Counted from the first letter of the stretch, positions 1 to 32,000 are shown. The stretch is DNA of 32,000 nt from an uncultured Chloroflexia bacterium (GCA_963718915.1 CAVRAI010000004.1:390001-422000); one strand, 5' to 3'. Program-made: numbers and translations. The notes: a model not told the origin generated them from the letters alone.

Positions 1-300
1 GATCCGGCGGAGCCGACGAAGGTGATTGGAGAGACCAACCAAATAGCTGAACAAAGCTGCGACAATGACAGAAAAGCCCAAAACTATCATCCACACAGGA
101 ACATGAATTTCAAGTCCAGCAAGAGATAGCTGATTATCTGACTTTGCAATGCCAAACGACAGGAGGATTGTGATAGCGCTACAAACACACTGTAATAGAT
201 AGGCTCTATTAATGCTTGTTCCGGTGGCTAGCATTGTTTCGTGGATGCGCTCGATGTAATGCAGGGTTAACTCACGCTCCTGAATTGGATATGAATTCAT
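1..300 (-). CDS. Hypothetical membrane protein, 5' portion only (continues past the window start)
   Basis: Absent from the supplied track because it has no in-window stop. The minus-strand frame is open from ATG at 300-298 (bounded upstream by TGA at 312-310) down to position 1. My translation begins MNSYPIQERELTLHYIERIHETMLATGTSINRAYLLQCVCSAITILLSFGIAK and includes two hydrophobic stretches. GC is about 45% by my count, against more than 60% elsewhere. No family recognised. Confidence 0.3.
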   Translation of the reverse strand, partial: MNSYPIQERELTLHYIERIHETMLATGTSINRAYLLQCVCSAITILLSFGIAKSDNQLSLAGLEIHVPVWMIVLGFSVIVAALFSYLVGLSNHLRRLRRI

Positions 301-447
301 CCCGACCGCTCACCTTCATGAGTAGTTTCAGCCATATCTCAACTCCATTAGAATATGCGCGAGTGGACGCTACGCTATACAAGCTTAGCGTGTTATATCA
401 TATTTATGCCTCAGGGAAACACGGAATCATGGTAGCTGACTATTCGC

Positions 448-1920
448 TTACAGCTTCGGGATGAGGGGACCGAACTGGTCCGCGGTGGGTTCCGCTCAGC
501 AGAACCATGGCTCGCTTAGGTGGGGGACAGGTCGCCGTGCTCGCCGGAGCGTGCCGGTGGTGTCAGACATGCCTGCGCCCACCAGCGCCGGTTCACGCAC
601 ACCCAGCCGCTCTGCTGCCAGGCGACGGATGGCGGCGAACGTCACCGCGATTGGCTCGCGCTGGCTGGCGGCGTGCTCGACCAGCGCCTGGACCTCGCGC
701 TGCAACGCATCCATGCGCGGGTCGGGATGCTGCCAGGTGTAGCTGAGCGCCTCCTCATCCAACGGGCCGAGCCACCCTCGCCCAGCAGGGTCGTCCAGCA
801 AGGCAGAGCTGGGCGGCACGAGCAGACGGATGGCGTACTGGATCGGGTCAACATGCTCCACCAGCCCATGTTCGGCGATGAAGTCCAGCACGTCAAGGTA
901 GTCGCTGGCGGTGGTCCATGGCGTGAAGGCGACGAAGGTTGGGCGCATCGGGATGCCCGCGTCGTCCAGGATATCCAGCGCTTCGGCAACATCGGCGCGG
1001 CTATGGCCCTTCTTCAGATGGCGCAATACCCCCTCGCTCAGCGATTCGACTGCGGAGACGACGAAGGCGCAGCCGAGCGAGGCAAGCTCCGGGAAGATCT
1101 CGCGCCGTTCGAGAATGTGCTCGATCTTGATCGTCGCGTCGAAGGTCAGGTGTGGAAATTCGGCGTGCATCGCGCGGACAATCTCCAGTGAGTGGCGCGG
1201 ACCGTTGAGGAAGTCTGGGTCGCCGAAGGTGATATGCCCGACGCCAGCATGCGCCTGGGCGCGGATATCTTCGAGCACAAGCGGGCGCGGAATCGCGAAG
1301 AAGCGTCCGCCGTAGACGGGCGTGATCGGGCAATGGGCGCAGGTGTGCAGGCAGCCGCGCGTCGCTTCAACATAGCCCGCCGGAACGACCTCGTCGCCAC
1401 GTACCAGATAGGCGTAGGACTGCGGCGCGGGCAGCGTCTCGCGTTCGGGCGCGGCATACTCCAGCCGCCGCAGCACAGGCAGCGCATGATGGTCGCGCGT
1501 GCGCACGCCGGGTATCGTTTCGGGCGCGCTGCCCTGGTGCGATGATTCGAGCGAGTCGGCCAGCGCCAGCAGCGCCTCCTCATACTCGCCGCCGATGATC
1601 GAGTCGGCAACGGTGCGCAGCAGATAGTCGGCGTTGAGGGTGGCATAGAGGCCGTAGAAACAGATATGCGCGCTGGGATTGAGCGTTCGGACGCGCGCGG
1701 CGACATGCGCTCCCAGGCGCAGCGCGGTATGCATCGGCGCGGAGATGGCAACCAGTTTCGCCTGTGTGATAGCGTCATCGGATAGCTCGGAGACAGAGGT
1801 ATCGACCGCGACCGGCGAGAATCCGGCGCGGCGCAGAACCGCCAGAGGCGAGGCAAGACTGAGCGGCTGGTGACCCAGTTCGTAGCATGCTACCAGCAGG
1901 ATTGCGCCCGCTGCTCTCAT
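448..1920 (-). CDS. B12-binding-domain radical SAM protein with CUAEP tail; predicted selenoprotein (TGA at 498-496 read as Sec)
   Basis: Track ORF 496..1920 (474 aa) has an N-terminal B12-binding-like domain and a CxxxCxxC cluster motif (EATRGCLHTCAHCP). It stops at TGA directly after ...SEPWFC. Continuing in frame gives U-AEPTADQFGPLIPKL and then TAA (450-448). That is an exact C-U-A-E-P motif, as in the family I recall being named CUAEP/CCAEP-tail radical SAM (seleno)protein. The start ATG overlaps the yggX stop (ATGA, 1920-1917). Confidence 0.75.
467..481 (-). promoter_or_regulatory. Candidate SECIS-like stem-loop downstream of the in-frame UGA
   Basis: Minus-strand RNA reads GGACC-AGUUC-GGUCC: a perfect 5-bp stem with a 5-nt loop containing GU. 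It begins 14 nt after the UGA at 498-496. The position is compatible with a bacterial SECIS, but the stem is short and I could not fold it computationally. Confidence 0.3.
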
Positions 1921-2237
1921 TTCTTCGCAGGAGCGGCAGGTGCGCCGCCCTTGCCCTTCGCGCCGCCGGCCCCCTCAGGAACCCAGCCCTCAGGCATCGC
2001 CGCGTCCTCGCCGAAGAAGAACTTTTCCATCTCCTGGCGCAGGATCTGGCGGGCATCGGGGTCGGCCAGATTCAGCCCATAATGGTTGATAAGCAGGCGG
2101 GAATGTTCCTGCCACATCTCCCAGGCCTCCTGAGAGACGTTGTCATAGATACGCTGGCCAAGCTCGCCGGGAACAGGCGGTTTCTCCAGCCCTGGCAGCT
2201 CGCGGCCCAGTTTGACACAATGTACCATCCGCGCCAT
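1917..2237 (-). CDS. yggX: Fe(II)-trafficking / oxidative-damage protection protein YggX
   Basis: The 106-aa ORF MARMVHCVKLGRELPGLEKPPVPGELGQRIYDNVSQEAWEMWQEHSRLLINHYGLNLADPDARQILRQEMEKFFFG aligns by eye along its length with E. coli YggX (PGELGKRIY..SKEAW..W......LINE..LN....R..L.QEM..FLF). It has a Gly/Ala/Lys-rich C-terminal tail. Confidence 0.85.
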   Translation of the reverse strand: MARMVHCVKLGRELPGLEKPPVPGELGQRIYDNVSQEAWEMWQEHSRLLINHYGLNLADPDARQILRQEMEKFFFGEDAAMPEGWVPEGAGGAKGKGGAPAAPAKK

Positions 2238-2392
2238 ATCGCTATCTCCTATCCGGACGCTGTCGGCGTGCGTGATTTTCGCATAGGTCGTAGTAAGAGC
2301 ATACTACATCGGTGCGAGGCGTGGCGAGGAATTTGCATCATGCGCTGAAATGCCCAATACTCTGGCGGAAAGCTGTGATGAAAGGTGAGCGT

Positions 2393-3835
2393 ATGCTGAA
2401 GACGGTAGCCTCGCACCGACGGATACGCGCACGGATCGCGATCAGCCTGATAGCAGTGGCGGTCAGCGCCGTAACGCTCATCTCGTGGATGCTACGGGTG
2501 GCCTCGATGCTGCATGGAGGCGGGCGTTACGACTTTTCGACCTATTACGCCGCCGCATATGCGCTCCGGCACGACATTCATGCCAACATCTATGATGCCA
2601 ACGTGCTGGCGCAGGCAGGCGCGGCTGCTCATACCTTCCTCAGCCTGCCGCTGCCCTACACCTATCCGCCACTGTTCGCCATCCTACTCAGCCCGTTCAC
2701 CGTACTGCCGTTCAAGACGCTGGCGGCGCTCTGGCTGGCGCTGAATTGCACGCTCTGGCTGGCGGTCACGTTGGTGCTGGCGCGCGAGATAGCGCTGCTG
2801 CTCAGCGAACACATCCGCCTGCCTGATACCGGCGCCAACCACGAGCGAACGTTCGCCAACCTGCTCGCCAATCCGCTGCCGCCGGTAGCCCTGGCGCTGG
2901 CGCTGCTGCTCTGCCTGTCCGCTGAGCCAGCGATACAGACCGTGCTGACGGGGCAGATCAACCTGCTGGTATTGCTGCCGCTGGCGCTCGTGCCTGAACT
3001 GGAGCGGCGTGGGCATCCTCGCTGGGTCGGCAGTATGGTCGCCATTGCCGCAATGCTCAAGTTCACTCCCGTGATCCTCCTGCTCTACTTTGTGCTGCGG
3101 CGACGCTGGCAGGTCGTCTGGGTCGGGCTGGTGGTTCTCGCCGGGCTGGCGCTGCTCTGCGTCGTGGTGGTTGGCCCAGGTGTGGCGCTGGCGTCGGTGG
3201 GGCAGGCGCTACATGTCGGAACGTCTGACGCCAGCCTCGGCCATAACGAAGCGTTGCTGGCGCCGCTGCTCAGCGCCCTGACCGCCACAATTCCTAACGC
3301 GCAGCCAGTATTTCAGGCTCTAGAATATGTGGCGCTGGTTGCGCTGGCGCTCTCCGTTGGCTACCTCATTGGGCGCCGCTGGCGGCCAGTGGGCGAGGCG
3401 GCGGCTGGTCATACGAAAGACGCGGCGGGCTACGGCATGGCGCTCTGCGCTATGGTGATCGTCTGGCCAACCGTCTGGGTTCACCATTACGTCTGGGCGC
3501 TGCCAGCGGCCGCTATTGCGCTGGCGTTGGCGATCACATGGGCGCTGAGTCCCCACACAGATCGCGGGGTCTGGCGCGTTGCACTGCCGCTGCTCGCGGT
3601 GCTGTGCTGCTATCTGCTCGTCGTCGCACTGCCCAATCAGTGGGACACCACGGCCTCGCCAACTGAGACGACGACTTCGGGGCTGCTACCGTTGTGGATA
3701 CTGCTGACACTCCGAGCGCTTGGCGCGCTGGGACTACTCGGTATCCTCGGCTACTGGTATGCGACGGCGCATGCTATGACCACAAGCAGCCCCAGCGCGC
3801 GTGATATGCTGGAGAGGCCGGGCAGCAGCGGTTGA
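2393..3835 (+). CDS. Polytopic membrane protein, DUF2029 / GT87-like glycosyltransferase
   Basis: Many predicted TM helices. YDFSTYYAAAYAL near the first loop and LKFTPVILLLYFVLRRRW resemble DUF2029/GT87 (PimE-like) proteins. I chose the start at ATG 2393, preceded by AAAGGTGAG; GTG 2312 and ATG 2378 are in-frame alternatives. Confidence 0.7.
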   Translation: MLKTVASHRRIRARIAISLIAVAVSAVTLISWMLRVASMLHGGGRYDFSTYYAAAYALRHDIHANIYDANVLAQAGAAAHTFLSLPLPYTYPPLFAILLSPFTVLPFKTLAALWLALNCTLWLAVTLVLAREIALLLSEHIRLPDTGANHERTFANLLANPLPPVALALALLLCLSAEPAIQTVLTGQINLLVLLPLALVPELERRGHPRWVGSMVAIAAMLKFTPVILLLYFVLRRRWQVVWVGLVVLAGLALLCVVVVGPGVALASVGQALHVGTSDASLGHNEALLAPLLSALTATIPNAQPVFQALEYVALVALALSVGYLIGRRWRPVGEAAAGHTKDAAGYGMALCAMVIVWPTVWVHHYVWALPAAAIALALAITWALSPHTDRGVWRVALPLLAVLCCYLLVVALPNQWDTTASPTETTTSGLLPLWILLTLRALGALGLLGILGYWYATAHAMTTSSPSARDMLERPGSSG

Positions 3836-3894
3836 ATCCCGGCGAATCCAGCATCCGTGACTGAGAAAGACATCAGAAGGCTAGAAGAGGCACG

Positions 3895-5193
3895 ATGACG
3901 AGCAAGGGTACGGCGATTCTCGGCGGCGGCGCGCTGGGGCTGACGCTGGCGTGGCGGCTGGCGCGGGCGGGCGAGCGTGTGGTGGTCTATGAGCGCGAAC
4001 CGGTGGCGGGCGGGCTGGCAGCAGGTTTCCGCGTCGGCGATCCGCAGGGCGGCCCATGGCTGGAAAAGTTCTATCATCACCTCTTTCGTACGGATCGGGA
4101 CGCCATTGCTTTGATGGGCGAGTTGGGTCTCGCCGAGAAGCTCTACTGGGGCCATCCCAACACCAGTTCGCTGATCGACGGCAAACCCTGGCGGCTGGAT
4201 GGCGCCCTTCCTGTGCTGCGATTCTCGCCGCTGCCCGTCGTTGATCGTCTGCGATTGGGCGCGGTTGCCGCGCTGATGAAGGCGTTGCCCAACGCGGATC
4301 CGCTGGAGGGAGTCACCGCGTCGTCGTGGCTGCGGCGCTGGCTTGGCCCGCGCGCCTATACGCTCGCCTTCGAGCCGCTCTTTCGCGGCAAGTTTGGCTC
4401 CTATGCCGATGAGATCGCGATGCCATGGTTCTGGGCGCGGATTCACTGTCGCACGGCTGCGCTTGGCTATCTGCGTGGCGGCTTCCAGCAGGTCTATGAG
4501 GCGCTGGTCGCGGGTATCCAGACGCAAAGCGGCGAGGTGCGGCTGGGTGTGACGGTGGATTCCGCTCGCCCGACCGATAGTGGTGACTGGCTGGTGACGA
4601 CGGCTGCGGGCGAGGAGCGTTTCGCGCGTGTTGTCTCGACATTGCCGACGCGAGTAACGTTTCGCGTCGTGCCCGATCTGCCCGCCGACTTCCAGGCGCG
4701 CTACGACTGGGGGCTGGCCTACGGCGCGCACTGCCTGATTCTGGCGCTGGATCGTCCACTGATGAAGGATGTCTACTGGTTGAGCATTGCCGACGAGGGC
4801 TATCCGTTCCTGGCGGCGGTGGAGCATACCAACTACATTCCGCCGGATGAGTATGGCGGTAAGCATCTGCTCTACCTCGGCAACTACCTGCCAATGGACC
4901 ATCCGCTCATGCGCGCCACTCCCGAGGAAGCACTGGAGCAGTTCGCACCCTATCTTCAGCGGCTCAATCCCGCGTTCTCGCGCGACTGGATCACCGACGT
5001 GTGGGGATTCGCCGCGCCCTTCGCGCAGCCCATCGTCACCCGCGACTATCGCGCGCATATTCCCCCGCACGAGACGCCATTGCCGGGCCTCTATCTCGCC
5101 AACATGTTCCAGGTCTACCCGCAGGACCGCGGCCAGAACTACAGCATCAAGCTGGCGAACGAACTGGCGAAGCGGCTGGCGCTCGGTGGGTGA
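3895..5193 (+). CDS. NAD(P)/FAD-dependent oxidoreductase (amine-oxidase / phytoene-desaturase-like fold), substrate unknown
   Basis: N-terminal dinucleotide-binding motif AILGGGALGLTLAWRLARAGERVVVYEREPVAGG. Length is 432 aa, with a purine-rich SD (AGAAGAGG) upstream of the ATG. The longer antisense ORF 3751..5334 is rejected. Confidence 0.75.
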   Translation: MTSKGTAILGGGALGLTLAWRLARAGERVVVYEREPVAGGLAAGFRVGDPQGGPWLEKFYHHLFRTDRDAIALMGELGLAEKLYWGHPNTSSLIDGKPWRLDGALPVLRFSPLPVVDRLRLGAVAALMKALPNADPLEGVTASSWLRRWLGPRAYTLAFEPLFRGKFGSYADEIAMPWFWARIHCRTAALGYLRGGFQQVYEALVAGIQTQSGEVRLGVTVDSARPTDSGDWLVTTAAGEERFARVVSTLPTRVTFRVVPDLPADFQARYDWGLAYGAHCLILALDRPLMKDVYWLSIADEGYPFLAAVEHTNYIPPDEYGGKHLLYLGNYLPMDHPLMRATPEEALEQFAPYLQRLNPAFSRDWITDVWGFAAPFAQPIVTRDYRAHIPPHETPLPGLYLANMFQVYPQDRGQNYSIKLANELAKRLALGG

Positions 5194-5246
5194 GGGCTTG
5201 CCCAATGCGCCCACCGTCGCGTAGAATGTGCGCTGGAGGTGAACCG

Positions 5247-5276
5247 ATGGAATACACACTAACCGGCAGCCGATGA
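5247..5276 (+). CDS. Candidate leader peptide uORF (MEYTLTGSR) in the ABC-F leader
   Basis: ATG at 5247 lies 7 nt after a GGAGG at 5235-5239. There are nine sense codons and then TGA. It sits in the 317-bp gap between the oxidoreductase stop and the ABC-F start. Support comes from SD geometry and context only. Confidence 0.25.
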   Translation: MEYTLTGSR

Positions 5277-5510
5277 GCATCCCATACGCGGCGGCATAAT
5301 CTGCCCGCGTGCCTGGTCGCTTCTTCTCAACCACATCTCATCCCCTGACCGGTTACTCTGCCTGAGACCTGTTTCCGGGTTGTCTGCGCAGTACGTGTGT
5401 TTCCCTGCCGGTCATGGACTTCCTACTACAGCACGATTTCTCCGGCCTCTGACGCACATCCTGCCTCTGACACCGCATTCCGCCACCCTGGCGAAGGGGA
5501 ACCACCTCAT

Positions 5511-7166
5511 ATGTTGCTGACCGTACGAAATATCACGAAAACCTATGGCGCCGTCACCATACTCGATGGCGTTACCTTCGCGCTTGAACACGGCGAGCAC
5601 GTGGGGCTTGTCGGCGCGAATGGCGCGGGCAAATCTACCCTGATACGTATCATCATGGGCGAGGAAACAGCCGATAGTGGCGAGGTGCAGCGAGCCGCCT
5701 CAAGGGCGATGGGCTATCTGCCGCAGACGCTGCCCAATACCGCTGGCCGTACGATTGAAGAGTTGCTGGCCGATGCGCTTGGCGGATTGCGCTCTATCGA
5801 GGCGTGCATGCGGACGCTGGAAGAGGCGATGGCAGGCGCCAGTGGTGAGGCGCTCAATGGGCTTTTGGCGGAGTACGGGCAGCTTGCCAGCCAGTTTCAG
5901 GATCGCGGCGGCTACGAGATGGAGGCGCGCATGGATGCGATACTGGCGGGTCTGCGCCTCGATTACCTGCCGCGCTCACGCGACCTGGAGACGCTCTCTG
6001 GTGGCGAGCGGGCGCGAGTTGGGCTGGCGCTGCTTTTGCTCCGCGCGCCGGATGTGCTGCTGCTGGATGAGCCGACAAGCCACCTCGACGCCGCCAGCAT
6101 GGCCTGGCTCGAAGACTATCTGGCTGCCTATACAGGCGCGGCGCTGATTGTCTCCCATGACCGCCAGTTTCTCAATCGCAGCGTCAATCGCATCTTCGAG
6201 TTGGACGAATACACGCATACGCTCAAGCGCTATGAGGGTGATTACGATGTCTACCGGCGGGCCAAGGCGGCGGAGCGCGAGGCCTGGGAGGAGTCGTTCG
6301 CGCGCCAGCAGGAGGAGATCAAAGACCTGCGCAAGCGTATTCGCGAGTCGGCCCGGCAGGTAGCCCATAATCGCAAGCCGAAGGACAATGACAAGCTGGC
6401 GTACAAGGGTAAGGGCGAGTGGGTGGCGGATGCTGTCTCGCGAAATGTGCGCGCCGCCGAGGAGCAACTTCGTCGCATTGAGGCAGACCCGATTCCCAAA
6501 CCGCCACGTCTGATGCGCTTCCAGCCCCAGTTTCGGGCCGAGGCATTGCGCGCGAATGCTATTGTACGGATGGAGCACATCAGCAAACACTATGGCGACC
6601 AACAGGTGTTGCGCGATGTAAGCCTGACGGTGTTGCCCGAGTCGCGGGTTGCGCTGGTCGGGCCAAATGGCGCGGGCAAGACGACGCTGCTGCGTATCCT
6701 GTTGGGGCTGGAGTCGCCCGATGAGGGAAGCGTCCAGTTGGCGCCGGGTGCGCGAATCGGCTATCTTACGCAAGAGCCAGCGGTCGGCAACGGCGAGCGC
6801 ACAGTTTTCGATGCTTACCGCACAGGTTTGGAGGGCTACGAGTCGAATCTCGTCGCTGGTATTCTCGGCAATGGCCTCTTTCACCTGGAGGATCTGACGA
6901 AAACGGTCGCGCAGCTCAGCCCCGGACAAAAGCGTAAACTTGAGCTGGCGCGACTGCTGGCGCTCGGCCCAAATGTCTTGCTCCTGGATGAGCCGTCGAA
7001 CTATGTCAGCCTGGATGTGCTGGAAGCATTTGAGGCGGCGGTGCTGGCTTTCCCTGGCCCCGTCCTGCTGATCTCGCATGACCGCTGGCTGCTGAATCGT
7101 TTTGGCGGCGCTCTCTGGGAGCTTGCCGATGGCACGCTGCATGAAGTCGCTGTGTCGCCGATTTAG
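5511..7166 (+). CDS. ABC-F family ATPase (two ABC domains plus inter-domain linker, no TM domain)
   Basis: Two full nucleotide-binding domains. The first has GANGAGKST / LSGGERARV / LLLLDEPTSHLD / SHDRQFL. The second has GPNGAGKTT / LSPGQKRKL / LLLDEPSNYVS / SHDRWLL. They are separated by a charged, helical linker of about 80 aa (YRRAKAAEREAWEESFARQQEEIKDLRKRIRE...). The start is set at ATG 5511 (MLLTVRNITKTYG) behind GAAGGGGA; the track start at 5397 adds a non-homologous extension. Confidence 0.85.
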   Translation: MLLTVRNITKTYGAVTILDGVTFALEHGEHVGLVGANGAGKSTLIRIIMGEETADSGEVQRAASRAMGYLPQTLPNTAGRTIEELLADALGGLRSIEACMRTLEEAMAGASGEALNGLLAEYGQLASQFQDRGGYEMEARMDAILAGLRLDYLPRSRDLETLSGGERARVGLALLLLRAPDVLLLDEPTSHLDAASMAWLEDYLAAYTGAALIVSHDRQFLNRSVNRIFELDEYTHTLKRYEGDYDVYRRAKAAEREAWEESFARQQEEIKDLRKRIRESARQVAHNRKPKDNDKLAYKGKGEWVADAVSRNVRAAEEQLRRIEADPIPKPPRLMRFQPQFRAEALRANAIVRMEHISKHYGDQQVLRDVSLTVLPESRVALVGPNGAGKTTLLRILLGLESPDEGSVQLAPGARIGYLTQEPAVGNGERTVFDAYRTGLEGYESNLVAGILGNGLFHLEDLTKTVAQLSPGQKRKLELARLLALGPNVLLLDEPSNYVSLDVLEAFEAAVLAFPGPVLLISHDRWLLNRFGGALWELADGTLHEVAVSPI

Positions 7167-7230
7167 AACGGATACCATACCGGCGACATGATTCTGTCTC
7201 ATACCATGCTGAATCAGGAGTAGTCGAGCA

Positions 7231-7593
7231 ATGTCAGACGAGGGGATTGGGCGACCGGGAGAAATTACCATCGAGGAATTCCAGCGAGTGGATATTCGTG
7301 TGGGGCGTGTCGTGGCAGCAGAACCGCTGAAGGGTGCGCGCAAACCCGCCTATGCCCTGCGGATTGACTTTGGCGTGGAACTTGGCGTGCGTCAGTCGAG
7401 CGCGCAAATCACCGAGCATTACCAGCCGGAGGGATTGATTGGGCAATTGGTGCTGGCGGTCGTCAACTTTCCGCCACGGCGCATCGCGGGCTTTCGCTCC
7501 GAGGTGCTGACGCTGGGCGTCGCCGATGCCGCTGGCGCGGTGGTCTTGATTGCTCCACGTTCAGACACGCCACTGGGCGCTCGGCTCTTCTAG
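7231..7593 (+). CDS. csaA: tRNA-binding-domain chaperone CsaA
   Basis: The 120-aa ORF closely resembles B. subtilis CsaA by eye: FQRVDIRVGRVVAAEP..ARKPAYALRIDFG.ELGVRQSSAQIT..Y.PEGLIGQ.V.AVVNFPPRRIAGF.SEVL.LG. Confidence 0.85.
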   Translation: MSDEGIGRPGEITIEEFQRVDIRVGRVVAAEPLKGARKPAYALRIDFGVELGVRQSSAQITEHYQPEGLIGQLVLAVVNFPPRRIAGFRSEVLTLGVADAAGAVVLIAPRSDTPLGARLF

Positions 7594-7976
7594 TCTGGAA
7601 GCGGCTTTGGCGCTTTCTATGCCACACTAACCAATTGCGCTGCTACGGTTACTCGCCGTGGCTGCGGAGCGTCTCAGTAGTGAGTACATCAGCGCGCGAC
7701 GGCAGAATCCACTTTCCCCAGCTCTATCAACTCGTCGCCCGCGCATTCTCAACCACACGCGGCCTTTGCGGAGGTCATAAGGATGTGGAACTCGCCGAGA
7801 TGATAATGTGCCAAGTAACCGGGGCATCGGCTTCTTCTCTTCGAGAACTACAGAAGAGCAGGTATTTACACACAATATATGGCGTTCTCTTGCCGTGGAA
7901 GGCAACTTCATTCATCTACTATGATGTATGAGATGAAAAGCAGCGCTGAGTCGCTCGCTCCTTGAGGGGAAGAATT

Positions 7977-9338
7977 ATGGGGCAGGGTGCAGCTTCACAC
8001 CAGTCCAGGGGTCCAAAGGGACGGATGCAGGTCATCCGCCTGACGGCGTCATTTTTCTTACTTGCTATCATCTTCGTGATGAACTCCTGCGGATCGAACC
8101 CTGCTGTGGCGCTTACCGAGAAGGCTGTTCTCGCGCAGGCGGATCAACGCGGCCCCACATCGACGAATTCCACCCTGCTCATACCGCGACACTATGATCG
8201 CCAGCGCGTACAGACGATTGCCGAGTACGCCGATCAGATCATCAGTAAGATGTCGCTGGACGAGGAATTAGGCCAGCTTTTCGTCGCCGAGTATGTCGGC
8301 ACGGACTTCAACGCGAACAACGCGGCGATGATCGAGCAGATGCATGCTGGCGGCATTATCCTCTACGCCTTTAGCATGCACGACGCCAAGCAGACCCAGG
8401 CGTTGATCGCGACCTCCCAGGCGCATGCCAAAATCCCCTTGCTGGTCACGGTGGACGAAGAGGGTGGTTGCGTTGACCGGCTGACACAAATCTATGGCCC
8501 ACAGCCTGGAGCGCCGCAGATTGGCGCCACAGGTTCGACGAACTACGCCTATCAGCAGGGCGCCAAAATGGCGCAGAATATGACTTCCCTTGGTTTCAAT
8601 GTTGACCTTGCCCCCGATGTCGATGTGAAACTCGTCAACGGACGGGATCTGCTTTGCCGCACCTACGGCTCGACACCTGATGCCGTCACCAAAATGGCGG
8701 GAGCGTATCTCGATGGTTTGCAGGATAACGGTGTCGTAGGCACGTTGAAACACTTCCCTGGCCTTGGCGACGCCCTGGAAGACGCGCACCTGAGCCTGCC
8801 AGTCATCAACCGCACGCGCGATCAGGTTGAATCGGTGGAGCTGGCGCCGTACCGCGCCATGATCGATGCCGGGAAGGTTCAGATGGTGATGACCACCGAC
8901 CTGCTGATGCCCTCCCTGGATCCCACGTTGCCCGCTGAGCTGTCTCCGAACATCATCACTGGCGTCTTGCGCAATGAGCTAGGCTTTAATGGCGTCGTGA
9001 TGACCGACGCGCTCTACATGGATGGCATCTCGAACAAATGGAGCATGCCACAGGCAGGCGTCTTGGCAGTTCAGGCTGGCTGCGATATGTTGCTCGGCCC
9101 CTGGAACGCCTCGCAGATGCGGGCGATGATCTCTGCGCTCAAGAGTGCGCTCAACAACGGCAGTCTCACCAAGGCGCGTATCGACCAGTCCGTCCAGCGG
9201 ATTCTGCTGCTGAAGATGCGCATGGGTCTCATCTCGCTTCCGGCGAACAGCCAGTCACTGCTGCAGAGCGTGCCACCGCTTGGCTCGATGACGCTTCAGT
9301 TCAACGACGCGCCGGTTGCCGATGTGCCAGGTCGCTAA
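7977..9338 (+). CDS. Glycoside hydrolase family 3 protein (NagZ-like beta-N-acetylhexosaminidase), secreted or lipoprotein
   Basis: GH3 N-terminal domain motifs are present (VTVDEEGG, KHFPGLGD..EDAHLSLP). The N-terminal basic region plus hydrophobic segment ends in FVMNSCGS, a lipobox-like Cys. ATG 7977 lies behind GAGGGGA. Confidence 0.85.
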   Translation: MGQGAASHQSRGPKGRMQVIRLTASFFLLAIIFVMNSCGSNPAVALTEKAVLAQADQRGPTSTNSTLLIPRHYDRQRVQTIAEYADQIISKMSLDEELGQLFVAEYVGTDFNANNAAMIEQMHAGGIILYAFSMHDAKQTQALIATSQAHAKIPLLVTVDEEGGCVDRLTQIYGPQPGAPQIGATGSTNYAYQQGAKMAQNMTSLGFNVDLAPDVDVKLVNGRDLLCRTYGSTPDAVTKMAGAYLDGLQDNGVVGTLKHFPGLGDALEDAHLSLPVINRTRDQVESVELAPYRAMIDAGKVQMVMTTDLLMPSLDPTLPAELSPNIITGVLRNELGFNGVVMTDALYMDGISNKWSMPQAGVLAVQAGCDMLLGPWNASQMRAMISALKSALNNGSLTKARIDQSVQRILLLKMRMGLISLPANSQSLLQSVPPLGSMTLQFNDAPVADVPGR

Positions 9339-9347
9339 TAATTACCA

Positions 9348-9379
9348 GCATCCCCTCTACGACGCTGGGGAGGGGATGC
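9348..9379. terminator. GC-rich hairpin between convergent genes (possible bidirectional terminator)
   Basis: GCATCCCCTC (9348-9357) pairs with GAGGGGATGC (9370-9379), giving a 10-bp perfect stem and a 12-nt loop. It sits between the GH3 stop (9338) and the AlaRS-like stop (9405). There is no clear U-tract. Confidence 0.45.
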
Positions 9380-9404
9380 AAGTTGGGTTGACGGCTCTGT
9401 AGTA

Positions 9405-10769
9405 TTAGCTGCCAGGCAATTCCTCATTCGCGCCGAAGCGGTTGGTCGCGCTGACCCGGCTGATTGTGTGATGAAGCTCCATCGCCGCCTCGAATCCAGA
9501 CCAGTCAACCGCTATGCCGCGCTCGGCGAGCACTTCCGCCGCCAGATCCGCCGGGAAGCCGCGCTCCGCGTGCAGACGAAATAGCTGCTCTCCTGAAATG
9601 GTTCCTCCCGCATCTGGTTTCATTCGATCCAGCAGGCGCAGTCCAGTGGGCAACACGCGCGCGAAACGGCGTTCTTCATCGGTCAGCAGCGTCGCGATCT
9701 GGGGGACGCGCTTGCGCTCGTCCGGCGAGAACAAGTCCTCGCCGCGCTCTACTACTGGCGCTACTAGCTCTCCCAGGAATGGCTGCTCCAGCCCAAGCAC
9801 GCGCCCATGCCGCGCCGCCCGGCGAATCAGCCGACGGATGACCGAGCCACGGCCATCTGGCCGGGGAACGACGCCTGCCAGACTGATGTAGAGCGCCGAC
9901 CGTACCGCGTCGACAATCACCCGGCGCGCGCGCTGCCGTGCTGGCGTCTCGTTGTCGTCTGGCGCGAGTTCCGCCAGACGCTGATACGCGCCCGCGAATT
10001 GATCGATCTCGAAGAGCGTCATCTTGTGCTGAAGAATCGCCGCGATGCGCTCCAGCCCCATACCGGTATCCACGCTGCGCAACGGCAGCGGCGTGTAGCT
10101 CCCGTCAGGTTGCCACTCATACTCGATGAAGACCAGATTCCAAAACTCCAGGAAGCGCGCGCACGAACAACCCGGACGACAGGTTGGCAGGCCACAGCCA
10201 ACCGCCTCGCCGCGATCCATGAATAACTCGGTGCAGGGGCCGCAAGGTCCGGGGCCGTACATCGTCCAGAGGTTGTCCTCTGGCCCCAGCGGCACAATGC
10301 GCGCGTCGGGCTGGCCGACCCGCCGCCATTCCGCGATTGTCGCTTCGTCCGGTGGCAGGCCTGACGCTGATTCTCCGGCGAAGACCGTCACCCAGACGTT
10401 CGAGCGATCAACGCCGAGCAAGTCCATCAGTTCGACCGCGAACCCTATCGCCTCATGTTTGCCGTAGTCGCCGATGGACCAGTTGCCAAGCATGTTAAAG
10501 CTGCTGAGCGTGCGCCCGTTTGTTCCGATGGCGTCCACGTCGTCGGTGCGCAAACAGCGCTGGATCGCGGTCAGGCGTGGCGCGGGCGGAGGTGTTTGGC
10601 CGCGCAGCCACGGGAGCAACGGCTGCATCCCCGCGATCACAAACAGTGTGCTGTCAGACGCAGTCAGCGACGCGCCTGCGATCTCCAGGTGACCGCGCTC
10701 GCGGAAGTATGCCAGGTAGCGCCGGGTAATTTCCGGTGATGAGAGTCCTGGCTTGCTGTACATGGTCAT
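9405..10769 (-). CDS. Alanine--tRNA ligase-like protein: catalytic and tRNA-recognition domains only (no editing or C-Ala domain)
   Basis: The 454-aa ORF carries class IIc AlaRS core motifs: FVIAGMQP, IQRCLRTDDVD, MLGNWSIGDYGK, GPCGPCTELF, FWNLVFIEYE, VDTGMGLERI and RGFPADL. The protein ends where canonical AlaRS (roughly twice as long) continues into the editing domain. SD GGAAGGGAGG lies 7 nt upstream of the ATG, and an Ala T-box leader precedes the gene. Confidence 0.85.
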   Translation of the reverse strand: MTMYSKPGLSSPEITRRYLAYFRERGHLEIAGASLTASDSTLFVIAGMQPLLPWLRGQTPPPAPRLTAIQRCLRTDDVDAIGTNGRTLSSFNMLGNWSIGDYGKHEAIGFAVELMDLLGVDRSNVWVTVFAGESASGLPPDEATIAEWRRVGQPDARIVPLGPEDNLWTMYGPGPCGPCTELFMDRGEAVGCGLPTCRPGCSCARFLEFWNLVFIEYEWQPDGSYTPLPLRSVDTGMGLERIAAILQHKMTLFEIDQFAGAYQRLAELAPDDNETPARQRARRVIVDAVRSALYISLAGVVPRPDGRGSVIRRLIRRAARHGRVLGLEQPFLGELVAPVVERGEDLFSPDERKRVPQIATLLTDEERRFARVLPTGLRLLDRMKPDAGGTISGEQLFRLHAERGFPADLAAEVLAERGIAVDWSGFEAAMELHHTISRVSATNRFGANEELPGS

Positions 10770-10920
10770 GCGACTGCCTCCCTTCCTGGGATCAACCCAG
10801 GCGGTAAGAATGGGCAGAGTTCGTCATCCGACGGAAAAGCCGGACAAGTTGCCAACAGGAAAGGCGCAGTGTGCGAGGCTGAGGCGCTCGTTGCCAGATG
10901 TTGCTTATGCGGCCAGGGAC

Positions 10921-10957
10921 AAAAAACACCCGCCGCGAGCGCCTTGCTCGGGGCGGG
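10921..10957 (-). terminator. Intrinsic terminator of the T-box leader
   Basis: The minus-strand RNA is CCCGCCCCGAGC-AAGGC-GCUCGCGGCGGG (12-bp stem, one mismatch) followed by UGUUUUUU. Its 5' arm overlaps the sequence needed for the antiterminator with the T-box. Confidence 0.8.
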
Positions 10958-11283
10958 AGCGAAATATATTCGGATCCCGTGGTACCACCCTGCTTGAGAG
11001 CATCCCAGCCTGCGCACGCACGGCGCATAGCTGTAGCTCTCCACTCTTTCCGGGCACGGAGCGGATAGCTCGATGCCCTGCTCTCAGGTAACGGGGAGCT
11101 TCCGGCGGGTGCTACTGGCCACAGTGGGCGTTCGTCCCGCGTCGCGGCTGGGCGGCGATTGCGCCGCTGAGCCTGAGGGTGGCTTCTCCGCGCGCCAGCC
11201 TGCCGGGCTTGCACCTTCCCCGGCTCGCTGTCTCGCCGTAGCGCGGATACTCGTCCCTCACGACGAACTCTCTTCAATTGATA
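10921..11283 (-). promoter_or_regulatory. T-box riboswitch leader, specifier codon GCC (Ala)
   Basis: Read on the minus strand, the Stem I base is GAGGG (11259-11255) pairing with CCCUC. The specifier loop is ACGAGUA on the 5' side and GAA-GCC-A on the 3' side, with the codon at + coordinates 11181-11183. The inner helix is UCCGCGC/GCGCGGA and the distal loop contains GGUGCAA. The F-box CCGUUA is at 11094-11089 and the T-box AGGGUGGUACCACGGG at 10991-10976, followed by a terminator. Confidence 0.85.
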
Positions 11284-11289
11284 CGAATC

Positions 11290-11319
11290 AGTCTACGTGG
11301 CGGAACAGGCCGCTGTCAA
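11290..11319 (-). promoter_or_regulatory. Candidate sigma-70-type promoter for the T-box leader and AlaRS-like gene
   Basis: Minus strand reads TTGACA (11319-11314), 18 nt, TAGACT (11295-11290). It lies just after the upstream antiporter stop and about 30 nt before Stem I. Motif match only. Confidence 0.45.
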
Positions 11320-11333
11320 GCATCCGCCGGACA

Positions 11334-12701
11334 TCAACCGCCAATGATATTTGGTGGCAGATAGACGGCGATGACGGCCAGCAGAAGCCAGAGCGCCACC
11401 AGCTGCACGCCTTCGAGCATCGTCGATTCACCATCGCGACTGAGCAGCATGAAGGCAAACGTGGCCGCGCCAAAGATGATGACGTTTAGTGGTGAAAAGA
11501 CCAGCCCGAGCGGATGGCCAGTCATCCAGCCGACCAGAACCAGAATCGGCACCACCAGAAGGATCATCTGGATCGACGCGCCTGCTGTGATGGCCATCGT
11601 GATATCCATCTTCTTGCGGCGCGCCATGCCAACAGATCCGTAAAGCTCCACGACGCCTGCCAGCACGGGAATCAGAATCAGGCCCAGGAAGAACTCGTAG
11701 TCGCGCAGGCCAGTGTTGGTCTCGACCATCTCTTTGACGGAATCGGCGAAATGCTCTGACATGACGACTACGCCCGCGGCAGCCACACCAAGAATCAGCA
11801 GAGCGAGCAATCCGCGGGCAACCTTATGTTCGCCGAGAAACCGCTTTTCGCCCGACTCCTCCCTTGCCGCGCGCTTTTCCGCCGCCAGCTGGGCACGCGC
11901 CGAGAGTTTGTTTTCAGCGCTGGCGCGTTCTTCCTCAAACAGCGCCTGCGTGTCGGGAGCCACCAGCATCGCTGAGTCGTCAGCGGCTGCGTCCTCAGCA
12001 GCGGCATTTTTTCCGCGCTCGCCTGCCATGTTGTAGCCGGTGCGCGGTCTGAAGACGACGAAAACGAGATAGGCCACATAGCTCATCAGCAGCACAATGG
12101 CAATGCAGACCGCGAAAGGCACATGGCCGAAGACCAGCAGCTCTTCTCCAGCCGATTCGCCACCAGCGCTTGATCCGACGATGAACGAGGCCAGTGTCGG
12201 CAGTGAGAGTCCGGTGACGGCCAGGGCAAAGACCGTGGAGTATTCGCCAGCGGCCTCCGGGCTGAAACGCATCTTACCGTTTCGCCAGCAGCCGAGCAGG
12301 GTGGCGATGCCGAGGAAAAGCAGCGCGTTGCGTACGATCACGCCCGCCACCGAGCTGAGCACGATCTCGGAGCCACGCGAGCCTGCGAATGATGTCAGCA
12401 CCGAGAGCGCCAGCGCCAGCTCCGCCACGTTGCTTGCGGTGGTATGGAGCAGGCCGCCGAGGAACTCGCCCAGCATTTCGGCCAGCTCTTCGACGGCGCT
12501 TTCGAGAAAGGCCGCCAGCGGAATCAGCGAGAGCGCGGCGCAGAGAAATATCACGCCGCCGACGACAAGAACGCGCTGCTGGTCTTCCAGTCCCGCCAGC
12601 ACATCGTGGAGCAGGTGCTCCTCGATCCAAGCGCTGAAGATCACCAGCGGGATGAATAGCAGGAAAATGTTGATTTTGCGCTTCCAGACGGACCTCTCCA
12701 A
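11334..12701 (-). CDS. CaCA-family cation/proton (Ca2+/H+-type) antiporter
   Basis: Polytopic membrane protein with two alpha-repeat-like motifs (TTASNVAELALAL and AGASIQMILLVVPILV). A long Ala/Glu-rich central hydrophilic loop separates them. TTG start at 12701 sits behind GGGGGGAG. Confidence 0.7.
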   Translation of the reverse strand: MERSVWKRKINIFLLFIPLVIFSAWIEEHLLHDVLAGLEDQQRVLVVGGVIFLCAALSLIPLAAFLESAVEELAEMLGEFLGGLLHTTASNVAELALALSVLTSFAGSRGSEIVLSSVAGVIVRNALLFLGIATLLGCWRNGKMRFSPEAAGEYSTVFALAVTGLSLPTLASFIVGSSAGGESAGEELLVFGHVPFAVCIAIVLLMSYVAYLVFVVFRPRTGYNMAGERGKNAAAEDAAADDSAMLVAPDTQALFEEERASAENKLSARAQLAAEKRAAREESGEKRFLGEHKVARGLLALLILGVAAAGVVVMSEHFADSVKEMVETNTGLRDYEFFLGLILIPVLAGVVELYGSVGMARRKKMDITMAITAGASIQMILLVVPILVLVGWMTGHPLGLVFSPLNVIIFGAATFAFMLLSRDGESTMLEGVQLVALWLLLAVIAVYLPPNIIGG

Positions 12702-12754
12702 AACCGGCTCCCCCCCGATATAGATACCCTCTTGGGCGCTGTACGCGCGCAGGC

Positions 12755-12783
12755 ATTGTCCTGCTGGTTGCTCCGCTTGTCAA
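12755..12783 (-). promoter_or_regulatory. Candidate sigma-70-type promoter for the antiporter gene
   Basis: Minus strand reads TTGACA (12783-12778), 17 nt, GACAAT (12760-12755), about 50 nt upstream of the TTG start. Motif match only. Confidence 0.4.
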
Positions 12784-12811
12784 TACGCTTTGCTACGTAT
12801 TATGGATTGCT

Positions 12812-15121
12812 TCAGCCCTCGAGGTTGCGCATGCTCAACTGGACGCGCCCGCGCCCGATATCCACCGCGAGCACGCGCACCTGTACGACCTGCCCGACCT
12901 GTACGACGGTCAGCGGATCGCGGACAAAGCGGTCGGCCATCTCCGAGACGTGCACGAGGCCGTCCTGCTTGACGCCGATATCTACAAACGCGCCGAAGTC
13001 GACGACATTGCGCACAGTGCCTTGCAGCACCATCCCTTCCTTCAAATCTTCCAACTTCAGCACATCCTGGCGCAGAATGGGTTTCGGCAGGCTATCGCGC
13101 GGATCGATCCCCGGTTTTTCGAGGTTTTCCAGGATATCGGTCAGCGTTGGGACGCCGACGTTGACCTCGCTTGCCAGCGCCGCGATGGCTGCCTGCGCGC
13201 CCGCACCCCGCGAGTTCATGCCGATGAGCATCCGCCAGGAACGCACCCGGTCGGTGGCGCGTTCATCAGACGACCCTGGTAGCGTCTTCAGCACCGAGCG
13301 CGTGGCGTCGTAGCTTTCGGGGTGAATAAAGGTGTTATCGAGCGGCTCCTTGCCTCCAGGCACCTTCAGGAATCCTGCCGCCTGTACGAAGGTGGCGGGG
13401 CCGAGTCCAGAGACCTTGAGCAACTGCTGGCGACTGGTGAATGAGCCGTGTTCTGCCCGCCAGGCGACGATGTTGTCGGCAATTCGCGTGGTGACGCCAG
13501 AGACATGGCGCAGTAGCTGCGATGAGGCGGAGTTGAGATCCACACCCGCGAAGTTCACACAGGAGTCCACGATGCGGTCCAGGGCGGTTGCCAGCGCGCG
13601 CTGATCCACATCATGCTGATACAGGCCAACACCAATCGCCTTGGGATCGATCTTCACCAGTTCGGCCAGTGGGTCTTGTAGCCGCCGCGCAATCGAGATG
13701 GTGCCGCGCTCAGTAGCGTCTTTGCCGGGAAACTCCTGCCGTGCCACCTCAGACGCGGAATAGACCGACGCTCCCGCCTCGTTGACCATGACATAGCCCA
13801 GCGAGCCAGTGGGCTGCCCCAGCTTCTCCAGTTCGGCGATCACCTCGGCGGCGAGCTGCTCGGTCTCGCGTGAGGCGGTGCCGTTGCCGATGGCAATAAC
13901 GCCGATGCGATGGGTGGCGATCAGCGCCTTGAGGGTTGCCTTCGCCTCGGTCCAGCGCTCCTGTGGCGCGTGGGGATAGATGGTGGTGGAGTCGATGGGC
14001 TTGCCGGTTTCATCCACCACGGCCACCTTGCACCCAGTGCGGAAGCCAGGGTCGAGGCCGAGGACACGCTCGCCCCGGAGCGGCGGCTGCAAGAGCAGAT
14101 TGCGCAGATTGGTCGCGAAGACGCCGATGGCATGCTCTTCGGCCTGGCGCGTTAGCTCGGCGCGAACCTCACGTTCGAGCGCGGGCGCAAGCAATCGGCG
14201 GTAGCCATCGCTGGTGGCGGTTTCCAGCTCCTCGGCGAAGGGCGAGCGTCGGTCGGGCGGGTAGTGGTTGTGAATCAGCGGCTCGGCGCGCTCAAACGGC
14301 ACATCCACCGAGACGCGCAGCACGTCTTCACGCTCGGCGCGATTCAACGCGAGAATCCGGTGCGGGACGAGGCGCGGAACCGGCTCGCGGAACTCATAGT
14401 ACATGCGATAGACGCCGCGTGGGTCCTTCTCCGCCGCTTTTTCAGCATCCACGGTGAGCTTCGCCCCCAGCGCGCCTTCTTTGAAGTACTGTGTTCGCAC
14501 CTCGCCGCGCACCGCCGCATCCTCCATGATCGTCTCGGCGCAGATGTCGCGTGCCCCGGCCAGTGCCGCCGCCACGTCTTCCACTCCTTTTTCGGCATCC
14601 ACGAACGGCTCTGCCGCAGCGATGCGCGCCTGCTCCGGTGGGCCGGGAATGCGCTCCTGGCGCAGAATCAGGTCGGCAAGCGGCTGCAATCCTCGCTCGC
14701 GTGCCATGCTGGCGCGTGTCTTTCGCTTCTGGCGGTACGGTAAATAGAGGTCTTCCACGGCTTGCAGCGTCGTGGCCGCGATGATCGCGTCGGCCAGCTC
14801 GCGGGTGAGCTTCCCCTGCTCGGCGATGAGGCGCAGCACGTCGTGTTTGCGCGCATGGAGCGTGCGCAACGCATCGGCGCGGTCGCCGATGGCCTGAATC
14901 TGCACCTCGTCGAGGTTGCTCGTCGCCTCCTTGCGATAGCGCGCGATGAATGGGATGGTGTTGCCGTCGTCGAGCAGGGTGAGGGTGGCGAGCGCCTGCG
15001 ACGGTTTTAGCTTCAGCTCAACCGCGACGACTCGCGCCACCTCGGCAGGCTCTAGTGTCTCGGGAAACTGGAGATCGTCTAGCGAGAGAAAATCGCCGGA
15101 AGCGGCGGTCGTGTCAGACAC
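12812..15121 (-). CDS. tex: Tex-like transcription accessory protein (S1 RNA-binding domain protein)
   Basis: 769 aa. It has the N-terminal Tex motif NTIPFIARYRKE, a central YqgF/HhH-like region and a C-terminal S1 domain (LQGTVRNVVDFGAFVDIGVKQDGLVHVSEM...VQVRVLAVD). Confidence 0.9.
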   Translation of the reverse strand: MSDTTAASGDFLSLDDLQFPETLEPAEVARVVAVELKLKPSQALATLTLLDDGNTIPFIARYRKEATSNLDEVQIQAIGDRADALRTLHARKHDVLRLIAEQGKLTRELADAIIAATTLQAVEDLYLPYRQKRKTRASMARERGLQPLADLILRQERIPGPPEQARIAAAEPFVDAEKGVEDVAAALAGARDICAETIMEDAAVRGEVRTQYFKEGALGAKLTVDAEKAAEKDPRGVYRMYYEFREPVPRLVPHRILALNRAEREDVLRVSVDVPFERAEPLIHNHYPPDRRSPFAEELETATSDGYRRLLAPALEREVRAELTRQAEEHAIGVFATNLRNLLLQPPLRGERVLGLDPGFRTGCKVAVVDETGKPIDSTTIYPHAPQERWTEAKATLKALIATHRIGVIAIGNGTASRETEQLAAEVIAELEKLGQPTGSLGYVMVNEAGASVYSASEVARQEFPGKDATERGTISIARRLQDPLAELVKIDPKAIGVGLYQHDVDQRALATALDRIVDSCVNFAGVDLNSASSQLLRHVSGVTTRIADNIVAWRAEHGSFTSRQQLLKVSGLGPATFVQAAGFLKVPGGKEPLDNTFIHPESYDATRSVLKTLPGSSDERATDRVRSWRMLIGMNSRGAGAQAAIAALASEVNVGVPTLTDILENLEKPGIDPRDSLPKPILRQDVLKLEDLKEGMVLQGTVRNVVDFGAFVDIGVKQDGLVHVSEMADRFVRDPLTVVQVGQVVQVRVLAVDIGRGRVQLSMRNLEG

Positions 15122-15339
15122 GGAGTACGCTCCTCTATTGTGTATCGTGATGACAACTCATGTGCGGATTGGCGAACATACCATACAGCAAGCCCATCCG
15201 GTCAGACGGATGCTGCCGGGCGGCGCAACGGCCAGTATATCCTAAAGAGGGTCCCGTTGGCTTGCAAACAGCGCCCGAATGGGCCATACTGGGGCGCGGA
15301 AGTCCAATTTTTCCGGGATCAGTCAATGCGAGGCCAGCT

Positions 15340-16305
15340 ATGCCCGACACAGACAAAACATCTGATGACTCGGTGGAGCAGCCCAGCCTGTTTTTCCCCG
15401 ACGCCGCTACGCCAGTGGCTGGGCCGAAGCAGGAGTCAGTGGTGATTGTTCCCACGCTCACCGTGACGTCAGTGTTAGGCGCATGCGCCTTGCCTTATCA
15501 GGAGTATCTGCGCCGGACCGATCACTCGGCCTACACGATCACCTGCTTTCTCTCGGATTTGCGCCTGCTGACCGAGTTTCTCGGGCGCGAGACGCCGCTA
15601 CGCTCGATTACGCAGGATTCACTGGCGGGCTGGCTTGGCCACCTGCGCTGGGATCGCGCCACTGAGCCAGCGCCAAAGACGATGGCGCGGCGCGCTACCT
15701 TCCTGAAGAATTTCTTCGGCTGGCTGGCGAAGGAGCAGGTGCTCGCGGACGACCCATCGCAGCGTATCGTGCTGACGCGGCCGGCGCCCCCACTTCCAGA
15801 ATTGCTCTTCGAGGATGAGATTGCCCGGCTGGAGCAGGCTGCGGAGGCCGACCCGCGCTGCCAGTTGCTGGTGATGACGTTGCTGGCGACAGGTCTGAAA
15901 AAAGAGGAATTGATGGCGGTGGCGCTCCGTCATGTGGACCTTTCGGACCCTGAGCAACCCGCGCTCGAAGTGCATTTCCCCGGCCAGGCGAAGCGGCGGC
16001 GCGAGCGGCGTATGGCGCTGCCAGCGGAATGGACGGATGTCTTCCAGCGCTATGTGGAGCGCTACCAGCCACGCGAACGCCTCTTCGAGTGTACGGATCG
16101 TAATCTGAATTATGTGCTTGCCGCCGCCGTCAAGCGCGCCGACCTCGAGAAGCGCGTAACGTTGCAGCTGCTGCGCGACATCTTCGCGGTGCGCCAGTTG
16201 CGCGGGGGCGTCTCGATGGATGACCTGCGCGAAAAGCTTGGCTTATCGGAAGAAGCCTGGTATGAGATTGCCGAGAAGTATCGCAAGCTTGCGTTCCCGG
16301 CCTAG
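15340..16305 (+). CDS. Tyrosine-recombinase (XerC/XerD)-like protein with non-canonical active-site residues
   Basis: SAM-like N-terminal domain (YQEYLRRTDHSAYTITCFLSDLRLLTEFLG) and a C-terminal catalytic-fold region (LLATGLKKEEL, LQLLRDIFAVRQL, LGLSEEAWYEIAEKY). The start is set at ATG 15340; the track start at 15160 adds 60 non-homologous codons. Confidence 0.65.
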   Translation: MPDTDKTSDDSVEQPSLFFPDAATPVAGPKQESVVIVPTLTVTSVLGACALPYQEYLRRTDHSAYTITCFLSDLRLLTEFLGRETPLRSITQDSLAGWLGHLRWDRATEPAPKTMARRATFLKNFFGWLAKEQVLADDPSQRIVLTRPAPPLPELLFEDEIARLEQAAEADPRCQLLVMTLLATGLKKEELMAVALRHVDLSDPEQPALEVHFPGQAKRRRERRMALPAEWTDVFQRYVERYQPRERLFECTDRNLNYVLAAAVKRADLEKRVTLQLLRDIFAVRQLRGGVSMDDLREKLGLSEEAWYEIAEKYRKLAFPA

Positions 16306-16317
16306 GAGGATTAGCAG

Positions 16318-17805
16318 ATGCCACTCTCGCCATCCCCGTTGCTCCCCGGCACGTCGCCGCTCCCAGCGCCGGGACGCCGCCCCCCAGGACGACGGGCGCT
16401 GAGCATGGGTGCTTTGGTGGCTATCCCGCTCCTGGTCGTGTTTCTGGCAGGCGGACAGTTTGTTCTTCCCCACATCCTGTTTCTAGCGCCAGGGATGTTG
16501 GCACAGACGGGCAACTCACCGAACGGGCAGTTGAGCAATAGCGCGCCCTTTCAGGGTTTTACCATGATGTGGACGCGCCGCAATACAGGGGGTGGCTTCG
16601 ATACCGAGGCTTCGCTGGACAATATGACGTTCGAGGCGAAGACGTTCCACATGAACACGGTCATTATCCCGGTGGTGGCTGATATGCCGACGCGCAGTGC
16701 GAGCACAATCGCGTGGCATCCGACTGACAAGGGCGATAAAGATACCTTTGACGACAGCATATACATCCGCGCGATCAACGATGCGAAGAAGGCGGGTCTG
16801 GTACCGATTCTGGAACTCCAGGTCCGCCAGCAGGATCAGTTGAGTACGACTACAGGCGGTGTCAACGAGACGAGCCAGCTCGTTGGGGTAGCGTGGTCGA
16901 ACCTGACCTCGAACTTCAACATTTATGGTGAGAAAGATCCGATTGGTGTGCTGGAGCACAAGTGGTTTGATAACTATACACAGTTCGCGGTGCATTTTGC
17001 GCAAATCTCTGAACAGAACCATCTGCCCTATTTCATCATTGGCGACCAACTGACCAACACTGCGGAGGACACGGCGCGAACGACCGCCAAGGCTGACCCC
17101 AACGGTATTGATCGCGGCGTGCCGGGTGAGTCGTTTCCCAATTGCACGGGTCGGCGCGACTGTGGCTGGCGGCATGTGATCCATGCGCTGCGTTCGCCCA
17201 CCTATGCGACCTTCATTGGCCACACGTCACAGACGAAGGGCGGCGGATACACTGGCAAGTTGATCTATGCCGCATCGTGGGGCGGAGCCTCTGAAGGCGC
17301 CACGAGCAGCGAGTTTGACCATATCACCTGGTGGGACGCGGTGGATTACATCGGCGTTGATGCCTACTTCCCGCTGACGCAGAATGCCGATGTCGGTGTG
17401 ACTGACCTGGTGAATGCATGGAATGGTAAAGGGCTGGATCTTCAGGGCAATGGCGATATCTACAGCAAGTTGGAAAAACTCGCCTCAACGTTCAGTCGTC
17501 CGATTCTCTTCACCGGTGCAGGCTACGTCAGCGCGGCAGGCGCGAATGGCGACCCGCTGGGCGCGTCATCGGATAGTCCCGATCAGAACGAACAACTCAA
17601 CGACATGCAGGCGCTATTCCAGGTCTTTTCCGCCGCGCCTTTCTGGCAGGGCGCTATCTGGTACGCCGACCAGCCACTCACCGCGCGGAGCGCTCGTAGC
17701 GACTGGGCGTCAAGCAGCTACTGGGGCGGCGATACGTTGAAGGATAGCAAGCTGGCTGGCCAGTGGCTGGCGCAATACTATACGGCGAGTCCACTCCACC
17801 CATAG
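16318..17805 (+). CDS. Membrane-anchored or secreted protein with a TIM-barrel glycoside-hydrolase-like region (function uncertain)
   Basis: A strong SD (AGGAGGA) lies 7 nt upstream of the ATG. The N-terminus is Pro-rich with one hydrophobic helix (ALVAIPLLVVFLAGG). The rest shows motifs reminiscent of clan GH-A barrels (VPILELQ, YFIIGDQ, WWDAVDYIGVDAYFPL, PILFTGAGY). The family was not identified. Confidence 0.5.
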   Translation: MPLSPSPLLPGTSPLPAPGRRPPGRRALSMGALVAIPLLVVFLAGGQFVLPHILFLAPGMLAQTGNSPNGQLSNSAPFQGFTMMWTRRNTGGGFDTEASLDNMTFEAKTFHMNTVIIPVVADMPTRSASTIAWHPTDKGDKDTFDDSIYIRAINDAKKAGLVPILELQVRQQDQLSTTTGGVNETSQLVGVAWSNLTSNFNIYGEKDPIGVLEHKWFDNYTQFAVHFAQISEQNHLPYFIIGDQLTNTAEDTARTTAKADPNGIDRGVPGESFPNCTGRRDCGWRHVIHALRSPTYATFIGHTSQTKGGGYTGKLIYAASWGGASEGATSSEFDHITWWDAVDYIGVDAYFPLTQNADVGVTDLVNAWNGKGLDLQGNGDIYSKLEKLASTFSRPILFTGAGYVSAAGANGDPLGASSDSPDQNEQLNDMQALFQVFSAAPFWQGAIWYADQPLTARSARSDWASSSYWGGDTLKDSKLAGQWLAQYYTASPLHP

Positions 17806-17829
17806 CAGCGTGAGCAACGTCGGGTGGCG

Positions 17830-18462
17830 TTAGCTCTGCGCGCCGAACCGGCGAGTAGCCTCACGGCGCCAGGCGTCGGACAGCGCTTTGATCTCTATCG
17901 GCAGACCAGCGACCATCAGCACTACCGTATCGGCCTGCGCGGCCAGGCGCGCGTTGACGCGCCCGAGGCAGTCGCGATAGACGCGCCCCAATGGATAGGG
18001 CGGGACGATCCCCATGCCCACCTCATTGGAAATGAGGATGAGTGTGGACGAGTGCGCTCGCCAGGTATCCAACAGGTCGTCGATGGCGCTGTCCACCAGG
18101 GCCAGCGCCGCCTCGCTCGCGAAGCCCGTCTCGTCGAGCTCATCGTGGTCGTCCACATTGGCGAGCAGCAGATTGGCGACGAGCAGCGTCACGCAGTCGA
18201 GGAGCGCCACGGGCGCGGTATTGGTATGCAGGGCGCTCGCGGGATTGTGTGGCTCCTCCACGGTGAGCCAGTGTGGTGGGCGGCTTGCCTGATGGCGCGC
18301 GATTCGCTGGCGCATCTCGTCGTCAGCGGCGGTTGCGGTGGCGATATACAGCACAGGCGCCTCCCCGGCCAGTTGTGCTGCCAGCGTCTCACCATAGGCG
18401 CTCTTGCCACTACGCGCGCCGCCGAGTAGCAGTATCAACCGTGGCGTGGCCTGGGTTGTCAT
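17830..18462 (-). CDS. cobU: Bifunctional adenosylcobinamide kinase / adenosylcobinamide-phosphate guanylyltransferase (CobU/CobP)
   Basis: P-loop LILLLGGARSGKS, then VLYIATA and RIARHQASRPPHWLTVEEP, typical of CobU. The start is set at ATG 18462, 4 nt after the upstream gene's stop. In-frame alternatives at 18480 and 18486 would overlap it. Confidence 0.85.
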   Translation of the reverse strand: MTTQATPRLILLLGGARSGKSAYGETLAAQLAGEAPVLYIATATAADDEMRQRIARHQASRPPHWLTVEEPHNPASALHTNTAPVALLDCVTLLVANLLLANVDDHDELDETGFASEAALALVDSAIDDLLDTWRAHSSTLILISNEVGMGIVPPYPLGRVYRDCLGRVNARLAAQADTVVLMVAGLPIEIKALSDAWRREATRRFGAQS

Positions 18463-18466
18463 GGGT

Positions 18467-19066
18467 TCATCCACTCTCATTGCCATTCGACGTCAGCGCC
18501 CGCGCAATCCCCGCATGGAGTGTCGCGGCGTCAGTCTCGCCTGTCCAGATCGCGCGCACGATGCCACGTCCGTCGATCAGCACCAGCGAGGGGTAGTAGG
18601 CGATCCCATAGCGCGCGGCAACCTGGCCATCGGTGTCCAGCAGCACCGGATCGGTGATAGCGAGGCGCTGCATCATCAGGTTGGGGAGATTTGGCAGCTC
18701 AGATGGCGAGTCAATATAGACGGTGTGTAGCGCTGGGAATCCAGCGGTGACGGCGTGAGTGGACTGCATTTGCAGCAGGCAATGCGTGCAGAGTGTGTAG
18801 AAAAAGACCAGTAGTGTCGGTTTGCCTGTGGCAGGCGCGAAGGTAGCGGGCGCTGGCAACTGGACGCCGGCCCGCTCGGCGGGCAGCGCAAACGCTATTG
18901 CAGGCCGATTGATATGGTGCTGTGTCGCCGTCGCTGAAGGCGCGGTGGCGCGGAAGGCGACCACTAGCACGATGGCCAGCAATGCCGATGCCAGCATCCC
19001 ACCGCGAAGCGTCTGTGAAACGGTAGGTGGTGATTTCCGCATGTGCGCCGTAAATGAGTCGATCAT
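18467..19066 (-). CDS. Membrane-anchored thioredoxin-fold thiol-disulfide oxidoreductase (TlpA/ResA-like)
   Basis: One N-terminal TM helix (MLASALLAIVLVVAF) and a CxxC motif in LLVFFYTLCTHCLLQ. The C-terminal fold signature is YGIAYYPSLVLIDGRG. Confidence 0.75.
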   Translation of the reverse strand: MIDSFTAHMRKSPPTVSQTLRGGMLASALLAIVLVVAFRATAPSATATQHHINRPAIAFALPAERAGVQLPAPATFAPATGKPTLLVFFYTLCTHCLLQMQSTHAVTAGFPALHTVYIDSPSELPNLPNLMMQRLAITDPVLLDTDGQVAARYGIAYYPSLVLIDGRGIVRAIWTGETDAATLHAGIARALTSNGNESG

Positions 19067-19341
19067 ACTGTCCTGTGATTCGAGTCTCGCCGCGAGTGAA
19101 TGTCCCTGTCCTGGTAGAGAGCACAGGCCGGACGGCTTTCTTACAGGCTATACGCCGGACATGATTTTACCACGTTGTGGCGGCGCGCCGAGTGGCAGTA
19201 GCACCGTTGCTGACGTGGCCCAATGGTTCCAGCACGATAGTATGATAGCGGCGCCTGTGCTATACTTGGCTCTCGAAGCAGCCGCATGGTGAGTTTCGGG
19301 CGAATTCTGGCGGAGTGGTGTGGCCGAGAGGAGCAGACGCG

Positions 19342-19818
19342 ATGCGGGGTCGCAGTGAGCGGTATCAGCAATGGGATGACGATCAGGGTTACGCTGACAA
19401 TGGCGAATCCTACGGATACGGCGAGCAGGGCTACGCGAATGCCGACTATGACCAGAATGGCCAGTACGGCGACTATGACCAGTATGATGATAATGACATG
19501 TATGCACAGGATGATGGACGCGGCCTCGTGCTCCAGCGGGAACAATCGCTGGTTGGCGTATCCAGCACGGTGACATCGCATGGCGTGCCACTGCTCTCCT
19601 ATACCCGCACGATGAACCGCTTTTACACCAGCCGCAAGCAGAAACTGAGTCTCTATCGCTTCAAGTGCGAGGTCTGTGGCGAGCGGATTCGTGGGTGGGC
19701 ATGGCAGACGCCGAATGGCAACCGCACCCATGACGGCTGCTATGAGCGCCTCGCCTGGATGTGGACAAATCTCTATGCCCAGCAGCAGCGCCTTGCCAAT
19801 GAGGGTCGCCTCGACTAA
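19342..19818 (+). CDS. Hypothetical protein: acidic D/Y/Q/G-rich N-terminus plus small C-x2-C...H-x2-C C-terminal domain
   Basis: ATG 19342 lies behind GAGAGGAG. G/C-ending codons are favoured through most of this frame, although the D/Y/N-rich stretch often uses T-ending ones. The C-terminal half is non-repetitive (FKCEVCGERIRGWAWQTPNGNRTHDGCYERLAWMW). The larger antisense ORF 19141..19944 translates to runs of I/V/L mirroring the D/Y codons and is rejected. Confidence 0.55.
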   Translation: MRGRSERYQQWDDDQGYADNGESYGYGEQGYANADYDQNGQYGDYDQYDDNDMYAQDDGRGLVLQREQSLVGVSSTVTSHGVPLLSYTRTMNRFYTSRKQKLSLYRFKCEVCGERIRGWAWQTPNGNRTHDGCYERLAWMWTNLYAQQQRLANEGRLD

Positions 19819-19899
19819 CGCTTCCTGCCAGAAGTTCGCGTTTTCTGACTCCCTGTCCGCGCAGGCCAACAGCACATCCCTACTCCACGCGCCGGGCGC

Positions 19900-19923
19900 G
19901 TGATACACTGGGTGGTACACTGT
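19900..19923 (+). repeat. Tandem 12-bp direct repeat upstream of accC
   Basis: GTGATACACTGG (19900-19911) is followed immediately by GTGGTACACTGT (19912-19923), 10 of 12 identical. Each copy contains a TGnTACACT extended -10-like element. The pair lies about 100 bp upstream of the accC ATG. Confidence 0.6.
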
Positions 19924-20024
19924 GGCCAAATGCCCTGATTGCAAGCGCGGGCACGGGGTCTCTTTGTGCGTCTGGGCGAATCCAATTCTGTACGAGATGT
20001 TAAGAGACGAGGCACGAGGAATAC

Positions 20025-21380
20025 ATGTTCAATAAGGTGCTGATCGCCAATCGAGGCGAGATTGCATTGCGGGTGATACGCGCCTGTCGCGAATTAGGCG
20101 TGAGCACGGTCATCGCCTATTCCGAGGCGGACAAGGATTCCCTGCCTGTTCGCCTTGCCGATGAGCGCATCTGTATCGGCCCTGGCCCCAGCAGCAAAAG
20201 CTATCTTCACATCCCCAACCTCATTAGCGCGGCCATGCTCACTGGCTCCGAAGCGATCCACCCCGGCTATGGCTTCCTCTCTGAAAATCCCAGTTTTGCC
20301 GAGATCTGCGCGGATTGCGGCATCGTCTTTATCGGGCCGCCACCCGCCGCAATGGTGCAGATGGGCGACAAAGTTCAGGCGCGCGACGCGATGATGCGCG
20401 GCGGGCTACCGATGCTGCCGGGTACTGATGTACTGCGTTCGGTGGGTGAGGGCGTGGCGGCTGCCTCGCGGATTGGTTTCCCGCTTATGCTGAAGGCGGC
20501 GGCGGGCGGCGGCGGGCGTGGCATCCGGCTGGTGCGGCGTCTTGAGGAGTTCGACCACGTCTTTACCACGGCGCAGAGTGAGGTACGCGAGGCCTTTCAT
20601 GATGACGGTCTCTACCTCGAAAAGTATCTGGGACAGGCAAAGCACGTTGAGGTGCAGGTGCTCTGTGACAACTACGGCAATGGGGTGTATCTGGGCGAGC
20701 GCAACTGTTCGGTGCAGCGGCGCCATCAGAAGTTAATCGAGGAATCGCCTAGCCCCGGCTTGCCAGAGGCGCTCCGGCGCGAGATGGGCCAGCGAGCCAT
20801 CGCGGCGGCGCTGGCTATTGGCTATCGCGGGGTCGGCACGCTCGAGTTCCTGGTCGACGAAAGCAACAACTACTATTTTATGGAGATGAACACGCGTCTC
20901 CAGGTGGAGCATCCTGTCACGGAGTGGGTGACGAGCATCGATCTCGTGCAGGCCCAGCTGCGCGTCGCCGCGGGTGAGCCGCTCTGGTTCGGCCAGAAAG
21001 ACGTGGTCTTGCGCGGACACTCCATTGAGTTCCGTATCACCGCCGAAGACCCGTCGTATGACTTCCGCCCGCAGACTGGTACCATCGAGAAATACCTGCC
21101 GCCGAGTGGTCCAGGCACGCGCGTCGATTCGCACCTGTTTGTCGGCTACGATGTGCCGCCACATTACGACTCGTTGCTGGCGAAGCTGATTGTTTGGGCG
21201 CCGTCGCGTCTGGAGGCCATCGCACGCGGCAAACGCGCACTGGGCGAATTCGAGATCGAAGGGGTTCCGACGACGATACCCTTCCATCTCAAACTTCTGG
21301 AGCATGACACGTTCGTGCGTGGAGTGGCGTATACAAACTTCCTGGCGGATCATGGCGAGGAATTCGGCATCAAGGGCTGA
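20025..21380 (+). CDS. accC: Acetyl-CoA carboxylase, biotin carboxylase subunit
   Basis: 451 aa. MFNKVLIANRGEIALRVIRACRELG, the ATP-grasp glycine loop GGGGRGIR and EMNTRLQVEHPVTE are present, and length is canonical. Confidence 0.95.
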   Translation: MFNKVLIANRGEIALRVIRACRELGVSTVIAYSEADKDSLPVRLADERICIGPGPSSKSYLHIPNLISAAMLTGSEAIHPGYGFLSENPSFAEICADCGIVFIGPPPAAMVQMGDKVQARDAMMRGGLPMLPGTDVLRSVGEGVAAASRIGFPLMLKAAAGGGGRGIRLVRRLEEFDHVFTTAQSEVREAFHDDGLYLEKYLGQAKHVEVQVLCDNYGNGVYLGERNCSVQRRHQKLIEESPSPGLPEALRREMGQRAIAAALAIGYRGVGTLEFLVDESNNYYFMEMNTRLQVEHPVTEWVTSIDLVQAQLRVAAGEPLWFGQKDVVLRGHSIEFRITAEDPSYDFRPQTGTIEKYLPPSGPGTRVDSHLFVGYDVPPHYDSLLAKLIVWAPSRLEAIARGKRALGEFEIEGVPTTIPFHLKLLEHDTFVRGVAYTNFLADHGEEFGIKG

Positions 21381-21448
21381 AACTGCCTGAAGCACGCTGG
21401 GAAGGGGAAATCCTCCGGACGCTTGAAGCAATTTGATACAATAGCGTA

Positions 21449-21466
21449 TGCCACAGCGTGCCACAG
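21449..21466 (+). repeat. Direct repeat TGCCACAG x2 with 10-bp period upstream of fabF
   Basis: TGCCACAG occurs at 21449-21456 and 21459-21466, separated by CG, about 85 bp upstream of the fabF ATG. Confidence 0.6.
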
Positions 21467-21550
21467 GCGCGATGGCCAGACAATCAAAACAACTTGCCTG
21501 CTCTGTCTCTGGGTAGAGCGCGAACAGACTTGCTGAGAGGTGGCAATCTT

Positions 21551-22786
21551 ATGACCAGGCGCGTCGTAGTGACCGGCATCGGGCTGGTTTCGCCCGTTGG
21601 CAACGATACCCCATCTACCTGGAAATCGCTCTGCGAGGGCGTCTCTGGCGGAGGCATGATTACCGCCTTCGACGCCAGCGACCAGGAAACGCGTATCGCC
21701 TGCGAATTGAAGGGGTTTGATCCATCGCCGTACATGGATCGCAAGGAGATTCGGCGTAACGACCGCTTTGTGCATTATGCGATGGCCGCGAGTGCGCAGG
21801 CGCTGGCTGACGCCGAGTTCACAGTCAATGACGAGAACGCTGAAGATGTCGGCGTTATCATTGGTTCTGGCATCGGTGGCCTTGCGACATGCCACGACCA
21901 GTTCAAGGTGCTCTTTGACCGCGGACCCGACCGGGTCAGCCCGTTCTTCATCACGATGTTCATCACCGACATCGCGGCAGGGTATATCTCAATGCAGACT
22001 GGCGCGAAGGGGCCAAACTTCGCCACGGTCTCGGCCTGCGCCACCAGCGCAAATGCGATTGGTGAGGCGGCGGAGATTATCCGGCGCGGTGATGCGGTCG
22101 CAATGATCGCGGGCGGCAGTGAATGTGGCATTACCCCGATGGGTATCGCGTCGTTCGCGAGCATGCATGCCCTCTCGCGGAGCAATGACGACCCGGTGCA
22201 TGCCAGTCGCCCGTTCGACGCAACGCGCAATGGCTTTGTTATGGGCGAAGGGTCGGGCGTGCTGATCCTGGAAGACGAGGAGTACGCCCGCAAGCGTGGC
22301 GCGCGCATCTATGCGGAGATCGTCAGCTATGCCAGTACCGCCGACGCACACCATATCACCGAGCCAGCTCCTGGCGGCGAGGGCCTGGTGCGTGCCATTC
22401 GCAAGGCGCTGAAGAAGGGCGGTATCGCTCCCGATCAGGTGGACTACGTCAACGCGCACGGCACGGCGACAGTCTATAACGACCGCAACGAGACACAGGC
22501 GATCAAGACGGTCTTCGGTGATCACGCGCGCAAGTTGGAGATCAGCTCGACGAAGTCCATGATCGGTCACACGCTCGGCGCTGCTGGCGGTATCGAGGCG
22601 GCGGTGACAGCGCTCTCGCTACATACTGGCATAATCACGCCGACAATCAACCTTGAGCATCCCGACCCGGAATGCGACCTGGACTATGTGCCTAATGAGG
22701 CGCGAACAACCCATCCGCAGATTGCCATCTCCAACTCGATGGGCTTTGGCGGACATAATGCGGTACTGGTCATGCGTCGCTACTAG
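21551..22786 (+). CDS. fabF: Beta-ketoacyl-ACP synthase II
   Basis: MTRRVVVTGIGLVSPVGN at the N-terminus, active-site Cys in SACATSANAIG, then NAHGTAT and GHTLGAAG. ATG 21551 lies behind GAGAGGTGG; the track start at 21458 adds 31 non-homologous codons. Confidence 0.9.
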   Translation: MTRRVVVTGIGLVSPVGNDTPSTWKSLCEGVSGGGMITAFDASDQETRIACELKGFDPSPYMDRKEIRRNDRFVHYAMAASAQALADAEFTVNDENAEDVGVIIGSGIGGLATCHDQFKVLFDRGPDRVSPFFITMFITDIAAGYISMQTGAKGPNFATVSACATSANAIGEAAEIIRRGDAVAMIAGGSECGITPMGIASFASMHALSRSNDDPVHASRPFDATRNGFVMGEGSGVLILEDEEYARKRGARIYAEIVSYASTADAHHITEPAPGGEGLVRAIRKALKKGGIAPDQVDYVNAHGTATVYNDRNETQAIKTVFGDHARKLEISSTKSMIGHTLGAAGGIEAAVTALSLHTGIITPTINLEHPDPECDLDYVPNEARTTHPQIAISNSMGFGGHNAVLVMRRY

Positions 22787-22808
22787 GGTGAAAAGACCTC
22801 TCCCCCTA

Positions 22809-22831
22809 CCCCTCCCCGGCGCGGGGAGGGG
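22809..22831 (+). terminator. GC-rich hairpin between fabF and accB (possible terminator or attenuator)
   Basis: CCCCTCCCCG (22809-22818) pairs with CGGGGAGGGG (22822-22831), a 10-bp stem with a 3-nt loop. It starts 23 nt after the fabF stop. No U-tract follows. Confidence 0.35.
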
Positions 22832-22904
22832 TCGCAGGTCGGGAGTAGAGACTAAAGAATAATAGGTACGTTCGGCTATGCTGGTGAAATAGAGGAGGCG
22901 ACCT

Positions 22905-23375
22905 ACGGAACGTCAATCGCTTGTCAGCCGGGTAAAGGCGCTGGCCGAGGCGCTCGAAGGCACCGACGTCAGTGAGCTAGACCTCACCGAGGACGGCGTG
23001 CGCATTGCGCTACGGCGTCGCCTTGATGCGCCTGTCTTTATTCCGACAGCGCAGGTTGTCACTACCACGCGCGCGCCGCGCCCACAGCGGGCCGAACCAG
23101 CCGCGTCCGCAACGGCGCCCAACCCGGCCGACGCGGGCGTCGCGGTCATCGCGCCACTCACCGGAGTGTTTTACACCGCGTCGTCACCCAGCGCCGAGCC
23201 GTTTGCCGAAGTCGGTAAGATGGTGCAGGCGGGGCAGATCGTGTGCATCGTCGAGGCGATGAAGGTCTTCAACGAGATCAAAAGCGAGGTGTCGGGCATC
23301 ATCGCCTCGATTCCGGCGCAAAATGGCCAGTTAGTCCAGAAGGGCGACGCGCTCGTGCGGGTCAAGCCGCTCTAA
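22905..23375 (+). CDS. accB: Acetyl-CoA carboxylase biotin carboxyl carrier protein (start codon uncertain, possibly non-canonical)
   Basis: The C-terminal biotinyl domain has VCIVEAMKVFNEIKSEVSG. The frame is open from 22893, and the upstream translation SLVSRVKALAEALEGTDVSELDLTEDGVRIALRR matches the conserved BCCP N-terminus. The first canonical start is GTG 22998. The 5' end is placed at ACG 22905, 6 nt after GGAGG (22894-22898). Confidence 0.8.
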   Translation, partial: TERQSLVSRVKALAEALEGTDVSELDLTEDGVRIALRRRLDAPVFIPTAQVVTTTRAPRPQRAEPAASATAPNPADAGVAVIAPLTGVFYTASSPSAEPFAEVGKMVQAGQIVCIVEAMKVFNEIKSEVSGIIASIPAQNGQLVQKGDALVRVKPL

Positions 23376-23394
23376 TACCCGGAATGTTGCCCTC

Positions 23395-25074
23395 ATGACG
23401 ACTCCAATCGAACGCATGCTCTCCGCGCCAACGTCACACGATGCCTCGGCAACGGCATGGCTTTGGCGCTTTTGGGATGCGTTGCGCACACCGGAGGGGC
23501 AGCGTCGCCTCGCATGGGCGCTGGTGCTGCTGCTCGTCGTCGTGGATAGCATTCTGGTCTGCCAGCACAGCATTGCCCGTTACCAGACTTACCACGCCGA
23601 CGCATTCGACCTCGGCAACATGAACCAGGCCGTCTGGAACACGCTTCACGGCAATTTCTTCCGCTTCACGAATCGCGGACTGGACTGGTTCGGCCCGCCG
23701 ACGCGCCTGGGCATCCACGTCGAGCCGATCCTCGTGCTCATCGCGCCGTTCTATCTGATTCACGATGGGCCTGAGACGCTGATCGTGATCCAGAATGTGG
23801 CGATGGCGCTCGGCGCGATCCCGCTTTTCCTGCTCAGTTTGCGCCGTCTGCCGGGGCTGCCGCTGCTAGGTGTCGCCTTCGCCGCGTCGTATCTGCTCGC
23901 ACCGGAATTTCTTGGCGCGGCGCTCTGGGATTTTCACAGCGTGGCGCTGGCGACACCGCTGCTCATTCTCGCCATCTGGGCGCTCGACGCCGGGCGATAT
24001 CGTACCTTCGCGGTGGCGGCGATTCTGGCCGCGCTCACCAAAGAGGACGTGGCGCTCTCGCTGGCGTTGCTGGGGATACTCATCATCTTCTGGCGCAGAC
24101 GGCCGGGTTTTGGTCTGGCCGTGACACTGCTCTCGATTGCGTATGCCGCATTGTGCTTTGGCGTCATCCTGCCCCACTTCAACGGCGGGATATCTGGCGG
24201 CAACAACTTCTGGTATCGCTATAGCTGGCTTGGAGGCTCGGCGGGGGCGGCGCTGAAGAATATCCTCAGGAATCCATTCCTCCCGTTGACCATCCTCGAT
24301 GCCGACCGTTTCGGCTATTTGGCGATGTTGCTGCGTACCGGCGGTGGGTTGGGCATCTTCATGCCCGCGCTCTGGCTCTGCGCGTTGCCGGAGCTGGCGG
24401 TCAATATTCTCAGCGCGCATGTCGAGCAGTATAGTGGCTTCTTTCAGTACAACGCCGTGATTCTGGCGTATGTTATGCCCGCCGCGATCTATGGCGTCGC
24501 GGCATTGCTGGCGGCGCGCCAACGGGTCGAGCGTGGCGAATCGACCCCCCGGCCTGAACGCTCAGCCGAGAAGACACTACGGGCGCGTATGACCTCGCTG
24601 GCGCGGTTATTTGTCTGGGGCTGGCGCAGGCTGCTGGAACATATCCCTGTCCAGTCGCGCTGGATTCCGGCGCTGGTGATCCTGTGGCTGCTGGTGACGG
24701 GCTGGTGGAACCTGACCACAACGGCGGGCGGCATGATCGGGTCATTCTGGCACGCTGGCGATACGCCCATTCCCCATCAGAACGAGGTCAACGCGCTGCT
24801 GGATCGCGTGCCGCAGTCGGCCACGGTCGCGGCCACCGACTCGCTCAATCCACGTTTGAGCAGTCGCTACACCATCTATTTGATGCCCGACCCACAGTCA
24901 TACCTGGCAGACTATGTTGCCGTGGATATTCCCGACGCCATTTCGGTCTCGCGAGCGGACGACGAGCACATGCTGGCAATCATGATGCAGTCAGATCATT
25001 ACAAGGTTGTTGGGCGCGCGGGCGACGTCACGCTGCTACGGCGCGTGGGGACGCCGGTCGCTCCCACCGGATGA
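23395..25074 (+). CDS. DUF2079-family polytopic membrane protein (GT-C-like, function unknown)
   Basis: 559 aa with many TM helices. The N-terminal loop motif YQTYHADAFDLGNMNQAVWNTLHG is characteristic of DUF2079 as I recall it. Confidence 0.7.
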   Translation: MTTPIERMLSAPTSHDASATAWLWRFWDALRTPEGQRRLAWALVLLLVVVDSILVCQHSIARYQTYHADAFDLGNMNQAVWNTLHGNFFRFTNRGLDWFGPPTRLGIHVEPILVLIAPFYLIHDGPETLIVIQNVAMALGAIPLFLLSLRRLPGLPLLGVAFAASYLLAPEFLGAALWDFHSVALATPLLILAIWALDAGRYRTFAVAAILAALTKEDVALSLALLGILIIFWRRRPGFGLAVTLLSIAYAALCFGVILPHFNGGISGGNNFWYRYSWLGGSAGAALKNILRNPFLPLTILDADRFGYLAMLLRTGGGLGIFMPALWLCALPELAVNILSAHVEQYSGFFQYNAVILAYVMPAAIYGVAALLAARQRVERGESTPRPERSAEKTLRARMTSLARLFVWGWRRLLEHIPVQSRWIPALVILWLLVTGWWNLTTTAGGMIGSFWHAGDTPIPHQNEVNALLDRVPQSATVAATDSLNPRLSSRYTIYLMPDPQSYLADYVAVDIPDAISVSRADDEHMLAIMMQSDHYKVVGRAGDVTLLRRVGTPVAPTG

Positions 25075-25121
25075 ATGTGTGTAACCCCGTCCCAAACAAT
25101 GGGTGGGTTGGAGAGTGCGCT

Positions 25122-25880
25122 ATGCCGGGATTGAGCGAGGGTTTACGGCGACTGCTGGATGCCATTTATCCTCCGCGTTGTGTCGTCTGTCAGCGCGTGG
25201 GCGCGCCAGTCTGTGCGAGTTGTATCGGCAGCATGCAGCCGCCCGCTGCGCCAATCTGTGCGCGCTGTGGCCAGACGATTCGCGTGACGCCCAATTCCGC
25301 CTCCAGCCTCTGCCCGGATTGCGCCAATGGCCGTGGCCCGAAGCATCTCGACGGAGTCCGAGTGACCACCACCTATGCGGGCGCTGTTCGCCCCGCGATA
25401 TTGGCGCTCAAGTTTCGCGGTCAGCGGCGAGTGGCCGAATGTCTCGCGCCGCTCATGGGAGCGCCATTTCAATCCGACATCCACACAGCGGACATAGTCA
25501 TCCCGGTCCCGTTGCATGCCAGTCGACGGCGCGAGCGAGGCTACAATCAGGCGGAACTGCTGGCGCGCGCATTCGCGGCGTTGCAAGGGTTGCCTGTCCG
25601 TACTGATGTGCTGGCGCGCGCGCGCGCGACCGAGGCGCAGACGCATCTCTCGCAGGCGGAGCGTCGGCGCAATGTGGCTGGCGCTTTCGCCCTCTCCAAC
25701 CCCACTGCCGTAAAGGTTATCGCCGGGCAGCGGATTGTGCTGGTGGATGATGTCACCACGACCGGGAGTACGCTCGACGCCGCTGCCGAGCCACTACGCG
25801 CCGCAGGGGCCGCGTCGCTCTGGGGGCTGGCCTTCGCGCGACCTATTGCGGGCGGATCAGACGCAGGCGACGCGCCCTGA
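25122..25880 (+). CDS. ComF-family protein (zinc-ribbon plus phosphoribosyltransferase domain)
   Basis: Cys pairs at the N-terminus (PPRCVVCQ...CASC...CARCG...CPDC) and the PRTase motif RIVLVDDVTTTGSTL. The start is set at ATG 25122. The track ORF 24684..25880 overlaps the previous gene by about 390 nt and its extra N-terminus is R/G/A-rich. Confidence 0.8.
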   Translation: MPGLSEGLRRLLDAIYPPRCVVCQRVGAPVCASCIGSMQPPAAPICARCGQTIRVTPNSASSLCPDCANGRGPKHLDGVRVTTTYAGAVRPAILALKFRGQRRVAECLAPLMGAPFQSDIHTADIVIPVPLHASRRRERGYNQAELLARAFAALQGLPVRTDVLARARATEAQTHLSQAERRRNVAGAFALSNPTAVKVIAGQRIVLVDDVTTTGSTLDAAAEPLRAAGAASLWGLAFARPIAGGSDAGDAP

Positions 25881-25991
25881 GATGGACTGGCGGGAGCGGA
25901 AATTGCGTGCATATCCTGTAGAGCAACCAAAGCAGGTCTGTGCATCTACCTGAGCGTCGCCGGGCCTGGCTGCTGGCGAGAGGAGCAGGCA

Positions 25992-27293
25992 ATGGCGCTG
26001 GCGGAGGAGCAGGTCGAACAACTGGTGCTCTTGCTGATAGTCTCGCTGATCGTGGCGCTGATTGCCCGGCAGTTCCGCTTTCCCTACACGCTCGCGCTGG
26101 TGCTGGTGGGCCTGGCGCTCGGTCGGATTCCCATAGTCTCCGGCGTTCACCTCAATCCCGAGGTGGTCCTCTTTATCTTCATCCCCGTGCTGCTCTTTGA
26201 AGGCTCATGGAATGTCAGCGTCATGGTGCTGCTGAAGAACTGGTTGCCGGTGCTGTTGCTGGCGGCGCCTGGTTTGCTCATCGCGCTGACGGTGGCCGCG
26301 TCTGCCCTCCACTTCGGCGCTGGCCTCACCTGGCTTGAAGCGCTGCTGCTCGGCGCGATCATCTCGCCCACCGATCCGGTGGCTGTCGTGAGCCTCTTCC
26401 GGCAGTTGCGCATAGGCGAGCGGCTGCGGACCATCATCGAGGGCGAGAGCCTGTTCAACGATGGCGTCGGCGCCGCCGTCTATACGATTGTCCTTGGCCT
26501 GTTGCTGATAGAGGAGGGCAGATCGGCGCAGTCTATCGCTGGGTGGCAGGTAGGCGTGGAGACGGCGTGGCTCATCATTGGGGGTCCTGTGATTGGCCTG
26601 GTCTTTGGCTTTCTCATCTCACGGCTGCTCAGACATTTTGACGATCACCTGATCGAGATGACCATCACCTTTAGCGCCGCGTATGGTGTCTATTTGGTGG
26701 GCGATCTGCTCCACACGTCGGGCCTGCTGGCGGTCGTGATGGCTGGTCTCACGCTTGGCGGTTATGGGCGTCAGCGCAGTATGTCTGAACGCACCCGTGA
26801 TGTGGTGGATGATGTATGGGAGTTCATCAGCTATATTGCCAACTCGCTGCTCTTTCTGTTGCTGGGCATTCAAATTAGCAACTCGCATATCGGCGCGGTC
26901 TTCGGGCCGTTGCTCTGGGCAATTGCCGGTGTTATCGTCGGGCGCGCGCTGATGATTTTTCTGATGCTTACGCTTCAGGACGGTATCGCCCACTGGTACG
27001 CGCATCGTCGGCGGAGCGCGCATAAGAGCCTGCGCAGTTCGATCATGCCTGTGCCACGCAGCTGGCGACCGATCATTTTGCTCTCAGGGCTGCGAGGCGC
27101 GCTCTCGCTGGCGCTGGTGCTCAGCCTGCCGCAAGGGATGCCCAACAGCAGTCTGTTTGAGTTCGTCACCTATGGTGTCGTGCTGATAACGCTGCTTGGA
27201 CAGGGCATCGCCATGCGGGCGATTCTGCCACGGTGGTCGCGCCAGCACGAGCCGGTTGATACGGCGTCGGCTACCACGCATTCCCAGACGTGA
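25992..27293 (+). CDS. CPA1-family Na+/H+ (NhaP-type) antiporter
   Basis: 433 aa and polytopic. It contains the motif LLGAIISPTDPVAVVSLF and ESLFNDG, typical of NhaP/NHE-type exchangers. SD GAGAGGAG lies upstream. Confidence 0.85.
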   Translation: MALAEEQVEQLVLLLIVSLIVALIARQFRFPYTLALVLVGLALGRIPIVSGVHLNPEVVLFIFIPVLLFEGSWNVSVMVLLKNWLPVLLLAAPGLLIALTVAASALHFGAGLTWLEALLLGAIISPTDPVAVVSLFRQLRIGERLRTIIEGESLFNDGVGAAVYTIVLGLLLIEEGRSAQSIAGWQVGVETAWLIIGGPVIGLVFGFLISRLLRHFDDHLIEMTITFSAAYGVYLVGDLLHTSGLLAVVMAGLTLGGYGRQRSMSERTRDVVDDVWEFISYIANSLLFLLLGIQISNSHIGAVFGPLLWAIAGVIVGRALMIFLMLTLQDGIAHWYAHRRRSAHKSLRSSIMPVPRSWRPIILLSGLRGALSLALVLSLPQGMPNSSLFEFVTYGVVLITLLGQGIAMRAILPRWSRQHEPVDTASATTHSQT

Positions 27294-27338
27294 CTCGCTG
27301 ACATCGGCGGCGAATGTCTGCTATGGTATCGTACAATC

Positions 27339-28685
27339 ATGACGAGAAAGCCCCGGCGTATTCTTTCGCCGGCAGAAAGGATAGTCTGGGTGAACACATC
27401 AGAGTCGACCAGCACGACGGGTAGCGAACTGGTCCCGAACTACTTCATGCATGTCTTTCCGAACGGTCTACGCATGGTGGGGCAGCGGATGCCCAGCCTG
27501 GCGTCTGTCACATTCGGAATACAGCTCGATGCGGGCATACGCGATGAGTCGGAAGACCAGCTTGGCCTGACCTACCTGCTCTCCGAGATGATGTTTCAGG
27601 GGACGGAGCATCGGTCGGTGCGCCAGCTCACGGAGGAGTTCGAGGCGCTTGGCGCGCGCAAAGGCGGCGAGTCAGCCATCGAATTCGCGCGCTACTCGGC
27701 GCAGATTGTCGGTAATCGGCTCGATATCGCCCTGGATCTATTTGCCGATGTGCTGCTCCACCCTGCCCTGCCCGAAGAAGAACTGAGCCAGATGCGCGCG
27801 GTGCAGTTGCAGGAGATTCGCCGTCGCGACGATGAGCCGATGCGCCGTATCTTCGATCTGGCGCGCGAACGCTACTACACGAACTCTCCCCTCGCGCGGC
27901 GTGCCCTCGGCACGCAGGCGACCGTCGAGGCGATCACCCGCGATGACCTGCGTACATTCTGGCAGGCGCGCTATCATCCAGCCGGAACAGTGTTATCGAT
28001 AGCGGGCGACTTCGACTGGGATGCCGCAGTCGCGCGCGTCGGCGAATTGTTTGGCGGCTGGAGCGGCGAATCGCCCGCTTCGGCGACTGCCCTGCCACAC
28101 CCAGAATCATCCGTCTTTGTCGAGCCGCAGGAGGGCAACCAGCAGCATATCGCAATGGTCTTTCCCTTCCCGGCCTATGGCGATCCCGACTATTACGCTG
28201 CCTCGGTTGTCACCGAGATTTTCGGCGGCGGCATGACCTCACGGCTCTTCCGCGAGGTGCGCGAGAAACGCGGGCTGGTCTATTCAGTCGCGGCGATGTT
28301 CGCCCCTAATGGCGCATCTGGCGCGGGCTTTCTCTACGCTGGCACGACGCCGGAGAAGGCGCCGGAGACTGTCAGGGTGATGCTGGATGAGTTGAAGTTG
28401 CTGCGTGACAAGGGGGTAACCGACGACGAACTGGAACGCGCCAGGGTGCAGCTCAAGAGCGAGCTGGTGATGCGCGGAGAAAGTTCGGCGGCGCGGATGG
28501 GTTCGCTGCTGCGGTCGTGGTGGTTTGAGGGGAAGCTGACGACGATTCAAGAGTTGAAGGAAGCGGTAGATGGCGTCAGCCGCGAGCAGATCATGCGCCT
28601 ACTCGAACGCTTCCCGCTGACGGATCCGCTGGTGCGGGTGGCCATTGGCCCGCGCCCGGCGGAGGATCTCTTCCCCGACGCTTGA
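27339..28685 (+). CDS. M16 (pitrilysin/insulinase) family protein, probably non-catalytic
   Basis: Two-domain M16 architecture is suggested (FPNGLRMVGQRMP, FQGTEHRS, later GGGMTSRLFREVREKRGLVYSV). The position of the HxxEH zinc motif reads TYLLSEM. GTG 27390 behind GAAAGGA is an alternative start. Confidence 0.8.
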   Translation: MTRKPRRILSPAERIVWVNTSESTSTTGSELVPNYFMHVFPNGLRMVGQRMPSLASVTFGIQLDAGIRDESEDQLGLTYLLSEMMFQGTEHRSVRQLTEEFEALGARKGGESAIEFARYSAQIVGNRLDIALDLFADVLLHPALPEEELSQMRAVQLQEIRRRDDEPMRRIFDLARERYYTNSPLARRALGTQATVEAITRDDLRTFWQARYHPAGTVLSIAGDFDWDAAVARVGELFGGWSGESPASATALPHPESSVFVEPQEGNQQHIAMVFPFPAYGDPDYYAASVVTEIFGGGMTSRLFREVREKRGLVYSVAAMFAPNGASGAGFLYAGTTPEKAPETVRVMLDELKLLRDKGVTDDELERARVQLKSELVMRGESSAARMGSLLRSWWFEGKLTTIQELKEAVDGVSREQIMRLLERFPLTDPLVRVAIGPRPAEDLFPDA

Positions 28686-28756
28686 TGTGAGTCGATACGA
28701 GTCATACCAATTCCGGCTGGGTTGTTGTATGTGGGGAGCGTGCCGGAAGCCCAAAG

Positions 28757-28790
28757 GCCCCGGCGAATGGGGATGAAAATTCGCCGGGGC
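28757..28790 (+). terminator. Hairpin downstream of the M16 gene (possible terminator)
   Basis: GCCCCGGCGAAT (28757-28768) pairs with ATTCGCCGGGGC (28779-28790), a 12-bp perfect stem with a 10-nt loop. It starts 72 nt after the stop. No U-tract. Confidence 0.4.
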
Positions 28791-29008
28791 GTTCACGCTA
28801 CGGCCTGCCTCCGTATGACAACAGTCCAACCGGATGTAGTATCAGCCAGTTCGAGTGAGATATGGGCGCCCATGATTCGTCACGAGCGCCCATGTCTATT
28901 TGTGTGTATCGGCCGTCCAAACGGCGTGACGGCTGACCCTACCTCGAGGTCGCACGTTTCGGCGTCTGTGGCGCGGGATGGCTATGGCGTCGATCCAGCG
29001 GGTTCTTG

Positions 29009-29081
29009 CGCGCGGGGATCTGTGGCGTTTTGACGTTTGGCCGCGCGCTGGATGGATGCCTTCGCGCGGGGATCTGTGGCG
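29009..29081. repeat. 19-nt direct repeat, two copies 54 bp apart
   Basis: CGCGCGGGGATCTGTGGCG occurs at 29009-29027 and again at 29063-29081, within the 613-bp convergent intergenic region. Confidence 0.7.
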
Positions 29082-29298
29082 CTGGCGCCAGCGGCAAAAG
29101 TGTTGGACGTGGTGGGCGCATTGGCGTTGCCGGGGCTGCCGACGTCGCCGGGGTTGAGCTATCTCGTAGCATCGGATGCCTCCTCAGGCAGTTCGCGTAA
29201 TAACTGGTGAATTCGAGATTGAATCGGCACTACTCATATACACAGACCTATGCCCACCAATCTCGGTCGGTTGCTGCATAGTGAGCGACGCTCGGCGC

Positions 29299-30567
29299 TT
29301 ACATGACGTAGCCGCTGGCATCGAAGATCACATGGGTCGCGGTTCCCGCGGGCATATCGACCTTGATGCTGATCTGGCCGCCAGTATTGAGACCAACCGT
29401 TACGCCGTTGGCGATGACTTGGCCGCTGGCGAAGTTGATCGAGCTGGTGGCCGGCAAGGGCGCGCCGCCCGGATAGAGGCGCAGGTCGCCACCTCCATTG
29501 GGCTGTACCACGGTGACGTTGCCCACCACGCCAGTCGCGCCTTTCGGCACGCTAATTCCACCGACATCCACACCGGTGACCTGAAGGACGTACACCGAGC
29601 CTGCGGAAAGCCTCCCGATCGATAAGCGCGTATCGAGCAGGCGAATGGGTGCGGACAGCAGATTGACCATACCACCCCTGCCAGCAGCGGCCGCGGCTAC
29701 TTTGAGCCACGTGCCGGGCGAGCCACCCGCAACGCAGATGAATAGATTGCCACCCGCGTCGCGAATCTGCTCGCCAGCGGAGTATGCTCCATCGGTGGGC
29801 GCGCCAACGGAAAGCATAGGAATCGAGGCGAGACGGCCTGAGCCACCAGCATTCAGGGCGATACCTGTGCCGCTGTTCCCCTGGACAGCAACACCCGCGT
29901 CGGAAGAGCCCCACATGCCCCAGCAGGCGGCGCTCCCTTTTGCGACGCCGTAGACCCCTGTCCCGTTGGAGCCAGCGTTGCCTGCAACGCCGACAGCATT
30001 AGCGCCATCGCCTGCTATGCCACCGACACCCGCGGAGCCAGCAGTGTTGTAGTTACCCGCGTTGCCGTTGATCGCTAGACCGTTGTCGCCTATGGCAACA
30101 TTGAATGCAGTTGGCTTCGTTTCACTGCCATCATACGTCAACGTAGTCACGTGTTCAGCCATGTTACTCGCGTTGCCCAACACTAAATTGGCGCCATCGG
30201 CGGCATGGGCTGTCGGCATCCTCAGCGCCGTGCCTCCGGCAGTGGCCAGGGCAGCGGCGGCGCCGACTCCGCCCCACTTGAGCAGCGTCCGTCGACTCGT
30301 CGGATGTACTGAGAAGTCGGATTGTTCGATAGTGGTGACTGGAGCGTGATCGTTGAGAGCGGCGGCTGAGGCTGCCTCAAGTGACGCAATCTCGGCCGCC
30401 AATTCCGCGCGAAACGCCTCGAAATCCTCTTGCTGACGCCGACGCAACGAACCTATCTCTTGCCGAAGTAACCCAAGATCGCAGTTGGCGGGTACATCGG
30501 TGGCTTTCTCTGTCAGAACGGGAACAATCGGCGCCGTTGACCACGACGCATTGTTATGAGCAGACAT
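29299..30567 (-). CDS. Glycine-rich repeat protein with N-terminal coiled coil, internal Tat-like signal and conserved C-terminal domain (paralogue 1)
   Basis: Predicted coiled coil LLRQEIGSLRRRQQEDFEAFRAELAAEIASL. Then TSRRTLLKWGGVGAAAALATAGGTALRMPTAHA-ADG (S-R-R-x-L-L-K plus an AxA site). Then GVxG-type Gly-rich repeats, GEQIRDAGGNLFICVAGGSPGTWLKV, and a C-terminal block of about 130 aa ending FDASGYVM. ATG 30567 is preferred over GTG 30579, which lies inside the AAGGTGA SD. Confidence 0.75.
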   Translation of the reverse strand: MSAHNNASWSTAPIVPVLTEKATDVPANCDLGLLRQEIGSLRRRQQEDFEAFRAELAAEIASLEAASAAALNDHAPVTTIEQSDFSVHPTSRRTLLKWGGVGAAAALATAGGTALRMPTAHAADGANLVLGNASNMAEHVTTLTYDGSETKPTAFNVAIGDNGLAINGNAGNYNTAGSAGVGGIAGDGANAVGVAGNAGSNGTGVYGVAKGSAACWGMWGSSDAGVAVQGNSGTGIALNAGGSGRLASIPMLSVGAPTDGAYSAGEQIRDAGGNLFICVAGGSPGTWLKVAAAAAGRGGMVNLLSAPIRLLDTRLSIGRLSAGSVYVLQVTGVDVGGISVPKGATGVVGNVTVVQPNGGGDLRLYPGGAPLPATSSINFASGQVIANGVTVGLNTGGQISIKVDMPAGTATHVIFDASGYVM

Positions 30568-30621
30568 GCGATATCTCACCTTCTTGCCTGGTACTCTTCA
30601 TAACCATCGACAATGTGGCGG

Positions 30622-32000
30622 CTACATGATATAGCCACTGGCATCGAAGAGGACATGTGTCACGGTACCTGCCGGCATATCGACCTTGATATTCATCTGC
30701 CCACTGTTATCGAGCCCGACGATCACGCCGTTGGCAATGATCTGGCCGCTGGCGAAGTTGATCGAGCTGGTGCCAGGCAGGGGCGCGCTGGCCGGATAGA
30801 GGCGCAGGTCGCCGCCGCCAGTGGGTTGTACCACGGTGACGTTGCCCACCACGCCGATTGCGCCGTTTGGCACTTCGATGGAGCCAACCAGGACACCCGT
30901 GACCGGGAGTGTATGCACCGAGCCGGAGGCCCAGGGGGTATGGGAGGTGCGGGTATCGAGCAGGCGAATTGGGGCAGACAACAAACTCATGATCCCAGTG
31001 TTGCCAGCATCCACCGTGAGTACCTTGTGCCATGTGCCCGGCGAACCAGACAAAACGCAGATGTAGAGGTCGCCGTTGTTATCGCGAATCTGCTCGCCGA
31101 TGAGGTAAGAGCCACTGGTAGGCGCGCCGACGAATCCGGACAGGTTCTGTAGCAGTCGCCCGGTCCCTATGGCGACGATATCAATACCTGTAACACTGAG
31201 GCCTACCACGCCGAAGCCCGAGTCAGTTGCTCCATACACTCCAACAGAAGAGCTGCCGGTTGCGCTTCCGGACACACCGACGGCATCCACTCCGGCAGAG
31301 CCAGCGACACCGATAGCAAAGGCGCCAGTGAGAGCTGTGCCGTATACACCATAGGCAGTGTTCCCCGACGTGGCGTTACCGGCGGCTCCTAAAATGCCTG
31401 TGCTATCATCATTGCCGATCGACACCTCGAAGGCGGTTGGCGTTGCTTCGCCGCCATTATAGGTGAGCTGAGTCAGATGTTCGGCGGTGTTGCTGGAACT
31501 GCCCAGCGTCAGTGTTCCGCCATCGGCGGCATGGGCCGTCTGCGTGGTGAGGGCTGCACCTCCGGTGGCGGCCAGGGCAGCGGCGGCGCCGACCCCGCCC
31601 CACTTGAGCAGCGTCCGCCGACTCGTCGTGCCAGTCGTGCCAGTCGTGCCAGTCGTGCCATTGGCTTGCGCGTGGGAAGGCTCGCTCGGCTCCTCAACAG
31701 TATCGTCTGGAGTATCATCTGGCGACACTGGCGCATGTGGAAGCGATTCCTGCGGGGAAGAGGTCACTATTGGCTGGGGTTGCGTCCCCGCCAGGGCTGT
31801 GCGTAGCATCACAATCTGTGCTGCCATCTCCTCGCGTAGCGCTGATAATTCCTGCTCGTGAGCGGCGCGCAACGCTGCCAACTCTTGCTGAAGCGCGATG
31901 GCCTCACTCTCGTACGATGCGGAAGACGCGGACTGGTTTGCAGGGGAATCGACCGGGGAAAGAGGTGATGGGGAAGAACCGTCTTGGCGCTGCGTTGTCA
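30622..32000 (-). CDS. Paralogue 2 of the glycine-rich Tat-motif protein (5' end may lie beyond the window)
   Basis: Same architecture as paralogue 1, including SRRTLLKWGGVGAAAALAATGGAALTTQTAHA-ADG, GEQIRDNNGDLYICVLSGSPGTWHKV and the ending FDASGYIM. The frame stays open from TTG 31881 to position 32000. The conserved coiled coil (IALQQELAALRAAHEQELSALREEM) already starts upstream of that TTG, so the true start is probably outside the window. Confidence 0.7.
   Translation of the reverse strand, partial: TTQRQDGSSPSPLSPVDSPANQSASSASYESEAIALQQELAALRAAHEQELSALREEMAAQIVMLRTALAGTQPQPIVTSSPQESLPHAPVSPDDTPDDTVEEPSEPSHAQANGTTGTTGTTGTTSRRTLLKWGGVGAAAALAATGGAALTTQTAHAADGGTLTLGSSSNTAEHLTQLTYNGGEATPTAFEVSIGNDDSTGILGAAGNATSGNTAYGVYGTALTGAFAIGVAGSAGVDAVGVSGSATGSSSVGVYGATDSGFGVVGLSVTGIDIVAIGTGRLLQNLSGFVGAPTSGSYLIGEQIRDNNGDLYICVLSGSPGTWHKVLTVDAGNTGIMSLLSAPIRLLDTRTSHTPWASGSVHTLPVTGVLVGSIEVPNGAIGVVGNVTVVQPTGGGDLRLYPASAPLPGTSSINFASGQIIANGVIVGLDNSGQMNIKVDMPAGTVTHVLFDASGYIM
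31625..31660 (-). repeat. Perfect 9-bp tandem repeat x4 inside paralogue 2 (encodes GTTGTTGTTGTT)
   Basis: On the + strand GTCGTGCCA occurs at 31625-33, 31634-42, 31643-51 and 31652-60. It is in frame and lies immediately N-terminal to the SRR motif. Confidence 0.9.

Follow-up and report, generated by a model that had tools for sequence, protein, structure and literature searches.

A Probable SECIS-Recoded CUAEP/CCAEP-Tail Radical SAM Selenoprotein Related to ArsL in a Ktedonobacterales Genome

Introduction

The bacterial SECIS element, as known from E. coli fdhF, is a stem-loop lying just 3′ of the UGA codon in which a G and a U of the apical loop contact SelB.

ArsL, the RCCLKC-tail radical SAM enzyme of arsinothricin biosynthesis, converts SAM to a 3-amino-3-carboxypropyl species that is joined to As(III) held by C-terminal cysteines, and removal of this tail abolishes product formation while SAM cleavage is kept (10.1101/2024.02.01.577332; 10.64898/2026.04.29.721666). 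A second tail-bearing radical SAM family, with the C-terminal motif CUAEP or CCAEP, was named and called uncharacterized by Haft and Gwadz (2022, bioRxiv 10.1101/2022.07.06.499078), and a literature search on the family found this one preprint alone, which names it as uncharacterized.

The window, meaning the whole 32-kb stretch of DNA analyzed here, belongs to a Ktedonobacterales (Chloroflexota) genome. The gene at positions 448 to 1,920 on its minus strand very probably encodes a SECIS-recoded selenoprotein of the CUAEP/CCAEP-tail family, with a tail that, by analogy with ArsL, would handle a soft atom or redox equivalents and with YggX as a likely iron partner.

The Gene and Its Family

A mechanical ORF list ends the radical SAM gene at an in-frame TGA, giving an ORF of 474 aa (496–1,920, minus strand) with the C-terminus ...PHLSEPWFC, followed by TGA at 498–496. 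Past this codon the frame continues for 15 sense codons (451–495, minus strand; AEPTADQFGPLIPKL), running from GCG GAA CCC ACC to AAG CTG, and closes with TAA at 450–448. Translation with U for UGA gives 490 aa in total, the C-terminus CUAEPTADQFGPLIPKL and selenocysteine (Sec) as residue 475. The C-U-A-E-P motif itself is spelled by TGC TGA GCG GAA CCC at 501–487, with the putative Sec codon (496–498) directly 3′ of the TGC (499–501) for Cys474, one of four invariant cysteines in the family, and with AEP followed by the conserved T-x-x-Q-[LFV]. The initial annotation had reported exactly such a CUAEP tail running across an in-frame TGA, and the frame, the codons and the 490-aa length are all as it claimed. 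The CxxxCxxC motif (C190, C194 and C197; 1,330–1,353, minus strand), predicted to ligate the radical SAM [4Fe-4S] cluster, lies within a match to Pfam Radical_SAM (PF04055; residues 185–325, 49 bits, cutoff 29.5), and a B12-binding-like N-terminal domain at residues 8–120 scores 29.7 bits, below the Pfam gathering score of 32.1.

The curated family named in the initial annotation does exist, as the NCBIfam equivalog model NF040546.1, "CUAEP/CCAEP-tail radical SAM (seleno)protein," and the 490-aa product scores above its cutoff. When C stands in for U, the read-through product reaches 712.5 bits (cutoff 500) over profile positions 1–467 of 468, whereas the match of the ORF ended at the TGA, at 690.0 bits, goes no further than position 457. 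The 22.5 bits contributed by the tail thus complete the profile, indicating that it is part of the curated model. The window protein shares with the family the C-U-A-E-P tail, the CxxxCxxC core and full-length profile coverage, and differs from it in no family-defining feature. The window gene adds a member to a selenoprotein family that has been catalogued before, and in which recoding is expected.

An exact look-up of the window's protein returned no record in the collections searched. The nearest database proteins, at up to 92% identity, come from Ktedonobacterales MAGs, several of them named by NCBI as CUAEP/CCAEP-tail family; most end at ...WFC. Full-length Cys-form homologues end in ...WFCCAEPT[AS][DE]Q[LF]. 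An exhaustive homologue search gave 457 clusters (50% identity) at E ≤ 1e-30, and among 39 cluster representatives inspected about half end in W[FY]C and about half run on as CCAEP. Since ORF callers and most database entries stop at Cys474, the residue that defines the family is lost from them; the locus would be better annotated as one 490-codon selenoprotein ORF (448–1,920) with a translation exception at 496–498.

Codon 475 and the Tail in Relatives

Relatives were sought by scanning one genome per species for the pattern W-F-C-[TGA/TGC/TGT]-A-E-P, which returned at least 120 stretches, and tblastn confirmation left at least 102 species-level members, the window included. Because the pattern required W-F-C-x-A-E-P, the AEP of these hits is present by construction, the later codons being free. 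Across the 102 species among the matches listed, codon 475 is TGA in 67, TGC in 26 and TGT in nine, so that 35 of the 102 have a Cys codon, giving CCAEP, in the UGA column. These species, again among the matches listed, belong to Chloroflexota, Actinomycetota, Myxococcota, Nitrospirota/Nitrospinota, Planctomycetota, Acidobacteriota, Rokubacteria, Gemmatimonadota and others, with the TGA form alone found in more than 10 phyla. Nearer to the window, four more lineages of Ktedonobacterales, with proteins 92, 71, 70 and 66% identical, keep TGA, and their frames run on into AEPT...; a 71%-identical TGA-type orthologue lies in the Ktedonobacterales MAG CP126532.1 (GCA_030167145.1). The cultured Dictyobacter arantiisoli, of the same class, has TGC at this codon.

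The codons past the UGA evolve as coding sequence. Among the matches listed, the TGA and Cys classes have a common tail motif, AEPT-x-x-Q-[LFV], in which Thr(+4) is found in 61 of 67 TGA and 31 of 35 Cys forms and Gln(+7) in 63 of 67 and 32 of 35, respectively, with the wobble position varying at both. In the comparison of the window with its 92%-identical relatives (L001-5), the 48 nt after the UGA differ only in the kind of stop codon and by two synonymous changes, against nine mismatches in the 60 nt before the UGA, and the similarity stops exactly at the second stop (TAA or TAG), beyond which the sequences are unrelated.

Were the TGA a true stop, the product would be a 474-aa protein ending in Cys, and the downstream 48 nt would be non-coding with a regulatory or stabilizing 3′ hairpin. 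Gene callers halting at the TGA, the conserved hairpin downstream (see below) and the 474-aa ORF scoring 690 bits alone, above the family cutoff, would all be consistent with this, but termination is highly improbable given that the downstream frame reads AEPT-x-x-Q-[LFV] and is translated in Cys-codon orthologues, with codon positions one and two fixed and the wobble variable. In addition, at least the first 10 codons after the UGA are free of stops in all 67 TGA species among the matches listed, the tail adds 22 bits against the curated profile and no U-tract terminator follows. That a CCAEP-type gene has become a pseudogene through a recent TGC to TGA nonsense mutation is effectively refuted by the same comparative data, for although the two codons are one transversion apart, the TGA is common to the 92, 71, 70 and 66%-identity relatives and to 67 species in more than 10 phyla among the matches listed, the tail is under purifying selection and RNA-level features are specific to the TGA forms. 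The original argument that an exact match across a stop codon is unlikely to arise by chance is strengthened by the relatives, in which the TGA, the Cys column and the tail motif are conserved and the hairpin covaries.

A SECIS-Like Hairpin Downstream of the UGA

The SECIS-like hairpin of the window lies at 465–483 on the minus strand, with the 5′ arm GCGGACC (483–477), the loop AGUUC (476–472) and the 3′ arm GGUCCCC (471–465), and consists of five contiguous pairs, one C·C mismatch and one outer pair. The core, GGACC-AGUUC-GGUCC at 481–467, has its first base 14 nt after the UGA, just as first described, and is present in the minimum-free-energy fold; the element has since been found to be specific to TGA forms and to covary across species. 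As a single sequence the window's fold is unexceptional (z = −1.47), and no Rfam model matched the window at its gathering threshold, a search of positions 380–560 at E up to 10 giving only noise.

Among the matches listed, 55 of 66 TGA species have a perfect stem of 5 bp or more (median 7) at the exact offset and the loop AGUU is likewise found in 55 of 66, whereas in 32 of 35 Cys-codon species the stem at this site is shorter than 4 bp and only three have 4 bp or more (Mann-Whitney p = 3e-11 for best stem length, TGA vs Cys forms). The pairs vary in type, one stem position being C-G in 14 species, U-A in six and G-C in four and another A-U in 13 and G-C in 10. For 24 species in the window's register, 35 compensatory (doubly changed) cells were counted, compared with 12.5 ± 3.1 in shuffles (0/500), and the covariation score was 0.553 against 0.223 in shuffles (0/500), falling to 0.208 or less when the 3′ arm was slid by 1–3 nt. 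The percentage of paired positions is inflated in this set because the 24 species were chosen for pairing in register; the contrast between TGA and TGY forms is free of that selection, and this contrast together with the compensatory counts forms the meaningful part of the evidence. Rare loop variants keep the hairpin with its G-U, as with GGUC in locus L048 and GGUUC in L035.

Like the fdhF SECIS, the hairpin of the window's family starts 12–14 nt after the UGA, has an upper stem of 5–7 bp, overlaps the coding sequence and carries a loop of 4–5 nt with G-U at loop positions 2–3 (nt 24–25 from the U of the UGA). Unlike it, the loop is AGUU(N) rather than GGUC and no bulged U is evident. The SECIS of the CUAEP/CCAEP family can now be described by its fixed position, its AGUU loop and its covariation.

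The hairpin has also left its mark on codon usage. The Gln codon is CAG in 63 of 63 TGA forms and CAA in eight of 32 Cys forms, while the Leu codon is UUR in 33 of 33 TGA forms and mostly CUC in Cys forms (both among the matches listed). As read from these alignments, the RNA of the hairpin limits synonymous codon choice only when codon 475 is TGA, and this imprint offers a clean case of overlapping RNA and protein constraints.

An optional second stem, GUUCUGC/UGA/GCGGAAC (489–505, minus strand), in which the UGA forms a 3-nt loop, is present in the minimum-free-energy fold. This second stem is possible in 54 of 67 TGA and 13 of 35 Cys forms (p = 2e-5; among the matches listed), arising from a preference for purines at the wobble position of the Ala codon, with no such bias at adjacent wobble positions.

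Decoding of the UGA

On this comparative evidence the UGA at 496–498 is almost certainly read as Sec. In the proposed mechanism it would not terminate translation; the stem-loop 12–14 nt downstream (465–483, loop AGUUC) would act as a bacterial SECIS, recruiting SelB and Sec-tRNA(Sec) from a machinery presumed to be encoded in the genome and so placing Sec at residue 475, after which translation would go 15 codons further to the UAA at 448–450. Genome-wide reassignment of UGA is ruled out, as TGA is the commonest true stop in the window, ending 10 of its 16 confident, Pfam-supported genes, yggX included. With TGA serving as an ordinary stop elsewhere in the window, the read-through is site-specific.

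Decoding by other means, either by Cys-tRNA(Sec) or by a near-cognate tRNA for Trp or Cys, would give a CCAEP- or CWAEP-type product in a lineage that might have lost selenium use or seldom employ it. Consistent with such decoding, ARAGORN found no tRNA-Sec in the 32-kb window or in approximately 130 fetched loci and tblastn with E. coli queries gave no match to SelA or SelB in the window or the fetched loci, so that none of selA, selB, selC and selD is present within the 32 kb, and Cys is tolerated at codon 475 in a third of species among the matches listed, including D. arantiisoli. The genes for the Sec machinery are normally unlinked to selenoprotein genes. Against it, a covarying hairpin with a loop G-U stands at SECIS distance and is specific to the TGA forms, which favors SelB-dependent decoding over leaky read-through, and TGC, the codon of many relatives, is what one would expect to see fixed in a lineage lacking the machinery. 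Decoding as anything other than Sec is therefore very unlikely.

No second selenoprotein gene was evident in the window, a scan for UGA plus hairpin giving no candidate that shared its frame with a credible gene, and an AhpC/TSA-like gene at 18,467–19,066 was rejected as a selenoprotein candidate on account of its ordinary CTHC motif. In the literature searched, Sec use in Ktedonobacteria is touched upon only in an ambiguous figure legend that lists the AhpC of K. racemifer.

Relationship to ArsL and the Role of the Tail

After its own family, the model best matched by the window protein is that of ArsL (NF040542), at 312 bits and under the cutoff of 450. A control for this model, P0232, the most distant representative of the homologue set and bearing the tail RCCIKC, scores 477 bits against it, and the window protein is 33% identical to this bona fide ArsL over 414 aa (E 4e-80). 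Judged by sequence, the CUAEP/CCAEP family and ArsL, which forms C-As bonds, are sister families. The two have the same domain plan, and each ends in a short tail with a vicinal Cys pair, aligned with C474. Unlike ArsL, the window protein ends in C-U-A-E-P and some 12 further residues rather than R-C-C-L-K-C, offering two chalcogen ligands, one of them Sec, instead of three; no arsM or other ars genes are present in the window, and the neighbors of CUAEP/CCAEP genes encode YggX, NfuA-like and DUF169 proteins and ATP-grasp ligases.

Across 41 diverse family members C190, C194, C197 and C474 alone are invariant cysteines. Sequence searches found no close solved structure. An AlphaFold model for a Cys-form homologue at 68% identity (pLDDT 83, the tail at moderate confidence) shows the two-domain fold of AprD4, MgmA, OxsB and TsrM, its best structural match being AprD4 (PDB 6fd2; E 5e-18, TM 0.62) and the next ones cobalamin enzymes. 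The window's family shares this two-domain architecture with AprD4, a radical SAM enzyme whose N-terminal fold is cobalamin-domain-like, but sequence identity is only about 21% and AprD4 is a diol dehydratase without a Cys/Sec tail, the resemblance being one of fold and not of function.

The enzyme is predicted to combine a Rossmann-like N-terminal domain with a radical SAM barrel carrying the CxxxCxxC [4Fe-4S] site, and by analogy with ArsL its flexible Cys474-Sec475 tail would hold a soft-atom co-substrate or a redox equivalent, or bring it to the site of SAM cleavage. The likeliest role of the Cys-Sec tail on that analogy is that of a mobile arm presenting a soft-atom co-substrate.

The main functional rival is that Cys474 and Sec475, instead of binding a substrate, form a redox-active selenenylsulfide on a mobile arm, which would re-reduce or re-oxidize the active site at each turnover. 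Mammalian thioredoxin reductase has just such a redox-active selenenylsulfide on its mobile C-terminal arm (GCUG). In keeping with this the Cys-Sec pair is vicinal, close to the C-terminus and exchangeable with Cys-Cys, and the moderate confidence with which the tail is modeled is consistent with mobility. However, in ArsL, the closest characterized relative, the substrate is bound by the C-terminal Cys motif and SAM can be cleaved without that motif, and no thioredoxin or reductase gene recurs among the neighbors, making the redox arm the less likely role.

Gene Neighborhood and Wider Meaning

Taken together, the SECIS, the kinship with ArsL and the recurrent neighbors make a testable case for where the chemistry of the enzyme lies, the lead being provided by the ArsL relationship, the invariant FeS triad with the Cys-Sec pair, and the neighboring ATP-grasp and iron/FeS genes. 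A broader proposal, which at present is tentative and rather unlikely, is that CUAEP/CCAEP enzymes form a second ArsL-type branch in which a soft atom held by the tail is joined to a 3-amino-3-carboxypropyl group, the product entering a peptide made by the ATP-grasp enzyme with YggX, an NfuA-like protein or DUF169 as helper. If true, this branch of non-canonical radical SAM chemistry would be widespread, being found in more than 10 phyla among the matches listed. The soft atom would be a metalloid or chalcogen and might even be selenium or sulfur itself, and its union with the SAM-derived fragment would yield a non-proteinogenic amino acid that the often-adjacent L-amino-acid-ligase-type ATP-grasp enzyme would put into a small peptide. 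The iron/FeS helpers (YggX, NfuA-like and DUF169), which seem to substitute for one another, would keep the cluster working, and the whole would amount to a new, broadly distributed pathway of carbon-heteroatom bond formation.

The recurrent neighbors on which this proposal draws were counted in the 102 species among the matches listed, in which an L-amino-acid-ligase-type ATP-grasp gene was found in 37, an NfuA-like gene in 30, yggX in 18 and a DUF169 gene in 14; these are minimum counts, many of the contigs being short. The full cassette of ATP-grasp, radical SAM and NfuA-like genes is seen, for example, in L036 and L042. The NfuA-like and yggX genes never occur together in these 102 species. 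YggX as a universal partner was rejected, since yggX adjoins the gene in only 18 of the 102 species among the matches listed, with NfuA-like or DUF169 genes found elsewhere.

In L002, no att-like direct repeats of 13 nt or more were found between the 3′ end of the gene and the rest of the neighboring island. In the window, at 1,917–2,237 on the same minus strand as the radical SAM gene, is yggX, encoding an Fe(II)-trafficking/oxidative damage protection protein (Pfam PF04362, 134 bits; NCBIfam NF003817, 140 bits against a cutoff of 74). The stop codon of yggX overlaps the start codon of the radical SAM gene as ATGA at 1,917–1,920, a stop-start overlap indicating that the two genes are translationally coupled, and the most likely role of the coupled YggX is to provide iron for the FeS cluster or to protect it. 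The yggX-radical SAM pair is kept in all the Ktedonobacterales relatives examined, the other neighbors differing, and one relative is annotated as a YggX-radical SAM fusion.

Gene neighbourhood of the CUAEP/CCAEP-tail radical SAM genes

Across the 102 species-level loci of the CUAEP/CCAEP-tail radical SAM family, an ATP-grasp gene of the L-amino-acid-ligase type (PF13535 and PF18603) lies near the radical SAM gene in 37, with the second neighbour being one of an NfuA-like gene (30 loci), yggX (18) or a DUF169 gene (14). NfuA-like and YggX genes never occurred in the same locus among the 102. The usual gene orders were ATP-grasp, radical SAM, NfuA; radical SAM, NfuA, ATP-grasp; and YggX, radical SAM, with examples of the cassette at species loci L036, L042, L054, L066, L082 and L087 (within L015-L134). 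The recurrence of this cassette suggests a pathway that involves a ligation and has its own iron or FeS helper.

In one relative, on a single 2.8-kb Logan contig, a 574-aa YggX-radical SAM fusion was called (P0110, L013 881-2605) with the tail CCAEPTADQLGSLISRPG. The fusion could be genuine, in which case it would support functional coupling of YggX and the radical SAM protein, or it could be an assembly artefact, produced by a single-base error where the two genes overlap at ATGA.

The relatives P0173, P0227 and P0228 carry the tails CCAMP, NFCCAEP and CCAAP and score 434, 363 and 333 bits against the family model NF040546, all under its cutoff of 500 bits, with P0227 scoring 333 on the model of the sister family ArsL, nearly level with its NF040546 score. 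Intermediate CC-tail families seem to form a halo between the curated NF040546 and ArsL.

Sequence context of the recoded codon

The UGA of the window gene is enclosed by a 7-bp stem (GUUCUGC/GCGGAAC, 489-505, minus strand) in which the recoded codon forms a 3-nt loop. This stem can form in 54 of the 67 TGA species as against 13 of the 35 Cys-codon species (p = 2e-5), being commoner in the TGA forms because a purine is favoured there at the Ala wobble position, a bias absent from the neighbouring Pro and Thr wobble positions. The stem may be the lower helix of the SECIS, or it may reflect an effect of termination context. A few TGC/TGT genes (L052, L097, L128 and L022) retain a partial hairpin or AGUU loop at the SECIS position, with 6 bp in L052 and the sequence GCGGGGCAGUUCGGUCCG in L128, and may be recent Sec-to-Cys conversions.

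Flanking DNA and other genes

From just past the TAA of the extended ORF (window 1-447) the GC content is 45% compared with about 62% elsewhere, and a minus-strand ORF within this stretch, with its start at 300, continues beyond the window edge. In the 92%-identical relatives, the DNA at this junction is unrelated to that of the window, from 2823 onwards in L001 and directly after the tail stop in L002-L005. Among the genes on it in L002-L005 are a tyrosine integrase, at a distance of 98 nt, a DDE transposase and an HTH/excisionase-like gene. No direct repeat of the gene end of at least 13 nt was found in L002. The 3′ end of the radical SAM gene appears to be a hot spot for insertions.

Elsewhere in the window, the minus-strand gene at 9405-10769 encodes a 454-aa protein that matches only the alanyl-tRNA synthetase catalytic core (PF01411 positions 1-434 of 552), with no editing or C-terminal AlaRS domains encoded downstream of it, and its product may be a stand-alone AlaRS-like paralogue. 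A tyrosine recombinase (15160-16305, plus strand; Phage_integrase and N-terminal SAM-like domains) is flanked by a Tex gene and a GH113-like gene.
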